A model generated the notes under the pieces. It ran no database searches and had not been told where the DNA came from. It saw nothing but the letters and a program-made list of their open reading frames with translations. From Dehalococcoidia bacterium (GTDB taxonomy: Bacteria > Chloroflexota > Dehalococcoidia > Plut-88900): a stretch of 64,000 bases of DNA. The position numbers and the translations under genes are program-made. Every line of letters begins with the position of its first letter. Positions within the stretch are counted from its first letter, which is position 1. Below, one piece after another: positions 1 to 64,000 of this stretch. The stretch spans positions 128,001 to 192,000 of the forward strand of contig CBDBLV010000004.1 in the NCBI GenBank assembly GCA_965207225.1. Reading direction: 5' to 3'.

Positions 1-1446
1 GCCAGCGCCGCAAAGATAGTAGTTTGCGATGGGAGTGCGGTAACTGTTCCAGCCGCGGAGGGGCCGGGAGGCGAAGAATTGCTGGGGAGTCATGTCCAAG
101 TGGAGAATATCGGCGTTGGTCATGCCGAGCTCCCCGATTATATCGAGCGGAGTTAGGACCTGCCTGTCGATAATGGCGCCCCTGATGTTGGGGGCGTAGA
201 CGGAGAGGGCGTCCACGATGAGATCGGCTGCCTGGTCCCGGGCGTCGTCCCAAGAACCGTCGGCGAGATGGAGGGCAGCGGTCTCGACCCATACGGACAT
301 ACTGTGCTTGCTCTCGGGGGCCATGGAAGGGTCGATAGCTGAAGGGATTTGCATAATCATGGAGGGATGGTGGGGAAGACGGCCGGCATCGGCGTCGGCG
401 CGGCCGGCTTTGACGTAGTCGAGGCCCGGGCACATCCTCACCCTACCCAGGTAGCTGAGCTGCCATTCATCGCCGAAATAGTGGCTAAGGTCTGGGGGTT
501 CGGAGAGGGAGGCGTGGAGCTTCATGGAGGCCCGCATGTTTTTCAGGGAGCGGATACTGGCCCGGAAGTCGCCGGGCAGGTGCGCATCGTCGACGATATT
601 CAGAAATGACTGCTTGGGGTCGAGGTTGGAGACGACGGTACCGGCGCGAACCTGGCGTCCGTCGGAGAGCTCAACGCCGATGGCTGAGCCGTTTTCGACG
701 AGGACGCGTCGGACCTCGGCGCTGGTCTCGAAGTGGGCCCCGTGGGAGCGGGCAGCGGCCTCGATGGCGCGGGGCAGGCTTCCCATGCCGCCCCGGACGA
801 TGCCCTGGCAGCGGGGGTCACCGAAGCGGGCGGTCTCCAGGCGGGCGAAAAAGAGGGGGGCGTCGTTGAAGGAGAAGGCGAACACGCCCTTGACCTGCTC
901 GGACTCGAAGTATTGGTCGAGCATGTCGTAGGCGGAGCCGAAGAGGATACTTTCGAGGATAGCCTCGTCGTCGGTACCCTGGACGGAGGCCATTAACTCG
1001 GCAAGGGTGGGTGGTTCGCTAAGCATGTAGGGGTAGATGATTCCGGCGGCACGTTCCCAGAAGGCGGCCCATTTGAGGTAGGCGTCGCCGTCGGGGCGGT
1101 AGATGCGGGCGATTTCTTCGGCGGTCTGTTCATCGGTGTTCCAGACGCGGACGGCCCGGCCGTCGGGGAAGGGATGGATGCGTTCGGGGTCGAGGTTGAG
1201 GATGTGGAGGCCATGCTTTTCGAGCTCAAGGTCCTGGACGACCTTACCTTCAAGGAGGAGGGAGGCATAGGAGTAGCGGGGGACCCGGAAGCCGGGGAAG
1301 ATTTCGTCGGTCTGGGTTGCGCCGCCGACGATTGCATTACGCTCGAGACCTAGGACTCGGAGGCCGGCTTTGGCGAGGTATGCGGCGGCGGTGAGGCCGT
1401 TGTGGCCTGCACCGATGATGATTACGTCGTAGTCGGTATCAGGCAA
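1..1446 (-). CDS. Phytoene desaturase-like NAD(P)/FAD-dependent oxidoreductase (partial; runs off window start)
   Basis: Manual translation from TTG at 1446 (GGAG upstream) gives MPDTDYDVIIIGAGHNGLTAAAYLAKAGLRVLGLER (GxGxxG FAD motif). The same frame near position 1 reads YRTPIANYYLCGAG, typical of the family C-terminus. Not in the ORF track because it is truncated. Confidence 0.85.
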   Translation of the reverse strand, partial: MPDTDYDVIIIGAGHNGLTAAAYLAKAGLRVLGLERNAIVGGATQTDEIFPGFRVPRYSYASLLLEGKVVQDLELEKHGLHILNLDPERIHPFPDGRAVRVWNTDEQTAEEIARIYRPDGDAYLKWAAFWERAAGIIYPYMLSEPPTLAELMASVQGTDDEAILESILFGSAYDMLDQYFESEQVKGVFAFSFNDAPLFFARLETARFGDPRCQGIVRGGMGSLPRAIEAAARSHGAHFETSAEVRRVLVENGSAIGVELSDGRQVRAGTVVSNLDPKQSFLNIVDDAHLPGDFRASIRSLKNMRASMKLHASLSEPPDLSHYFGDEWQLSYLGRVRMCPGLDYVKAGRADADAGRLPHHPSMIMQIPSAIDPSMAPESKHSMSVWVETAALHLADGSWDDARDQAADLIVDALSVYAPNIRGAIIDRQVLTPLDIIGELGMTNADILHLDMTPQQFFASRPLRGWNSYRTPIANYYLCGAG

Positions 1447-1591
1447 GGGTGCGCTCCCTGCGGAATTTCGGGGAATGGTAAGGGGCGGGGGTGGAGGGGG
1501 TCAATATGGGATGAGGCTCGGGGTGACGGGGCGGGGAGGGGGTGGGTATAATCGCCGTCATCCCAAGGTAGATAAAACGAGGAGACCACCT

Positions 1592-2623
1592 ATGAAATTC
1601 GGGGCTTTCTTTCTTAATCAATCGCCAGAGATGAGGCCGGCGGAGGAAGTCTACGCCCGCACCGTGGACATGGCGGCGTTCGCCGACCAGCTGGGGTTTG
1701 ACTCGGTGTGGCTGGCGGAGCACCACTTTTCCAGCTATGGCTACTGCCCGAACCCCCTGCTGATGGCCGTGAAGCTGGCGGAAAGAACCAGGAAAGCCCG
1801 GATCGGCATAGCGGTGATGGTGGTACCCTTCTACCACCCGCTGAGGCTGGCGGAGGAGATTGGGATGGCGGACCAGCTGACCGAGGGACGGATGGACTTG
1901 GGGGTGGGGCGGGGTTATCAGCCTTACGAATTCAACAGGTTCGGGGTGCCGATAAAGGAGAACTTCGAGCGGTTCAACGAATACATGGAGATCGTGACAC
2001 GGTGCCTGTCGGGGGAGGGGTTGGCATACAATGGGAAGTACTTCCGGTTCCCGACGACGTGGACGTTCCCCGGGGCCCTACAGAAGCCGCATCCTCCCTT
2101 CTGGCATGCCGGAAGCAGCCCAGCCAGCATGAGGCTGAGCGGCGAGCGCGGCTACCACACTATCTGCTCGGGTCCGATGGAGAATTTGAAGAGCAATAAC
2201 CGGACTTTCAAGGAGGCGCTGGAGGCCAACGGCTGGGGCGAGAGGGAGTTCACGATCCTGAGACACACCTATGTCTCCCACGACCCGGAAGAGGCGGCGG
2301 GCCAGTTCGAGAACGGGATGTACGTGAGGAGGACGGCGGGCCGGCTCCGGGCGGGGACGGAGAGGGTGGTTGGGGGTCGGGCGTTTTCCGACCCGCTACC
2401 CGATGAGGCGCCGATGGAGGAGCTTCTCGAGACCACGCTGATGCTGGGCACGCCCGAGGAGTGCATACGCAAGATCCGGGCCTTCAAGGAAGAGGCGGGT
2501 GTGACAACGCTGCTCTGCCAGTTCGACATCGGGGGGCTGGAGACGGAGAGGGCGATGGTGTCGATGGAGCTGTTTGCGAAAGAGGTGATGCCCGCGCTCC
2601 GGGCGGCAGGGGTGGGGGTTTAG
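1592..2623 (+). CDS. LLM-class (luciferase-like) flavin-dependent oxidoreductase
   Basis: MKFGAFFL..., WLAEHHF, HPLRLAEE, GRMDLGVGRG, PLQKPHPP-like motif; AGGAG RBS before ATG 1592. Confidence 0.9.
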   Translation: MKFGAFFLNQSPEMRPAEEVYARTVDMAAFADQLGFDSVWLAEHHFSSYGYCPNPLLMAVKLAERTRKARIGIAVMVVPFYHPLRLAEEIGMADQLTEGRMDLGVGRGYQPYEFNRFGVPIKENFERFNEYMEIVTRCLSGEGLAYNGKYFRFPTTWTFPGALQKPHPPFWHAGSSPASMRLSGERGYHTICSGPMENLKSNNRTFKEALEANGWGEREFTILRHTYVSHDPEEAAGQFENGMYVRRTAGRLRAGTERVVGGRAFSDPLPDEAPMEELLETTLMLGTPEECIRKIRAFKEEAGVTTLLCQFDIGGLETERAMVSMELFAKEVMPALRAAGVGV

Positions 2624-2676
2624 GGCGCTATTCGACATGACCATGGTGGGAAGAACACGGGGGCGCGCTAGCCCCA

Positions 2677-2781
2677 CCGCTCATACTTCGAGAGTCTCAG
2701 CACGAGCGGCCCCACAGCCCCACCGGGTTGGACTCATTGCCGGGGCAGGCTGAGATTTCCCCGGGACTGCAAGAGGAATGA
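2677..2781 (+). repeat. Intergenic REP-like palindrome cluster (family A plus degenerate family B)
   Basis: CCGCTCATACTTCGAGAGTCTCAGCACGAGCGG; related copies at 3827, 16885, 20227, 51773, 60301, 60662. Confidence 0.7.
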
Positions 2782-2787
2782 AAGGAA

Positions 2788-3708
2788 GTGGGTTTGAATA
2801 AGGAACGGGTTGTTTACATCAATGGGGAGATAGTGCCGGAGAGCGAAGCGAAAGTCTCGATCCAGGACAGGGGTTTCAAGATGGGCGACGCGGTGTTCGA
2901 CAACACGCGGACGTTCAACGGCAAGGTATTCAAGGTCAGGGAGCACCTCGACAGGCTGTACAGGTCTTGCCGGTACCTGAGGCTTGACCCCGGCATGACC
3001 AAAGAGCGGATGGCGGAGCTCACCCACCAGGTGGTGGAGGCGAACCTGCCGTTCTTGGAAGAGGGTGGCGACTACTGGGTTATCCAGAGGGTGACCAGAG
3101 GCGTCGATCCACCTTCACACAACCCGAACGAGACTGGCAGCAGCACGGTGATTATCCAGACTGACCCGATACCGTTCAGGCAGAGGGCAAACCTGTACCG
3201 GGACGGGATCCGGGTGATCACCCCTTCAGTTCGGCGGACGCCGCCTTCATCGATGAGTCCCCGGGCGAAGACACACAATTATGTAAATATGGTGCTGGCG
3301 GACCTGGAGGTGAAAGCGCAGGACCCGGAGGCCTGGGCCGTGTTGCTAAACGAAAGCGGCACCCTGGCCGAAGGGGCGGGGAGCAACATCTTCCTGGTGA
3401 AGAACGGGGCAATACACACGCCTATAGACCGGTTTACGTTGGAAGGCATCAGCCGACAGACGGTGCTGGACCTGGCCCGGGAGTTGGGCATCGAAACGGT
3501 GGAGACGGACCTGGACCTGTTCGACGCTTACAACGCCGATGAGGTATTCATTACGTCAACAAGTTTGTGCATCTGTCCGGTTTCGAGCGTGAACGGTGCA
3601 CCGATTGCGGACAGTCGGGTGCCGGGGCCGGTGACGTCGAGGCTGGAAAGGGCGTACAGCGGGTTTGTCGGTGTGGATATCTTCGATCAGTACTTATCGA
3701 AGTTGTAG
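2788..3708 (+). CDS. Aminotransferase class IV (branched-chain/D-amino acid/ADC lyase family)
   Basis: YINGEIVP, DRGFKMGDAVFD, catalytic K in AKTHNY, EGAGSNIF, LEGISR, ADEVFITST. Confidence 0.9.
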   Translation: MGLNKERVVYINGEIVPESEAKVSIQDRGFKMGDAVFDNTRTFNGKVFKVREHLDRLYRSCRYLRLDPGMTKERMAELTHQVVEANLPFLEEGGDYWVIQRVTRGVDPPSHNPNETGSSTVIIQTDPIPFRQRANLYRDGIRVITPSVRRTPPSSMSPRAKTHNYVNMVLADLEVKAQDPEAWAVLLNESGTLAEGAGSNIFLVKNGAIHTPIDRFTLEGISRQTVLDLARELGIETVETDLDLFDAYNADEVFITSTSLCICPVSSVNGAPIADSRVPGPVTSRLERAYSGFVGVDIFDQYLSKL

Positions 3709-3733
3709 GGGTGAGATGAAGGGGCCCAGCCCC

Positions 3734-3949
3734 AGATTCCTCGCGAGACTACGGAATGACAGGAAAGGGCGTAGATGGAGCTGGGTGGAAGTGATGGAAT
3801 GGTCGGGCGCGTACCTCCCACTCCCACGCTCATACTTCGAGTCACCTCAGCATGAGCGGCTTCCTCACGGGGATGGATTCGTGCCTCCCCAGTAAAGATA
3901 GTGTGACGATGAGCGACCGGGAAAGGCAAGCACGAGACCTGCCCCTACA
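3734..3949 (+). repeat. Cluster of three REP-like families between convergent genes
   Basis: AGATTCCTCGCGAGACTACGGAATGAC (3734-3760, family B); family A at 3827-3859; GTAG-type GGCAAGCACGAGACCTGCCCCTAC near 3926-3949. Confidence 0.7.
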
Positions 3950-3987
3950 GGGAATGGAGAAAAGGTGAAGGAGAGAAAGGGTGGGGG

Positions 3988-4719
3988 CTAGAGTTCCATT
4001 AGGGAGAAGCCGACGGCATAGTCACAGCCGGCGGATTCGCCGATGGCGGCGGCACCGAAGCTGAGGAACATCTCGGGGTCAAAGTCCTGGGAAAGGTTGT
4101 CGATGTAGACCTTGTGCTCCTGGAGGGACGCTATACCCTTGTCTATGGAGTCGGTGACGTCGACGTAGTGGGTGGTGATGGGCGGGGAGGTGGTGAAGAT
4201 GTACTTTAAGTCATGCCAAGGCTCGATACCCTCATCCATGAGCTCGGGGAAGATCCAACGGTTATCGGCGTCCCGGGCGGCATCGAGTACGGCGACGCCG
4301 ACGGCGCGGTGGTCGGCGAAGTTGAAGTTGCCGCCGGGGAAGAACATCTCGAAGTTGCCGCTAATGAGGACGTCGGGCTTGAATTTTCGGATGGCGCGGG
4401 AGATGTCCCGGCGGAGGGGAAGGCCGTATTCGATCACACCGTCCTTGTAGTCGAGGAACTCCACGGAGTCGACCCCCACGACGCGGGCGCTGTTTATCTC
4501 CTCCTGCATGCGGAGCCGGGCGGTTTCGTCGGGGTGCATGGAGTCGATGCCTGCCTCGCCCTTAGTGACCATGAGGTAGCCGACCTCCTTGCCCTGGGAA
4601 GTCCATCGGGCGATGGCGCTGGCTGCGCCGTACTCGAGGTCGTCGGGGTGGGCGGCGATGGCGAGGGCTCGGGACCAGTCTTCGGGGAGGGGGAGGAGCT
4701 TGGCAGGTTGCTCAGGCAT
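3988..4719 (-). CDS. PIG-L/LmbE family deacetylase
   Basis: AHPDDLE, TKGEAG, ADHRAVG motifs. Start set at MPEQP behind an AGGAG RBS (the ORF track over-extends it). Confidence 0.88.
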   Translation of the reverse strand: MPEQPAKLLPLPEDWSRALAIAAHPDDLEYGAASAIARWTSQGKEVGYLMVTKGEAGIDSMHPDETARLRMQEEINSARVVGVDSVEFLDYKDGVIEYGLPLRRDISRAIRKFKPDVLISGNFEMFFPGGNFNFADHRAVGVAVLDAARDADNRWIFPELMDEGIEPWHDLKYIFTTSPPITTHYVDVTDSIDKGIASLQEHKVYIDNLSQDFDPEMFLSFGAAAIGESAGCDYAVGFSLMEL

Positions 4720-4797
4720 AGTCTGGGGTCTCCTGTCTGGGGTGTGAGGGAGAGTATATACTAGGCGCCGGAAATCAGCTTTTAACGGCAGACACTC

Positions 4798-6078
4798 ATG
4801 GCATTTGACAAGGACTCGATGGCTCTCGGGCCGTACAAGGCGCTGGACCTGACGGAGGGCGGGTACAACTGGTGCGGGAAGGTGCTGGCCGACCTGGGGG
4901 CGGACGTTATAAAGGTCGAGCCTCCTAGCGGGAGTCCGACCCGCTACCATTGGCCTCTTCACCCGGGCCAAGAGGAGCCCGACAGAAGCTGGTTCTGGGA
5001 AGCCTACTGCTTTAACAAGCGCGGGATTACCCTAGACATTCGGAAGCCGGAAGGGGCTGAGCTGCTGAAGAAACTGGTCTCGGACGTGGATTTCCTGATG
5101 ATCTCGTCTGGGCAGAGGCACATGGAGTCGTTGGGGCTGGGATACGAGGAGCTGAGCAGGGACAATCCGAGGCTGGTGATGGCGTCGATGACGCCGTTCG
5201 GGGAGTCGGGGCCGTATTCGGGGTACAAGGCGACGGACCTTGTATCGTGGGCGATGGGTGGCATGGCATACATTAGCGGGGACTCGGACAGGCCACCGGT
5301 AAGGATCGGCTTTCCACAGGCCGAATTGCACGCCGGGGCGCAGGCCGTGGTGGGTTCGATGTGCGCTTTCTGGAAGGCGCGGAACTCGGGCGAGGGGCAG
5401 GTGGTGGAGGTGTCGACGCAGGTGGCAGTGTACTGGACGATGATGAATGCAGGCCAGTTTCCGCAGCTAGAGGGGTACAACGTAGAGCGGTTGGGGCAGT
5501 ACAACAAGAACGGAGACCTGGACGTTCTGGCCATCTTCCCATGCAAAGACGGATACGTGAGCTTCACGCTGGCAGGGGGCATGCACGGGTTCCGGATGGA
5601 GGGGTTGGTGAGGTGGATGCACGAGGAGGGCGCCGCCCCTGACCTGATGCTGAGCATGGACTGGGAGAAATGGGGAGGCTGGGACGAAGATGAGAGCACG
5701 GGCCCACCGGGAGAGAAAGAGCAGCAAGAGATCAATATGGTTGCGGGACATATCCGTGACTTCTTCATGACCAAGACCCGAGATGAGCTTTTCGACCGAT
5801 CCATCCAGGAAAGGGTGCTCCTAGCCCCCTGCAATGCGGCCAACGACGTACTGCAAGACGTTCAACTAGAAGCTCGTGGGTACTGGTTGAAGGCCGACAC
5901 GAGGGGCCAGGAAAATCCTCTCAGCTTTCCTGGGCGCTATATTTCGATGCCGGAGTGCCCGATATCGTTCAGGCATCGGGCGCCAGGCGTGGGGGAACAC
6001 AACCGGGAGGTGTTTATCGACGAATTGGGGCTGGAGGAGGCGGAGTTCAAGTCGTTGAGGGAGTCGGGGGTGATATAG
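4798..6078 (+). CDS. Class III (CaiB/BaiF) CoA-transferase, subunit 1
   Basis: LADLGADVIKVEPPSG, NKRGITLD, LGYEELSRDNPRLV, APGVGEHN. Confidence 0.88.
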   Translation: MAFDKDSMALGPYKALDLTEGGYNWCGKVLADLGADVIKVEPPSGSPTRYHWPLHPGQEEPDRSWFWEAYCFNKRGITLDIRKPEGAELLKKLVSDVDFLMISSGQRHMESLGLGYEELSRDNPRLVMASMTPFGESGPYSGYKATDLVSWAMGGMAYISGDSDRPPVRIGFPQAELHAGAQAVVGSMCAFWKARNSGEGQVVEVSTQVAVYWTMMNAGQFPQLEGYNVERLGQYNKNGDLDVLAIFPCKDGYVSFTLAGGMHGFRMEGLVRWMHEEGAAPDLMLSMDWEKWGGWDEDESTGPPGEKEQQEINMVAGHIRDFFMTKTRDELFDRSIQERVLLAPCNAANDVLQDVQLEARGYWLKADTRGQENPLSFPGRYISMPECPISFRHRAPGVGEHNREVFIDELGLEEAEFKSLRESGVI

Positions 6079-6079
6079 G

Positions 6080-7360
6080 GTGGTACCGGGCGAGGACACG
6101 GGTAAGGGGATGGCCCTGGAAGGGCTGAAGGTCCTGGACTTCACGTGGGTGGCGGTCGGGCCGATCACGATCAAATATCTGGCCGACAACGGGGCCACTG
6201 TCATCAGGGTGGAGTCGGTGACTCGACGCGACGACCTGCGAGGGGCGCCGCCACACAAGGACGGGGTCCCGGGAATCAACCGTAGCCAGTTTCCAGCGTC
6301 TTACAACACGAGCAAGTACGGGCTGGGCGTCAACATGTCCAAGCCAGAGGCCCGGGCCGTGATCCGAAGGCTGATCAAGACCTGGCAGCCCGACGTGGTG
6401 TCGGAGAGCTTCACGCCGCCAGTGAAGAAGAGGTGGGGGCTGGACTACGAGAGCCTGAGAGAACTGAAGGAAGACATCATCCTGTTCAGCGCGTGTCAGC
6501 AGGGCCAGACCGGGCCGAAGGCGGCGTTTGCGGGTTTCGGGATGCAGGCGGCGGCGCATGCGGGCTTCTACCACCTGACGGGCTGGCCCGACCGAGGCCC
6601 CTTGCCGCCTTACGGGGCATACAGCGACTTTATCAACCCCCCGAACGGAGCGGCGGCGATCCTGGCAGCACTGGAGTACAGGGACAGAACGGGCAGAGGA
6701 CAGCATATTGATTTGGCACAGTTTGAGTGTGCGATCCAGTATTTGTCGCCGCTGGTGCTGGACTACCAGATGACGGGTCAAGCGATGACTCGCAATGGAA
6801 ATGGGGACCCTGGCTACGCGCCACATGGGGTCTACCCCTGCGCGACCCCGGAAAATGAACCGGAGAAGCCGATACGCACGGGCGGGCACTGGTGTGCAAT
6901 TGCGGTAACCAGGGAGGAGGAGTGGGGGGCACTGTGTGAGTCGATGGGGATGCCGGAGTTGAAGAGGGACAGACGGTTTGAATCGATGGGGAAGAGGTTG
7001 GAGAACTCGGAAGAGTTGGACGGGATAATATCGGGGTGGACGTCTGGGTTTGAGTCCCGGGAGCTGATGGAGAAGCTACAAGAGGCGGGGGTCCCGGCGG
7101 GGGTGGTGCAGAGCCAGTCGGAGTTGTGGAACGACCCGCAGCTGGCGCATCTCGGGTTCTTTCAGATGCTGGAGCACACGGAATGCGGCCTCATGCCCTA
7201 CGACGGCCTACATTTCCAGCTATCGAAGACTCCGGCCCGGTTGAGGTGGGCGCAGGCACTTATCGGGGAGCACAACGAGTTCGTGCTGAAGGAGTTCGCG
7301 GGGCTGGACGATGATGAGATTGCGGAGCTTATTGCGGCGGAGGCGCTGGAGTTTTCTTAG
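6080..7360 (+). CDS. Class III (CaiB/BaiF) CoA-transferase, subunit 2
   Basis: LEGLKVLDFTWVAVGP, GATVIRVES, YSDF (catalytic Asp position), GRGQHIDLAQ. Confidence 0.88.
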   Translation: MVPGEDTGKGMALEGLKVLDFTWVAVGPITIKYLADNGATVIRVESVTRRDDLRGAPPHKDGVPGINRSQFPASYNTSKYGLGVNMSKPEARAVIRRLIKTWQPDVVSESFTPPVKKRWGLDYESLRELKEDIILFSACQQGQTGPKAAFAGFGMQAAAHAGFYHLTGWPDRGPLPPYGAYSDFINPPNGAAAILAALEYRDRTGRGQHIDLAQFECAIQYLSPLVLDYQMTGQAMTRNGNGDPGYAPHGVYPCATPENEPEKPIRTGGHWCAIAVTREEEWGALCESMGMPELKRDRRFESMGKRLENSEELDGIISGWTSGFESRELMEKLQEAGVPAGVVQSQSELWNDPQLAHLGFFQMLEHTECGLMPYDGLHFQLSKTPARLRWAQALIGEHNEFVLKEFAGLDDDEIAELIAAEALEFS

Positions 7361-7362
7361 GA

Positions 7363-7410
7363 AAATCTCATCCTCACCTTAGCCCATTTTCGTCAAGGGA
7401 GAGGGAGTAA
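7363..7410. repeat. CCCTCA/CCCTCTCCC-type palindromic repeat, possible terminator between convergent genes
   Basis: CTCATCCTCACCTTAGCCCATTTTCGTCAAGGGAGAGGGAG; a related degenerate copy lies at 23905-23949. Confidence 0.4.
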
Positions 7411-7446
7411 GATCCCGCTCCACTAACCCTCGGGCACTGATTGAAT

Positions 7447-8583
7447 CTACACGGTCACGAATAGGTTCGAGGTGTCGAAGCGGTCTGAGAGGAGTCGGGG
7501 GCCGTCTTTGGTGATGTGGACCATGTCCTGGAGGTGCCAATAGTCGACGTAGGGCTCTAATGCGAGCACCATGTTCTCGGCGATTTCGACATCCCAGCCC
7601 TTGATCAGGAAGGGCTCCTGCTGGTGCCACCAGGACCCGACGCTGTGCCCGACAAAGGACGCCGGGTTATGAGGAAATCCCTTAGCCAGCAGCATCTCCC
7701 TTCCATAGAAGTAGAGCTCGCTGACCTTAGTCCCTATGGTGCATTTCTCTATGAGTTTAAGGTAGATGTCCCGGTAGTCGGCGTAGGTGCGGGCCTGTTC
7801 GGAGGAGGGTTCTCCGACGACGGCCATGCGGGACTGGTGGCCCGGATAGCCATTGAGGTAGGAGACGTAGTCGGTGCGGATGATGTCACCGGCTTCTATG
7901 ATTAGGTCGCTTTCGCCCAGGTACATGGAGGCGTTACGGTGGGAGGTGAGGACGCCGTGGACGAAGTGACAGCCCCGTTCGATGTGGCTTCTTAGAAATC
8001 GGGCGTGTGCGTCACGTTCGCGGTCGCCGGGGCGGATGGTTGGGAAGACTTCGAGATGGGCATCGTCCTGGATGTCGGCGGATTCCTTGAGAAGAGCGAT
8101 CTCGGCGGGGGTCTTGATCCAGCGGACGGAATTCATCATGGAGGTGCAGTCGACGAACTGGGCGTCGGGGAGGAGGGACTGAATCTCGGCCCAGCGGGCG
8201 GCGTTGACGTAGGAGGCCTCCATGCCGATCTTCGCCTTGTCTATGCCCATGTCCTTGAGTACTGAGACGAGCTTTGTGCGGGGCGATTCGACGTAGTCCT
8301 GGACGACCTGCACGTTAGTAATCCATGAGTCCCGCTCAATTACGGGAACGCCGAGGGCGTTGCTTATGACGGCGGGTTCGCCATCCAGGGGCCAGATGCA
8401 GAAAACGTCACGGGGGGAGTCGGGGAGGTCCAGGTGCCGGGCGAGGGTGCCGGGGAAGGCTACACCTGAGAGATAGGAGAAATTCTTGCCGGACCGGGCC
8501 ACGACGGCGGCGAGACCCTCGGCGGCCATGTGCTCCTTGAGGCGTTCGATGTTGGCGAGGGGTTGTCGGGGTTGGTGCGGCAC
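7447..8583 (-). CDS. M24 family (Xaa-Pro peptidase/creatinase-like) protein
   Basis: Creatinase-type N-domain (NFSYLSG), VRWIKTPAEIALL, GHSVG, ALEP; GTG start after AAGGAG. Confidence 0.82.
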   Translation of the reverse strand: MPHQPRQPLANIERLKEHMAAEGLAAVVARSGKNFSYLSGVAFPGTLARHLDLPDSPRDVFCIWPLDGEPAVISNALGVPVIERDSWITNVQVVQDYVESPRTKLVSVLKDMGIDKAKIGMEASYVNAARWAEIQSLLPDAQFVDCTSMMNSVRWIKTPAEIALLKESADIQDDAHLEVFPTIRPGDRERDAHARFLRSHIERGCHFVHGVLTSHRNASMYLGESDLIIEAGDIIRTDYVSYLNGYPGHQSRMAVVGEPSSEQARTYADYRDIYLKLIEKCTIGTKVSELYFYGREMLLAKGFPHNPASFVGHSVGSWWHQQEPFLIKGWDVEIAENMVLALEPYVDYWHLQDMVHITKDGPRLLSDRFDTSNLFVTV

Positions 8584-8611
8584 TTTGCGCTCCTTATGTC
8601 GAGTATAAAGG

Positions 8612-11600
8612 CTAGGAAGGGTCTGTTTCCACGGGGCTGAGGCCAAGGGCGCTCACCTGATCATTGAACCTGGCGACGCTGGTCTGGACGGTTTCCTCAA
8701 AGCGGGTGAGCTGCTGGTCGATGCGAGCAGAGATGTCACGGAAGACGGCCCGGGCCTGGTCTGTCGGAGGATAGTCGCCGGCGCCGACGACCTTGGTGAG
8801 CTCGGAGAGCTTCTTGTTGAGGCGGACGGGGTAGTGGAGGCGGTCCCGGGCGCCCTTGAATCGGGTCTGGACAAGCTCTTCCTCTATTGCGCCGAGGGAC
8901 TCCAGAATTTCGTCGGAGGTGAGGACTGCACTCTCGGCGCCCATGCCCGAGGCCCGCTCCCGCCACCGGGCAACCTGTTCGGTGATGCTGCGGAGCCTGA
9001 TGAGAGAGAGGTGGGTCTCGGAGACCTTGGCGTGGATTGCCATCATCATGTCGAACTGATCTACGAGATCCTGATCGGTGGCGGAGGAATTGGGGTCACG
9101 CACGATGGTGAACTGCTCTTCATGGATTACCCCGTCAACTTCAAGGCGCACTTTGTAGTCGCCGGGAGGGGCGAGGGGGCCGGAGGCGACGTCATCCTCG
9201 GTGGTCTTGTCACTGGGGAGACTCACTGCAGGAGGGTAATGCATATCCCAGACCAGGCGGTTTATTCCCTGATCGGCGGGGAGAGGGTTGTCCTCGGAGC
9301 CGATGGTGAAGGAGGCAGCGGCGCGGTTTTGGGAGTCGATGATACTGAGGGTGGCAGATTTAGGAGCATCCTGGAGGAAGTAGTCGAAGGCGACGCCCTC
9401 CTCGGGGTTTTGGCCGGCGTTGAGGAAGATGCGCCGGGGCTTCTGGCCCGGGCGGGGGGATTCGTAGTAGGTTGCTGGGGTCTCCAGGGCTATGCGGTAC
9501 TTCTTGCCGACTGCGCCCCCGACTCCGGCTGTGGCCTTGCCGCTGGTCTCCTTAGGGCCGGGCATCCTGAGGGTGTCCCTGGGATTGAAGAGATGGATTG
9601 CGCTCAATCCGTCCATGTCGACCAGCTGTCGAAGCAGATGGAGGTCGTCGAGGACCCAGAATCCGCGGCCGTGGGTGGCAATTGCCATCTCGTTGCCCTG
9701 GACAGTGAGGTCGTAGACGGGGACGTGGGGCAGGTTGGCGGCCAGGGGCTGCCAATGGGCGCCGTCGTCGGGTGAGAAGTAGATGGAGGTCTCCGTGCCG
9801 GAGTAGAGCAGGCTGGGATATTCGGGGTCCTGCTTGAGCACCCGGGTGAAGTCGTCCTCTGGGATGCCGTCAGTGATAGAGGTCCAGGTCTGGCCGTAGT
9901 CGGCGGTCTTGAAGAGGTAGGGACGGGTGTCATCGAGGCGGTAGCGGGTGGCGCAGAGGTAGGCGACGGCGGAGTCGTGGCGGGAGGGCTCGATGTTGCA
10001 GACGAGGGCCCAGTCGGGAAGCCCGTCGGGGGTGACGTTGGTCCAGGACTCGCCGCCGTTGCGGGAAACGTGAACCAGGCCGTCATCGGAGCCCGTCCAG
10101 AAGAGGCCCGGTCCTATGGGCGACTCGGCGAAAGCGAATATGGTGGCGTAGACCTCTGCGCCCGAGGTGTCCCTGGTTATAGGTCCGCCGGAGGGTTCCT
10201 GGGTCGATGGGTCGTTGCGGGTGAGGTCGGGGCTGAGGAGATGCCAACTCTGGCCCTGGTCCCGGGAGGAGAAGAGCCGGTTTCCGGCGACGTAGAGGGT
10301 GTCGGGATCGTGGGGGGAGAAGGAGATGGGGTAGGTCCACTGGAAGCGGTATTTCATCTCGCTGGCGCCGAGGCCGGTATAGAGCTCGGGCCAGACCGTG
10401 ACTATGCGGGTCTGGTCGGCGGCGTAGTCGTAGCGAAGGAGGTTGCCGCCCCCGCCTGGGGAGCTACCGATTGCCCCGGCAAAGACCACGTCGGGGTTGT
10501 TGGGGTGGACGGCGATGTGGCCGCTCTCGCCCGACCCAACTACGCGGCATTCCTCCCAGGTGATGGCGCCCTTGCGGTTGCGGGAAGGGACGCTGACGGA
10601 GGTGTTGTCCTGCTGGGTGCCATAGACGCGGTAGGGGGTCCGGTTGTCGGAGGTGATGTGGTAGAACTGGGGGGTCAACTGGTTGTAGATGGAAGACCAG
10701 GTCTCGCCACCATTGAAGGAGACGCATGCGCCACCGTCGTTGCCTTCGATCATGCGGAGGGGGTTTCGGGGGTCGATCCAGAGGTCGTGATTGTCATCGT
10801 GGGGGGTGGTGACTTCGAAGAAGTTGGCCCCGCCGTCGATGGACTTCCAGGTCTTGTAGTTGAGAATCCAAAGGGTGTCAGGGTCTTTGGTGTCTGCGAA
10901 GACATGCTGGTAGTACCAGGGTCGACCCTGGAGGTCCCGATTATCGCTGACCAGGGTCCAGGTGTCCCCGTAGTCGTCTGAGCGAAATAGGCCCGGGTCT
11001 TCGGATTCAATGGTGGCCCAAAGACGACCGGGCTTGGCAGGGGACACGGCTACCCCTATGCGACCCTTTATTCCCTCTGGCAAGCCTGGGTTGCCTGAAA
11101 TATCTTGCCAGGTCATCCCTCCGTCAGTAGAACGGTGGATGCCGCTGCCCGGGCCGCCGCTTGACAGGGCCCAGGGATAGCGCTGGACCTGCCAGAGGGC
11201 GGCGAACAATATGCGGGGGTTGTTGGGGTCCATTGAGAGGTCCGCGGCGCCGGTGGTGTCGTTTTTGTAGAGGATGTGGTCCCATGTTGAACCGCCGTCA
11301 GCGGAGCGATAGACGCCGCGCTCCGGGTTGGGGCCCCAGGCGTGGCCCAGGGCGGCGACGTATACGAGGTCGGGGTTGGTGGGGTGGATGCGGACGCGGG
11401 ATATGTGCCGGGTGTCCTTCAGGCCGATATTGGTCCACGAGCGTCCGGCGTCGGAGGAGAGGTAGACGCCATCGCCGTGGGAGACGTCGGTGCGGATGCA
11501 GGCTTCTCCCATGCCGGCATAGACGACGTTGGGGTCGGAATCGGCGACAGCAATTGCTCCGACGGCAGCGGTCTTGAAGAATCCGTCGGAAACGTTCTGC

Positions 11601-11767
11601 CAGTAGGCGCCCCCGTCGTCCGACTTCCAGACGCCTCCGGCACAGGCGCCGAAGTAGAAGGTCATGGAGTTGACGGGGTCTCCGGCGACGGCTACGACGC
11701 GCCCGCCCCGGGGCGGGCCTATGCACCGCCATTCGAGGGTGCATAAAAGGGACTGGTCAACGGGCAT
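8612..11767 (-). CDS. BNR/Asp-box (VPS10/sortilin-like) beta-propeller putative glycosyl hydrolase
   Basis: WRCIGPPRGGRVVAVAG and many Asp-box repeats (KSDDGG..W, RSADGGSTW, RSTDGGMTW); C-terminal helical domain; no evident signal peptide. Confidence 0.85.
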   Translation of the reverse strand: MPVDQSLLCTLEWRCIGPPRGGRVVAVAGDPVNSMTFYFGACAGGVWKSDDGGAYWQNVSDGFFKTAAVGAIAVADSDPNVVYAGMGEACIRTDVSHGDGVYLSSDAGRSWTNIGLKDTRHISRVRIHPTNPDLVYVAALGHAWGPNPERGVYRSADGGSTWDHILYKNDTTGAADLSMDPNNPRILFAALWQVQRYPWALSSGGPGSGIHRSTDGGMTWQDISGNPGLPEGIKGRIGVAVSPAKPGRLWATIESEDPGLFRSDDYGDTWTLVSDNRDLQGRPWYYQHVFADTKDPDTLWILNYKTWKSIDGGANFFEVTTPHDDNHDLWIDPRNPLRMIEGNDGGACVSFNGGETWSSIYNQLTPQFYHITSDNRTPYRVYGTQQDNTSVSVPSRNRKGAITWEECRVVGSGESGHIAVHPNNPDVVFAGAIGSSPGGGGNLLRYDYAADQTRIVTVWPELYTGLGASEMKYRFQWTYPISFSPHDPDTLYVAGNRLFSSRDQGQSWHLLSPDLTRNDPSTQEPSGGPITRDTSGAEVYATIFAFAESPIGPGLFWTGSDDGLVHVSRNGGESWTNVTPDGLPDWALVCNIEPSRHDSAVAYLCATRYRLDDTRPYLFKTADYGQTWTSITDGIPEDDFTRVLKQDPEYPSLLYSGTETSIYFSPDDGAHWQPLAANLPHVPVYDLTVQGNEMAIATHGRGFWVLDDLHLLRQLVDMDGLSAIHLFNPRDTLRMPGPKETSGKATAGVGGAVGKKYRIALETPATYYESPRPGQKPRRIFLNAGQNPEEGVAFDYFLQDAPKSATLSIIDSQNRAAASFTIGSEDNPLPADQGINRLVWDMHYPPAVSLPSDKTTEDDVASGPLAPPGDYKVRLEVDGVIHEEQFTIVRDPNSSATDQDLVDQFDMMMAIHAKVSETHLSLIRLRSITEQVARWRERASGMGAESAVLTSDEILESLGAIEEELVQTRFKGARDRLHYPVRLNKKLSELTKVVGAGDYPPTDQARAVFRDISARIDQQLTRFEETVQTSVARFNDQVSALGLSPVETDPS

Positions 11768-11817
11768 TCAGAGCCTCCGGTGTCGGAAGGTGTTGAAATG
11801 GGAACGGTTGCGGGATA

Positions 11818-12036
11818 TCAGGCCCGGGAGTCGGCGGTTTTGCTCCATCCGAAGAGACGGAGGGCAAAAGAGAGCACGGCGTCTATGACGAACCAGGTGG
11901 CGAAGAAGGCGGCGAGTTCAAGGGTGAAGCTGCCGAACTTGTAGAGAAGCTCGGCGATCAACCAGGAGCCGGCGAGGGCCGGGCCGTGGGCGGCGAGAAT
12001 AGAGCGAAGGGGCAGGGAGCGGATAAGCGTGTACAC
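11818..12036 (-). CDS. Small membrane hypothetical protein (72 aa)
   Basis: GTG after a strong AAGGAGG RBS; two hydrophobic segments flanking LIAELLYKFGSFTLE. Confidence 0.65.
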   Translation of the reverse strand: MYTLIRSLPLRSILAAHGPALAGSWLIAELLYKFGSFTLELAAFFATWFVIDAVLSFALRLFGWSKTADSRA

Positions 12037-12112
12037 GGGCGTCCTCCTTGGGGGGCGGGCGCGAAGATGAGACGAGGATAGCACCGCTGATTTTGGGGGT
12101 CAATTTGGGGGG

Positions 12113-14452
12113 TCAGTCAGCGGTTACGGGTACTGCGGGTTCCTTTACGGCGATGTCCTCTCGGGGGCCAGCTTTCGACCAACCAGTGGAGAGGCCGATT
12201 ACGAACCAGCCAATGGCCAGAATGCCCAGGGCGAAGATCGTGTCGCCTATGGAGCGGAGCCAACGGATTGCTTCCAGCACGTCGTTTTGCAGGAACTCGG
12301 CGGAGCGGGCGTACCACATGCCGTGCTCGAAGCTGGCCCATGTCTGGGCAAGCCCAACCGGCAGCAAGCTGAGCAGCACCATCAGTGCGAGACCTATGTT
12401 CACGGCCCAGAATGCGAAGGAGAGAGACCGGGTATTCCACTGGGTGCGCACCGTGAGAATGCGAAGGCTGAGCAAGGTGAGTCCGAGACCCAGGTTCCCG
12501 TAAACCCCGAACAGGGCAGCATGGGCATGCACGGAGGTCGTGTTCAGCCCCTGCATGTAGTAGAGGGCAATGGGCGGGTTGATGAGGAAGCCGAACAACC
12601 CGGCCCCGACCAGGTTCCAGAAGGCTGATGCCACGAAGAAATAGACCGGCCACTTGTAGTGCTGGATCCAGGAGGTGCGCCTTGTCATGGACAGGTTATC
12701 GTAGGCTTCGTAGCCGATCATTACCAGGGGCATCAGCTCCAGGGCGCTCATGGTGCCGCCGATAACGAGAATGATGGGCGTCGTTCCCGTGAAGTAGAGG
12801 TGATGGAACATCCCCAGCACGCCGCCGGTCAGGTAGAGGATGGTGGTGAAGAAGATAGCCATGGTTGCGGACCTGACGTGGACGAGACCGAGCCGCACGA
12901 AGGTCAGCGCGATAACCGTGGTGGCGAACACTTCGAAGAAACCTTCGACCCAGAGGTGGACTACCCACCAGCGCCAATACTCTGCGATGGCGAGGTTGGT
13001 GTGCTGGCCTGGGATGAGGCCGGGGGCGTAGAAGAGGGCGATGGCGGCCACGGAGAGCATGAATATCAGGAGGAACTGCCTGCGCCTCGGGTCTTCCTTG
13101 GCCGACCGCCAGGCCCCAAATAGCGGCCTGAGCATGAGGGCCAGCCAGAGCAAGAGGCCAATGAAGAGTAACGCCTGCCACATCCGGCCCAGATCCAGGT
13201 ATTCATATCCCTGGTGCCCGACCCAGAAATTGATGTCGTTGCCGAGGAGCTGGTGGATGGCGAGAGCCTGGCCAATCATGGAACCCGCCACGACAACGAC
13301 GAGGGCCACGAGCAGGATGTTCACGCCGAGGGCCTGGAACCTCGGCTCCCGGCCTGCGACCAGGGGCGCAAGGCACAGGCCGGTAGCCAGCCAGGAGGTC
13401 GCAATCCAGAGCATCCCCAGCTGGATGTGCCAGGTACGGGCAAGGGAGTAAGGCACGATTTCGGCGATGGGTATGCCGTAGAGTGCGGTGCCCTCAACGC
13501 CGTAGTGGGCGATAACGATGCCGGCGATAATCTGGGAGACGGCTAATGCCCCGACCACCCAGAAGTACTTGCGGGATGCGTTCATGGACGGGGTTGGCGT
13601 TATGTCCAGCAGGGGGTCGGCGGGTAAACCCTCGCCCTCTGTTCGCCAGGAGTTACGTCGGGATGCGTAGAACCAACCAAGCGCACCGATCCCACCCAGC
13701 AGCAGCACGAAGCTAATCACGGAAACCACGATCATGACGGCCGTGGGGCCGTTGCCCACCAGGTCCTCTGGGGGCCAGTTGTGGGTATAGGTGATTTCGT
13801 GGTCCGGGCGCTCGGTGACGCAGGCCCAGGATGCCCAGAAGATGAACGCGGTGAAGTGCTCGCGACGTTCGAGGTCCGGGATCACGTCGTCGGGCATTGC
13901 GTAGCTTTCCCTGAGGTCGGCGAGAACAGGGTCGTCGCCGAAGAGGGCAAGGTAGTGGTCCTGCACGGCCTCGATAGCCCGTGCCCTGAGTGGTGAGATG
14001 GTTATGGTCTCGGTAGACGGAACGTAGGTGTTTGTGCGTAGCTCGTTGGCGAGCCTGGCCCGGAGGCCGGCGGCCTGCTCGTCGGGGAGGTCTTCGAAGG
14101 TTGACCCATACTCTCCGAGGGCCCAGTAGTCGGCGATCCATTCAGCTTCCCTGTGGAGCCAATCGGCGGTCCAGTCGGGGGCAGTGTAGGCCCCGTGGCC
14201 CCAGACCGAACCCAGTTCGTGTCCCCCGATGGAACGCCATACGTCCTGCCCGGCACGGATGTTGTCGCCGGTGAAGATGACCTCACCGTCGGTGGTGATG
14301 ATTTGCTCGGGGGTCGGTGGGGACTCCTGGTATATCTCGTTGCCGTAGTAGAGCAGGGCCCCGAAGGAGCCGAGCACTATGACGATGAGGCCGATCCAGA
14401 GGAGTCGGCGGCCACTAATGAAGGGTTTCGAAATGGCTGCTTCGGTGGTCAA
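12113..14452 (-). CDS. norB: Quinol-dependent nitric oxide reductase (qNor, large subunit)
   Basis: GSVWGHGAYTAPDWTADWLHRE, RTWHIQL, WWVVHLWVEGFFEVF, GMFHHLYF, VHAHAALFGVYG, WLRSIGD; 779 aa. Confidence 0.93.
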   Translation of the reverse strand: MTTEAAISKPFISGRRLLWIGLIVIVLGSFGALLYYGNEIYQESPPTPEQIITTDGEVIFTGDNIRAGQDVWRSIGGHELGSVWGHGAYTAPDWTADWLHREAEWIADYWALGEYGSTFEDLPDEQAAGLRARLANELRTNTYVPSTETITISPLRARAIEAVQDHYLALFGDDPVLADLRESYAMPDDVIPDLERREHFTAFIFWASWACVTERPDHEITYTHNWPPEDLVGNGPTAVMIVVSVISFVLLLGGIGALGWFYASRRNSWRTEGEGLPADPLLDITPTPSMNASRKYFWVVGALAVSQIIAGIVIAHYGVEGTALYGIPIAEIVPYSLARTWHIQLGMLWIATSWLATGLCLAPLVAGREPRFQALGVNILLVALVVVVAGSMIGQALAIHQLLGNDINFWVGHQGYEYLDLGRMWQALLFIGLLLWLALMLRPLFGAWRSAKEDPRRRQFLLIFMLSVAAIALFYAPGLIPGQHTNLAIAEYWRWWVVHLWVEGFFEVFATTVIALTFVRLGLVHVRSATMAIFFTTILYLTGGVLGMFHHLYFTGTTPIILVIGGTMSALELMPLVMIGYEAYDNLSMTRRTSWIQHYKWPVYFFVASAFWNLVGAGLFGFLINPPIALYYMQGLNTTSVHAHAALFGVYGNLGLGLTLLSLRILTVRTQWNTRSLSFAFWAVNIGLALMVLLSLLPVGLAQTWASFEHGMWYARSAEFLQNDVLEAIRWLRSIGDTIFALGILAIGWFVIGLSTGWSKAGPREDIAVKEPAVPVTAD

Positions 14453-14480
14453 CTTGCACTTGTCTTGTTGAGGAGCCGGG

Positions 14481-15518
14481 CTAGCCCTGAAAACGGGGCA
14501 TTATCTCCTCTTTGATCGCTTTCATCTGGCCCAGCTTGTCCACAATAGTGAACATCACCGTGGAGATGTTGGCAACTCCTAACTCGCCCAGTTCCTGGAT
14601 TCTCTCGTTAATGTCGTCGGGTCTGCCGGTGAGGTGGAAGTAGTCGATGAGGGTGGCAGTGACATGCCTGGCCCAGGGAGCGTCCAGGCGTTCAACACCA
14701 TAAGGCTCGTAGGCACTGGCGACCTTCCTGGAGTCGGAGACGAGATCTTCGGCGAGGCCGGGGAATGAGCGATTCAGGCCCATGCGCAGATCGTTGGCCT
14801 CGGGGGTGTCCTGTTCGAGAAGCGTATGAAGGTGGCCGTAGGCGAGAGGATAAGGGGCGACCTCTTCCCGGACATCCTCCTTGTTGTCGGCGACATATAT
14901 CATGGTGCGGACCCAATACTCGACTTCCGCCGGGTCCCGACCGGCCTTGAGAGCGCCCTGCTTGACAAGGTCCATCTTCCACTTGACCCATTCGGGGTTG
15001 GTGCCGATGGATATCACGCCGTCGGCGATTTCGCCGGCGAGCCGGAGCATTCTCGGGCGTTCTGCGGCGATGTATATGGGTACCGGCTCCCGGACCCATT
15101 CAGAGTGAGCCTTAACGCCCTTGTATTCTCCTTCTTCGCCGGACATGAACCTGCGGATGAAGTTCACCGTTTCGCGCATCTCCTTGACGGGGGAAACGCG
15201 GCCGACCACGGTCTCGAAGGGGCCGCCGACTCCCAAACCGACGAAGGCTCGGCCCCCGGAGAGCTCGTTGATGCTGGCGGTGGCGTTGGCAATGGACATC
15301 GGGTGGAAGAGCACCGGGGTGGTCACGCCGTGACCTATGAGGATGCTCCTGGTGTTCAGCGCGGACATGGCCATCAAGGTATGGACGTCCCGACCGACAA
15401 AGGGCATGTCGATAAGGGTCAACTGTTTGAAGCCGCTCTCCTCCGCGACTCTGGCGTAGTCGCCAATTTCGTGTGCCGACTCAGTTCGGCCGAGTCCTAC
15501 GCTAAAGTCCAATTTCAT
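14481..15518 (-). CDS. LLM-class flavin/F420-dependent oxidoreductase (Mer-like)
   Basis: GHGVTTP, ELSGGRAFVGLGVG, PIYIAAERPRMLRLAGEIADGV. Confidence 0.87.
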   Translation of the reverse strand: MKLDFSVGLGRTESAHEIGDYARVAEESGFKQLTLIDMPFVGRDVHTLMAMSALNTRSILIGHGVTTPVLFHPMSIANATASINELSGGRAFVGLGVGGPFETVVGRVSPVKEMRETVNFIRRFMSGEEGEYKGVKAHSEWVREPVPIYIAAERPRMLRLAGEIADGVISIGTNPEWVKWKMDLVKQGALKAGRDPAEVEYWVRTMIYVADNKEDVREEVAPYPLAYGHLHTLLEQDTPEANDLRMGLNRSFPGLAEDLVSDSRKVASAYEPYGVERLDAPWARHVTATLIDYFHLTGRPDDINERIQELGELGVANISTVMFTIVDKLGQMKAIKEEIMPRFQG

Positions 15519-15599
15519 CGGTGTCTCCGCTAATCAATGTTTATCTCGCGGACAGCGCACCCAGTTAAATCGTGACAAGCAGGGCGCTCTGGAGTGGCG

Positions 15600-15629
15600 A
15601 TTCTATAAGGCAAGTTGGCTAAGGGTCAA
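15600..15629 (-). promoter_or_regulatory. Sigma70-type promoter for the LLM-qNor operon
   Basis: Minus strand TTGACC-N18-TAGAAT, about 80 bp upstream of the 15518 start. Confidence 0.5.
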
Positions 15630-15664
15630 TCGAGTTCACTGAGTACAGGGAGGGGTTAGTCGGG

Positions 15665-16843
15665 CTAAGACAGGTTGAGGAGAGCGCCCGCGCCACCAGT
15701 TAGGACGACAACTAACCAGGGCGGCGCTTGCCAGAAGGCCAGTAGGGCAAAGGCAGCCGCGGCGAGGGCAAAGTCTTCCGGCTCGTTGATAGCACTGGTG
15801 AAGACGGGGTCGTAGAGGGCGGAAAGGAGGACGCCGACGACGGCGGCGTTTACACCCGTAACGGCGGCCCGGGCCCGAGCAAAGCCGCGGAGCCGGTCCC
15901 AGAAGGGCAACACTCCGAATACCAGCAGGAAGGCGGGCAGGAAAATGCTTCCTAAGCCCAACAAACCTCCGGCCCAGCCGGGAGACAGATTGCCGGTTGT
16001 AGTGCCGAGGTAGGCCGAGAAAGTGAACAGGGGCCCCGGGACTGCCTGGGCCGCGCCGTAACCGGCCAGGAAGTCGTCCTTCGAGACCAAGCCATTCGGG
16101 ACTACTTCCGCCTCTAGGAGGGGCAGTACGACGTGACCGCCACCAAAAACCAGGGAACCGGAACGGTAGAAGCTGTCGGCGAGGGCGAGGGGGTCGTTAT
16201 CAATGAGCTCGGTGAATACCGGCAAGGCTATCAAGAGAGCAAAGAACAGGAGAAGGGCCGCGCCACCAAAGGCAGCGCCACCGGCCTTCTCGGGGGTGGG
16301 ACTGGGGGTGGAGTCTGCCGGACGGAGGAAAACGAGACCCAAGACCGCGCCGCCGGCGATCACGGCAAGCTGGACAATCGCTGTACCGGTGAAAAGAAGC
16401 ACAACGGCAGCGAGGACGGCGATGGCAATTGTTGGTCTGTCTGGGGTTAAGGTCTTGCCCATGCCCCACAGGGCCAGGGCGACGACAGGCACGGCGACGA
16501 CCTTCAATCCGTGGAGCCATTCCGTTGCTTCACCACCGAGGGCGTCTACGCCATAGGCAAAGAGGATGAGGGCGACGGCGGAGGGTAAGGTGAATCCAAG
16601 CCACGCGGCAAGGGCTCCTGGGTATCCGGCCCGGCCTAGTCCTATGGCGATGCCTAGCTGGCTGCTGGCGGGGCCGGGGAGGAATTGACAGAGGCCCACA
16701 AGTTCGGCGAAGCGCTGTTCGGAGAGCCATTGGCGTCGGGTGACGTACTCGTCGCGGAAGTAGCCGATGTGCGCTATGGGCCCGCCGAAGGAGGTGAGGC
16801 CCAGTCGGAGGGCAACGAGGAGGACTTCTAAGGTGCGGGGCAC
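15665..16843 (-). CDS. chrA: Chromate efflux transporter (long-chain CHR family)
   Basis: LGLTSFGGPIAHIGYF, CQFLPGPASSQ, LVFGGGHVVLP, AQAVPGPLF. Confidence 0.92.
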   Translation of the reverse strand: MPRTLEVLLVALRLGLTSFGGPIAHIGYFRDEYVTRRQWLSEQRFAELVGLCQFLPGPASSQLGIAIGLGRAGYPGALAAWLGFTLPSAVALILFAYGVDALGGEATEWLHGLKVVAVPVVALALWGMGKTLTPDRPTIAIAVLAAVVLLFTGTAIVQLAVIAGGAVLGLVFLRPADSTPSPTPEKAGGAAFGGAALLLFFALLIALPVFTELIDNDPLALADSFYRSGSLVFGGGHVVLPLLEAEVVPNGLVSKDDFLAGYGAAQAVPGPLFTFSAYLGTTTGNLSPGWAGGLLGLGSIFLPAFLLVFGVLPFWDRLRGFARARAAVTGVNAAVVGVLLSALYDPVFTSAINEPEDFALAAAAFALLAFWQAPPWLVVVLTGGAGALLNLS

Positions 16844-16884
16844 GGGGCTAGGGGTCGCGGGTGTGGATTTGATAACGCACCCCC

Positions 16885-16915
16885 CGCTCGTACTTCGAGA
16901 GCCTCAGCACGAGCG
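16885..16915 (+). repeat. REP-like palindrome, family A
   Basis: CGCTCGTACTTCGAGAGCCTCAGCACGAGCG. Confidence 0.7.
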
Positions 16916-16997
16916 ACCCCGCCCCTTCCAGTGCGGTTGATGTGGGTGCTCTAGTACTGGGTAAGGCGCCATATTAGATTTCGTTGGAAAGGAACAG

Positions 16998-18575
16998 TTA
17001 GCGAGACTTTTCCATGTCGGCGAGGACCCGGCGGAGGATTTTGCCGGATGGACTCTTGGGGATTTCGTCGGTGAATTCGACCTCACGGATCTTCTTGAAG
17101 CCGGCGACGCGTTCAGCGACGAAGGCCATCACATCGTCGGCAGTGAGGGAAGAGGACTTGGCAACGACGTAGGCCTTGGGGAGCTCGCCGGCTTCTTCGT
17201 CGGGCTTGCCTACCACTGCAGCGTCGGCGACGTTAGGGTGTTCGAGGAGGAGGGCCTCCACCTCGGCGGGGGCGACCTGGAACCCCTTGTACTTTATGAG
17301 CTCCTTCTTGCGGTCGACGATGTAGACGTAGCCGTCGGGGTCCATGCGGGCCATGTCGCCGGTGTAGAGCCAGCCGTCCTTCAGGGTCTCAGCGGTAGCC
17401 TCGGGGTTGCGCCAGTACCCCTTCATCACCTGGGGGCCGCGGATGAGCAGTTCGCCGACTTCTCCGGGAGAGAGTTCTTTGCCGGCGTCTTCGGGGTCGA
17501 CGATTTTCTCATCTGTGTCGGAAATGGCGGGGCCGATGGAGCCCGTGCGCCGGAGGTCGGGTTCGACGAAGTCCATGTTGGTTACGGGAGAGGTCTCGGT
17601 GAGGCCGTAGCCCTGGACGGTCGGGACTCCGGTGAGTCTTTCGAAGCGAGACTGGAGCTCCTCTGATAGGGGCGCTGCGCCGGAGAGGCAGAGGCGCAGG
17701 GAGGAGAGATCATGGGACTCGATGCCCGGGACCTGGGCCACGCCGAGAACGACGGGCGGAACGGTGTATAGCATGGAGATGCGGTGTCGGGGGACGAGGT
17801 CTAGAAAGAGGTCCATGTCGAACCGGCCCATGTGTACCTGGGTGGCCCCTGCGGCAATGGCGGCGTTCATCAGGACGGTCATGCCGTAGCTGTGGAACAG
17901 GGGTAAATGGACGAGGAGAACGTCCTCCTCGGTCATGGCAGAAACCTCACCGGGGCGGTTAATGGTCTGCTCCAGGTTGCTGGTGAGGTTGAAGTGGGTG
18001 AGCATGACGCCTTTGGGGAGTCCTGTCGTGCCGCTGGAGGAGGGCAGGGCGGCGAGGTCCTCTCGCGGGTTAATAGTGACGGAAGGTGGTCGCTGAGCAT
18101 TGTCGGCGAGGAGTTGGTCGAAGTTGGGGGAGTCGGGGGCAGGGGGGCCGATGTTGATCACGGTGTCGAGGGCAGGGAGGTCGGGGCGGGCGGCTTCGAC
18201 AACGGAGAGATTACTCTGGTGGCATACGAGAATTCGGACACCGGAGTTGTCCATCTGGTGGGTGAGTTCTCGGGCGCGGTAGGCCGAGTTGGCTGGGGCC
18301 ACGGCGGCGCCAGTCTTGAGAATTCCGAAGTAAGCAATGACGAACTCGGCGCAGTTGGGAGCGAAGAGCCCGACCCGGTCACCCTTCTCCACCCCCAGCC
18401 CCGCCAGGGCAGTCGCGAACCTGTCACTCAGTTCGTCAAGCTGGGCGAAGGTGAAAGAACGGTTGCCGTCGATGACGGCGGTCTTGTCAGGGATACGGGA
18501 GGCGGTGCGCCGGAGGACATCGAAGAGAGGGTATGCCTCGTAGGGTGCGAGGGAGGGGCGGAGGGGGGTGTGCAT
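16998..18575 (-). CDS. AMP-binding acyl-CoA ligase (4-coumarate-CoA ligase/long-chain fatty acid-CoA ligase-like)
   Basis: SSGTTGLPKG, QGYGLTE, GWLYTGD, DRKKELIKYKGFQVAPAE, PKSPSGKILRR. Confidence 0.92.
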   Translation of the reverse strand: MHTPLRPSLAPYEAYPLFDVLRRTASRIPDKTAVIDGNRSFTFAQLDELSDRFATALAGLGVEKGDRVGLFAPNCAEFVIAYFGILKTGAAVAPANSAYRARELTHQMDNSGVRILVCHQSNLSVVEAARPDLPALDTVINIGPPAPDSPNFDQLLADNAQRPPSVTINPREDLAALPSSSGTTGLPKGVMLTHFNLTSNLEQTINRPGEVSAMTEEDVLLVHLPLFHSYGMTVLMNAAIAAGATQVHMGRFDMDLFLDLVPRHRISMLYTVPPVVLGVAQVPGIESHDLSSLRLCLSGAAPLSEELQSRFERLTGVPTVQGYGLTETSPVTNMDFVEPDLRRTGSIGPAISDTDEKIVDPEDAGKELSPGEVGELLIRGPQVMKGYWRNPEATAETLKDGWLYTGDMARMDPDGYVYIVDRKKELIKYKGFQVAPAEVEALLLEHPNVADAAVVGKPDEEAGELPKAYVVAKSSSLTADDVMAFVAERVAGFKKIREVEFTDEIPKSPSGKILRRVLADMEKSR

Positions 18576-18621
18576 GGTTGTCTCCTGTAGTTCATTAGCA
18601 GGCGGCAGCCATGATACAGGA

Positions 18622-19701
18622 TCAGCCGGAGGCCTGGTCCTTCAGACCGGAACCCGTAATCGGCACAAGGACAGTCTCGTCGCTCTCGATGGCGCCAGCC
18701 TCGATCAGCTTCGAGAGCCCTGCGAGAGCTGCTGCGGAAGTGGGTTCGCAGAAGAGGCCCTCAGTGCGGGCGAGCCGAGACTGCCAGGACGTGATTTCGG
18801 AGTCGGGGACGGAGAGGGCTTGACCACCACATTCTCGGAGGACACTTAGCACGTGCAGGAGACGCGGAGGGTCAGCGACGGAGATACCGCCTGCGATTGT
18901 GCGTTTGGTCGGGTCAGGGGCCCAAGGTTCACCTTTGAAGGCAGCAACTATGGGCATTACGGCATCGGCTTGAATGGCGTGGAGTTTGGGGAGGGCGTCG
19001 ATGCCTCCTCGGCGTTTGAGTTCGTGGAGGCCGATCCACGTGCCCAGAAACAGGGAGCCGTTGCCTACGGGCATTACTAAGTGGTCGGGGAGAGAGTCGG
19101 GGAAGTCGGCGGGTAGCTCGTGGGCGAAGGTCTTTGTGCCTTCCAGGAAGTAGGGGCTGAGGTTGTGGGAAGCGTAGACGAGGTCGTTCTCCTTGCAGAA
19201 GGCGAGGGCAGCATCGGCAGCGGCTTCCCGGGGGCCGGGGATGAGGTGGGTCTCGGCCTCGTAGATCTTGATCTGGTTTAACTTGGCTCGGGGGGCGGAG
19301 TCGGGGGCGAATATGTGGGCCCTTATACCGCACCGGGCCGAATAGGCTGCGACGGAAGCCCCAGCGTTGCCGGAGGAGTCCTCGACCATCTCGTGGACGC
19401 CGAAGTGTCGGGCGGAGGCGATCATGGCGGCCGTGCCGCGATCCTTAAATGAGCCGGTCGGGGAGACGAACTCCAGCTTGGCGTAAAGGGATGTCAGGCC
19501 GAGGGATTCGGCGATGGAGGGCAAGGGTACGGCGGGTGTACGACCTTCCCCCAGGGAGATGAGAGGGATGCCGAGAATAGGGTTTGCGTGTTGTGGGTAG
19601 GTGACGACCAGGGGGGCGCTGCAGTGGCTGCAGGAGAGGGTACGGATGTTTGGAGAGTGGTCTCGGCAGCAGGAGGTGCATTGGAGAGTATGGGAGTTCA
19701 T
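18622..19701 (-). CDS. thrC: Threonine synthase-like PLP-dependent enzyme
   Basis: N-terminal Cys motifs, SLGEGRTP, PTGSFKDRG (PLP Lys), DSSGNAGAS, EPTSAA, ITGSGLK. Confidence 0.8.
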   Translation of the reverse strand: MNSHTLQCTSCCRDHSPNIRTLSCSHCSAPLVVTYPQHANPILGIPLISLGEGRTPAVPLPSIAESLGLTSLYAKLEFVSPTGSFKDRGTAAMIASARHFGVHEMVEDSSGNAGASVAAYSARCGIRAHIFAPDSAPRAKLNQIKIYEAETHLIPGPREAAADAALAFCKENDLVYASHNLSPYFLEGTKTFAHELPADFPDSLPDHLVMPVGNGSLFLGTWIGLHELKRRGGIDALPKLHAIQADAVMPIVAAFKGEPWAPDPTKRTIAGGISVADPPRLLHVLSVLRECGGQALSVPDSEITSWQSRLARTEGLFCEPTSAAALAGLSKLIEAGAIESDETVLVPITGSGLKDQASG

Positions 19702-19816
19702 GGTGGATGAATAGACCTGGGTGTCGGGTTTCGTATAGTATCCCATCCTGTCGGGGCGGAGGTGTAGGGCCCTCGCCCCGATTAAACTCACAGCATTCCA
19801 TCAGGGAGGACTCAAG

Positions 19817-20200
19817 ATGCCGAAGAAAGAGATCATCAACGTAGACATGAAAGGCGGCAATCCGAACCTTTCGCCGGGGGCGAGGTTTGGAGACCTGGTT
19901 TTCGTGGCGGGTCAGACGGGGACGCATCCCGACACCGGGAAGCTGGGGGAGGGTGTCGCGGAGCAGACCCGGTTCACCATCGAGCGGATCAAGCGGGTGC
20001 TGGAGGCTGCGGGTACAAACCTAGACAACGTGTTGTCGGTGAACTGCTGGCTTACGAAGCGGGAGGACCTGGCGGAGTTCAACGAGGAGTACGGCAAGCA
20101 ATTCGTGGAGAACAAGCCGCCTCGGGCGACGGTGGAGGTGATGTTGAACAGGCCCGACTTGCTGGTGGAGATCATGGTTACGGCCTGTATTCCCAGCTAG
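19817..20200 (+). CDS. RidA/YjgF family protein
   Basis: LVFVAGQ, VLEAAG, FNEEY, PPRATV, LVEI. Confidence 0.88.
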   Translation: MPKKEIINVDMKGGNPNLSPGARFGDLVFVAGQTGTHPDTGKLGEGVAEQTRFTIERIKRVLEAAGTNLDNVLSVNCWLTKREDLAEFNEEYGKQFVENKPPRATVEVMLNRPDLLVEIMVTACIPS

Positions 20201-20226
20201 GTCGGGGTACAGGACTGTCTCCCCCA

Positions 20227-20303
20227 GTTCGCCCTTCGACTTCGCTCAGGGTGAGCGGCCCCATCCCACGGGATGGATTCCGGCTCGGAGGTCGGAGTGA
20301 TGG
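20227..20303 (+). repeat. Composite REP-like element (family A plus GGATTCC..GGAATGA-type palindrome)
   Basis: CCCTTCGACTTCGCTCAGGGTGAGCGG...GGATGGATTCCGGCTCGGAGGTCGGAGTGA; the same composite occurs at 60662-60743. Confidence 0.7.
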
Positions 20304-20305
20304 TG

Positions 20306-21649
20306 TTAGTTGGTTTCGGGGAAGAGGGGACCGCGGCCCAGTTCGGTGAGGACGCGCGACGCGGAATGGACGGCGGCATCCATTCCGGAACCTGCAGTGT
20401 AGTCACCGGCGAAGTGGATGTTGGCGGTCGGGGCCTGGATGTTGGGAACGTTAGGCAGGCGACCGACCAGCCACGGGCTGCCACCGTGCTCCCAGTGCTT
20501 CAGTGCACCGGTTATGACGCGGCCCCGGGTGTCGGGGAGGACTTCGTACATGGACTCCATCAGGGATTCCAGGGCCTCGCCGTCTGAAAGCTTCTGGAGG
20601 CGCTTGGACTCGACGTCGCCGGTGTAGACCCGCAGGAGCCCTTGCCCTGTGCGCTCCTTGACCTCCCTGGGGAAGGTGATGGTGGGGTTGGTGACGGAGA
20701 CCAGGGGACTTCTAACCGTGGGCACCCGCCATACGCCCTCGCCGAGGAAGTCCTCGGAGGGGCGGTCCAGGAGGAAACCGGCGCTGGTTATGGAGCCGTA
20801 GGTGGCGGCGGCGAGTGCTGTTCGCTTCCAGTCGGGAAGAGGGTCAACGATGTTGAGAGCCAGGGGCGCGGGGACGGCCATGACGCACTTCCCGGCCCGG
20901 ACCGTGTGGGTCTGGCCGCCCTGATTATAAGTGACGGTGACGCCATCTGCGGACTCTTCGACCCTCGACACCTCTGCCGAAGTCTTAATCCTATCGGAGA
21001 GGCGGTCCCAGAGGGCTCGGGCGATCTGCCAGGTGCCGCCATTGACGAAGTATTCCTTGGCTACGAAGTGTAGGAATGTGTTGATAGGGTGGTAGGCCGA
21101 TGACTCTCCGGCGTCGGTGGTGGTCGTGGCGAGGGCGACGGTGTCCCAGAGATCCCGGAGGTCACCGGGCTTGAGATTCAGGTATTGGGCGAGGGTCATG
21201 GAGTTAAGGTGGATGATCTTGGGGTCATTGATGTCGGGGAAGTCCTTGCGGAAGCCGCCGTACTTGCGCCTGAGGTTGAAGACGTCCCATCCGAGCTTGA
21301 TCTTGTCGGTGATAGAGATGGGAAGCTGCCACAAGAAGGACGGCTCGTTGGAAGCGGCGACAAGTTTTCCCTTCATGATTACGGGGAGTTTGGTCTTGCC
21401 GATGAGGCTGCGGTTAACGCCCAATTCGTTAGTGAGTGGAGCCACGAGGCTGTCATCCCCGTTCACGACCTGGGCGCCCATATTGTAGATGTACTCGCCC
21501 ATCTGCTTCGAAAGGGTGCGCCCGCCGCAGTAGTCCTCCCTTTCGAGGAGCAGGGTTTCTTGGTCCTGGAGTCGGTAGGCTACGGTGAGGCCGGCGAGGC
21601 CCCCGCCTACGATAACGGTGTCGAAGGTCTTGGGGGTGGTTGCGGGCAT
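20306..21649 (-). CDS. Flavin-containing amine oxidase/protoporphyrinogen oxidase-like FAD oxidoreductase
   Basis: IVGGGLAGL, LLEREDYCGGR, IHFAGDYT..GMDAAVHSA. Confidence 0.85.
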   Translation of the reverse strand: MPATTPKTFDTVIVGGGLAGLTVAYRLQDQETLLLEREDYCGGRTLSKQMGEYIYNMGAQVVNGDDSLVAPLTNELGVNRSLIGKTKLPVIMKGKLVAASNEPSFLWQLPISITDKIKLGWDVFNLRRKYGGFRKDFPDINDPKIIHLNSMTLAQYLNLKPGDLRDLWDTVALATTTTDAGESSAYHPINTFLHFVAKEYFVNGGTWQIARALWDRLSDRIKTSAEVSRVEESADGVTVTYNQGGQTHTVRAGKCVMAVPAPLALNIVDPLPDWKRTALAAATYGSITSAGFLLDRPSEDFLGEGVWRVPTVRSPLVSVTNPTITFPREVKERTGQGLLRVYTGDVESKRLQKLSDGEALESLMESMYEVLPDTRGRVITGALKHWEHGGSPWLVGRLPNVPNIQAPTANIHFAGDYTAGSGMDAAVHSASRVLTELGRGPLFPETN

Positions 21650-21757
21650 GGCGAGCTCCAATGATGGATGTGGGAAGTCGGGGGTGGGGTCGGGTATATA
21701 ATAGCACCCCGCCTATCTAACCTTCGACCAAAGGAACACCGGAAGGATACCCGCAGT

Positions 21758-22750
21758 ATGCCCAGAACAAATTACGGGATAAGCCTGTCCAACCGCTCGG
21801 TGGTGACGGGGGACAAGACGGTGGAGGAGCTGGTGGGCATGGCGGAAGTGGCAGAGGAGTCGGGGTGTTTTGATGGGGTGTGGGTAGGAGACAATCTGCT
21901 GTCCAAGCCGAGGTTCGATTACCTCGTGCTCCTCTCAGCTATCGCCGCCCGAACGAACAGGGTGAAACTGGGCACCATTTGCATGGCGACTTTCCCGCTA
22001 CGCAACCCGGTCCAGCTAGCCATTCAGTGGGCCAGCCTGGACGTGCTGTCGAATGGTCGGACGGTCCTAGCTGTCTGAACTGGAGGTCCGGCCCGGTACG
22101 GGCCGCTGTTCGCCAAGGAGCTGGAAGTGATGGGAGTGGAGTCGAACGAGAGGGTCGGGAGGATGCTCGAGGGGATGCGGATACTCAGGCGGCTGTGGTC
22201 GGAAGAGAAGGTCACTCATGAAGGGCGGTTTTATAAATTCCAGGACCTCGACGCCCTGCCGAAGCCCGCCCAGGCCCGGATCCCGATCTGGCTGGCGGTT
22301 AACCCCAAGGGTGATGTAAAGCCGGAGTTGCTTGATCGGGTCCTGAAGCGGGTGGCGAAATACTCGGATGGGTGGCAGACGGATGCGATTACAGCGGAGG
22401 ACTTCCGGGAGAGGTTCGACCGCATCAAAGCGTATGCGGCGGAGATGGGTCGGGATGCGGACGCACTGGACTCGAGCCTGCACCTGATGGTCAACATCCA
22501 CGATGACCGGGACACGGCATATCGGCAGGCCCACGACTTCCTGGTCGGGTACTACGGTTCGGCGTTCATGAGGCCGGGCCTAATCGACCTCTGGGTTGCC
22601 TACGGCCGCCCCGAGAACGTGGCGGAGAAGATCCAGTCCTACGTGGACGCTGGGTGCACGACTCCCGTACTGAGGTTTGTCGGACCGGATATGACGGAGC
22701 AGGTGGGCCGGTACGTCGAAGAGGTGGCGCCGCTGTTGGATAAGAGATGA
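21758..22750 (+). CDS. LLM-class oxidoreductase with in-frame TGA (22076-22078), putative selenocysteine
   Basis: ORFs 21668-22078 and 22127-22750 are in the same frame. Readthrough gives one 330-aa LLM (VWVGD..., LDVLSNGRTVLAV[U]TGG, PKPAQARIPIWLA). A SECIS-like hairpin follows the TGA. Confidence 0.8.
22079..22105 (+). promoter_or_regulatory. Putative bacterial SECIS element
   Basis: TGA, 10-nt spacer, then perfect stem CGGCCCG-GTA-CGGGCCG (22089-22105) with GU in the apical loop. Confidence 0.65.
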
Positions 22751-23898
22751 GGATCTTGGTCCTCGGGTGCGGGTTCCACGGACGGGGGATCGCCTACCAG
22801 ATAGCAGCAGAAGGCGAGGATGTGGAGCTGGTGGCGGCGGACAAGGATGGGGAACGGGCGCGTCGGGTGGCGGAGAGGACGGGCGGGGAGTGGATGGAAT
22901 TGGATGTTAAGGATGAGTCGGGGCTGAGGGAGGCTTTGAACGGGGTAGATACGGTATTCAACGCCACGGGGCCCTACCATCTGCTGGGTTTGAAGGTGGT
23001 TGATGCGGCAATTGTAACTAACACTCATTATGTAGACATGGCCGATGACCATGAAATGACCGAGGAGCTGTTTTTCAACCCGGCGTGGGACCGGCGAGCG
23101 CGGGAGGCGGATGTCGCGGTGCTGTCGGGGTGCGGGATTATGCCGGGGCTCAGCGGGGTGCTAGCCAGGCACGGATACGACGAAATGGACGAGCCACGAA
23201 AGATAAACATCTGGTTTACGTGGAATTATTCGCTGAATTATCCTTCCGCTATACATCACTTCCTGAGGATCAACAACGGGTTGGCACCGCAGTTTATGAA
23301 TAGTGGTTATGTTAAGCCTGGGGCTTTCGCAAACAGAGAAACTATAGACTTTTTGCTGCCGGTCGGGGGTAAGGAGGTGTACTATACGGGCGTGCCGGAC
23401 CCGGTGAGTATTTCGCAGTCGCTGCCGGGGCTAAAAGAGGTCACGGCAAGTGGGGGACTGCACCAGCCCGAGGGCAACGACTTCATGGAGTCGATGGTCA
23501 GGTGGGGGTTCACCTCGTATGAGAAGGTCCCGGGTTTTGACCGGAGTCCGATGGAATACCTGATGGCCTATCTAAAGTCTGGCGAGGGAAAGCAATACTT
23601 CGACATCGAGCCTCTGGGCCAGCCTATGGCGGTGCGGGTTAGAGTAGATGGGATGAATGAAGGAGAGCCATGTCGTCGGGTGTTCGAGGTGCAGGACTAT
23701 TCGAGGAGGGGCACCACTTCGGTGGCGGCGCTGGCGACCTTGATGGTGGCGTCGGAAGAGATTCAGAGGAGAGGGGTGGGGAGTCCGGAGGGGTGGCTGG
23801 ATGCGGAGTCGTTCCTAAGGCGGATGGACCGGGAGCCGGGAGTGGATCTGTTTGAGCTGGTGGGGGGTGGGGAGGCTAAGGCCTTGTTTGAAAGGTAA
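22747..23898 (+). CDS. Saccharopine dehydrogenase-like NAD(P)-binding oxidoreductase
   Basis: MRILVLGCGFHG, FNATGPY, HYVDMADD, GCGIMPGLS; ATGA overlap with the upstream LLM stop. Confidence 0.87.
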   Translation: MRILVLGCGFHGRGIAYQIAAEGEDVELVAADKDGERARRVAERTGGEWMELDVKDESGLREALNGVDTVFNATGPYHLLGLKVVDAAIVTNTHYVDMADDHEMTEELFFNPAWDRRAREADVAVLSGCGIMPGLSGVLARHGYDEMDEPRKINIWFTWNYSLNYPSAIHHFLRINNGLAPQFMNSGYVKPGAFANRETIDFLLPVGGKEVYYTGVPDPVSISQSLPGLKEVTASGGLHQPEGNDFMESMVRWGFTSYEKVPGFDRSPMEYLMAYLKSGEGKQYFDIEPLGQPMAVRVRVDGMNEGEPCRRVFEVQDYSRRGTTSVAALATLMVASEEIQRRGVGSPEGWLDAESFLRRMDREPGVDLFELVGGGEAKALFER

Positions 23899-23960
23899 GG
23901 GTGAAATTCCCCCTCATCCCAACCCTTTCTCATCGAAGGAAAGGGAATTAAGCGGAGGCA

Positions 23961-24872
23961 ATGATGGGCAATTACGATGACTTTACGGCGTATTTTAACG
24001 GGGAGTGGGTCCCGTATAGCGAGGTTAGGTTCCCGCCCCACGATCGGGGTTTTGCGGTTGCGGACGTTGTCTTCGACCAAGGGCGCACTTTCGGAGGGGT
24101 TCCGTTCCGGTTGGAAGACCATATCAATCGGCTATACAGGTCGCTGAAGTATGTGCGGGTAGATCCCGGGCTCACTGAGGACGAGATGGTGGAGGTGTGT
24201 CGGGAGGGGGTAGCGAGAAACGACCACCGCCGGGACTCTGTCGGAGACTTTGCCATCAATCCGATCATCACCAGGGGAACATCGGTGAGTGGGCCACCTA
24301 GTGTTGCGGTGATAATCAAGCCTATAGATTTCAAGGATTTTGCGAGGTTCTACGTGGACGGCGCCCACGCCATTGTTACCAAGGTGCGCAGCTACTCCAG
24401 CGCCATGCTGGATGCAAAGGTAAAGCACCACAGCCGGATGAACTTCGTACTGGCGGAGCTCGAGGCCCGGGACGTAGACCCCGAGGGCTTGCCCCTTCTC
24501 ATGGACATGGAAGGGAACGTCACCGAGGGGCTCGGATACAACGTTTTTATCGTTACGGACGGAGTGCTTAGGACGCCCAAGGACGACAACATCCTGCAGG
24601 GCGTATCCCGACAGACCGTGTTCGATCTGGCCGAGGGTCTCGGGATTCCGGCCTCGGAGGAGGACCTGCAGCCATACGACCTTTACACGGCGGACGAGGT
24701 GTTTTTCAGCAGGACGAGTCCACGAATCGTGCCAGTGGCAAAGGTAGACACCCGGCCGATCGGGAGCGAGATACCGGGTCCAATCACGCAACAGTTGCTG
24801 GCGGCGCACAGCGAGCTTGTAGGTGTGGATATTGTCGGGCAGAGTCTGCATTATGCGGGGGTCGAGGGGTGA
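23961..24872 (+). CDS. Aminotransferase class IV (second paralog)
   Basis: YFNGEWVP, DRGF, AKVKHHSRMN, EGLGYNVF, LQGVSR, ADEVFFS. Confidence 0.88.
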   Translation: MMGNYDDFTAYFNGEWVPYSEVRFPPHDRGFAVADVVFDQGRTFGGVPFRLEDHINRLYRSLKYVRVDPGLTEDEMVEVCREGVARNDHRRDSVGDFAINPIITRGTSVSGPPSVAVIIKPIDFKDFARFYVDGAHAIVTKVRSYSSAMLDAKVKHHSRMNFVLAELEARDVDPEGLPLLMDMEGNVTEGLGYNVFIVTDGVLRTPKDDNILQGVSRQTVFDLAEGLGIPASEEDLQPYDLYTADEVFFSRTSPRIVPVAKVDTRPIGSEIPGPITQQLLAAHSELVGVDIVGQSLHYAGVEG

Positions 24873-24914
24873 GCGGGTTGATTTGCTAAGGGACCTGCCA
24901 TCAGGAGGAAAACG

Positions 24915-25679
24915 ATGGCTGACAGCATGAATGGTAGGGTTGCGCTGGTCACGGGCGGGGGATCCGGGATTGGGAGGGCGACATCGCTAGTGTTTGCAAG
25001 GGAAGGGGCGAAGGTCGTGGTGGTAGACCTTGCGGAAGGGCCCGTGCAGGCAACTGTAGACCTAATCGCGGCTGGGGGTGGGGAGGCGTCGGGGGTGACG
25101 GCGGACGTGTCGAATACTGAAGACGTGAAGCGTATGGTTGCGGAAACGGTGTCGAGGTTCGGGCGGTTGGATGCTGCGTTTAACAATGCAGGCATCCATA
25201 CCGGCGTCCGAATCCCGTTCCACGACTATCCGGAAGACGAGTGGGACAGAGTAATCGACGTGAACCTAAAGGGCGTGTGGCTGTGCATCAAGTATGAGGC
25301 GCCGGTGATGTTAGAGCAGGGTGGCGGGACAATTGTTAACACAGCCTCGGTGGCGGGGCTGGTAGCGGGGCAGGGGACTTCGGCATACACGGCGAGCAAG
25401 CATGGGGTTGCGGGGCTGACCAAGAGTGCAGCCATGGACTACGCCAGACAAGGTATCCGGGTGAACGCGGTGGCCCCAGGGGAGATAACCACCCCAATGA
25501 TGGACCTGATAATCAGGTCTAACAACTTCTCGAAGGCCCAGAAGGACGAGGAGCAGCCCATCGGCAGGATGGGCAAACCCGAAGAAATCGCGGAGGTGGT
25601 GGTCTGGCTGTGCACCGACGCTGCGTCCTACGTCACGGGCCACGTGTTCCCGGTGGACGGCGGATACATGGCAACCTAG
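24915..25679 (+). CDS. SDR family oxidoreductase
   Basis: TGGGSGIG, NNAG, YTASKHG, IRVNAVAPG, VDGG. Confidence 0.92.
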   Translation: MADSMNGRVALVTGGGSGIGRATSLVFAREGAKVVVVDLAEGPVQATVDLIAAGGGEASGVTADVSNTEDVKRMVAETVSRFGRLDAAFNNAGIHTGVRIPFHDYPEDEWDRVIDVNLKGVWLCIKYEAPVMLEQGGGTIVNTASVAGLVAGQGTSAYTASKHGVAGLTKSAAMDYARQGIRVNAVAPGEITTPMMDLIIRSNNFSKAQKDEEQPIGRMGKPEEIAEVVVWLCTDAASYVTGHVFPVDGGYMAT

Positions 25680-25714
25680 AGAAGACTAATTGTAGGAAAA
25701 CAGAGGCCCGATAG

Positions 25715-26857
25715 ATGATCAAGCATTTCTCTTCGCTGTACGTGGGCCATATCGAACTGGAGAACGTCGGCGCGAATGGCACATCGCCCGAGGACCGGCT
25801 GTACCCCAACGAGCGGCTCACGGAGTGTTTCGGGATGGCCGAGGCTATAGCCAAGCAGATGGACTCCCAGGGCTACTACGCGCTGTGGATGGCCGAACAC
25901 CATTTCCAGAGGGAGGGATACGAGTGCATACCCAACCTCCTGATGCTCAGCACGTACCTTTCAACGCAAACGAAACGGCTAAAGTTTGGGTGTGCATTCA
26001 ACATCGTGCCGATGTGGCATCCGTTGCGGCTGGCCGAAGACTTCGCGATGGCGGATATTTTGTCGGGGGGTAGGGTGATATTCGGGGTTGGTCGGGGCTA
26101 CCACACCCGAGAGGTCGAGACTTTCGGGTCGCCAATGCAGGACAATGACGCCAACAAAGAGCTGTTCATGGAGCAAATGGAGATAATCTTCAAGGCGTTC
26201 AACGAGGACTCATTCACCTACAGGGGCAAACACTACAACCTCCCGGCCCAGGTGCCTTACAGGGGCTACGATTTGAAGGACATTACACTGGTCCCGAGGC
26301 CCCTCCACAGACCCGTTGATGTTTGGCAGCCAATAGCAAGCCGACGCACGCTCAGATACATAGCCCAGACGGGAATAAAGGGTGTGGTACATGGGACGGG
26401 AGAGAGGCTGGTAGACGATGTGTTTCGCGAATACCAGGAGGCGGCGGGCGAGGCGGGTCGGGAGCTGGGGTTGGGCGAGGACCTGGCCCTAGGGTTGTTT
26501 TTCTACATAGATGAAAACCAGCCAAAGGCAATGGAGCGGGCCAGGCTATTTCACGACGAGCGGTACAAGTGGTTCGCTCCCTTCGGGCTGGTGCGGTATA
26601 CGGATGCCGAGGGTCGGCCGTGGGGTACGCCGGGCGCACCCAGCCGGGCCCCGACGCTGGAGGATGGCGTAGACCAAAAAGTCTGGCTTTGCGGGGACTC
26701 GAAATACGTTACTGAGGTGCTGAAAGAGTTCGAGGCCAAGTATCCGGGGCTGGAACATGTGATACTGCACTGGCCCGAGGGAATGTCGCTGGCGGAATAC
26801 TCGGAGCAGCTGACACGGTTCCATGAAGAAGTCATGCCGGTTTTCGGGGCAGGGTGA
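25715..26857 (+). CDS. LLM-class flavin-dependent oxidoreductase
   Basis: WMAEHHFQREGYECIPN, WHPLRLAEDFA, GRVIFGVGRGYH. Confidence 0.9.
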   Translation: MIKHFSSLYVGHIELENVGANGTSPEDRLYPNERLTECFGMAEAIAKQMDSQGYYALWMAEHHFQREGYECIPNLLMLSTYLSTQTKRLKFGCAFNIVPMWHPLRLAEDFAMADILSGGRVIFGVGRGYHTREVETFGSPMQDNDANKELFMEQMEIIFKAFNEDSFTYRGKHYNLPAQVPYRGYDLKDITLVPRPLHRPVDVWQPIASRRTLRYIAQTGIKGVVHGTGERLVDDVFREYQEAAGEAGRELGLGEDLALGLFFYIDENQPKAMERARLFHDERYKWFAPFGLVRYTDAEGRPWGTPGAPSRAPTLEDGVDQKVWLCGDSKYVTEVLKEFEAKYPGLEHVILHWPEGMSLAEYSEQLTRFHEEVMPVFGAG

Positions 26858-26871
26858 GATACAGACAAGCC

Positions 26872-27222
26872 ATGAAGGTCAGGCGAATCGTCTCGAATAT
26901 CTCGGCCAACACCATAGAGAAGGGACGAAGTTTCTATTGTGACGTGTTGGGGCTGGAACCAGTCATGGACCTTGGATGGATTGTGACACTGGCCTCGGAC
27001 GAAAGTGCTCCGGTCCAGATCAGCATCGCAGCCGAAGGGGGTTCGGGTACACCGGTCCCCGACCTTTCAATCGAGGTCGATGATGTTGATGAGGCGTTTC
27101 GTAGAACGCGTGCCGGAGGATTCGAAATAACCTACCCGTTGACTGACGAGCAATGGGGAGTCAGGCGGTTCTACGCCCGAGATCCCTACGGAAAACTGGT
27201 CAACGTGATGTCCCACATTTAG
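26872..27222 (+). CDS. VOC/glyoxalase family protein
   Basis: MKVRRIVSNI, FYCDVLGL, DLSIEVDDVD, WGVRRFYARDPYG. Confidence 0.88.
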   Translation: MKVRRIVSNISANTIEKGRSFYCDVLGLEPVMDLGWIVTLASDESAPVQISIAAEGGSGTPVPDLSIEVDDVDEAFRRTRAGGFEITYPLTDEQWGVRRFYARDPYGKLVNVMSHI

Positions 27223-27260
27223 GTGCAGTTGCCTAAATCTATCGAAAGAAGGAAATCAAG

Positions 27261-28301
27261 GTGAGCAAGCGATTGGTGTTCGTCGGGGCGGGGGCGGTGG
27301 GGAGCTATATTGGCGGTCTGATTTCTGAGGCTGGAGAGGATGTTACGTTAATTGACCCTTGGCCCGACCATGTGAATGCGATAAAGAGGGATGGCTTGCG
27401 CGTCTCGGGTACGCAGGGGAGGCACCACGCCCGGCCCACCGCACTCCACATCAACGAAGTCCAGGGCCTGATCAAGTCGCCAGTGGACATCGCCTTCATA
27501 TGCACCAAGTCCTACGACACAGCATGGGCTTCCTATCTTATTCGAGACTACATTGCGGATAACGGATTTGCGGTCTCAATCCAGAACGGGATCAACGAGG
27601 ACACGATTGCAGCGGCGCTGGGTAGGGAGCGGGTGCTGGGGTGCATTGCCAGCAACATAGGAGTGGGGCTGGTGGAGCCGGGGCACGTGACCCGGACGGC
27701 GGCCGCCGGAGGCAAGGCCCACACGGTCTTCAGGGTTGGGGGGATGGATGGAAAGATGACCGCGAGGTTGCAGGAAGTAGCGGAGTTACTGGAGGTAGTA
27801 GACAGCACGAAGGTAACAACGAATTTGAACGGAGAACGGTGGAGCAAGCTGGTGGCCAACTCCATGGGGAACGGGTTGCAGGCAATCACGGGGTTGAGCA
27901 GCAAAGACATGGCCATGACCGCAGACGTCAGGAGGCTGACCATCCGATTGGCGGCAGAGGCAGTGGAGGTCGGGCAGGCGATTGGGCTTTCGCTGGTGCC
28001 GATAGGGGGCAAGGACCCGGAGGTGTGGCTGGCGGCGGGACGGGGCGAGGGGCTGGAAGAGCTGGAGCTTTCGATAATGCAAGCGGCGGAGCGGTACCAG
28101 GAGTCGGGGCGGTCATCTACGGCGCAGGACATGGAGAAGGGTAGACGGCTGGAGATCGAATATCTGAACGGGCTGGTGGTGTCCAAGGGTCGGGAGGCGG
28201 GGGTGGACGTGTCAGTTAACGAGGCCCTTGTTGCAAAGGTGAAAGCTGTGGAACGCGGAGAGCTTGCGGTCGGGGTCGGGGCGGCGGAGGGGCTGGGGTA
28301 G
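27261..28301 (+). CDS. panE: 2-dehydropantoate 2-reductase (ketopantoate reductase family)
   Basis: VGAGAVG, TKSYDT, QNG, WSKLVAN, SSTAQD, EIEYLNG. Confidence 0.8.
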   Translation: MSKRLVFVGAGAVGSYIGGLISEAGEDVTLIDPWPDHVNAIKRDGLRVSGTQGRHHARPTALHINEVQGLIKSPVDIAFICTKSYDTAWASYLIRDYIADNGFAVSIQNGINEDTIAAALGRERVLGCIASNIGVGLVEPGHVTRTAAAGGKAHTVFRVGGMDGKMTARLQEVAELLEVVDSTKVTTNLNGERWSKLVANSMGNGLQAITGLSSKDMAMTADVRRLTIRLAAEAVEVGQAIGLSLVPIGGKDPEVWLAAGRGEGLEELELSIMQAAERYQESGRSSTAQDMEKGRRLEIEYLNGLVVSKGREAGVDVSVNEALVAKVKAVERGELAVGVGAAEGLG

Positions 28302-28327
28302 CAGGTAGGGCCACCTACCGGTTACCC

Positions 28328-29290
28328 CTACAAAGATTCAGGCTCCAGCTTTTCCCGCAGGTTGGCGAGCATGTCGTCGACCATGGTGGGGAGGTCGTAC
28401 TGGGGTTGCCAGTCCCATTCTAGGCGGGCCGGGGTGTCGTCTATGGAGTCGGGCCAGGAGTCGGCGATGGCCTGGCGAAGGGGGTCTACCTCATAGTTGA
28501 TCTGGAAGCCGGGGATTCGGGCCTCTATTTCCCGGGCGATCTCGTCGGGGGTGAAAGAGAAGGCACGGAGGTTGAAGTTGGCGGAGTGGATGAGGCGCGA
28601 GGAGTCTGCCTGGTCGAGGAGAATGAGGGAGCGGATGGCGTCGGGCATGTACATCATGGGGAGGGCGGTGTCGGGGCGGAGGTAGCAGGTGTACCGACCC
28701 TCCCTAATGGCGCCATAGAAGATGGCGACGGCGTAGTCGGTGGTGCCGGCGGTGGGCTCGGTCTTCCAGCTGATTATCCCCGGTAGCCGGGTCCCGCGCA
28801 CGTCGAGACCCAGATGTCGGTAGTAGGCGCCCACGGTCTCGCCGTAGACTTTGGAGACGCCGTAGAGGGAGGTCGGGTTCAGGGAGACGTCGTTGGGGGT
28901 ATTAATGGAAGGGGCGTCGGCGCCGAAGACGGCGATGGAACTGGGGAGATTAACCCTTTTCACTCCGCTGGCAAGGGCGGCTTCCAGAATGTTGAAGTTG
29001 CCGGTGAAATTGACGGCGTAAGCGAGGAGTCGGTTGGCCTCGGCAAGGGCGGAGAGCAGGGAGCTGAGATGGTAGATTACGGTGATGCCGTTCACATTGA
29101 TGACCCTCTCCACGTCTTCGTAGCTGCGGACGTCCAGAGTGATGCAAGGCCCCGAGGCCCGGATGTCCTCGGGCAAGGGTGTCACGTGGCCCGCCGCTAG
29201 GACGTTGTCATCGCCGTGGATTCTTCGGAGCTCGGGCACAAGGTCAGAGCCTATCTGGCCTGCGGCGCCGGTTACGAGGATTTTGTCCAC
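28328..29290 (-). CDS. NAD-dependent epimerase family L-threonine 3-dehydrogenase
   Basis: TGAAGQIG, PSSIAVFG, YGVSK, GTTDYAV, LPMMYMPD, RQAIADSWP. Confidence 0.88.
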   Translation of the reverse strand: MDKILVTGAAGQIGSDLVPELRRIHGDDNVLAAGHVTPLPEDIRASGPCITLDVRSYEDVERVINVNGITVIYHLSSLLSALAEANRLLAYAVNFTGNFNILEAALASGVKRVNLPSSIAVFGADAPSINTPNDVSLNPTSLYGVSKVYGETVGAYYRHLGLDVRGTRLPGIISWKTEPTAGTTDYAVAIFYGAIREGRYTCYLRPDTALPMMYMPDAIRSLILLDQADSSRLIHSANFNLRAFSFTPDEIAREIEARIPGFQINYEVDPLRQAIADSWPDSIDDTPARLEWDWQPQYDLPTMVDDMLANLREKLEPESL

Positions 29291-29299
29291 CGGCAGCTC

Positions 29300-30139
29300 C
29301 TACAGGGCTTGCCAATAACGCTTGCCCGCCATCCTGACGATGCGACCGGTATGGCGGTCGGGGTGGAAGTGTCCGGCGGCAATGGTATAGCCATCGTTCT
29401 CGGCCTTGGAAAGTACGGTCTCCCGGCTCCTGCGACTGTCGTCCTTGTTGATGTCTACCCGGGCGCACCAGTCGGGCTCATAAACTTGGGCCATGGTGTG
29501 AAGAACGTCTCCGACCACCATGGCTTTCTCGCCCTGGGAGCTGACGAGGATGACCTGGTGCCCCGGGGTGTGGCCGGGGGTGGGGAGGGTGGATATCTCG
29601 TCCGTGAGTGTTGCTTCGCCGTCGATTAGCTTCATATTGCCGAGTTTTTCCAGGGGAATTACATAGTCCCGGACATAGGGCGCCGACTCCAGATTCTTGG
29701 GGTCCGTGAAGTGGTCCCAGTCTTTCTGGGGGACAAGGTACTCGGCGTTGGGGAAGTTGGGGACCGCCTTGCCGTCTTCGAAGCGGAGGTTCCAGCCCAC
29801 GTGGTCGGGGTGGAGGTGGGTGTGGACTACGATGTTTACGTCCTCGGGCTCGAGGCCCTGCCCTTTGAGCTGGTTGATGAGGTCGCCGGTGCGATTCTCG
29901 CGGTCGGGGTGAGGCCCGGGACCCATGCCCGTGTCCACTAGGACGCACCTGTCCGCCGTCCTCACGAAAAAGCAGCCGAAATACAGCTGAAGCCGCCCCT
30001 CTTCGAGGATGTCGTCGGCGTAGGGGGCCCAGGCTTCGAGGGTGGTTTCCGGGAAGAAGGTGGTCGGGTCCCGTGAGGGGGGAATCATGTCCAGGACTCC
30101 TACGAGTTCGGCGTTGCCTACGGACATTCGGCTGGGCAT
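29300..30139 (-). CDS. MBL-fold metallo-hydrolase
   Basis: LVDTGMG, THLHPDHVGWN, TPGHTPGH, GDVLH, GHF. Confidence 0.9.
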   Translation of the reverse strand: MPSRMSVGNAELVGVLDMIPPSRDPTTFFPETTLEAWAPYADDILEEGRLQLYFGCFFVRTADRCVLVDTGMGPGPHPDRENRTGDLINQLKGQGLEPEDVNIVVHTHLHPDHVGWNLRFEDGKAVPNFPNAEYLVPQKDWDHFTDPKNLESAPYVRDYVIPLEKLGNMKLIDGEATLTDEISTLPTPGHTPGHQVILVSSQGEKAMVVGDVLHTMAQVYEPDWCARVDINKDDSRRSRETVLSKAENDGYTIAAGHFHPDRHTGRIVRMAGKRYWQAL

Positions 30140-30423
30140 TCGGGCCTCCTAGGGGTGTGGGTGGGGAGTATTGTAGCGGGTTTGGAGAGGAGGTGGGGCC
30201 GGAAAAGGGCTTGCAAGGGATTGATCGATAAGCAAAGGGCGCTGTTCAGGCAGTCCCAGGTCGGGGCTCGATTGTCTCCCGGATAGATAGCTGTCCTGCT
30301 ATTGCTTCCGAGCTTATAATAATGATGTCCAACGATATCGAGAGTTACCCGTACCCCTCGGCCCGACACACTGAGAGTAAGCGGTTCCTCCAGCAATCGA
30401 CGGATAGAAAAAAGGAGAACCGC

Positions 30424-30702
30424 ATGAAGATCTATGTAGGAAATCTAAATTACGACACACACGAAGAGGGCCTTCGCGAGGCATTTTCGCCATACGGCAC
30501 GATAGAGGATGCCGTTGTAATCACCGACCGGGACACGGGCCGCTCCCGCGGCTTCGGATTCGTCGAAATAGCCGATGACAACGCTGCCAGGTCGGCAATC
30601 GAAGCGCTCAATGGGACGGCAATCGACGGCCGGACCGTGACGGTAAACGAAGCGAGGCCCCGGGCCAACAGGCCCCCCTCGGGCAACCGTCGCTCCTGGT
30701 AA
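30424..30702 (+). CDS. RRM-domain RNA-binding protein
   Basis: MKIYVGNL (RNP2), RGFGFVE (RNP1), VNEARPR; AAGGAG RBS. Confidence 0.92.
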   Translation: MKIYVGNLNYDTHEEGLREAFSPYGTIEDAVVITDRDTGRSRGFGFVEIADDNAARSAIEALNGTAIDGRTVTVNEARPRANRPPSGNRRSW

Positions 30703-30725
30703 TCCGCGAAGTAAATACAATTGAG

Positions 30726-30762
30726 AGGGGCCTCTCGTGTCGGGAGGGGCCCCTTTTTCTTT
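30726..30762 (+). terminator. Rho-independent terminator
   Basis: AGGGGCCTCTC...GAGGGGCCCCT stem followed by a T-rich tract. Confidence 0.75.
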
Positions 30763-30935
30763 AGTGGCTTTCTCCTGCGCATTGTCATTTTGGGGCCAAC
30801 CGGGACGTCGCCTCCCCGTGTCTACCTAGTCCACAAATCTCAATGGGCCCGATTGTATATAATCCCTCCAGCCCGACTGCCACTAAGCCGGGACAGCGGC
30901 GAACCAAATAGCCTGGATTGAGAGGGAGGAGTGCG

Positions 30936-32075
30936 ATGGAATACAAGGTTATCTCGGGGGATTCCCACGTTGACTTGACCTGGCTGCCCGGCGACCTCTT
31001 CGCCTCCAATGCACCCGACTCCATGAAGGCGAAGATGCCGCGGGTGGTCGAGGACGAGAAGGGAGCGTCCTGGCGGGCGAACGGGATCGAACTGGGAGGC
31101 GTGGGAGGGCTGGGTTTCACGGGCGAGAAGGTGGAGAAGGGGTGGTCCAAGCGGCTGGACCGGATGATCTCCACCGGATTCTACGAAGATGGTTCCAAGG
31201 GCCTGTTTCACCCCACCACTCCCGAGCTCCGAGAGAGGGACCAGGACATGGACGGGGTGCAGGCAGAGGTAATCTACGGCATCCTGGGGGTCGGGCTTAA
31301 CCTGAAGGACCAGGAAGCGATGACCGAGGTCTATCGCATCTACAACGACTGGGCAGCCGACTTCTGCAAGTCCAACCCCGACCGCTTCAGGGCACTGGCC
31401 TGCATACCCAACCACGACCCTGCCGAGGCGGCGGAAGAGCTGAAAAGGGCCTCGGGGATGGGGCTGAGGGGGGCGGACTTCGCCGTTGCCTCGGCGAGCA
31501 AGCCGATGTACTATGACAGTTGGGATGTGCTCTGGGAGGCGGCAGAGGAAACCCGGGCGCCGATTTCTTTCCATACGGTCGGGCTCCCAAACCGACAACC
31601 GGACCCAGAGGAAGCTGAGGCGTACGAAAGACGCTACAGGGCGGTGCGGATAACGATGTTCCAGCTATCCGGCGTGGAGTACCTGGCCAGCGTAATTTTC
31701 TCGGGCGCGTGTGACCGGCACCCGGGGCTCAGGTTCGTGTTGGGGGAAAGCGGAGTGTCGTGGCTGCCTTACGTGCTGGACAGGATGGACCACGAATACG
31801 AAGACCGGTTCTACCACCTGAACCTGTCCATGACTCCCAGGGAGTTCTGGCTGAGGCAGGGGTACTCCACCTACCAGAAGGAGACCGTCGATCCTGCCAT
31901 GGTGCCGCTGATGGGCGAGGACAATATCATCTGGGGCTCCGACTACCCGCATCCGGACGGCGTCTGGCCCGATTCCCTGGCGATAATAGAAGAGAACCTG
32001 GCCGGTGTTTCCGTAGAGGCCCGGGAGAAGATCACGTGCCTGAATGCCGGGAAACTGTATGGGTTCCTGGACTAG
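30936..32075 (+). CDS. Amidohydrolase family 2 protein
   Basis: ISGDSHV, YNDWAADFC, ISFHT, ESGVSWLP, WGSDYPHPD. Confidence 0.9.
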   Translation: MEYKVISGDSHVDLTWLPGDLFASNAPDSMKAKMPRVVEDEKGASWRANGIELGGVGGLGFTGEKVEKGWSKRLDRMISTGFYEDGSKGLFHPTTPELRERDQDMDGVQAEVIYGILGVGLNLKDQEAMTEVYRIYNDWAADFCKSNPDRFRALACIPNHDPAEAAEELKRASGMGLRGADFAVASASKPMYYDSWDVLWEAAEETRAPISFHTVGLPNRQPDPEEAEAYERRYRAVRITMFQLSGVEYLASVIFSGACDRHPGLRFVLGESGVSWLPYVLDRMDHEYEDRFYHLNLSMTPREFWLRQGYSTYQKETVDPAMVPLMGEDNIIWGSDYPHPDGVWPDSLAIIEENLAGVSVEAREKITCLNAGKLYGFLD

Positions 32076-33223
32076 CTCCGCAAGGCCCCTACCTGTAGAC
32101 CGTATAGGGAGATGGCATTCTCCCCTGCAACCTTCCGCTGAGAGGATTCGGGGAGGGAGGAGAGAGTCTCCTTGAGCTTGCTGATGGGCTCGGTGACGGA
32201 GTCGGAGTGGGGGTAGTCGTAGGCCCAGAAGAACTTGTCCGCGCCCAGGGTTTCGATGCTGAACCGGGCGAGGCTTTCGTCGGGCTCCATAGCGATCCAG
32301 GTCTGCCTCTGGAAATATTCGCTGGGAGACATCTTCATGGGTGTCGTGAAGCCGTTTATCTCGTACTTTTGGTCCATCCGCTCGAGCCAGAAAGCCAGCC
32401 ACCCCACCCCCGACTCCAATAGCACAACCTTCATGTCCGGGAACTTCTCCAAGACGCCGTCGCCGAGCAGGGACGTGTACTGGTATTTGACCTCGTCGGA
32501 GGCTGTGACGTAGACCCACCATACTGAGCCGTCCTCGGGGGTGGGATAGAACTGGTTGCCGATGGAGGTGAAGCTGCCGGTGGGGTGGAAGGAGATGGGG
32601 ATGCCCAGGTCCTGGGCCTCGGCCCAGAGGGGGTCAAAACGGGGGTTTCCGAAGGCGAGGCCCTCGGGAGCAGCGGATATCAGCATGGCCGACCTCACTC
32701 CGTGCCCTGCCACCCGACGCAGCTCCTTCACGGCCTCATCGACATCCAGGGCGGGGATGTGGGCCGCTGCGTGGAGCCGGTCGGGGTAGGGTTTGCAGAA
32801 GTCGATCATCCAGTTGTTGTAAGCGCGGCAGTTGGCGGCGGCGAGCTTGGGGTCGGTGCAGACGTCTTCCCAGCACAGGCCGAGAGACGGGTAGAGGATG
32901 GAAACGTCGATGCCCTCTTCGTCCATGACCTTGATGCGTTCGTGGGGGTCGTAGCCGCCGGGGAGTAGGGACTCTTCGTAGGTGATGGAGCCGGGGGTGA
33001 GGTGCTCACTGACGTCCTGACCTATGCCGGCGATGTTGCCAAGAACGCCACCCCGCATGAACCAGGAGGCTGCTCCGTCGATCCCTAGGTATTCCAGATT
33101 CTTGTCATCCAGGAAGATCTGAACGGTACGATCCCGGAATTCCGGCTCGATATACTCTTTCCACATGTCGGGGGGCTCGAGGATATGGCCGTCAACGTCG
33201 ACGTAGGTCATGGAATGGTCCAT
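32072..33223 (-). CDS. Amidohydrolase family 2 protein
   Basis: VDVDGHILEP, YNNWMIDFC, ESGVGWL, YDYPHSD; GGAGG RBS before ATG 33223. Confidence 0.9.
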   Translation of the reverse strand: MDHSMTYVDVDGHILEPPDMWKEYIEPEFRDRTVQIFLDDKNLEYLGIDGAASWFMRGGVLGNIAGIGQDVSEHLTPGSITYEESLLPGGYDPHERIKVMDEEGIDVSILYPSLGLCWEDVCTDPKLAAANCRAYNNWMIDFCKPYPDRLHAAAHIPALDVDEAVKELRRVAGHGVRSAMLISAAPEGLAFGNPRFDPLWAEAQDLGIPISFHPTGSFTSIGNQFYPTPEDGSVWWVYVTASDEVKYQYTSLLGDGVLEKFPDMKVVLLESGVGWLAFWLERMDQKYEINGFTTPMKMSPSEYFQRQTWIAMEPDESLARFSIETLGADKFFWAYDYPHSDSVTEPISKLKETLSSLPESSQRKVAGENAISLYGLQVGALRS

Positions 33224-33367
33224 TGTGCGCTCCTCCAAGAGATGCTCTTGCCCGATATACTACACTCTGCCGTCGAGAACGGCATGAAACAAGCTGTTAA
33301 TAAGTTATGTTAGGTTATTAATAGTTATTAGCCATTAATAGTTGAAGGTACATGAAAGGTTATGTAA

Positions 33368-34126
33368 ATGGCAGCAAATGACAAAGTTGCGATTATTACG
33401 GGTGCAGGGACTGGAATCGGAAAGCGGAGCGCGCTTGCGCTGTTAAGGGACGGATGGTCGGTGGCGCTGGCGGGGCGTCGGGTGGAGAAGCTGAAAGAGA
33501 CGATGGATGAAGCAGGGGAATTAGCCCGAAACACCTTAGTTGTGCGAGCGGATGTAGGTGACCATGGGGAGGTCAAGGAGCTGTTTTCGAAGACCAAGGA
33601 GGCGTTTGGGCGGCTGGACCTGCTGTTCAACAACGCGGGTACGGGGTCTCCAGCGCGGCCATTAGAAGACTTGACTTTTGAAGTTTGGAAAAGAGTCGTG
33701 GACGCCAACCTAACGGGACCCTTCCTGTGTACACAGGAGGCATTCAAGATCATGAAAGAGCAGACGCCGATGGGGGGTCGGATAATCAACAACGGATCGA
33801 TATCCGCCCAGACGCCCAGGCCCAACTCGGCTCCCTACACGGCGACGAAGCACGGATTGGTGGGCTTGACGAAGTCCACCGCGCTGGACGGGCGGAAGTA
33901 TGACATTGCCTGCTGCCAAATAGACATCGGGAATGCGGCTACAGAGATGACTTCGGCAATGGCCAGGGGTGTGCCGCAGGCGGACGGGTCCCGGATGGTG
34001 GAGCCGACCTTCGACGTCGAGAAAGTCGCGGAGGCGGTGCTGTTCATTGCCAACCTGCCCCTGGACACGAACGTGTTGTTCATGAACATCATGGCCACGA
34101 AGATGCCTTTTGTGGGGAGGGGGTGA
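33368..34126 (+). CDS. SDR family oxidoreductase
   Basis: [38 protein letters not shown]. Confidence 0.92.
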
Positions 34127-34224
34127 GGGCGATGGTTGCGCCTACTGAAGAGGAGGAGTGAGCAGTAGGAGAGGCGATGTAGATTCCTCGCGGGGCCTCG
34201 GAATGGGAGGGGAACTGGGAAGGG

Positions 34225-35772
34225 CTAGTTATTATCTTTGATGAAATCGGCGACCTTTTCGGCCATGGCTATTACGGTTACGTTGAGGTTGGCGTGTATG
34301 GTGTCGGGCATTATGGAGGCGTCGACCAAGCGGAGCCCCTCGAGGCCGTAGACCCGACCGTACTGATCGCAGACAGCGAGGGGGTCGCTGGACAGGCCCA
34401 TCTTGCAGGTGCTGGAGACGTGGTGGGTCGTGACAACCTCGGTCTTCATCCACTCATCAAGCAATTCGTCGGAATCCAAGACCTCGTCGGCAGGACCGGA
34501 GCGTCTATCGATAATGTCCTTGAATGCCTCGTGGCTGAAGAGTTCCTGACAGAGCCGCATGCTGTCCCGCATTCTCTTCAGGTCAAAGGGGTCGTCGAGG
34601 AGGTTGTAATCTAGGTTTGGCTGCACTCGGGGGTCGGTGGAACGGAGTCGCAGCTCGCCCTGGCTGAGCGGCAGATAAAGGCACTGGCAGACGCCGATGC
34701 CGACAGGCTCTTTTTCATCGAGGCCCCGGAAAGGTCTCGCGGCCAGATAGTTGGCAACGTAGAGAATCATGTCGTTGGGAAAGGGAGAACCTTCTGCCGT
34801 GTACCTGAGAGTCACGGTGCCGCAGTCTACCTGGTTGATGTCCAGGGGATACCCTTCCTTTGTGATCCAGCAGACGGGGACGTCCGGGTGGTCGCGGAGG
34901 TTCTTTCCTACGCCGGGCAGGTCTTGCACCACCGGGATGCCCAGTTCTCTGAGGTCGTCTCCGGGCCCTACACCTGACAGGAGCAAAATGTGCGGCGTCC
35001 CTATAGCCCCGGCACAGAGCACAATCTCGTCACCGTATACGGAGAACATCTCCCGCCCACTTATGACGAGTACGCCGACAGCCCGGTTTCCATCGAAGAT
35101 TATGCCGTGGACGTGGCAGTCGCCGCGTATCGTCAGGTTGAGGCGGTGTCGGGCTGGGTTGAGATAGCCGATGTTGGTGCTGATGCGGACGCCGTCTATG
35201 GCGTTGAAGGCCAAGGGCCCGACGCCCGTGGAGTCGGGGCAGTTGTGGTCGGGGCAATCGGGGAAGCCGGCATCCCGACATGCCTGGTAGAAGGCGTGGT
35301 GGTGTGGCGCCCATTGTTCTTCAGGAATGCGTTGGCACGGTATGGGCCCGTCGTTCCCGTGGTGTTCGTCACGAAAGTCCTGGTCAGCTTCGATACGTCT
35401 GAAGTAGGGCAAGATGTTCTCGAATGACCACTCGTCGTTTCCCCATTCGACCCACCGGTCATAGTCTTCCCGCACGCCTCTAAGGAAGTGGACGCCGTTG
35501 ACCCCGCTTGAACCGCCGGTAATCTTCCCCCGAGGGATGTCTATGCGCGTGAGATCGGTGGCACGGGCACTGAAATTCCAGATGTGGTCGGAGTCCCAGA
35601 CCGCGACCTTGCTGCCGTAGGCAAGCCTGACTTCCTCGGGGATGCGTTCGAACTCGGGGAAGTCGGAGCCTGCTTCGATAAGGAGGACGGAGCGGTTGGG
35701 GTCCTCGGTGAGTCGGGCGGCGAGGGTTGCCCCCGCGGAGCCCGCTCCTACGATGATGTGGTCGTATTTCAT
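34225..35772 (-). CDS. GMC oxidoreductase (choline dehydrogenase/MftG-like), paralog 3
   Basis: IIVGAGSAG, RGKITGGSS.VN, GKNLRDHP, HHVSSTCKMG, VDASIMP. Alternative coupled TTG start at 35796. Confidence 0.9.
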   Translation of the reverse strand: MKYDHIIVGAGSAGATLAARLTEDPNRSVLLIEAGSDFPEFERIPEEVRLAYGSKVAVWDSDHIWNFSARATDLTRIDIPRGKITGGSSGVNGVHFLRGVREDYDRWVEWGNDEWSFENILPYFRRIEADQDFRDEHHGNDGPIPCQRIPEEQWAPHHHAFYQACRDAGFPDCPDHNCPDSTGVGPLAFNAIDGVRISTNIGYLNPARHRLNLTIRGDCHVHGIIFDGNRAVGVLVISGREMFSVYGDEIVLCAGAIGTPHILLLSGVGPGDDLRELGIPVVQDLPGVGKNLRDHPDVPVCWITKEGYPLDINQVDCGTVTLRYTAEGSPFPNDMILYVANYLAARPFRGLDEKEPVGIGVCQCLYLPLSQGELRLRSTDPRVQPNLDYNLLDDPFDLKRMRDSMRLCQELFSHEAFKDIIDRRSGPADEVLDSDELLDEWMKTEVVTTHHVSSTCKMGLSSDPLAVCDQYGRVYGLEGLRLVDASIMPDTIHANLNVTVIAMAEKVADFIKDNN

Positions 35773-35792
35773 CGAACTGGCCTTGTGGCTCG

Positions 35793-37337
35793 TCAACTGC
35801 CCTGCTTGATGAAGTCTGCGACCTTCTCTCCCATAGTCATCACGGTGACATTGAGATTGGCACGCACAGTGTCAGGCATCATGGAAGCGTCCACGAGGCG
35901 CAAGCCCTCGACGCCGTAGACCCGACCGTATTGGTCGCAGACAGCAAGAGGGTCGCTGGTCGGGCCCATCTTGCAGGTGCTGGAAATATGGTGGGCAGTG
36001 AACACCTCGTGGAGCATCCAATCGTCCAAAAGATCGTCGTCGTTGAGGGTCTCGTCAGATGGAGCGTAACGCCTTTCGATGATATCTGAGAACGCGGGGT
36101 GGCTCAGAAGGGAGTCGGAGAGGCGGACGGATTCGCGCATGCGCTGAAGGTCGAAGGGGTCGTCCAGGAGATTGTAGTCGAGGATTGGCTGTTGCCGGGG
36201 GTCGGTGGACTGGAGCCGGAGATCGCCCTGGCTGACGGCGAGGTAAAGGCACGGGCCGACGCTAAACCCGACCGGGTCCTTTTCGTCGAGCCCCCTGTTG
36301 GGCCGCCTGGCGGAATAGTTGCCCATGTAGATGATCATGTCATTGGTGAAGGGCGAGCCCGTGGCGGTGTAGCGCAGGGTTACGGTACCCGTTGCGGTCA
36401 TGGGGAGGTCCATTGGGAAGTCGGGGAGGGTCAGGTAGCACATGGGCAACCAGGGATGATCTCGAAGGTTGCGCCCGACACCCGGCAAATCTTGCACAAC
36501 AGGAATGCCGAAGAACTGAAGCTGCTCCGCGGGCCCAATGCCGGAGAGTAAGAGGATGTGAGGAGTGCCGACTGCGCCTGCGCACAGGATGATCTCCTCC
36601 CCGTACACTGAGAACATCTCCTTGCCGCTTATCACCAGTAACCCCGCCGCCCGGTTGCCGTCGAAGATGATGCCGTGGACGAGGCAGTTGGGCCGGATGG
36701 TCAGGTTGAGTCGGTGCCGAATCGGGTTCAGGTAACCAATGGCGGTGCTTATGCGGATCTTGTCGATGATGTTGAAGGACAGGGGTCCGACACCCGTGGA
36801 GTCAGGGCGGTTGTGATCGGGGCAGTGGGGGAAGCCCATGTCTCGGGCGGCCTGGTAGAAGGCACGCTGGTGGGGAGGCCACTCATCCTCGGGGTGGCGG
36901 CTACAGGTGATGGTGCCGTCATTGCCGTGGAATTCGTCCCGGAAGTCCTGGTCGGCCTCCATGCATTTCATGTATGGAAGAACGTTGTCAAAGGACCACT
37001 GGTCGTTGCCCCATTCCGCCCAGCGATCGTAGTCCTCCCTTTCGCCACGGAGAAACTGGGCGCCGTTGACGGCGCTAGACCCTCCAGTGATCTTACCGCG
37101 GGGGATGTCCATGCGGGTTTTGGATGTGGCCCGGGCGCTGAAGTTCCAGAGGTGGTCGGAATCGAAAATCGATCTGCCTCCGTATGCAAGTTTGATCTCC
37201 TCAGGGAGACGCTCGATTTCGGGGAAGTCACCGCCAGCTTCGAGGAGGAGGACGGAGCGGTCGGGGTCTTCGGTGAGTCGGGCGGCGAGGGTTGCCCCCG
37301 CGGAGCCCGCTCCTACGATTATGTGGTCGTATTTCAT
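35793..37337 (-). CDS. GMC oxidoreductase (MftG-like), paralog 2
   Basis: Same GMC motifs; HHISSTCKMG, RANLNVT. Confidence 0.9.
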   Translation of the reverse strand: MKYDHIIVGAGSAGATLAARLTEDPDRSVLLLEAGGDFPEIERLPEEIKLAYGGRSIFDSDHLWNFSARATSKTRMDIPRGKITGGSSAVNGAQFLRGEREDYDRWAEWGNDQWSFDNVLPYMKCMEADQDFRDEFHGNDGTITCSRHPEDEWPPHQRAFYQAARDMGFPHCPDHNRPDSTGVGPLSFNIIDKIRISTAIGYLNPIRHRLNLTIRPNCLVHGIIFDGNRAAGLLVISGKEMFSVYGEEIILCAGAVGTPHILLLSGIGPAEQLQFFGIPVVQDLPGVGRNLRDHPWLPMCYLTLPDFPMDLPMTATGTVTLRYTATGSPFTNDMIIYMGNYSARRPNRGLDEKDPVGFSVGPCLYLAVSQGDLRLQSTDPRQQPILDYNLLDDPFDLQRMRESVRLSDSLLSHPAFSDIIERRYAPSDETLNDDDLLDDWMLHEVFTAHHISSTCKMGPTSDPLAVCDQYGRVYGVEGLRLVDASMMPDTVRANLNVTVMTMGEKVADFIKQGS

Positions 37338-37357
37338 GGGGTTTTCCCTATTGTTCG

Positions 37358-38902
37358 CTAGTTGCCCTGCTTGATGAACTCAGCGACTTTTTCTCCCATG
37401 GTCATGACGGTGACGTTCAGGTTGGCGCGCACGGTGTCGGGCATCATGGAGGCGTCGACCAGCCGGAGCCCCTCGACGCCGTAGACATGGCCGTACTGGT
37501 CGCAGACGGCGAGGGGATCGCTGGTCGGTCCCATCTTGCAAGTGCTGGAGATATGGTGGGCGGTCATTACCTCGTGGAGCATCCAGTCATCCAGCAGATC
37601 GTCGTCTGCGAACGTTTCGTCGGAAGGGGCGTTGCGTTTCTCCACTATGTCGGAGAAGGCAGAGTGTTTGAAGAAGGAGTCGGTGAGACGGACACATTCC
37701 CGCATTCGCTGAAGATCAAAGGGGTCATCGAGTAGGTTGTAGTCCAAGAACGGTTGCTGCCGGGGGTCGGTGGACTGGAGATGCAGTTCACCCTGGCTCA
37801 TAGCGAGGTAGAGCGCAGGCCCGACCCCGATGCCGATGGGGTTCTTGTCGTCGATTCCCCGGCCGGGTCTCACGGCGGCGTAGTTGCCCATATAGACGAT
37901 CATGTCGTTCACGAAAGGCGAGCCGGTGGCGGTGTAGCGAAGGGTGACAGCGCCTGAGGCCGGAGTGGGGGCATCCAGGGGGTAGTCGGGCTTGGTCACG
38001 TAGCACATAGGCAGATAAGGGTGGTCCCGCAGGTTTCGCCCGACCCCGGGTAGATCCTGTAATACGGGAATTCCCATCGAAGCGAGATGCTCCGCAGGCC
38101 CTACCCCCGACAAAAGAAGAATGTGAGGCGTGCCCACAGCGCCAGCACAAAGGATGATCTCCTCTCCGTAGACCGAGAACATCTCCCGGCCGCTGATGAC
38201 CAGCAGGCCCTCGGCACGGCTGCCATCGAAGATGATGCCGTGTACCAGGCAGTTGGGCCGGATGGTGAGGTTCAGTCGGTGGCGGCTCGGGTTCAGGTAG
38301 CCCAGGGCCGTGCTCTGCCGCACCCGGTCAATGATATTGAACGCCAGGGGCCCGACGCCTGTTGAGTCGGTGCGGTTGTGGTCGGGGCAGTGGGGGAACC
38401 CCGCGTTCCGGGCTGCCTCGTAGAAGGCGCGCTGGTGGGGAGGCCACTCGTCCTCGGGGTGGCGCCGGCACATGATTGGGCCGTCGTTGCCATGGTGCTC
38501 GTCCCGGAAGTCCTGGTCGGATTCCATGCGCTTCATGAAGGGCAGAACGTTTTCGAAGGACCATTGGTCGTTGCCCCACTCTGCCCAGCGGTCGTAGTCC
38601 TCGCGTACGCCGCGTAGGAACTGGGCGTCGTTGACCGAGCTTGAGCCTCCCGTAATCTTGCCCCGAGGAATGTCCATGTGGGTCTTGGAAGTGGCCCGGG
38701 CACTGAAGTTCCAGATGTGGTCGGAGTCGTAGATCGTCCTTCCGCCGTAGGCGAATTTGACCTCTTCTGGAATGCGGTCGAACTCGGGGAAGTCGCCGCC
38801 TGCTTCGAGAAGAAGGACTGAGCGGTCGGGGTCTTCGGTGAGTCGGGCGGCGAGGGTGGCCCCAGCGGAGCCCGCTCCCACTATGATGTGGTCGTATTTC
38901 AT
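37358..38902 (-). CDS. GMC oxidoreductase (MftG-like), paralog 1
   Basis: Same GMC motifs; AAAGGA RBS upstream. Confidence 0.9.
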   Translation of the reverse strand: MKYDHIIVGAGSAGATLAARLTEDPDRSVLLLEAGGDFPEFDRIPEEVKFAYGGRTIYDSDHIWNFSARATSKTHMDIPRGKITGGSSSVNDAQFLRGVREDYDRWAEWGNDQWSFENVLPFMKRMESDQDFRDEHHGNDGPIMCRRHPEDEWPPHQRAFYEAARNAGFPHCPDHNRTDSTGVGPLAFNIIDRVRQSTALGYLNPSRHRLNLTIRPNCLVHGIIFDGSRAEGLLVISGREMFSVYGEEIILCAGAVGTPHILLLSGVGPAEHLASMGIPVLQDLPGVGRNLRDHPYLPMCYVTKPDYPLDAPTPASGAVTLRYTATGSPFVNDMIVYMGNYAAVRPGRGIDDKNPIGIGVGPALYLAMSQGELHLQSTDPRQQPFLDYNLLDDPFDLQRMRECVRLTDSFFKHSAFSDIVEKRNAPSDETFADDDLLDDWMLHEVMTAHHISSTCKMGPTSDPLAVCDQYGHVYGVEGLRLVDASMMPDTVRANLNVTVMTMGEKVAEFIKQGN

Positions 38903-39276
38903 AGTCATGTCCTTTCTCGATGAAAGAGAATCCCCAGGTCACCCAAGCCGAATGATACTAACACCTGGCCAAGCACAGAATATGCCGATACCCGACCTGT
39001 GCCAAACAGCCTTTGCGCCGCTTGTTCCCGACCCTATACCATCTCCCGGCAAAAGCCCCGGATGTCCTTCAACCTTCGTGCTTTCCTTCCCGGAGGTCCA
39101 AAAGACTTTTTCTCCAGATCAATCATACAGGCACGGGCACAATCCGAAATAATCAGAAGATTCCGATGGAGGAATCCCGTAGAAACGGATTTCCCGCTTA
39201 CCCCCAAAGTGTTATCATTTTTCGTGGCCCCTGCTCCTTTCCGAATTGGTTGCAACCCGCTCCGACCGCCGACTTT

Positions 39277-40350
39277 ATGGACTACACGCAGGTCCGCGCA
39301 TACCTAGAAGAACGAGAAGAGTCCCTATCTCCGTATGCCACAAAATCGCGGCTGTCCAGGGGCCGGAAGGTGGAGGAGGAGCCAAGCCCGCTGCGCACCG
39401 ATTTTCAGCGTGACCGAGACCGTATCATCCACACCAAGGCCTTCCGACGCCTTAAGCACAAGACCCAGGTCTTCATCGCGCCTCTGGGTGACCACTACGT
39501 CACCCGGCTCACCCACACCCTGGAAGTCTCTCAGATTGGACGCACCATTGCGCGGGCCCTGAACCTCAACGAAGATCTCGTGGAGGCCATGTGCCTGGGC
39601 CACGACTTGGGTCACGCTCCCTTCGGCCATATCGGAGAAGACGTGCTGGCGTCCCTCTATCCCGGGGGGTTTCGACACAGCCATCAGAGCCTGCGGGTGG
39701 TGGACAGGCTGGAAAACGGCGGCAAGGGGCTGAACCTGACCTGGGAGGTGCGTCAGGGTATCGTTTCCCACTCCAAGTCGAGCCTCGGGATTATGGGCGA
39801 TGACTGGAAGCGCCCCCCCACTCTCGAGGCACAAGTTTGCAAGGTATCTGACGCCCTGGCCTATCTGAACCACGATACTGACGACGCCCTCCGTTCGGGC
39901 CTGATCACCGAGGAGGACCTTCCGTCTGAGGCTGTGGAGGTCCTGGGAAGTAACAGGTCAGAGCGGGTGAACACGCTTGTCTCGGACGTGGTTGAGCACT
40001 CGTGGGGGGCATCGGGTCGAGCTCCGGCGCCCGAGGGCGAGCCCCCCACAATCGAGATCGGCAAACGAGTCAAAGAAGCTGCCAACGTCCTCAGAGACTT
40101 CCTGTTTGAAAGAGTCTATTATGTCAGCGGGGCCAGCCCGGAAGCAGCAGAGGCACGCACCGCAGTCGAAGAGATGTACAAACATTATGTTAATCATCCC
40201 GAAGGCATTCCCAGGGAATATCGCCTGCGGGAGAACTCCCCTGAGAGGTGGGCGCTGGACTACATAGCCGGAATGACGGACCGGTACGGGTTAAGGAAGG
40301 CCGGGGAGTTCGGGCTTATGGGGAGAGTCGGGGCAGGGGTGAAACGGTGA
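39277..40350 (+). CDS. dgt: Deoxyguanosinetriphosphate triphosphohydrolase (HD domain)
   Basis: FQRDRDRIIH..AFRRLKHKTQVF, TRLTHTLEV, GHDLGH, DYIAGMTD. Confidence 0.93.
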   Translation: MDYTQVRAYLEEREESLSPYATKSRLSRGRKVEEEPSPLRTDFQRDRDRIIHTKAFRRLKHKTQVFIAPLGDHYVTRLTHTLEVSQIGRTIARALNLNEDLVEAMCLGHDLGHAPFGHIGEDVLASLYPGGFRHSHQSLRVVDRLENGGKGLNLTWEVRQGIVSHSKSSLGIMGDDWKRPPTLEAQVCKVSDALAYLNHDTDDALRSGLITEEDLPSEAVEVLGSNRSERVNTLVSDVVEHSWGASGRAPAPEGEPPTIEIGKRVKEAANVLRDFLFERVYYVSGASPEAAEARTAVEEMYKHYVNHPEGIPREYRLRENSPERWALDYIAGMTDRYGLRKAGEFGLMGRVGAGVKR

Positions 40351-42167
40351 GCAGCGCATCCATAGAAGAGGTCAGGAACAGGCTCGACATCGTCGATGTC
40401 ATCTCGGAGACGGTGCCCCTGAAGAAAGCGGGCCGAACTTTCAAGGCGCCCTGCCCGTTCCACAACGAACGCACGCCGTCCTTCATAGTCAATCCCGACA
40501 GGCAAACGTGGCACTGCTTCGGGGCATGCAGCACCGGGGGTGACGTATTTTCCTTCGTAATGAAGAGGGAGAATATGGAGTTCGGGGAGACACTGCGGAC
40601 ACTCGCCGAAAAGGTCGGGGTCGCCCTCCCGACCCGGGACCAGGCCGCTGAGAGCAAGACCGACCGGCTACTTGAGGCCAACAAAGCCGCTGCCGCCTTT
40701 TTCCAGAACCAGCTTCTGACATCCACGGCCGCTTCCCAGGCCCGGGACTATATCCGGCAGCGAGGACTCTCCGAAGGAGTCGTGAAGGACTTCCAGCTTG
40801 GCTATTGTCCTCCGACCTCCGGGGTGCTATTCAGGCATCTGCAGGGTATTGGTTTCAACATGGACGAGTGCGCCGACGCGGGGCTCGGCACCCGAACCGA
40901 CTCCGGGGAAATGCGTGATATTTTCCGTGGGCGGCTAATCTTTCCAATCCGCAGCCCTCGTGGCCGGGTGATCGGGTTCGGAGGCCGGGCACTGGGGGAG
41001 TCGGGGCCCAAGTACATCAACTCACCCCAGTCCCCCTTATTCGACAAGAGCGGCACCCTCTACGCCGCGGACCGGGCCCGGGAAGCCGCCCGTGAGGCAG
41101 ACAGGGCCGTGGTCGTCGAGGGGTACATGGACGTGATCACCGCCCACCAATTCGGGTTCAGGAACGTGGTTGCCTCCATGGGAACGGCGCTGACCGAGAA
41201 ACAAGTGGACGTGCTGAAGCGGCTCTGTAAGCGGATATCCCTGGCCCTGGACGCCGACACCGCGGGCCAGGAAGCCACCCTGCGCAGCTTGAAGTCGTCG
41301 TGGCAATCCTTCTATCGCAGCGTTCATCCGCTTCAGGGAAGCAACCGTCGCCGATTCCTGGAAGGTCCTCCCGACCAAGTAGTTGATATCGTCACGCTTC
41401 CCAAGGGCGAAGATCCGGACAGCATCATCCGCAAAGACCCGGATCGCTGGATCTCCCTGCTGGAGTCTCCGACGCCGCTCATCGACTACCTGATGGAGAT
41501 GGAGGTAGGCAGGGCGAACCTAGACTCCCCCGGGGCACGGGCCACGATATTGGAGGAGTTCCGCTCTCTTTTGGTAACAACCGACTTCTTCGATCAGGAA
41601 GTCTACGTGCGGAAGCTGGCCAACCTGATGCAGGTGACCGAGGAGACTGTAAAGGCGGCGATCAACAGCCCCTCTCCAAGCCGGATACGCCAGCCCCGCC
41701 CCCCTTCCCCCTCCAGACAGAACAAGGCGGGAGCGGGCACAGCACCAACCCCAAGACGGAACGACGTACTGGAGGACTATGTACTGGGCCTGCTGCTGCA
41801 ACATCCTTACCTTCTCCCGGAATTGGATGAACCCGATCCTGAGTGGTTTATCGACCCAATGAACCGGGATGTATTTCAACGCCTGATTTCGGGCATTGCG
41901 ATTGAGGATGAAGGCGAAATGGAAGAAGTCATGACCAGGCTTATGGGCGCATTCATTCCCGACAGCACGGATGAAGACATGGTCCGCGGTCTGAGGGAAT
42001 GCGTCACCCGCCTCGAGAGCCGGCGACTCAAACGGCTCAAGCAGGCCGAGGAGTCGGCCTTGGGAGACGAAGAGGCGCTGGGTGACGCCGTCGAGGCCAT
42101 CCGAGGCAGAGCGTTGGCCATCAATGAGGGCCTGAAGAGGCTCCATACAAGGGGCAGCGCGGTATAA
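40347..42167 (+). CDS. dnaG: DNA primase
   Basis: CPFHNERTPSF zinc finger, KYINSPQ, VVEGYMDV, DADTAG; GTGA overlap with dgt. Confidence 0.96.
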   Translation: MSSASIEEVRNRLDIVDVISETVPLKKAGRTFKAPCPFHNERTPSFIVNPDRQTWHCFGACSTGGDVFSFVMKRENMEFGETLRTLAEKVGVALPTRDQAAESKTDRLLEANKAAAAFFQNQLLTSTAASQARDYIRQRGLSEGVVKDFQLGYCPPTSGVLFRHLQGIGFNMDECADAGLGTRTDSGEMRDIFRGRLIFPIRSPRGRVIGFGGRALGESGPKYINSPQSPLFDKSGTLYAADRAREAAREADRAVVVEGYMDVITAHQFGFRNVVASMGTALTEKQVDVLKRLCKRISLALDADTAGQEATLRSLKSSWQSFYRSVHPLQGSNRRRFLEGPPDQVVDIVTLPKGEDPDSIIRKDPDRWISLLESPTPLIDYLMEMEVGRANLDSPGARATILEEFRSLLVTTDFFDQEVYVRKLANLMQVTEETVKAAINSPSPSRIRQPRPPSPSRQNKAGAGTAPTPRRNDVLEDYVLGLLLQHPYLLPELDEPDPEWFIDPMNRDVFQRLISGIAIEDEGEMEEVMTRLMGAFIPDSTDEDMVRGLRECVTRLESRRLKRLKQAEESALGDEEALGDAVEAIRGRALAINEGLKRLHTRGSAV

Positions 42168-42201
42168 GGGTGTATAATAGGACCTTGGACACCGGCATCG
42201 C

Positions 42202-43737
42202 ATGAACCGCAACCGTAACCGTAACCCAGACACCATGGCAGAAGAAGAGGGCCTGGACCCCGAGCAGGAGAATGGGGTAAAGGCTCCCATTGTCGCCAAC
42301 CTCAACGGTGGGGAGACCGACTACCGTAAGGTGATCGGTGCCGCCATCGCCACGACCAGCGTCCTGGACCTCCTCAACCCCGACCGCCCTCAACACTCGG
42401 ACGGGCCGACCAAGGTGGAGAAGGTGCTGGCGGCGGCCCAGGCAACAATCGACCAGGAGATGGTCGATGACCCGGTCCGCATGTACTTGCGGGAGATAGG
42501 TCGGGTCAGGCTTCTCAGCGCCAGAGACGAACGGATCCTGGCCCGGCGCATGGAGGGCGGCAAACTTCTTTCCATCATCGAAGAGAGGCTGCTCGAAGAG
42601 ATCGGCACTGACCCTTCATCCTCGGACGTGGTTACGGCGATGCTGGAGCACCTCGGGAGGACCGGCCCGACCATCGACAAGATGGCCTACGAGCTCGGGC
42701 TCACGCCCCCCGTGACCCTCGCACACCTCACTACGCATCCCATCCTTCGCAACGCAATTAAGGCGGAGATCGACTCCGAACTGGCCGCATCCATAGGCGA
42801 GGCACTGGGAAGAGACCCCGAGGAAGTCGACGAAGACCTGGTCGTAGCCTCGGTGGAGGCCCGGATCATGCCAGAGACGGCAATCCAGGCCCTCGGCCCG
42901 GACACCCTGCTGGTAGACATTCCCGAAAGACTGCGGAACACCGGTGTAGCCGTGGCCCTGGCCACCATTAATCCCCGTTTCCGCCGTGACCTCAACGTGC
43001 TCAAGGACGAGGGCGGAAGGGCCCAGCGCCACCTGACAGAGGCCAATCTACGGCTGGTGGTCAGCGTGGCCAAGAAGTACATCGGGCGTGGGATGTCGCT
43101 CCTGGACTTGATCCAGGAGGGCAACATCGGCCTCATAAGGGCCGTGGAGAAGTTTGACTACCGGAAGGGCTACAAGTTCAGCACCTACGCCACATGGTGG
43201 ATCCGACAGGCCATCACCCGCGCCATTGCAGACCAGGCCCGCACCATCCGAATCCCCGTCCACATGGTAGAGACCATCAACAAACTCCTCAGGATGAGCC
43301 GACGCCTGGTCCAGGAGTATGGTCGGGAGCCGACCAGCGAGGAGATCAGCCAGGGAATGGAGATCACCCCCGAAAAAGTGCGGGACATCATCAAGATTTC
43401 CCAGGAGCCCGTTTCCCTGGAAACCCCTGTGGGCGAAGAGGATGACAGCCACCTCGGGGACTTCATCGAGGACCGTTCGACCCTCGCCCCCGCCGACGCC
43501 GCATCCCACCAGCTTCTGAAGGAGCAGGTGAACGAGGTACTTGAAACCCTGAACGGCAGGGAAAAGAAGGTCCTCCAGTTGCGATTCGGGCTGGAAGACG
43601 GGCGCAGCAGGACACTGGAAGAGGTCGGGCGGGAGTTTGGGGTGACCCGGGAGCGGATACGCCAGATAGAGGCCAAGGCGCTCCGCAAACTCCGCCACCC
43701 CACCCGCAGCAAGAAACTGCGCGACTTTCTGGAGTAG
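42202..43737 (+). CDS. rpoD: RNA polymerase primary sigma factor
   Basis: [65 protein letters not shown]; start could instead be 42235. Confidence 0.96.
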
Positions 43738-43892
43738 TTCTTCCTCTGCCCCGTGCATTTCGAACCGCCTGCGCAGATACGGGCCAAGGGCCTTAGTCCG
43801 GCCAACCCGCTTAACCCCTTTCCAGCCTTGGCCAACACACATCTCCGCTTCCACGCCGGTACCCGCACGCATCTTGTTACGGAGCTAGGATT

Positions 43893-44798
43893 TTGAAAAT
43901 CCTCAAGGACCCGCGCCTAGACGTCAGGTTCTTGCCGACACTGATCATCCGAACGGTCAAAGAGCTAGGCGACGACGATGCCACCCACATGGCTGCCGGC
44001 GTCGCCTACTACGCACTCTTCTCCCTCTTCCCATTGCTATTAGGGATCATCGCCATCATCGGAATGGCGTCCGAATCCGCCTCAACACGGCAAAGGATTC
44101 TGGAGTGGACATCCGAGAGTTTTCCGGGCGCCGGGGACCTGATTTCGGACAACATTGTTGCCTCCATCGAGGCGTCGGGCTCCCTGGGGGCAATATCTAT
44201 CATCGGGCTAATCTGGGCTGGGAGCGCCATATTCGGCGCGATTACAAAGGCAGTGAACCGGGCCTGGGATATAGAGGAAGACCGGCCCTTCGTGAAGAAC
44301 AAGATCATGCAGCTTACGATGGCCGTGGGGGTCGCCATTCTCTTCGCTCTGGCCCTGGCCAGCGCATCCATAGCTCAGGCCTCGGGCCGCTTCGGAGACA
44401 CCAAGGCCTTTCTCCTCGGCCACGCCGACCATGTCCCCGGCCTGGTACTCTTCCGGCTGCTGTCTTTCATAGCCAACCTGGCTATTTTCCTTACCCTTTA
44501 CAAGGTCATCCCCAACACCAAGACTCACTGGCGTTACATCTGGCCAGGAGCCCTGGCAGCAGCCCTCCTGTTCGAGGGGGGGAAGTATCTCTTCGTCTTC
44601 TACCTGGACAATTTTGCTACCCTCAGCGCAGTGTATGGCTCCATCGGGTCCGTTATCGTACTGCTGCTGTGGGCCTACGTGAGCGCCTTTATCCTGATTC
44701 TCGGCGCTGAACTGAGTTCCGAATACGGCAGGATGCTGCAGGGTGTTGAAAGGGGCCGGAATACGGGCAACAGGTCGGGGACAGGCAGGGTCTTCTAG
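43893..44798 (+). CDS. YihY/virulence factor BrkB family membrane protein
   Basis: AAGVAYYALFSLFP, AVNRAW, YGSIGSVIVLLLWAY, LGAEL. Confidence 0.9.
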   Translation: MKILKDPRLDVRFLPTLIIRTVKELGDDDATHMAAGVAYYALFSLFPLLLGIIAIIGMASESASTRQRILEWTSESFPGAGDLISDNIVASIEASGSLGAISIIGLIWAGSAIFGAITKAVNRAWDIEEDRPFVKNKIMQLTMAVGVAILFALALASASIAQASGRFGDTKAFLLGHADHVPGLVLFRLLSFIANLAIFLTLYKVIPNTKTHWRYIWPGALAAALLFEGGKYLFVFYLDNFATLSAVYGSIGSVIVLLLWAYVSAFILILGAELSSEYGRMLQGVERGRNTGNRSGTGRVF

Positions 44799-44801
44799 CT
44801 T

Positions 44802-45488
44802 ATGGAATCCCTGGAAGAACTGAACGATCGCATAGTTTCCTGCACACGGTGCCCGAGGCTCATACAGTGGTGTCGGGACGTGGCGCAGGCAAAGCGTCGC
44901 ATGTACATTGATTGGGAGTACTGGGGAAAGCCGGTGCCCGGGTTCGGGGACCCGGAGGCTCGGGTGCTGGTGGTCGGGCTGGCACCCGCAGCCCACGGGG
45001 CCAACCGCACGGGCCGACTCTTCACCGGTGACGACAGCGGCAACTGGCTTTACAACGCCCTATTCCGGCAGGGCTGGGCCAACCAGCCGATAGCTACCCA
45101 TCGCGGCGACGGCATGACACTTACCGACGCGTACATTACGGCCGCGGCCCGGTGCGCTCCACCCCAGAACCGCCCCACCCCCGAGGAGCTATCCAACTGC
45201 ATTCCCTACCTGGATGCAGAGTTGGACCTTCTGGACAGGCTGGAAGTTGTGATAGCGTTCGGCGGGATTGCCTTTGACCGGTTTCTGCGGTTGTGGAAGA
45301 GTCGGGGGAACGAAGTTCCGGCACCCAGGCCCCGGTTCGGCCACAACGTGGTCCACGAACTGCCGCCGGGTCTGAAGCTGGTCGGGTGCTATCACCCGAG
45401 CCGGCAGAACACCAATACGGGCAAACTGACCCGCGAAATGCTCGATGAGGCATTTGCTACGGCGAAGTCGCTCCTCACCAATCCCTGA
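44802..45488 (+). CDS. Uracil-DNA glycosylase (family 5/UdgB-like, Fe-S)
   Basis: CTRCPRL, YWGKPVPGFG, GLAPAAHGANRTGR, CAPPQN, YHPSRQNT. Confidence 0.92.
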   Translation: MESLEELNDRIVSCTRCPRLIQWCRDVAQAKRRMYIDWEYWGKPVPGFGDPEARVLVVGLAPAAHGANRTGRLFTGDDSGNWLYNALFRQGWANQPIATHRGDGMTLTDAYITAAARCAPPQNRPTPEELSNCIPYLDAELDLLDRLEVVIAFGGIAFDRFLRLWKSRGNEVPAPRPRFGHNVVHELPPGLKLVGCYHPSRQNTNTGKLTREMLDEAFATAKSLLTNP

Positions 45489-45545
45489 TCCAGTCGCAAC
45501 GCTGTATAATTCCCACGGACTTTCAGACACCCCGAGGCTTTACCC

Positions 45546-46847
45546 ATGACTCACGGCAACCTTTCCACCTTCCCTTCGACCACCATCATCAACAACCAGG
45601 ACCATTTGTCCATCGGCTGCTGCGATCTCATAGACCTCGCCCAGGATTTCGGAACGCCCCTATACATCTTTGACGAGGTCACGCTCCGGGACATGTGCGC
45701 CCAGTTCCGGGATGAGTTCGCCTCCCGCTACCCCGACTCCCAGGTCCTCTACGCCAGCAAGGCCTACATCAACCCGGCCCTAGCCCGGATTTTCAGCGAG
45801 GAAGGACTGGGGCTTGACGTAGTCTCGGGCGGCGAGCTGGCCGTGGCGCAGGCCGCAGACTTCAACGCCAATCTCGTCTACTTCCACGGCAATAACAAGG
45901 GCCCCGAGGAGCTTGAAGCGGCCCTGGACTGGGGAATCGGACGGGTGGTTGTCGATAACCCACGGGAGATGGAGCTCATTGATGCGATCGCCCGGGACCG
46001 GGGCATCGTACAGGATATCCTGATACGTGTTTCTCCGGGCGTCGACCCTCATACCCACAGCCACACCACGACGGGCATCCTGGACAGCAAATTCGGCATT
46101 CCGATAGAGACGGGACTGGCGGAGCAGGCCGTTCAGCAAGCCATGTCGTCTGCCAATCTGCGGCTCCTGGGTCTCCACTTCCACCTCGGGTCTCCCATCT
46201 ACGAGATAGAGCCGTATACCACCGCAATCGACGTCACGATGTCCTTCGCTTCAGAAATGGAGGACCGGCACGGGCTTGAGCTCAAGGAGTTCAGCCCGGG
46301 GGGCGGCTTTGCCATCCAGTACACCGCAGACGAACCTCCACCCGACGTCTCCCAATACGCCGACGCCATAACATCGGCAATTCTGGAACGTACCCAGACT
46401 CCACCCCGGCTCCTCATTGAGCCAGGTCGGGCGATTGCGGGTCGGGCGGGGGTGGCCCTGTATAGCGTCGGGACCACAAAGGACGTGCCCGGAATCCGCA
46501 AGTACGTCTCGGTGGACGGCGGGATGGGGGACAACATACGGCCGGCCATCTACGGGTCCCGATACGAGGCAATGGTTGCGAACCGGGCGTCGGCACCGAT
46601 CCAGGAGACGGTCACCATCGCCGGCAAGTTCTGTGAGTCGGGGGACATCCTCGTGGAAAACGTAGATCTCCCCGTAGTGGACAGCGACGACCTGATAGCG
46701 ATTCCAGCCTCCGGTGCGTACTGCCTTGCCATGGCCTCCAATTACAACGCCGCCCCCCGACCACCCATCGTCCTGGTCAAGGACGGGGAGCCACGCCTGA
46801 TCCGCCGCCGGGAGACCTTCCAGGATCTCATGCTGTGCGATCTCTGA
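45546..46847 (+). CDS. lysA: Diaminopimelate decarboxylase
   Basis: YASKA, HGNNK, SKFG, HLGS, EPGR, GKFCESGD, GAYC..MASNYN. Confidence 0.95.
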   Translation: MTHGNLSTFPSTTIINNQDHLSIGCCDLIDLAQDFGTPLYIFDEVTLRDMCAQFRDEFASRYPDSQVLYASKAYINPALARIFSEEGLGLDVVSGGELAVAQAADFNANLVYFHGNNKGPEELEAALDWGIGRVVVDNPREMELIDAIARDRGIVQDILIRVSPGVDPHTHSHTTTGILDSKFGIPIETGLAEQAVQQAMSSANLRLLGLHFHLGSPIYEIEPYTTAIDVTMSFASEMEDRHGLELKEFSPGGGFAIQYTADEPPPDVSQYADAITSAILERTQTPPRLLIEPGRAIAGRAGVALYSVGTTKDVPGIRKYVSVDGGMGDNIRPAIYGSRYEAMVANRASAPIQETVTIAGKFCESGDILVENVDLPVVDSDDLIAIPASGAYCLAMASNYNAAPRPPIVLVKDGEPRLIRRRETFQDLMLCDL

Positions 46848-47878
46848 TCGGCGCCGAGGCTCCCCGCATATACGGGCAGCATGGCATCCTCAACCTGCTT
46901 CACACGGCATCCGCCGCCGGCAGGCTGGCGCATGCCTATCTGCTGGTGGGGCCTCCTCACGTGGGCAAGATGACAGTGGCGCTGCACCTGGCCCAACTGG
47001 TCAACTGCGAAGATCCGAGGCCCGGGCCCTGCCAAGATTGCGCCCAGTGCTCCCGCATCGCGTCGGGGCATCATGCGGATGTGCAGGCTATTGGGTTGCC
47101 CGTAAACGAGGACGGCTCGCTGGGAACTCAGGTGCGCATCGAGCAGGTGCGAGAGCTCCGCAAGCAGGCCAGCTTGCGCCCTTATGAGGGTCGGACTCGA
47201 GTCTTCATTCTGCAGGACGCCGAACTCCTTACCACCGAGGCGGCCAACAGCCTGCTCAAGTACCTGGAAGAACCTCCTCCCAATGTTCTTCTAGTCCTTC
47301 TGACCGCCGACGAAGACGCCCTCCTACCGACCGTTGTGTCCCGTTGCCAGCGCATCGAGCTCAGGGCCATGCCTCTTCCCGAGCTGGAGCGAGTGTTGAC
47401 CGCAGATTACGGGGTTGAGGGCGAACGTGCAGCGCTATTGTCACGACTCTCCGGCGGCTGCCCCGGCTGGGCTATCTCTGCGGCGCAAGAGCCCGCTATC
47501 CTCGATGCCCGGCTGGAAGCGTTGAACGAGCAGGCATCCCTCGTCGAGGCCGACCTCCCGACCCGCTTCCGATTTGCCAGCTCGCTGGGCAACGCGTTCT
47601 ACAGGGACAGGCCTCGGGTGAGGGGTATGCTAGACCTCTGCCAGTCCTGGTGGATGGACCTCCTCTTATACACCGCCGCTGTCCCAGAGCAGGCAGTAAA
47701 CGTCCACATGGCAGAGAAGCTGGATGCCCAGGCTCAAGGCCTGACCATCCACCAGGCCCACGCGTTCCTCAGCGACCTAGCCCGTGCTCGAGATATGCTG
47801 GAGCGCAACGCCATTCCCCGTCTCGCCCTGGAGTGGCTAATGCTCAAGATGCCCGTACAGGGTAAGAAGGCGGCTTAG
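46835..47878 (+). CDS. holB: DNA polymerase III subunit delta'
   Basis: HAYLLVGPPHVGK, C-x-CxxCxxC zinc site, AANSLLKYLEEPP, PTVVSRCQ. Confidence 0.9.
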   Translation: MRSLIGAEAPRIYGQHGILNLLHTASAAGRLAHAYLLVGPPHVGKMTVALHLAQLVNCEDPRPGPCQDCAQCSRIASGHHADVQAIGLPVNEDGSLGTQVRIEQVRELRKQASLRPYEGRTRVFILQDAELLTTEAANSLLKYLEEPPPNVLLVLLTADEDALLPTVVSRCQRIELRAMPLPELERVLTADYGVEGERAALLSRLSGGCPGWAISAAQEPAILDARLEALNEQASLVEADLPTRFRFASSLGNAFYRDRPRVRGMLDLCQSWWMDLLLYTAAVPEQAVNVHMAEKLDAQAQGLTIHQAHAFLSDLARARDMLERNAIPRLALEWLMLKMPVQGKKAA

Positions 47879-47886
47879 GAGACGAG

Positions 47887-48120
47887 TTGGCGTCCATCGC
47901 AGGGGTAAGGCTGAAGCGATCGGGGCCCGTGCTCTACTACGACGCCGGCGCCCTAGAACTCAGCGTCAACGACTTCGTGGTTGTGGAGACCGACGATGGA
48001 GACCGGCTGGGCCGGGTGGCCTTCACGCCCGACCAACTTCTACTCATACAATTGAGAGAATATGCAGGCTCCATCCTGAGGTTGGCCACGGAGGAGGAAC
48101 TGGGCTCGGGGCTTCTCTGA
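47887..48120 (+). CDS. Short PSP1/YaaT(RicT)-like N-terminal fragment (77 aa)
   Basis: GVRLKRSGPVLYYD..L.V.D.VVVET....LGRV....ILRLATEEE resembles the YaaT N-terminus; canonical position after holB. Confidence 0.65.
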   Translation: MASIAGVRLKRSGPVLYYDAGALELSVNDFVVVETDDGDRLGRVAFTPDQLLLIQLREYAGSILRLATEEELGSGLL

Positions 48121-48127
48121 AACCGGA

Positions 48128-48646
48128 TCAGGCGGGGACGAACTTCCGCCATTCCTCCCGGGTGCTCAGATACGGCCCCAGGTCCCGGTAGCGTCTTGAG
48201 GGCGGTCTGACAGGCACTCGCCTAAGCCTCATGCCCGCCTGTTCGGGGGTGCGGCCCGCCTTCCGCAGATTGCACGGTACGCAAGCGCTGACCACGTTCT
48301 CCCAGGTGTGCATACCCCCCGCCCGGCGCGGCACCACGTGGTCAAGGGTCAGGTTAGGCACCTGCTTTTCGCAGTACTGGCAGAAGTGCTTGTCCCTTAC
48401 AAACACCTCCCGCCGGGAAAGGCGGGGAGGAAGCATGGGGCGTTTGATCATGTGGCCGAGCCTGATTACGGAAGGTAACTCGAACCAGGCCTCGGCGCTG
48501 CGCATTTCACCCCTGCCGTTCTCCAGGGTCTCGGCCTTGCCCTTGAGGAGGAGGACGACGGCGCGCCGCATGTTACAGACGTTAAGGGGTTCGTAGTTCT
48601 GGTTCAGGACCAGAACGGCCTTGTTGACCGGTATCGTGCGAGCCAT
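48128..48646 (-). CDS. HNH endonuclease (McrA-like)
   Basis: VLVLNQNYEPL, RD...CQYC, LTLDHVVPR..GG.HTWENVV.AC..CN.RK. Confidence 0.92.
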   Translation of the reverse strand: MARTIPVNKAVLVLNQNYEPLNVCNMRRAVVLLLKGKAETLENGRGEMRSAEAWFELPSVIRLGHMIKRPMLPPRLSRREVFVRDKHFCQYCEKQVPNLTLDHVVPRRAGGMHTWENVVSACVPCNLRKAGRTPEQAGMRLRRVPVRPPSRRYRDLGPYLSTREEWRKFVPA

Positions 48647-48676
48647 TCGCTAAGGGGTTGAGTCCTAACTGGGCCA

Positions 48677-49363
48677 CTAAGGAGGTCGAGTTGATTCTAT
48701 CACACGCCGTTGATTCCCCTGCAACCAACCCCGGGCTCCGACCAGGATCGTCAGCCATACGGCGCCCATAACAAGCGCGCCTGCTGTATCGCTGGGCCAG
48801 TGGGCACCAAGGTAGACGCGGGACATTGCCATCGCCGCTACCAGCAGAACGAGGGCAACCTGGGCGATCCTGGCAGGTATAGCACACCGTCCACCTAGGC
48901 CCGACAGTACTATCGCCATACCACCAAAGCACACGACTGCGAACATGACGTGGCCGCTGGGGAAGCCGTAGGTTGTGAGTTCTTCGTGCACCTCCAGCAG
49001 TGAGGGGTCGGGACGGGGGCTTGCGACTACACGCTTGACGGCCCAGTTGACGCCTACACTAATTGCGACGAGGGCCACGAACAGCCCTGCGTCGGACCGG
49101 CGGCCAACAACGAACAGAACCAACCCCAGACACGCCGTGATAATGGATCCCGGGACCCACCACCCCACCGCCGACACCCCTCTCATCGCTTCGTCAAACA
49201 CGGGCAAGGATATCGACTGTACCCACTCGGCCAGTGGCAGGTCGCCGGGGAAGCGGTCCAGTCGGGCGGCGGTTAGCGACATCCCCACCGACACCGCGAC
49301 CAGCAGCATGAGAATGAGAGTCAGCCGCTGGACCGGGGCGAGATGGAAGGAGACGGATTGCAC
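48677..49363 (-). CDS. PAP2 family phosphatase
   Basis: KRVVASPRP, FPSGH, SRVYLGAHWPSD; start uncertain. Confidence 0.88.
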   Translation of the reverse strand: MQSVSFHLAPVQRLTLILMLLVAVSVGMSLTAARLDRFPGDLPLAEWVQSISLPVFDEAMRGVSAVGWWVPGSIITACLGLVLFVVGRRSDAGLFVALVAISVGVNWAVKRVVASPRPDPSLLEVHEELTTYGFPSGHVMFAVVCFGGMAIVLSGLGGRCAIPARIAQVALVLLVAAMAMSRVYLGAHWPSDTAGALVMGAVWLTILVGARGWLQGNQRRVIESTRPP

Positions 49364-49375
49364 CTCTGCGGCAGT

Positions 49376-49687
49376 CTAAAGACCGATGACGGACTTACGC
49401 AGGACTTCGTTAAGCCTTGTCTGCCAACCCCGTCCGGTACTCCGAAAGTGGGCTACGATGTCTGCGTCGAGCCGTACGGTGACCTTTTCCTTGATTGGCG
49501 CCTTCTGCTTGCCTCGCCCGGGCCGGTGGCGCTCCACGATGTGAGGCATGACTTCGATTGCCGGACGAGCCCGTCGGAACCAATCATCGTCCAACTCGAA
49601 GTCGTCCGGGTCTTCGGCAATCTGGCGCTGTATCTCTGCTTCTTCTTCGTCTGTTGGGCTGATGTGTCCTGGCTTAAGTTCCGGCAT
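49376..49687 (-). CDS. brnA: BrnA family antitoxin
   Basis: C-terminal KEKVTVRLDADIVAHFRSTGRGWQTRLNEVLR; AGGAGG RBS. Confidence 0.88.
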   Translation of the reverse strand: MPELKPGHISPTDEEEAEIQRQIAEDPDDFELDDDWFRRARPAIEVMPHIVERHRPGRGKQKAPIKEKVTVRLDADIVAHFRSTGRGWQTRLNEVLRKSVIGL

Positions 49688-49940
49688 GTCCCTGCTCCTC
49701 CTTCCGGCTAGCAACTCTCAAGCTGATGATCCGCGTTCTGTCACCCCTCTCGGTATATACGACCCTATAGAGCCGGCCGCCGATATATCCGGTGGCGATC
49801 CAGCGAGACTCACCATGTCGGTCGCTGGGTGCGGTCCTGGCGGTCTCCCATTCAAAGTCCAATATCGCTTCGAAGCTGACACGTCCTCTTTCTATGTTGG
49901 ACCGACTCTTGGCTTCATCCCACTCATATTTGATGTCCAT
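49674..49940 (-). CDS. brnT: BrnT family toxin (ribonuclease)
   Basis: YEWDEAKSRSN, GESRW...G, VVYTERG...RIISLR.AS.KE; overlaps brnA. Confidence 0.88.
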   Translation of the reverse strand: MDIKYEWDEAKSRSNIERGRVSFEAILDFEWETARTAPSDRHGESRWIATGYIGGRLYRVVYTERGDRTRIISLRVASRKEEQGHAGT

Positions 49941-50061
49941 ATTGTCCTGACATTATAACTGTTCATCAACAGGTGCAGGCCTGGCACGACATTAGTTAAA
50001 CCCCGAGGCCGTTGTTCACTTATAATGAAATGAACTTCCACTAACAGACAGGAACAGGAAC

Positions 50062-51402
50062 TTGCTTGAATCCTTAACCGAAAAGATTACAGGTGTACTT
50101 GAGCGGCTCGGGGGGAAGGCCAGGCTCACCGAGGAGACGATCAACGAGGCCCTCCGCGAAGTCCGGCTGGCCCTGCTGGAGGCCGACGTCAACTTCAAGG
50201 TGGCCAAGACCTTCGTGGCAAGGGTCAAGGAGCGCTGCCTGACTGCGGAGGTACTGGATGCCCTGACCCCATCCCAGCAGGTGCTGACCATAGTGCACGA
50301 GGAGCTGACCGAGATTCTCGGGGCGGAGGGGCATGACCTGGAGACGCCAGAAGACACTCCCGGTGTCATCATCCTGGCCGGACTGCAGGGCTCCGGTAAG
50401 ACCACGACTGCGGCCAAGCTCGCCCTGCATCTCCGACGGAACGAGAAGTCCGCCATGATGGTGGCCGCGGACTTACAGAGGCCCGCTGCCGTCGACCAAC
50501 TGGTCTCCCTCGGCAGGCAGATCAGCGTGCCCGTACATAGCGAACCCCCGGGCTCCGATCCGGTGGACGTGGCAAAGAACGGCTTGAGGGAAGCGCGGGC
50601 GGAGGGAGTTGACTGGGTCATAGTCGACACGGCGGGCCGGTTGAACATCGACGACGAGCTCATGGAGGAGCTTTCGAAGATCAAGAAAGCCGTCTCGCCG
50701 GACGATGCACTCCTAGTCGTCGACTCCATGACGGGCCAGGAAGCGGTCAGCGTGGCGGAGGAGTTCAACAAGCGTATCGGGCTGACGGGGCTCATTCTCA
50801 CGAAGATGGACGGCGATGCGCGGGGCGGAGCAGCCCTTTCGGTAACATCGGTCACGGGTGTGCCGATCAAGTTCATGGGAGTCGGGGAGAAGGCGGATGC
50901 GCTGGAGCCGTACCACCCGGACAGGCTGGCTTCGCGCATACTGGGAATGGGAGACGTCCAGACCCTGGTCGAAAAGGCCAAGGTGAGCATGGACGAGGCG
51001 CGGGCGAGGGAGATGGAGCGCAAGATGCGCAACGCCACCTTCACCCTAGAGGACTTCCTGGAGCAGATGCACCAGCTGCGGGACATGGGGGGCCTGGGGC
51101 AGGTGCTGGACATGATTCCCGGCATGGGCAAGCTGAAGAACCGGCTGGGCCCCGGCGACATAGACGACGACAAGCTGAAGAAGACCGAGGCGATTATCCT
51201 TTCGATGACCCCCGAAGAGCGGCGGAACCCGCAGATGATAGGCGGGAGCCGCAAGCGTCGGATCTGCAGGGGCAGCGGGACCATGCCACAGGACGTGAAC
51301 CAGCTGCTGAACCAGTTCCGGCAGATGCAGAAGATGATGAAGGCGATGGCGGGGTCGAAGCCGCGGATGCGGGGGCAGCAGCTGGCGCAGCTTTTCCGGT
51401 AG
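50062..51402 (+). CDS. ffh: Signal recognition particle protein
   Basis: ALLEADV, GLQGSGKTT, DTAGRL, TKMDGDARGG, RILGMGD, M-domain. Confidence 0.97.
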   Translation: MLESLTEKITGVLERLGGKARLTEETINEALREVRLALLEADVNFKVAKTFVARVKERCLTAEVLDALTPSQQVLTIVHEELTEILGAEGHDLETPEDTPGVIILAGLQGSGKTTTAAKLALHLRRNEKSAMMVAADLQRPAAVDQLVSLGRQISVPVHSEPPGSDPVDVAKNGLREARAEGVDWVIVDTAGRLNIDDELMEELSKIKKAVSPDDALLVVDSMTGQEAVSVAEEFNKRIGLTGLILTKMDGDARGGAALSVTSVTGVPIKFMGVGEKADALEPYHPDRLASRILGMGDVQTLVEKAKVSMDEARAREMERKMRNATFTLEDFLEQMHQLRDMGGLGQVLDMIPGMGKLKNRLGPGDIDDDKLKKTEAIILSMTPEERRNPQMIGGSRKRRICRGSGTMPQDVNQLLNQFRQMQKMMKAMAGSKPRMRGQQLAQLFR

Positions 51403-51536
51403 GGCGGCCCGGTTCTGGGCAGGGCGATTCGGCGATTGCGCCTGCCGGGGGCGAGGTCGGCTTGAGGCAACAGGACATCCCCACCCTTCAGATCCCCGGG
51501 ATTAAGTGGAGTCCCACCCGCCCACCCTGTCTTATT

Positions 51537-51571
51537 GCCATATCAAAAATGCGGTGCATTTTTGATATGGC
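51537..51571. terminator. Perfect 16-bp inverted repeat, likely bidirectional terminator
   Basis: GCCATATCAAAAATGC-GGT-GCATTTTTGATATGGC between convergent genes. Confidence 0.6.
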
Positions 51572-51642
51572 TTTACCAAGGGGGACGTCAAGGAAGAATG
51601 TGGACTGCATGGGACTGCGTGGATTTTGGGGAGTTGCGCCCT

Positions 51643-51930
51643 GGATTCCTCACGGGGCGTCGGAATGGGGAAGGGGGTCAGGGAGGGGGGCGGCCTCGGG
51701 CGATGCGGGGTTGGGGAGGTGGGGGTGGGTCTTCGTCATGGGGTGACGGGTCGGTGGTATGGGGGCCGACCGCCGCTCGCGCTTCGGGGGCCTCAGCACG
51801 AGCGGCCCCGCCGACGGGGAGGGTGTCAACGAAGGACGCTCCTACGGGTAAGGGTGTGGATTCAGTTATGGGCGTGAGAGATTCCTCGCGGGGCATCGGA
51901 ATGGGATGGGGGGCGGGGATGACGGTTAGG
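51643..51930 (+). repeat. Mixed REP-like cluster overlapping the 3' end of the 451-aa ORF
   Basis: Family B at 51643 and 51879, family A at 51773, GTAG-type (..GACGCTCCTACGGG) at about 51820-51848. Confidence 0.7.
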
Positions 51931-53033
51931 TCAGGCGGGTCTTCGCCGTAGTTGGGGTTGTCATCGTAGGGCGGGAAGTAGGGGGGTGGGTCATTATCAT
52001 CATCGGGGTCGGGGTCATTGTCGTCTTCGTCATCGGGGTCTTCATTTTCGAATAGGTAGTCTTCGACGTAGGCCTTCTCGTCCTCTTCCAAGGCATCCAT
52101 TACGGCGAAGTATTCGTCTTCTTCGTGGGGCCAGGGATCGTCGGGGTCTACGAGGCCGTATTTGCGCCGCTCATCCAGGGGAACGAGGTCTCTCCAGGGC
52201 CACCACTTGTCTCCGGGCTGGGCTTTGCGTACGGGGAGGAGGTCGCGGAAGTCGAGGTCGCCTCTGTCTACGTTGTCCTGGAAGACCTTCTTGATGAGGT
52301 TGTCGATCTGCTCTTCGTCGGTGAGCTGTTTGGGGGCCTTGGCCTGGGCGGACCAGGCCCGGATGATGAGCTGGAGGCATCGGTTGATCTGGGTGTAGTC
52401 GAGGGGGCGCGTGCTCAAGAGGCGGTTGGTCAACGAGCGGAGGAGGGCGATTTCGCCTTCGATGTCCGGGCTGTCGATGGACAGCCGGGGCAGGGAAGGA
52501 GAAGTGTGGGACAGGGAGCGGCGACGGTTGGGGCGTCGGCCCCTGGGCCTTCGGCCGCGCCCGACGGGGCGGGAAGTCTTCCGCGGCTTGCGGCCGCGGG
52601 CATCCGTGTCCTGGTAGGTAGCCTGGGCACGGGGACTCTTCCGCGGTGCAGCACCGCAGGCATCCGCTTCTACGCCCAGTGAGGCGGAGCGGGGACTCTT
52701 CCGCGGCGCAGTGCCGCAGGCATCCGCTTCTACGCCCGGTGAGGCGGAGCGGGGATTCTTCCGCGGCGCTGTGCCGCAGGCATCCGTGCCCTGGTAGGTG
52801 GCCTGGGTACGGGGACTCTTCCGCGGCGCTGTGCCGCAGGCATCCGTGCCCTGGCAAGCAGCCTGGGTACGGGGGTTCTTCCGCGGTCTGCGGCCGCGGG
52901 CATCCGCGAGGGGGTCGGGCTTAAGGAGACCAACCGCCTCTTGAGCAGGCGCCCCTTTTTGGGGGCGTCGGGGGCCCGGTTTGGCGGGTCCCCTGTTTGA
53001 CAAGGTCTTGTTGTGAAGTTTGGATGTAGACAT
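51678..53033 (-). CDS. Hypothetical protein with basic 20-aa repeats, helical core and acidic tail
   Basis: 451-aa ORF directly behind a good promoter; globular-looking core DIEGEIALLRSLTNRLL..YTQINRCLQLIIRA; function unknown. Confidence 0.55.
   Translation of the reverse strand: MSTSKLHNKTLSNRGPAKPGPRRPQKGAPAQEAVGLLKPDPLADARGRRPRKNPRTQAACQGTDACGTAPRKSPRTQATYQGTDACGTAPRKNPRSASPGVEADACGTAPRKSPRSASLGVEADACGAAPRKSPRAQATYQDTDARGRKPRKTSRPVGRGRRPRGRRPNRRRSLSHTSPSLPRLSIDSPDIEGEIALLRSLTNRLLSTRPLDYTQINRCLQLIIRAWSAQAKAPKQLTDEEQIDNLIKKVFQDNVDRGDLDFRDLLPVRKAQPGDKWWPWRDLVPLDERRKYGLVDPDDPWPHEEDEYFAVMDALEEDEKAYVEDYLFENEDPDDEDDNDPDPDDDNDPPPYFPPYDDNPNYGEDPPDLTVIPAPHPIPMPREESLTPITESTPLPVGASFVDTLPVGGAARAEAPEARAAVGPHTTDPSPHDEDPPPPPQPRIARGRPPP
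52571..52906. repeat. Tandem 60-bp repeat, about 5.6 units
   Basis: Units start at 52571, 52631, 52691, 52751, 52811, 52871; conserved ~36-nt part GGGGACTCTTCCGCGGCGCTGTGCCGCAGGCATCCG plus a 24-nt part of two types. Confidence 0.9.
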
Positions 53034-53040
53034 TAGGTCT

Positions 53041-53075
53041 GAACGTTAGTATAGAACGTATATGGCAGTAGTCAA
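53041..53075 (-). promoter_or_regulatory. Sigma70 promoter overlapped by two GAAC/GTTC half-sites
   Basis: Minus strand TTGACT-N16-TATACT; GAAC at 53041 and 53054 (13-bp period). Confidence 0.55.
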
Positions 53076-53206
53076 GAGGCTTTGGGAGCATTTTGGGGGG
53101 ATTTTCCCCCGGCCCCCTGGGGAACCCTCTCCGCCTAGCGCCCCGGGAGTAATATCAGTCCCGCCGGTGTTACGTTGCGGGAGCAAATCGGCGCTGCACT
53201 TTCACG

Positions 53207-53330
53207 GGGAACCCTCTCCCCCTTGGTCCCCCTCTCCCTTAGGGCCTTTAAGGGAGAGGGGGAGAGAAGAACAGAGGCCCAGGTGCGTGCAGAGCACGCA
53301 CCTGGGCCTCTAGTTCAGTACTGGGGAGGG
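53207..53330 (+). repeat. Double-hairpin element C, copy 1
   Basis: GGGAACCCTC..CCTTGGTCCCCCTCTCCC..TAAGGGAGAGGGGGAGA.AAGAAC-[18-bp hairpin]-AGTTCAGTACTGGGG. Confidence 0.85.
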
Positions 53331-53373
53331 GAGGAGATTCCTCACGGGGCATCGGAATGGGAAAGGGATGGGG

Positions 53374-54300
53374 TTATTCGGTCATGTTTATGCCGGCTTC
53401 GAGGCCGGCGTACATGTAGGTCATGGCGGGGACCTTGTAGTCGCCCCAGCGGTCGGTGAAGGCTTCGATGTCTTCGGGGGAGACGGCCCGGCCCTCCATA
53501 AAGACGTTGGAGATGGTCTTGAGGAGGTAGAGGTCGGAGGTGGGGAGTACGTCGAAGCGGCCGAGGGAGTGGCAGAGGATGCGCTGGGCGGTCCACACGC
53601 CGATGCCACGGTAGGCGACGAGGGTCTCGATGACGGAGTCGTTGCTCATATCGTGGAGGGCGTCGAGGTCCAGTTCGCCGGTCGATACGGCCTCGGACAT
53701 CCGGTGGATGTACTCGGACTTCCGGGCGGAAAGCTTGCATGCCTTAAGCTCTTCGACACCGGCTTCCATGAAACGCTGGGGAGTAGGGGAGAGCCAGAAC
53801 TCCTCGCCGTAGAAAACGGCGCTCCGGCCGTATTTTTCGATGAGTCGGCGCTGCATGGTGAGGGCGACGGCGGTGGAAAGCTGCTGGCCGAGGATGGTGC
53901 CGACGAGGGCCTCGAAGAGGTCGACGTCCTGGCCGGGCTTCAGGCCCCGGAACTGCCGTGCGGCCTTTCCCAGGCCTGCGTCCTGCTCGGCCATTTCGTA
54001 GAAACCGGTGAGATCGTAGTCGGTACACAGGCGCCATTTCACCTCAGATACAAGCGACTGCATGGAGGCTTCTTCCAACTCCTCTGCCTCGGCCCGGATT
54101 TCGAGCATGGGGTCTTCGACGCCGCCTGAGGAGGAAACTGTCAGGAGGGCGGGTCGGGAGTTGGCGCTAGTGACTCTTTTCCACACGCTGTCTTCGAACT
54201 TCTCAACGCCGATGCCCTCGGCGTACCAGCAGGCGCGTCGGGCAGTGAGCTCGAAGTTGAAGGGTGGAACGGGTTGGATGCGGGCGGTAAGGGTTTCCAA
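53374..54300 (-). CDS. alkA: DNA-3-methyladenine glycosylase II (AlkA-like, HhH-GPD)
   Basis: FEALVGTILGQQLS, LSARKSEYI, RGIGVWTA, LPTSDL. Start inferred at TTG 54300 after TGCTATACT; the upstream ORF extension overlaps hspR. Confidence 0.85.
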   Translation of the reverse strand: METLTARIQPVPPFNFELTARRACWYAEGIGVEKFEDSVWKRVTSANSRPALLTVSSSGGVEDPMLEIRAEAEELEEASMQSLVSEVKWRLCTDYDLTGFYEMAEQDAGLGKAARQFRGLKPGQDVDLFEALVGTILGQQLSTAVALTMQRRLIEKYGRSAVFYGEEFWLSPTPQRFMEAGVEELKACKLSARKSEYIHRMSEAVSTGELDLDALHDMSNDSVIETLVAYRGIGVWTAQRILCHSLGRFDVLPTSDLYLLKTISNVFMEGRAVSPEDIEAFTDRWGDYKVPAMTYMYAGLEAGINMTE

Positions 54301-54358
54301 GTCGGGGGTCAGTATAGCATTGGAGAAGCAGCCGGTGAGAGGAGCCTCTTTGAGGTAG

Positions 54359-54387
54359 TTGACACGCATCGTATCAACAAACATAAT
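54359..54387 (+). promoter_or_regulatory. Sigma70 promoter of hspR-grpE-dnaK
   Basis: TTGACA-N17-CATAAT. Confidence 0.7.
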
Positions 54388-54427
54388 GGCTATAGCATTA
54401 TCAGAGATAACACGGTAAAGAGAAGGA

Positions 54428-54784
54428 ATGAGGCAGATGAGACGAGAGGGCGTGTACGTGATGCGGGTCGCGTCCCGGCTTTCGGGGATGCACCCACAGA
54501 CACTGAGGAAGTACGAACGGGTCGGGCTCCTGGCCCCGACGCGAAGCGGTGCATTGCGGATGTATTCCGACGAGGACATAGCCCTCCTAAAGATGATAAA
54601 GTATTTGATTGGCAACGTGGGATTGAACGTAGCGGGGGTGGAGCTGGCCTTGCGCATGAGGTCGGGGCTTAGGGCCCTGAAGAGGCAGGCCGACGCCCTC
54701 CCCGAGGACACTCCCTCCAAGGACAACATGGAACGGACGATAGAGCAGATGCTCCGGCTGATAGAGGCCCCGGAGGCCCGGTAG
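54428..54784 (+). CDS. hspR: MerR-family heat-shock repressor HspR-like
   Basis: GVYVMRVASRLSGMHPQTLRKYERVGLLAPTRSG.LRMYS..DI, GLNVAGV; lies upstream of grpE-dnaK. Confidence 0.8.
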   Translation: MRQMRREGVYVMRVASRLSGMHPQTLRKYERVGLLAPTRSGALRMYSDEDIALLKMIKYLIGNVGLNVAGVELALRMRSGLRALKRQADALPEDTPSKDNMERTIEQMLRLIEAPEAR

Positions 54785-54789
54785 ACGAC

Positions 54790-55341
54790 ATGTCGATGGA
54801 CGAGGACTTCAACGAGTTCATCAAGGGTCGGGCGCCGGCCGATTCCGACCTCTCTACAAGGCTGGAAGAAGCTGAGCAGGAGATAAACCGGCTGCGGGAG
54901 CTGTTACAGCGTCATCACGCCGACCATACGAACTACAAGCGCCGGATGGAAGAGACGGAGGCGGAGCGGGCCTCCCGGGCGGCGGCGCACCTGGTTACGA
55001 GCCTGCTACCGGTGCTGGACGACCTGGACCGGGCGACGGGGTCGGGCCCCGAGGCGGACAGCGGGGGAGTCGGGACTGCGCAGGACCGGGTCTGGAAGGA
55101 AGGGATGGAGCTGATAAAACAGAAGCTTATGTCAATACTGGAGAGGGAAGGCGTCCGCAGGATCGAGGCGGTGGGCAAGCCTTTCAACCCGGTGCTCCAC
55201 GAAGCGGTCGCCCCTCATCCGACGGACACGGTGCCGGAGGACACGATAGTCGGGGTACAACAACATGGGTATACGCTCAACGGGGCCCTTTTGAGGCCTG
55301 CGAAGGTTACCGTGGCCCGGAGGCCACAACATACGCATTAG
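54790..55341 (+). CDS. grpE: Nucleotide exchange factor GrpE
   Basis: AD..NYKRR, LLPVLDDLDRA, FNPVLHEAV, GYTLNGALLRPAKVTV. Confidence 0.93.
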   Translation: MSMDEDFNEFIKGRAPADSDLSTRLEEAEQEINRLRELLQRHHADHTNYKRRMEETEAERASRAAAHLVTSLLPVLDDLDRATGSGPEADSGGVGTAQDRVWKEGMELIKQKLMSILEREGVRRIEAVGKPFNPVLHEAVAPHPTDTVPEDTIVGVQQHGYTLNGALLRPAKVTVARRPQHTH

Positions 55342-55383
55342 TTTAGTCATCAAGCCGTAGGAGGCTACGGAGGTAGGACCAAA

Positions 55384-57306
55384 ATGGCAAAAGTACTTGG
55401 AATAGACCTGGGGACAACCAACTCCTGCATGGCAGTCATGGAGGCGGGAGAACCCAACGTCATAGAAAACGCGGAAGGGGCGCGCACTACGCCCTCGATG
55501 ATCGGGGTGAATGCGAAGTCGGGGGAGAGGTATGTCGGGACCACGGCGAAGCGACAGGCGGTCACGAATCCCGACAACACAGTCTTCTCCATCAAGCGGA
55601 TGATCGGGCGTCGGTTCGGCGACCCGGAAGTGCAGAGGGACATAAAGCTGATGCCCTTCAAGATCGTCCAGGCTGGCAACGGGGACGCCCAAGTCGAGAT
55701 CGGGGGGAAGACGTATTCGCCGCCGGAGATCTCGGCGATGGTGCTGAGGAAGCTGAAGGAGGACGCTGAGGCGAAGCTCGGGGAGACGATCACCGAGGCG
55801 GTGATCACCGTTCCCGCATACTTCAACGACAGCCAGAGGCAGGCGACCAAGGATGCGGGCCGCATCGCGGGGCTGGACGTGCTCCGGATCATCAACGAGC
55901 CGACAGCCGCATCCCTGGCCTACGGCCTGGACAAGGAGGGCGAGAAGACCATCGCCGTGTACGACCTCGGGGGTGGGACATTTGACGTGTCCATCCTTCA
56001 GATAGGCGAGGGCGTGTTCGAAGTGAAGTCGACCAACGGGGACACGCACCTCGGGGGAGACGACTTCGACCAGCGGATAATCGACTGGCTGGTGGCGGAG
56101 TTCAAGCGGGACCAGGGGATCGACCTCCGGCAGGACCGCATGGCCCTCCAGCGCCTGAAAGAGGGTGCCGAGAAGGCCAAGTGCGAGCTTTCGACGGTGA
56201 TGGAGACGGAGATCAACCTGCCTTTCATCACGGCGGACGCCGCGGGGCCGAAGCACATGAATATCTCGCTGTCCCGGGCGAAGCTGGAGCAGCTGGTCGG
56301 GGACCTGGTGGACCGGACCGAGGGCCCGTGCCGCAACGCCTTGAAGGACGCCGAGGTCTCGGCGTCCGACATAGACGAAGTGGTACTGGTCGGGGGGCAG
56401 ACGCGGATGCCCGCGGTGGTGGAAAAGGTGAAGGGGGTATTCGGTCGGGAGCCGCACAAGGGCGTGAACCCGGACGAAGTGGTAGCCATTGGCGCGGGGA
56501 TCCAGGCCGGTGTGCTCAAGGGCGACGTGCAGGACATCCTGCTCCTGGACGTGACGCCGCTGACGCTCGGGATCGAGACCCTGGGCGGCGTGGCAACGCC
56601 ACTTATCCCGCGAAACACAACCATCCCGACATCCAAGTCCCAGGTGTTCTCCACGGCTGCGGACAACCAGCCGAGCGTCGACGTCCATGTGCTGCAGGGT
56701 GAACGGTCCATGGCGGGAGAGAACAAGACCATCGGGCGATTTCTGCTGGACGGGATACTTCCGGCTCCTCGTGGCATGCCGCAGATCGAGGTGGCGTTCG
56801 ACATAGACGCCAACGGCATCCTGAACGTGTCGGCGAAGGACATGGGCACGGGCAAGGAGCAGAAGATCACGATTACGGCAAGCTCGGGGCTGGAGAAGGA
56901 TGAGGTGGAGCGGATGGTGCGGGAGGCCGAGGCCAACGCCGAGCAGGACAAGCAGCGCAAGGAAGAGGTCGAGATCCGGAACAATGCCGACTCCCTGGCC
57001 TACGCTGCGGAGAAGATGCTGCGGGACAACGGGGACAAGGTGCCCGCGGAGCTGAAGTCCGAAGTCGAGGGCAAGATTGCCCAGGTGCGCTCTGCGCTGC
57101 AGTCGGGAGACGCCGCACAGATAAAGCGGGCCTCGGACGAACTCAACGAGTCGATGCAAAAGGTCGGGGCAGCGGTATACAGCCAGCAGCAGGGCCAGGG
57201 GCCGACGGACGGGGCAGACCCTTCAGGCGGAACCCAGCCCGGCCCCGACTGCCCCGGGGGGCCGGGGCAGTCGGGGCCGGTGGAGGGGGAGTTCAGAGAG
57301 GTCTAA
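55384..57306 (+). CDS. dnaK: Molecular chaperone DnaK
   Basis: [46 protein letters not shown]; ends EGEFREV*. Confidence 0.98.
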
Positions 57307-57545
57307 GCTTCTCTTTCTTACGGTTCAATGAGGGCCCGACGTGCCAAGCGCGTCGGGCCTTTTTGCTTTTGGGCGTTAGATACGTGACTCTGCTTGCAGG
57401 GAACCCTCACCCCCTTGGTCCCCCTCTCCCCCTCGAGGGACTCGGGGCAGGCTTAGGGCCTGTAAGGGAGAGGGGGAGAAAAGAACAGAGGCATAGGCGT
57501 GTGCGTTGCACACGCCTATGCCTCTAGTTCGGTACTGGGGGAGGG
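57280..57545 (+). repeat. Direct repeat copy a (dnaK 3' end + terminator + element C copy 2)
   Basis: First 46 nt identical to 58473-58518; similarity continues for about 265 bp. Confidence 0.9.
57331..57364 (+). terminator. Rho-independent terminator of dnaK
   Basis: AGGGCCCGACGTGC-CAA-GCGCGTCGGGCCT followed by a T tract; duplicated at about 58525-58560. Confidence 0.8.
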
Positions 57546-57655
57546 AGAGGAGGAGAGGAAAGTGAGTGGCTAAGAAGATGATAGATTTTGGGTAAGGTGC
57601 TTCAGATCCCTCGCGGAGCATCGGGATGGGACAAGGGGGTCGGGATGGGATAAGG

Positions 57656-57680
57656 GGAGGGGGAGTTCAGGGAGGTTTAG
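57656..57680 (+). repeat. Second (short) copy of the dnaK 3' end
   Basis: G-GAG GGG GAG TTC AGG GAG GTT TAG = EGEFREV*; three synonymous differences from dnaK. Confidence 0.75.
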
Positions 57681-57770
57681 ACCTCCGTTTGTTCTTGCAA
57701 GCCATGAGATGGCCGTACATACTTGTTAGAATGGTGCACGTACAAGAGTGCATTCATCGGAGGTGCAGTG

Positions 57771-58043
57771 TTGGCTATTCCGGTTCGCAGGCCCGCTGAA
57801 GAAACTGCCCGCCTCGGCGATCGTATATACGAAAGAGATATACGACAACGGGTCGAAGCCATCCACCACGGAGAGATTATAGCCATCGACGTTGACAGCG
57901 GGAATTATGTCATTGCAGACGACGTCATTGCGGCGTCAGAGGGTCTGCGCGCCCAACGTCCAAATGCCGATGTGTGGCTAATCCGAATCGGGTATCGGGC
58001 CCTGGGAAGTTTCGGGGGCCATGCTCTGCGGAGACCCGATTGA
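57771..58043 (+). CDS. Small hypothetical protein (DUF5678-like partner of clan AA protease)
   Basis: GGAGGT RBS, own extended -10 (TGTTAGAAT, 57724-57732); RLGDRIYERDIR..HHGEIIAIDVDSG..RIG. Confidence 0.7.
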   Translation: MAIPVRRPAEETARLGDRIYERDIRQRVEAIHHGEIIAIDVDSGNYVIADDVIAASEGLRAQRPNADVWLIRIGYRALGSFGGHALRRPD

Positions 58044-58579
58044 TCGAGGGCCTCGTAAATTCCGACTATGAAGCCGTCGTAAGCGTTACCCTGCGAAGCC
58101 CGGAGGGGCAAACTCAGGAAGTAGACGCCGTGGTAGACACCGGCTTCAACAGATATCTGACCTTACCGCCTACACTTGTCGCGGAATTGGAAGCGGCTCC
58201 TTTAGGACGCAGCCGGTTGGTGCTAGCGAACGGCAATGAAGACACATTTGAAGTTTGCGCCGTTACGGTTCTCTGGGACGGCCAACCACGGTACGTGGAA
58301 ACCTACGTGGCTGATTCCACACCGCTGATAGGCATGCTTTTGCTCGAAGGACATAGCTTGTACATGCAAATCAAGGACGGCGGGCACGTAACCCCATACA
58401 GCCCGAACAATAAACGCATCTACAAGCCTGTGCAGACACTGCCTCGGCCAGACGCCTTGACGACCAGGGCAAGTGGAGGGGGAGTTCAGAGAGGTCTAAG
58501 CTTCTCTTTCTTACGGTTTAATGGGGGCCCGACGTGCCGAGCACGTCGGGCCCTTTTCTTTGGGGGGTCAGGTACGTGA
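58040..58579 (+). CDS. Clan AA (retropepsin-like) aspartic protease
   Basis: VDAVVDTGFNRYLTLP (DTG motif), LANG, PLIGMLLL; TTGA overlap with the upstream gene; C-terminus probably frameshift-extended. Confidence 0.82.
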   Translation: MIEGLVNSDYEAVVSVTLRSPEGQTQEVDAVVDTGFNRYLTLPPTLVAELEAAPLGRSRLVLANGNEDTFEVCAVTVLWDGQPRYVETYVADSTPLIGMLLLEGHSLYMQIKDGGHVTPYSPNNKRIYKPVQTLPRPDALTTRASGGGVQRGLSFSFLRFNGGPTCRARRALFFGGSGT

Positions 58580-58740
58580 CTCCGCTCGCTGGGAACCCTC
58601 ACCCCCTTGGTCCCCCTCTCCCCCTCGAGGGACTCGGGGCAGGCTCTTAGGGCCTGTAAGGGAGAGGGGGAGAAGAGAACAGAGGGCGGCATTGGCGCAG
58701 AGCGCCAATGCCGCCCTCTAGTTCATTACTGGGGGGAAGG
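58473..58740 (+). repeat. Direct repeat copy c (dnaK 3' end + terminator + element C copy 3)
   Basis: Matches 57280-57545. Confidence 0.9.
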
Positions 58741-58806
58741 GGAACCATCCTAACCCCAGATTCCTCGCTGGGCATCGGAATGACAGGGCATTGAGCTGAG
58801 CGTCGG

Positions 58807-60150
58807 TTAGCCGACGCCGGCGAGGACGGCAGCACCGGAGCTTTCGGAGCCGGGGTGGCCCGGGGCTCCGTAGAGGGGGCAGCCCGTGCAGCTTCGGGTT
58901 GCGCCGCAGGGGGCGACCTGGGGCAGGCTCGAACCTACGCCAGCGGCGGCTCGGGGCTTGGCTTCGGGCTCTCTGAAGAGGTCCATACGGAGCTGCTTGG
59001 CCCTCGGGGGACGGTGGCCGGGGAAGACCAGGTAGGGCCAGGCGCGCTTTTTGACTACCCCCATGGCTTGTAAATCTCGCCATGAGTCCAAGGTGTGCTG
59101 CCTGCGCTGAAGCAAGATCCGGTCGGCCGCCGTAGGCCCGAGCCCCGGGACGCGGAGCATCTGGTCCCTGGTCGAGTAGTTTATGTCCACCGGGAAGGCG
59201 TCCAGGTTTTCGAGGGCGATGATGGACTTGGGGTCCGTGTCCATGGACAGAAACCCCGCCTCATCGAAGGCGAGCTCTATCTCTTCGTTGGAGAACTTGT
59301 AGATGCGCTTCAGCCAGTCCATCTGGTAAAGCCGGTGGGAGCGGGTCATGGAAGTAGGGGGGTGCTCTTCCAAGGGGGTGTAGGGGATGGGTTGGAAGTT
59401 GGAGTAATAGGCCCGCTTCAGGTTCCACTCGCCATATAGCTGGTCGATTCGGTGGAAGACCTCCCTGTCGGACTCGTTGGCCGCGCCCACCACGAACTGG
59501 GTGACCTGTCCAACCGTCCCACCGGTCCTCTCTTGATTAAGGTCATTGATCCACTCCATGGGGGCCAGGATGTCGCGCTCCAGATCCTTCATCTTGCTCA
59601 GGGTGCGCATCCTATCGACACTTGGGGTCTCGATATTGACGGACAGCCTGGTACCCAGCTTGTGGGCTGCTTCCACGTACTCCCGCTCGACACCCGGCAT
59701 GACCTTGAGGTGGATGTATCCCTTGAACCCGTACTTCTCCCTGATGATCTGCACCACGTCTATGAGCTTGGCGGTGGTCTTAGAGCCGGTGCCCGCCACG
59801 CCGGAGCTGAGGAAGAGGCCGTCCACGGTATGGCGCCGGTGCAGCTCCATGAAGGCGGAGGCCAACTCTTCCCGTTTGAAGGCGAAGCGTTTTCTCGGGA
59901 CCCAGTGGCTGTTGGGGCAGAAGTGGCAGTCCATCTTGCAGAAGTCGGTGAACATGACCCGCATGAGGCTGATGGTCTTGCCATTGGGCATGGACGCCTT
60001 GTAGACGCCGGGCATGGGGTTCTTCTTCGGGTTGGAGTATGGCCCGCGTTCCCTGGTCTTTTTCTGGGGCTGGGACAGGATGTCGTCGCTGGCCATACCT
60101 CCCAGGAGCTGAAGCTTTTCGTAGGTCTCGGGGGTGCGTTTGATGAGCAT
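58807..60150 (-). CDS. Putative DNA modification/repair radical SAM protein with helix-hairpin-helix
   Basis: CKMDCHFC, GLFLSSG, GYIHLKVMPG, RLSVNIE, TQFVVGA, HRLYQMDWL, LRVPGLG; GAGGAG RBS. Confidence 0.88.
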   Translation of the reverse strand: MLIKRTPETYEKLQLLGGMASDDILSQPQKKTRERGPYSNPKKNPMPGVYKASMPNGKTISLMRVMFTDFCKMDCHFCPNSHWVPRKRFAFKREELASAFMELHRRHTVDGLFLSSGVAGTGSKTTAKLIDVVQIIREKYGFKGYIHLKVMPGVEREYVEAAHKLGTRLSVNIETPSVDRMRTLSKMKDLERDILAPMEWINDLNQERTGGTVGQVTQFVVGAANESDREVFHRIDQLYGEWNLKRAYYSNFQPIPYTPLEEHPPTSMTRSHRLYQMDWLKRIYKFSNEEIELAFDEAGFLSMDTDPKSIIALENLDAFPVDINYSTRDQMLRVPGLGPTAADRILLQRRQHTLDSWRDLQAMGVVKKRAWPYLVFPGHRPPRAKQLRMDLFREPEAKPRAAAGVGSSLPQVAPCGATRSCTGCPLYGAPGHPGSESSGAAVLAGVG

Positions 60151-60180
60151 GGGTTGGTCTCCTCTTAGAATAGCAACTAC

Positions 60181-60246
60181 ATTCGCAATATATATTCTCA
60201 ATATATGTTCTTAATGAATGTTCTTATAGTTACATGGAGATGTCAA
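60181..60246 (-). promoter_or_regulatory. AT-rich operator array upstream of the radical SAM gene
   Basis: RTTC at 60181, 60194, 60207, 60220 (13-bp period); TTGACA on the minus strand at 60241-60246. Confidence 0.55.
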
Positions 60247-60408
60247 GGGGGTGGGGTTGGCAATTGATGCGAGCGGTTAACAATGGAAAGTTCTTCTCGT
60301 CGCTCGCACTTAGAGGGCCTCAGCACGAGCGTCTCTGACGAATGGAATGTTGGGCCCGGCCGGTCGGGACTGGTCTACAAGGGTGAACCGAACCTCCACC
60401 CCGCCAGC

Positions 60409-60556
60409 GGAACCCTCTCCCCCTTGGTCCCCCTCTCCCCCTCGAGGGACTCGGGGCAGGCTCTTAGGGCCTTTAAGGGAGAGGGGGAGAGAAGAACAGA
60501 GGCCCACGCCTGCGCCAAAGCGCAGGCGTGGGCCTCTAATTCAGTACTGGGGGAGG
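60409..60556 (+). repeat. Double-hairpin element C, copy 4
   Basis: Same flanks; hairpin AGAGGCCCACGCCTGCGC-CAAA-GCGCAGGCGTGGGCCTCT. Confidence 0.85.
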
Positions 60557-60661
60557 AAGGAACGTCACGACTTTATTTCTTCGAGGGGTCACGGGATGGG
60601 GACGAACGACAGGAAATGGCGTTTGCCGGGCCTGATGGTGTGGAGGGATGCGGCCCACCCC

Positions 60662-60817
60662 CCGTTCGACCCTTCGACTGCACCCAGGGTGAGCGGCCCC
60701 TCCGCCGCGGGGATGGATTCCCGATCGGGGTCGGGAATGACGGATTGGGGTGGGAGGATCAGAGGGCCCGTTGGTGCGGGCTTACGCGCCAGATCCCTCG
60801 CGGGGCATCGGGATGGG
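60662..60817 (+). repeat. REP-like cluster (family A, ATTCCC..GGGAAT palindrome, family B)
   Basis: CCCTTCGACTGCACCCAGGGTGAGCGG; GGATTCCCGATCGGGGTCGGGAATGAC; AGATCCCTCGCGGGGCATCGGGATGGG. Confidence 0.7.
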
Positions 60818-60876
60818 AAGGAGGGGGCGTGGGGATGGGACACTGGGGAGTGGGATGATAGGGCGGAGGGATGCTG

Positions 60877-61983
60877 TTACGTCATGCCGTAGAGGCGGGC
60901 GCAGTTGTCCCACATCGTCTTGCGTCTCATGGAGTCGGAGAGAGGGAGGTCGAGGAACATATCCAAGGCGTGGGGGAACTTGGAGTCGGGGTGAGGGTAG
61001 TCGGTGGAGAGAACGACGGTATCTTCTAGTCCGTAGTTTTCGAGCATGGCTGCGGGGGATTCCTCGGGCTCCACGGAGACGAAGCACTGTCGTTTGAAGT
61101 ATTCCCCGGGGGTCAAGGTGAGAGCCGGGGCTTCCATTTTGCCGGAGAACTCGAAATGGTCGTCCATGCGCCACATGAGCCACGGGACCCAGGAGCAGTT
61201 GGCCTCGAGGAAGGCGACGCGGAGGGTCGGGAACCGCTCCAAAACGCCGCCACCAATCATGCTTACTGCGGCCAGCATCATCTCCATGGAATGGCAACAG
61301 GTGTGGAAGAGCCAGTATTCGCCTTCGAACCGGGACCCGGCCTCGGGCATGGGGACGTGGGAGCCTTCGTGGAACCCTACGGCCATGCCCAGGTCCTCTA
61401 CCTGCTCCCATAGGGGATCGTAGCAGGGGTCGTGCCAGTTTCTCCCGAGGTACAGGTTGGGCCTGATGAACACGCCCTTGAACCCTAGCCGCTTGACGCA
61501 TCTCCCGGCTTCTTCCACCGCGGCTACAACATCGGTCGGGAAAACCATACCGATGCCCTTCATGCGGTCCGGAAAGGGGCTGCAGAAGTCGGCCATCCAG
61601 TCGTTGTAGGCCCGTGCGATAGCGGCCCCGAAGTCGGGGGCAAGTTTGTCAGTGGCGACTGCGAAGAGGCCTCGGGAGGGGTACATGAGGGCCACGTCCA
61701 TGCCTTCTTTGTCCATGGCCCGTACCTGGGAGGCTGAGTCCCAGCCGCTGTCTATGGGATCCTGATAAACGTCAGGGGGCCCGGCCTTCTCTTCAAACAG
61801 GTCATCGTGGACGTCCCTGGGGATCTGCTCTCCGTCGATCTCGACGCAGAGGTCCTGCTGGTAACGGGCGAGGCCCACGGGGGCGCGGTCCCGGAAATCG
61901 GGGTCTATGTAGCGCTGCCAGAGGTCGACGGGCTCTATGACGTGCATATCGGAGTCCATGAACTTCATGCCGTTCCTGCTCAC
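60877..61983 (-). CDS. Amidohydrolase family 2 protein
   Basis: MDSDMHVIEP, YNDWMADFC, GFHEG, LEANCSW, STDYPHPD. Confidence 0.9.
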   Translation of the reverse strand: MSRNGMKFMDSDMHVIEPVDLWQRYIDPDFRDRAPVGLARYQQDLCVEIDGEQIPRDVHDDLFEEKAGPPDVYQDPIDSGWDSASQVRAMDKEGMDVALMYPSRGLFAVATDKLAPDFGAAIARAYNDWMADFCSPFPDRMKGIGMVFPTDVVAAVEEAGRCVKRLGFKGVFIRPNLYLGRNWHDPCYDPLWEQVEDLGMAVGFHEGSHVPMPEAGSRFEGEYWLFHTCCHSMEMMLAAVSMIGGGVLERFPTLRVAFLEANCSWVPWLMWRMDDHFEFSGKMEAPALTLTPGEYFKRQCFVSVEPEESPAAMLENYGLEDTVVLSTDYPHPDSKFPHALDMFLDLPLSDSMRRKTMWDNCARLYGMT

Positions 61984-62186
61984 GATGCCCTCCTATAGCA
62001 ATGCTTTATGTCTACTTAAATGCCTGAGGTTCGGTTTCCGGAGTTACCTCGAGGACACTGGAAGTGTACGTAGAGGCTGGTCGGATAGTCAAAGACGGGG
62101 CTCGGGCGGGTGACTAACGGGTCGGGACAGGATACACTAGCGCCGGACTATACCCATGTCCGAAACCGCAAAAGGAGACCCGATTC

Positions 62187-62387
62187 ATGGCAGGCGGCAA
62201 CATCCAGGCTACTAAAGACGGCCCCTACGAGGTCACGGGCGAGTTCACCGTTCTGGACCACAACGGCAACCCATACAAGCAGCGAAGAAAGGTGTTCCTG
62301 TGTCGGTGCGGGGGCTCATCCAACAAGCCGTACTGCGACGGGACCCACGTTTCAATCGGGTTCAAGGACGAGTCGGAGGCGGGATAA
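62187..62387 (+). CDS. CDGSH iron-sulfur domain protein
   Basis: DGPYEV, LCRCGGSSNKPYCDGTH; AAGGAG RBS. Confidence 0.9.
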   Translation: MAGGNIQATKDGPYEVTGEFTVLDHNGNPYKQRRKVFLCRCGGSSNKPYCDGTHVSIGFKDESEAG

Positions 62388-62408
62388 GACAAGCTCGGGC
62401 CCCCTGTT

Positions 62409-63542
62409 ATGCGTTTCGACAGCACCGTCTACTATCACTTCGGCAAGGTCTATCCGTGGGACAAGCTCACCGATGAGTTCCGGGACATAGCCGGGCTCCT
62501 GGACCAGGCGGGCTTCACGACGGTCTGGCTGGCGGAGCACCATTTTTCCTGGGACGGCTGGAACCGGGCAATGACCAACCCAATCCTGGTCGGGGCTGAC
62601 CTGGCGGCGCACACCGAACGGATCAGGGTGGGGCAGTGCGGGGTCATTCTGCCCGACTGGCATCCGATCCGAGTCGCTGAAGATATAGCGATGCTGGATA
62701 ACATGACGAAGGGTCGGGTGGACTTTGGGATAGCCCGGGGGTACGACAGCAGGTCGGGGCTGCAGTTCAACGTCCACGCCGACAGGTTGAACAACGCCCA
62801 GAACTACTCATTGTTCGCCGAGAGCCTTGACATCATCAAGGGCGCATGGACACAGGAAGTGTTCCGCCACGAGGGTGATTTCTTCACCTTTCCGGTGCCC
62901 GGGTGGAAGGAGCCCAACCCGATGAACTGGGACTCCCGCTACCACAGCCAGGACGGCGAGATGACGGCCCTGAGCGTGCTGCCCAAGCCCTACCAAAAGC
63001 CTCACCCGCCCATCTACCAGATGGCGGACTCCGTAACGTCGCACAAGTTTGCGGCGGCGCGGGACGTTGGGGTTATCAGCATGCGGAGCACCATGGAAAA
63101 GATAAAGCAGCACTGGGCGGGATATGCGGAGGAGTTCCCGGGGGTGCAGGCCGGGCCGAATCCCGCGCCCCGGAAGCTGGCGGTTATGCGGCCCACCTAT
63201 GTAGCGGAGACGCGGGAGCAGGCGATAAAGGACCTGCGAGAGGGGCTCGGGTACCGGGAGAGGCTCACGTCCACGGACATCGCCCGGTCACGGAAAGCGA
63301 TGCTGGCCGAGGGTGAGTTTACGGAAGACGACCTGGTAGCGGACTGCTTTGAGTTCGAAGACTCCCACGATTTGATATTTGTGGGGACTCCGGACTCGGT
63401 GTCGGAGCAGATCGAGCGGTATCGGGAGGAGCTGGGGCTTGAGCACATGGTCCTTTTTCACAACATCCCGGGCCTGACACATGAGATGGTAATGAAGAGC
63501 CTCACCATGTTCTCGGAGAAGGTGCTGCCGAGGTTCGCCTAG
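62409..63542 (+). CDS. LLM-class flavin-dependent oxidoreductase
   Basis: WLAEHHF, WHPIRVAED, GRVDFGIARG, PKPYQKPHPP. Confidence 0.9.
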   Translation: MRFDSTVYYHFGKVYPWDKLTDEFRDIAGLLDQAGFTTVWLAEHHFSWDGWNRAMTNPILVGADLAAHTERIRVGQCGVILPDWHPIRVAEDIAMLDNMTKGRVDFGIARGYDSRSGLQFNVHADRLNNAQNYSLFAESLDIIKGAWTQEVFRHEGDFFTFPVPGWKEPNPMNWDSRYHSQDGEMTALSVLPKPYQKPHPPIYQMADSVTSHKFAAARDVGVISMRSTMEKIKQHWAGYAEEFPGVQAGPNPAPRKLAVMRPTYVAETREQAIKDLREGLGYRERLTSTDIARSRKAMLAEGEFTEDDLVADCFEFEDSHDLIFVGTPDSVSEQIERYREELGLEHMVLFHNIPGLTHEMVMKSLTMFSEKVLPRFA

Positions 63543-63564
63543 GGTTTTCTCTGGGCCCGGGCGG

Positions 63565-64000
63565 TTACCAGACGCTCCAGCCGCCGTCGATTACTATGGT
63601 CTGGCCTGTAATGAAGCTGGACTGGGGGGAGGCGAGGAAGAGGAGGGCGGTCTTCAGCTCGTCGGGTCTGCCCTGGCGGCGCATGGGGGTGCGGTACTTA
63701 ATCTCCTCTTCATCGGGGTTGCCGCCAACGAAGGCTTGCTCACTGGGGAAGTAGCCCGGGGCGAGGGCGTTAACGGTGATCCCGCGGTCGGCCCACTGGA
63801 TGGCGCAGGCCCGGGTGAGTCCCACCACACTGTGCTTGGATATTGAGTAGGCCCAGGACGGCCCCTGGGGCACCCCACCCACTACACCCAGGATGGAGGA
63901 AAGGTTGATGATGCGGCCGTAGCCTCGGGGGAGCATTTCTTTGCCGACCCTGTGGGCAAGCATCGCAGAGCCGGTGAGGTTGGTCTCCATAATCTTGTGG
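63565..64000 (-). CDS. SDR family oxidoreductase (partial; 5' end outside window)
   Basis: GRIINLSS, YSISKH, ITVNALAPGYF, ITGQTIVIDGG. Confidence 0.88.
   Translation of the reverse strand, partial: HKIMETNLTGSAMLAHRVGKEMLPRGYGRIINLSSILGVVGGVPQGPSWAYSISKHSVVGLTRACAIQWADRGITVNALAPGYFPSEQAFVGGNPDEEEIKYRTPMRRQGRPDELKTALLFLASPQSSFITGQTIVIDGGWSVW

What the first reader, a model, noticed from the sequence alone, without database searches (positions are those of the whole stretch)
21758..22750. Candidate selenocysteine-containing luciferase-like monooxygenase (in-frame UGA plus SECIS-like hairpin)
Seen: the two LLM half-ORFs share one frame and are separated only by a TGA at 22076-22078 (..SNGRTVLAV*TGGPARYG..), with no other lesion. 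Ten nt after the TGA is a perfect stem-loop, CGGCCCG-GTA-CGGGCCG. Known: bacterial SECIS elements (E. coli fdhF type) sit about 11 nt 3' of the UGA with G/GU in the apical loop, which matches this geometry. Inference: Sec sits at the end of the GRxxLGVG strand, next to the flavin pocket, a position that is usually Gly. LLMs are not classical selenoenzymes. The gene heads an operon coupled (ATGA) to a saccharopine-dehydrogenase-like gene, then an aminotransferase IV, an SDR and a second LLM. I cannot tell whether this family has already been catalogued.
Basis: partly seen in the sequence, partly recalled or inferred. Interest (0 to 1): 0.85.

Follow-up and report, generated by a model that had tools for sequence, protein, structure and literature searches.

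The report
Selenocysteine in a luciferase-like flavoenzyme gene
The stop codon inside this luciferase-like oxidoreductase gene is very probably read as selenocysteine, which would add an enzyme family that a 2026 catalogue of selenoproteins does not list.

Summary
One LLM (PF00296) gene, window 21758-22750, has a single in-frame TGA at 22076-22078. A perfect 7-bp hairpin with a GUA loop follows at 22089-22105.

- The genome encodes selA, selB, a Sec-containing selD, tRNA-Sec and RF2.
- All 9 genomes of the genus carry the TGA at the same column, as does one metagenome contig only 63% identical.
- Every Cys-or-Sec homologue examined has Cys at that column: 119 of 119 database proteins, 25 of 25 phylum-sample matches and 79 of 80 metagenome loci. 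The 80th is the second Sec form.
- Both gene halves are under purifying selection (dN/dS 0.07-0.16, dS 0.6-1.6).
- The hairpin codons form the longest codon-invariant run in the gene. A stem of 7 bp or more at that place occurs in 9 of 10 Sec forms and 0 of 110 Cys forms.
- Contigs of four runs from four studies (one probably the source) keep the TGA and the hairpin.

Sec107 follows strand beta4. Cys75 aligns with the cis-peptide bulge that backs the (deaza)flavin ring.

No LLM family is among the 119 families of a 2026 review table, and no NCBIfam model fits. There is no RNA or protein evidence, and substrate and cofactor are unknown.

The parts
21758..22750 (+). Coding sequence of the Sec-containing luciferase-like (LLM, PF00296) oxidoreductase, 330 residues, ending in a TGA that acts as a stop
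   Evidence: Pfam PF00296 E=1.3e-49. AlphaFold model pLDDT 95.8, TIM barrel. Foldseek TM about 0.8 to Mer, FGD1 and luciferases. Length matches the 329-334 aa Cys homologues.
22076..22078 (+). In-frame UGA read as selenocysteine (residue 107), directly after strand beta4 (residues 102-106)
   Evidence: Same column in 9 of 9 genus genomes and in metagenome contig L089. Cys in 119 of 119, 25 of 25 and 79 of 80 homologues. No difference at these bases in contigs of 4 runs.
22089..22105 (+). SECIS-type hairpin: stem 22089-22095 / 22099-22105, apical loop GUA 22096-22098, 17 nt between UGA and loop
   Evidence: -12.7 kcal/mol alone, -13.4 in 35 nt. Identical at every base in 9 of 9 orthologues. Longest codon-invariant run of the gene. 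Stem of 7 bp or more at this place in 9 of 10 Sec forms and 0 of 110 Cys forms. Same architecture as the hairpins after the UGA of selD, two grdB-like genes and an ArsC-family gene of this genome.
21980..21982 (+). TGC codon of Cys75 near the end of strand beta3, a possible partner of Sec107
   Evidence: Cys in 119 of 119 and 80 of 80 homologues. Ile74-Cys75 align with Gly61-Val62 of Mer (alignment). PMC5352752 names Gly61-Val62 as the non-prolyl cis-peptide bulge backing the F420 ring.
21741..21747 (+). Shine-Dalgarno-like GGAAGGA 10 nt upstream of the ATG at 21758
   Evidence: Read directly; not tested further.
22747..23898 (+). Saccharopine-dehydrogenase-like NAD(P)-binding protein, start overlapping the LLM stop (ATGA)
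   Evidence: PF03435 E=2.2e-13. Directly downstream of the Sec-LLM in 9 of 9 genus genomes and on contig L089 at 60% identity. Not found beside the Cys forms examined.
23961..24872 (+). Class IV aminotransferase (branched-chain or D-amino-acid type)
   Evidence: PF01063 E=3.3e-39. Conserved in position in L169, L170 and L172.
24915..25679 (+). Short-chain dehydrogenase/reductase
   Evidence: PF13561 E=1.2e-70. Conserved in L169, L170 and L172.
25715..26857 (+). Second LLM-family gene, without an internal stop
   Evidence: PF00296 E=6.3e-41. Conserved in L169, L170 and L172.
27261..28301 (+). Ketopantoate-reductase-like (ApbA/PanE) oxidoreductase
   Evidence: PF02558 and PF08546; TIGR00745 over its cut-off. 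Conserved in L169, L170 and L172.
20306..21661 (-). Divergently oriented flavin-containing amine oxidase
   Evidence: PF01593 E=6.8e-40. Conserved upstream in 9 of 9 genus genomes.

Best explanation
The gene encodes one full-length luciferase-like TIM-barrel oxidoreductase of 330 residues, and codon 107 (UGA) is decoded as selenocysteine. The ribosome reaches the UGA; SelB carrying Sec-tRNA(Sec) is recruited by the 7-bp GUA-loop hairpin that starts 10 nt downstream; Sec is inserted and translation runs on to the terminal UGA. (Shown: the sequence features and their conservation. Inferred: the decoding itself.)

The Sec form arose once from a Cys form, within a subfamily in which Cys107 and Cys75 are invariant.

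Sec107 sits at the catalytic face of the barrel, directly after beta4. Cys75 sits on the neighbouring beta3, at the position of the cis-peptide bulge that backs the flavin or deazaflavin ring. I therefore infer that Sec107 is a catalytic residue next to the cofactor, acting either as a redox-active selenol paired with Cys75 or as the acid/base that completes hydride transfer.

The cofactor is more likely F420 than FMN. The nearest profile and structure matches are F420 enzymes, and the genome makes F420. The substrate is unknown. The conserved neighbours (amine oxidase, saccharopine-dehydrogenase-like protein, class IV aminotransferase, SDR, second LLM, ketopantoate-reductase-like protein) point to the breakdown of an amine or amino-acid-derived compound.
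For: Machinery (own genome):
- selA 556 bits; selB 327 bits, 359 with its C-terminal piece.
- selD 387 bits, itself with one in-frame TGA at the classic ..HCAG-U-ASK.. site.
- tRNA-Sec 66 bits, called tRNA-SeC (tca) by ARAGORN.
- prfB 464 bits, so UGA is normally a stop.

Conservation of the codon:
- 9 of 9 genomes of the genus have exactly one TGA at the same column, at 78-100% protein identity.
- Metagenome contig L089 (63% identity) has TGA at the same column.

Sec/Cys pairing:
- Cys at that column in 119 of 119 full-length database homologues of 58-64% identity.
- Cys in 25 of 25 matches of 38-53% identity from a 401-genome phylum sample.
- Cys in 79 of 80 metagenome loci, the 80th being L089.

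Coding constraint:
- dN/dS is 0.07-0.14 upstream and 0.07-0.16 downstream of the TGA in six pairs, at dS 0.6-1.6.
- The 16 codons between the TGA and the first possible restart show synonymous changes with unchanged residues.

Hairpin:
- It meets the four published bSECIS constraints and is identical in 9 of 9 orthologues.
- Its five codons are the longest codon-identical run among 330 columns. Only 58 of 225 invariant-residue degenerate columns keep one codon.
- At the homologous place the stem is 7 bp or more in 9 of 10 Sec forms and 0 of 110 Cys forms.
- selD, two GrdB-family genes and an ArsC-family UxxC gene of this genome carry 7-8-bp stems with G-first triloops 11-19 nt after their UGA.

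Phylogeny: the 9 Sec rows form one clade (SH-aLRT 97) nested among Cys forms, with the Sec column excluded from the tree.

Not an assembly error: contigs of 4 runs from 4 studies show no difference at 22076-22078 or 22089-22105. They do differ at nearby third-codon positions.

Placement of the residues:
- AlphaFold pLDDT 95.8, beta3 = residues 70-76, beta4 = residues 102-106.
- Ile74-Cys75 align with Gly61-Val62 of Mer, which PMC5352752 describes as the bulge backing the F420 ring (passage read).

Cofactor: cofH 527 bits and cofD 330 bits, both over their cut-offs. The best NCBIfam and PDB sequence matches are F420 enzymes.
Against: - There is no direct evidence of translation or selenium incorporation. 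No RNA run was listed, and nothing here tests the protein.
- The stem is invariant, so no compensatory change supports the RNA structure. The 35-nt and 81-nt contexts fold no better than shuffles.
- The generic bSECIS model discriminates poorly here. 30 of 110 Cys forms have a stem of 6 bp or more that fits it somewhere in the 16-37 nt range.
- No Rfam family matched.
- The 9 genus genomes are kin. Together with L089 they amount to about two lineages and a single origin.
- One of the 9 orthologues (G006, L032) has a frameshift near residues 231-235.
- An AAGGAG followed by GTG at 22127 could support a restart in this genome.
- Cys75 and residue 107 are not coupled across the superfamily. Several paralogues have Cys75 with Gly107, and two have Cys107 without Cys75.
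- I had no model coordinates, so the Cys75-Sec107 distance is unmeasured.
- The cofactor assignment rests on matches that all lie below their family cut-offs.
Confidence: 0.88

Rival explanations
1. UGA 107 is read through, but not as Sec. A near-cognate tRNA or another recoding route inserts Cys, Trp or Gly, or the organism reads TGA as a sense codon in general.
For: Computation cannot tell which residue is inserted. Gly is the usual residue at this column in the wider LLM superfamily (37 of 46 paralogue matches; Mer and FGD).
Against: The close homologues carry Cys, the signature of Sec sites. The complete Sec machinery and other classic selenoprotein genes are present. RF2 is present. The same gene ends at a TGA where its homologues end. 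The hairpin co-occurs with TGA and not with TGC or TGT.
Confidence: 0.05
2. The gene is split. A 106-residue N-terminal fragment ends at the TGA, and a 207-residue C-terminal fragment restarts at GTG 22127, the way gene callers annotate it.
For: ORF 22127-22750 exists, and an AAGGAG lies 7 nt upstream of the GTG. Public databases hold the 206-residue C-terminal fragment as a protein (P0003).
Against: In the second subclade (4 of the 8 orthologues aligned) the AAGGAG reads CAAGAG or CAGGAG. The 16 codons between the TGA and the GTG stay in frame, with synonymous changes and conserved residues. The break would fall at the end of beta4 of a one-domain TIM barrel. The break coincides exactly with an invariant Cys of homologues that are all single-chain.
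Confidence: 0.04
3. It is a pseudogene or a sequencing error: a nonsense change at a Cys or Gly codon.
For: TGC or TGT to TGA is a single substitution. One orthologue (G006) also carries a frameshift.
Against: The TGA is kept in 9 of 9 species and in a lineage 63% identical. Meanwhile dS reaches 0.6-1.6 and dN/dS stays at 0.07-0.16 on both sides. Contigs of 4 runs from 4 studies agree at the codon.
Confidence: 0.02

Closest known systems
Bacterial selenoprotein genes with a coding-region SECIS (the fdhF / selD / grdB type)
   Same: In-frame UGA, a hairpin just downstream with G then U in a small apical loop, spacing within the 16-37 nt range, Cys-containing homologues, and selA/selB/selD/tRNA-Sec in the genome. 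The hairpin architecture matches the selD, grdB-like and ArsC-family genes of the same genome.
   Different: The protein family. None of the 119 families or subfamilies in Table 1 of PMC13188914 is an LLM/PF00296 protein (whole table read). That review describes most known families as thiol oxidoreductases with UxxC or CxxU motifs. Here Sec is a lone residue in ..LAV-U-TGG.. of a TIM barrel.
F420-dependent LLM oxidoreductases: Mer, FGD1, and NCBIfam TIGR03619 / TIGR03560
   Same: PF00296 TIM-barrel fold. The best profile matches are F420 families and the best PDB sequence match is Mer at E=1e-19. The beta3 bulge position aligns. F420 biosynthesis genes are present.
   Different: All NCBIfam scores lie below the family cut-offs (136.4 against 166.9 for the best). 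Identity to any solved structure is 24% or less. Mer, FGD and fHMAD have Gly where this subfamily has Cys or Sec. Cofactor and substrate are untested.
Bacterial luciferase LuxA with its pocket residues Ala74, Ala75 and Cys106
   Same: Same fold (1luc and 3fgc, TM about 0.8). A review lists alphaAla74, alphaAla75 and alphaCys106 among the residues around the FMNH- pocket whose mutation destabilises the C4a-(hydro)peroxyflavin (PMC10696468, passage read). Numbering and spacing nearly match Ile74, Cys75 and Sec107 here.
   Different: The equivalence rests on numbering and spacing only; I could not obtain a residue-level alignment to LuxA. Sequence identity is 17-18%. Nothing suggests light emission or oxygenation here.
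Cys-form sister proteins (for example P0002 and P0059, the latter named 'LLM class flavin-dependent oxidoreductase [Nitrospinae bacterium]')
   Same: 58-64% identical, the same length, the same invariant Cys75 and Cys300, and 93 invariant positions shared with the window's protein.
   Different: They use TGC or TGT (94 and 16 of 110). They lack the strong hairpin and were not found beside a saccharopine-dehydrogenase-like gene. They keep Cys240 and Cys319, which are Ser and Tyr in the window's protein.

Membership tests
Bacterial selenoprotein gene (Sec-UGA with bSECIS) | In-frame UGA conserved at the same column in orthologues | tested here: met
   9 of 9 genus genomes and metagenome contig L089 at 63% identity.
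Bacterial selenoprotein gene (Sec-UGA with bSECIS) | Cys at the aligned position in homologues | tested here: met
   119 of 119, 25 of 25 and 79 of 80. The codons are TGC in 94 and TGT in 16 of 110.
Bacterial selenoprotein gene (Sec-UGA with bSECIS) | bSECIS model: apical loop 3-9 nt, upper stem 4-16 bp, G in the first two loop positions, 16-37 nt from UGA to loop, MFE of -7.5 kcal/mol or lower (Fig. 2 legend of PMC13188914) | tested here: met
   Loop GUA (3 nt), stem 7 bp, 17 nt spacing, -13.4 kcal/mol. Caveat: 30 of 110 Cys forms also fit a loose version of the model somewhere in the range.
Bacterial selenoprotein gene (Sec-UGA with bSECIS) | RNA structure supported by compensatory base changes | tested here: inconclusive
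   The stem is invariant in 9 of 9. L089 keeps the 5-bp core GGCCC/GGGCC without double changes. The support comes instead from synonymous-site invariance and from the contrast between Sec and Cys forms.
Bacterial selenoprotein gene (Sec-UGA with bSECIS) | selA, selB, selD and tRNA-Sec in the genome | tested here: met
   all are over their family cut-offs.
Bacterial selenoprotein gene (Sec-UGA with bSECIS) | Purifying selection on the frame downstream of the UGA | tested here: met
   dN/dS 0.07-0.16 downstream in six pairs.
Bacterial selenoprotein gene (Sec-UGA with bSECIS) | Selenium found in the protein | not testable with these tools
   Needs 75Se labelling or mass spectrometry.
Catalogued prokaryotic selenoprotein families (Table 1 of PMC13188914; NCBIfam 20.0) | The domain or model of a listed family matches the protein | tested here: not met
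   No PF00296/LLM entry among the 119 rows. No NCBIfam model is over its cut-off among the 25 best of 31 matches shown. Supplements and the BSepDB website could not be seen.
Luciferase-like monooxygenase superfamily (PF00296) | Pfam model over its gathering score, and a (beta/alpha)8 barrel fold | tested here: met
   169.7 bits against 27.9. Model pLDDT 95.8. Foldseek E about 1e-21 to 8cbb, 8qpm, 3rao and 3c8n.
Luciferase-like monooxygenase superfamily (PF00296) | Binds FMN or F420 at the C-terminal face of the barrel | not testable with these tools
   Only alignment of the beta3 bulge position. No coordinates or ligand docking were available.
Named F420-dependent LLM subfamilies (TIGR03619, TIGR03560, Mer, FGD) | Score at or above the curated family cut-off | tested here: not met
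   136.4 against 166.9, 109.3 against 231.4 and 106 against 276. It is therefore filed only as an LLM of an unnamed Cys/Sec subfamily.
Alternative genetic code with TGA as a sense codon (tables 4 and 25) | TGA not used as a stop, and RF2 missing | tested here: not met
   prfB is present at 464 bits. The gene ends at a TGA where its homologues end.

The most novel reading that the evidence does not exclude
This is the first selenoenzyme of the luciferase-like flavin/F420 TIM-barrel superfamily, a family that no current catalogue lists. Sec107, possibly forming a selenenylsulfide with Cys75 on the bulge that backs the ring, would work directly beside the (deaza)flavin. It would be one visible part of a larger uncatalogued selenoproteome in these Dehalococcoidia, which also seem to have a Sec-containing CoA-transferase-family protein.
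Probability: 0.55. Interest if true: 0.72.

Novelty: new member of a known kind. Interest (0 to 1): 0.62.

Why it matters
Most known bacterial selenoproteins are thioredoxin-fold thiol oxidoreductases or metal-centre enzymes. A Sec residue at the cofactor face of a flavin/F420 TIM barrel would be a new chemical setting for selenium. It also offers a natural Sec/Cys pair for asking what the conserved Cys does in a widespread but uncharacterised LLM subfamily. That subfamily had 3535 database proteins at E of 1e-30 or lower.

In practice, gene callers cut this gene into fragments; the databases hold the 206-residue tail as a protein. LLM counts and pathway reconstructions in these Dehalococcoidia are therefore slightly wrong. 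A run labelled sponge metagenome holds a copy with 10 differences in 301 bases.

The finding also shows that homology-driven selenoprotein catalogues still miss families in selenoprotein-rich lineages.

Tried and rejected
- Rfam scan of 21900-22300 at E up to 10: only a chance miRNA match on the other strand.
- Thermodynamics as evidence: the 81-nt and 35-nt contexts are no more stable than shuffles, so I did not use stability as an argument.
- Loose bSECIS criteria as a discriminator: rejected, because 30 of 110 Cys forms pass them somewhere. I replaced them with a position-specific comparison.
- Strict Cys75/Cys107 co-variation across the superfamily: not found.
- Residue-level alignment to LuxA Cys106: not obtained. 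8cbb never came among the five alignments printed, and no LuxA sequence was available from a tool. The link stays an inference from numbering.
- Coordinates of the AlphaFold model: not available in the script box, so no Cys75-Sec107 distance.
- F420-versus-FMN signature from PMC6279831: the passages found gave no usable motif.
- Expression: no RNA holder was listed by the look-up of sequencing runs. This says nothing about expression.
- Complex prediction for the LLM with the saccharopine-dehydrogenase-like protein: not run, because I make no binding claim.
- Literature: five searches found nothing linking selenoproteins with LLM, luciferase-like or F420 oxidoreductases. The main texts of PMC13326102 and PMC12013277 contain none of the words luciferase, monooxygenase, LLM, F420 or flavin. 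They may hold this gene.

Papers and how much I saw:
- PMC13188914: outline, sections 5 and 7 (parts 1 and 2 of 3), and found passages.
- PMC13326102: section 11 and found passages.
- PMC12013277: term search only.
- PMC10696468, PMC5352752, PMC6279831: found passages only.
Full report
**Observation.** The window holds an LLM-family reading frame from ATG 21758 to TGA 22748-22750, interrupted only by TGA at 22076-22078. Read through, it gives 330 residues with residue 107 at the TGA (..SNGRTVLAV-U-TGGPARYG..). Ten nucleotides after the TGA lies a perfect hairpin, CGGCCCG-GUA-CGGGCCG, at 22089-22105. The stop overlaps the start of the next gene (ATGA). A flavin amine oxidase lies upstream, divergently oriented.

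A hairpin of this class follows only 0.45-0.49% of TGA triplets in this genome (507 of 111,708; 122 of 24,966 inside read-through frames). The 17-nt hairpin is much more stable than its shuffles (z = -3.44). The 35-nt and 81-nt contexts are not, so stability alone proves little in this G+C-rich DNA.

**The organism uses selenocysteine.** Its genome (G000, 4.03 Mb, 5 contigs) has the following:
- selA at 556 bits and selB at 327-359 bits.
- selD at 387 bits, with its own in-frame TGA at the classic site.
- A tRNA-Sec with anticodon tca.
- RF2, so UGA is otherwise a stop.

A hairpin-guided scan plus Pfam found further selenoprotein genes of known types: two GrdB-family genes and an ArsC-family UxxC gene. 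Their UGA codons, and that of selD, are followed after 11-19 nt by 7-8-bp stems with G-first triloops. The LLM gene has the same architecture (offset 10, 7 bp, GUA).

**The TGA is conserved, and homologues have Cys.** In a search of 61 related genomes, all 9 genomes of the genus have an orthologue of 78-100% identity with exactly one TGA. It lies at the same column in all nine. More distant homologues of 39-45% identity have Cys there, and one at 35% has Gly.
- Of the 120 best database proteins (out of 3535 at E of 1e-30 or lower), 119 are full length at 58-64% identity, and all 119 have Cys at the column. The 120th is the 206-residue C-terminal fragment of this very gene, which shows how it is currently annotated.
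- In an even sample of 401 genomes of the phylum, only G000 carried the Sec form. All 25 other strong matches (38-53% identity) have Cys.
- Among 80 metagenome loci, 79 have Cys. One, L089 at 63% identity and from a more A+T-rich organism, has TGA at the same column. A related hairpin follows it (core GGCCC/GGGCC, loop UGGAU, 16 nt from the UGA).
- On a tree built with the Sec column excluded, the nine Sec rows form one clade (SH-aLRT 97) nested among Cys forms. One Cys-to-Sec change suffices. G006 was left out of the tree because of its frameshift.

Record titles name the Sec-form genomes as Dehalococcoidia MAGs. The Cys forms examined come from Binatia, Thermodesulfobacteriota and Acidobacteriota MAGs, among others.

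**It is a living gene, not a wreck or an error.** Between orthologues whose synonymous divergence is 0.6-1.6, dN/dS is 0.07-0.14 upstream and 0.07-0.16 downstream of the TGA. The 16 codons between the TGA and the first possible restart (GTG 22127) show synonymous changes with unchanged residues. Contigs of four public runs from four studies (one probably the source) cover the site. They show no difference at 22076-22078 or 22089-22105 and no indels. They do differ at nearby third-codon positions 22072, 22081 and 22087.

One of the nine orthologues (G006) has a frameshift further downstream. I cannot tell whether that is a real decay or an assembly error.

**The hairpin behaves like a constrained RNA element.** It is identical at every base in 9 of 9 orthologues, while the flanking codons vary. 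Its five codons (GCC CGG TAC GGG CCG) are the longest codon-identical run among the 330 aligned columns. Only 58 of 225 invariant-residue degenerate columns keep a single codon.

At the homologous place, the best stem is 7-8 bp in 9 of 10 Sec forms and 5 bp in the tenth. It is 4 bp or less in 95 of 110 Cys forms, 5 bp in 13 and 6 bp in 2. The element meets the four constraints of the published bSECIS model.

The weak points are these. There are no compensatory changes. No Rfam family matched. The loose model also fits 30 of 110 Cys forms somewhere in its range.

**Where the residue sits.** An AlphaFold model built on 42 sequences is confident (pLDDT 95.8, pTM 0.92). It is an LLM TIM barrel with TM about 0.8 to Mer, FGD1, an LLM of Bacillus cereus and luciferases, all at 24% identity or less. 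Strand beta3 is residues 70-76 and beta4 is residues 102-106. Cys75 and Sec107 therefore lie at the C-terminal, catalytic ends of neighbouring strands.

In the phmmer alignment to M. jannaschii Mer, Ile74-Cys75 fall on Gly61-Val62 and Sec107 falls on Gly93. PMC5352752 describes Gly61-Val62 of Mer as the non-prolyl cis-peptide bulge that holds the F420 ring from its re-face. A review lists LuxA Ala74, Ala75 and Cys106 among the residues around the FMNH- pocket. The near-identical numbering suggests these are the same three positions, but I could not align LuxA residue by residue.

Cys75 is invariant in the subfamily (119 of 119 and 80 of 80). Across the superfamily, however, it is not strictly coupled to Cys107.

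**Mechanism, with the steps marked.**
- Shown: the conserved UGA, the Cys homologues, the constrained hairpin, the machinery, the coding constraint, and the position of the residue after beta4.
- Inferred: SelB-dependent insertion of Sec at codon 107.
- Inferred: a catalytic role of Sec107 beside the cofactor, either as a redox pair with Cys75 or as the proton donor/acceptor coupled to hydride transfer.
- Leaning: F420 as the cofactor. The best profile and sequence matches are F420 enzymes, and cofH and cofD are present. Every NCBIfam score is below its cut-off, so I file the protein in no named subfamily.

The gene order, from amine oxidase through to the ketopantoate-reductase-like gene, is conserved in the genus. 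The saccharopine-dehydrogenase-like gene also follows the Sec form on L089. It was not found next to the Cys forms examined, many of which have short flanks. This suggests a role in catabolism of an amine or amino-acid-derived compound. It does not identify the substrate.

**Comparison with what is known, and novelty.** The recoding mechanism is the ordinary bacterial one. The protein family is what is new. Table 1 of a 2026 review lists 119 prokaryotic selenoprotein families and subfamilies, and none is an LLM/PF00296 protein. The BSepDB paper reports 111 families, and its main text has no relevant word. NCBIfam 20.0 has no fitting model. Five full-text searches found nothing.

Supplements, the BSepDB website and large prediction lists could not be seen, so an unremarked prior listing remains possible. 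BSepDB names Dehalococcoidia MAGs among the organisms richest in selenoproteins.

**Verdict.** This is a real selenoprotein gene with about 0.88 confidence. It is a new member, a new protein family, of a known kind of recoding.

Noticed in passing
outside the window: G000:C4:369308-370222 (-), loci L059 and L197-L209: A CoA-transferase-family ORF (PF01144) has one in-frame TGA (..KMKDNT-U-GVLYSMVQAG..). The TGA lies at the same column in 13 genomes: 9 of 9 of the genus, two sister genera, and two other families at 38-39% identity. About 19 nt downstream is a 7-bp stem with a three-base loop starting with G, and one genome changes both sides of one pair. A 31%-identical homologue has Gly there. 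No such family is in the review's table. This is a second candidate uncatalogued selenoprotein.
   Followed up: partly
G000:C5:650868 (-), C5:1361105 (+), C5:903111 (-), C5:75376 (+): Selenoprotein genes of known types in the same genome: selD, two GrdB-family genes (..TGT-U-GTGT..) and an ArsC-family UxxC gene. Each has a 7-8-bp stem and a G-first triloop 11-19 nt after the UGA.
   Followed up: partly
L089 (metagenome contig, 1929 bases), 155-1135 and 1166-1927: A second Sec-form lineage of the LLM at 63% identity. It has TGA at the same column and a shorter hairpin with a 5-nt loop, and is followed by a saccharopine-dehydrogenase-like gene at 60% identity. Unlike the window's genus, it keeps Cys319.
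   Followed up: partly
L032 (G006:C1:2140239-2141215): The Sec-LLM orthologue of one genus member is in two frames that overlap near residues 231-235. This is either a frameshift or an assembly indel.
   Followed up: no
L034 (G058:C17:229-1185): A Cys-form homologue from another family of the class has a TGA at a different column, one that is Trp in all relatives (WDSV*VGDS). It may be a pseudogene, a sequencing error or something else.
   Followed up: no
window 22114-22129: AAGGAG lies 7 nt before GTG 22127, inside the coding frame (residues K-E-L-E-V). This probably explains why gene callers start a 207-residue ORF here. In the second subclade (4 of the 8 orthologues aligned) it reads CAAGAG or CAGGAG.
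   Followed up: partly
window 22475-22477 and 22712-22714 (residues 240 and 319): The close Cys-form homologues have two more nearly invariant cysteines, Cys240 (118 of 119) and Cys319 (119 of 119). The window's protein has Ser240 and Tyr319. Part of the genus keeps Cys240.
   Followed up: no
whole genome G000: 46 tblastn matches to LLM paralogues cover the beta3-beta4 region. Gly occupies the Sec column in 37 of them and Cys in 3 others. This is a large LLM expansion (one search lists 35 or more matches per genus genome).
   Followed up: no
window 21697-21702: A TATAAT hexamer lies in the 96-nt gap between the divergent amine-oxidase gene and the LLM gene, about 55 nt upstream of the ATG. I read it from the sequence and ran no promoter scan.
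   Followed up: no
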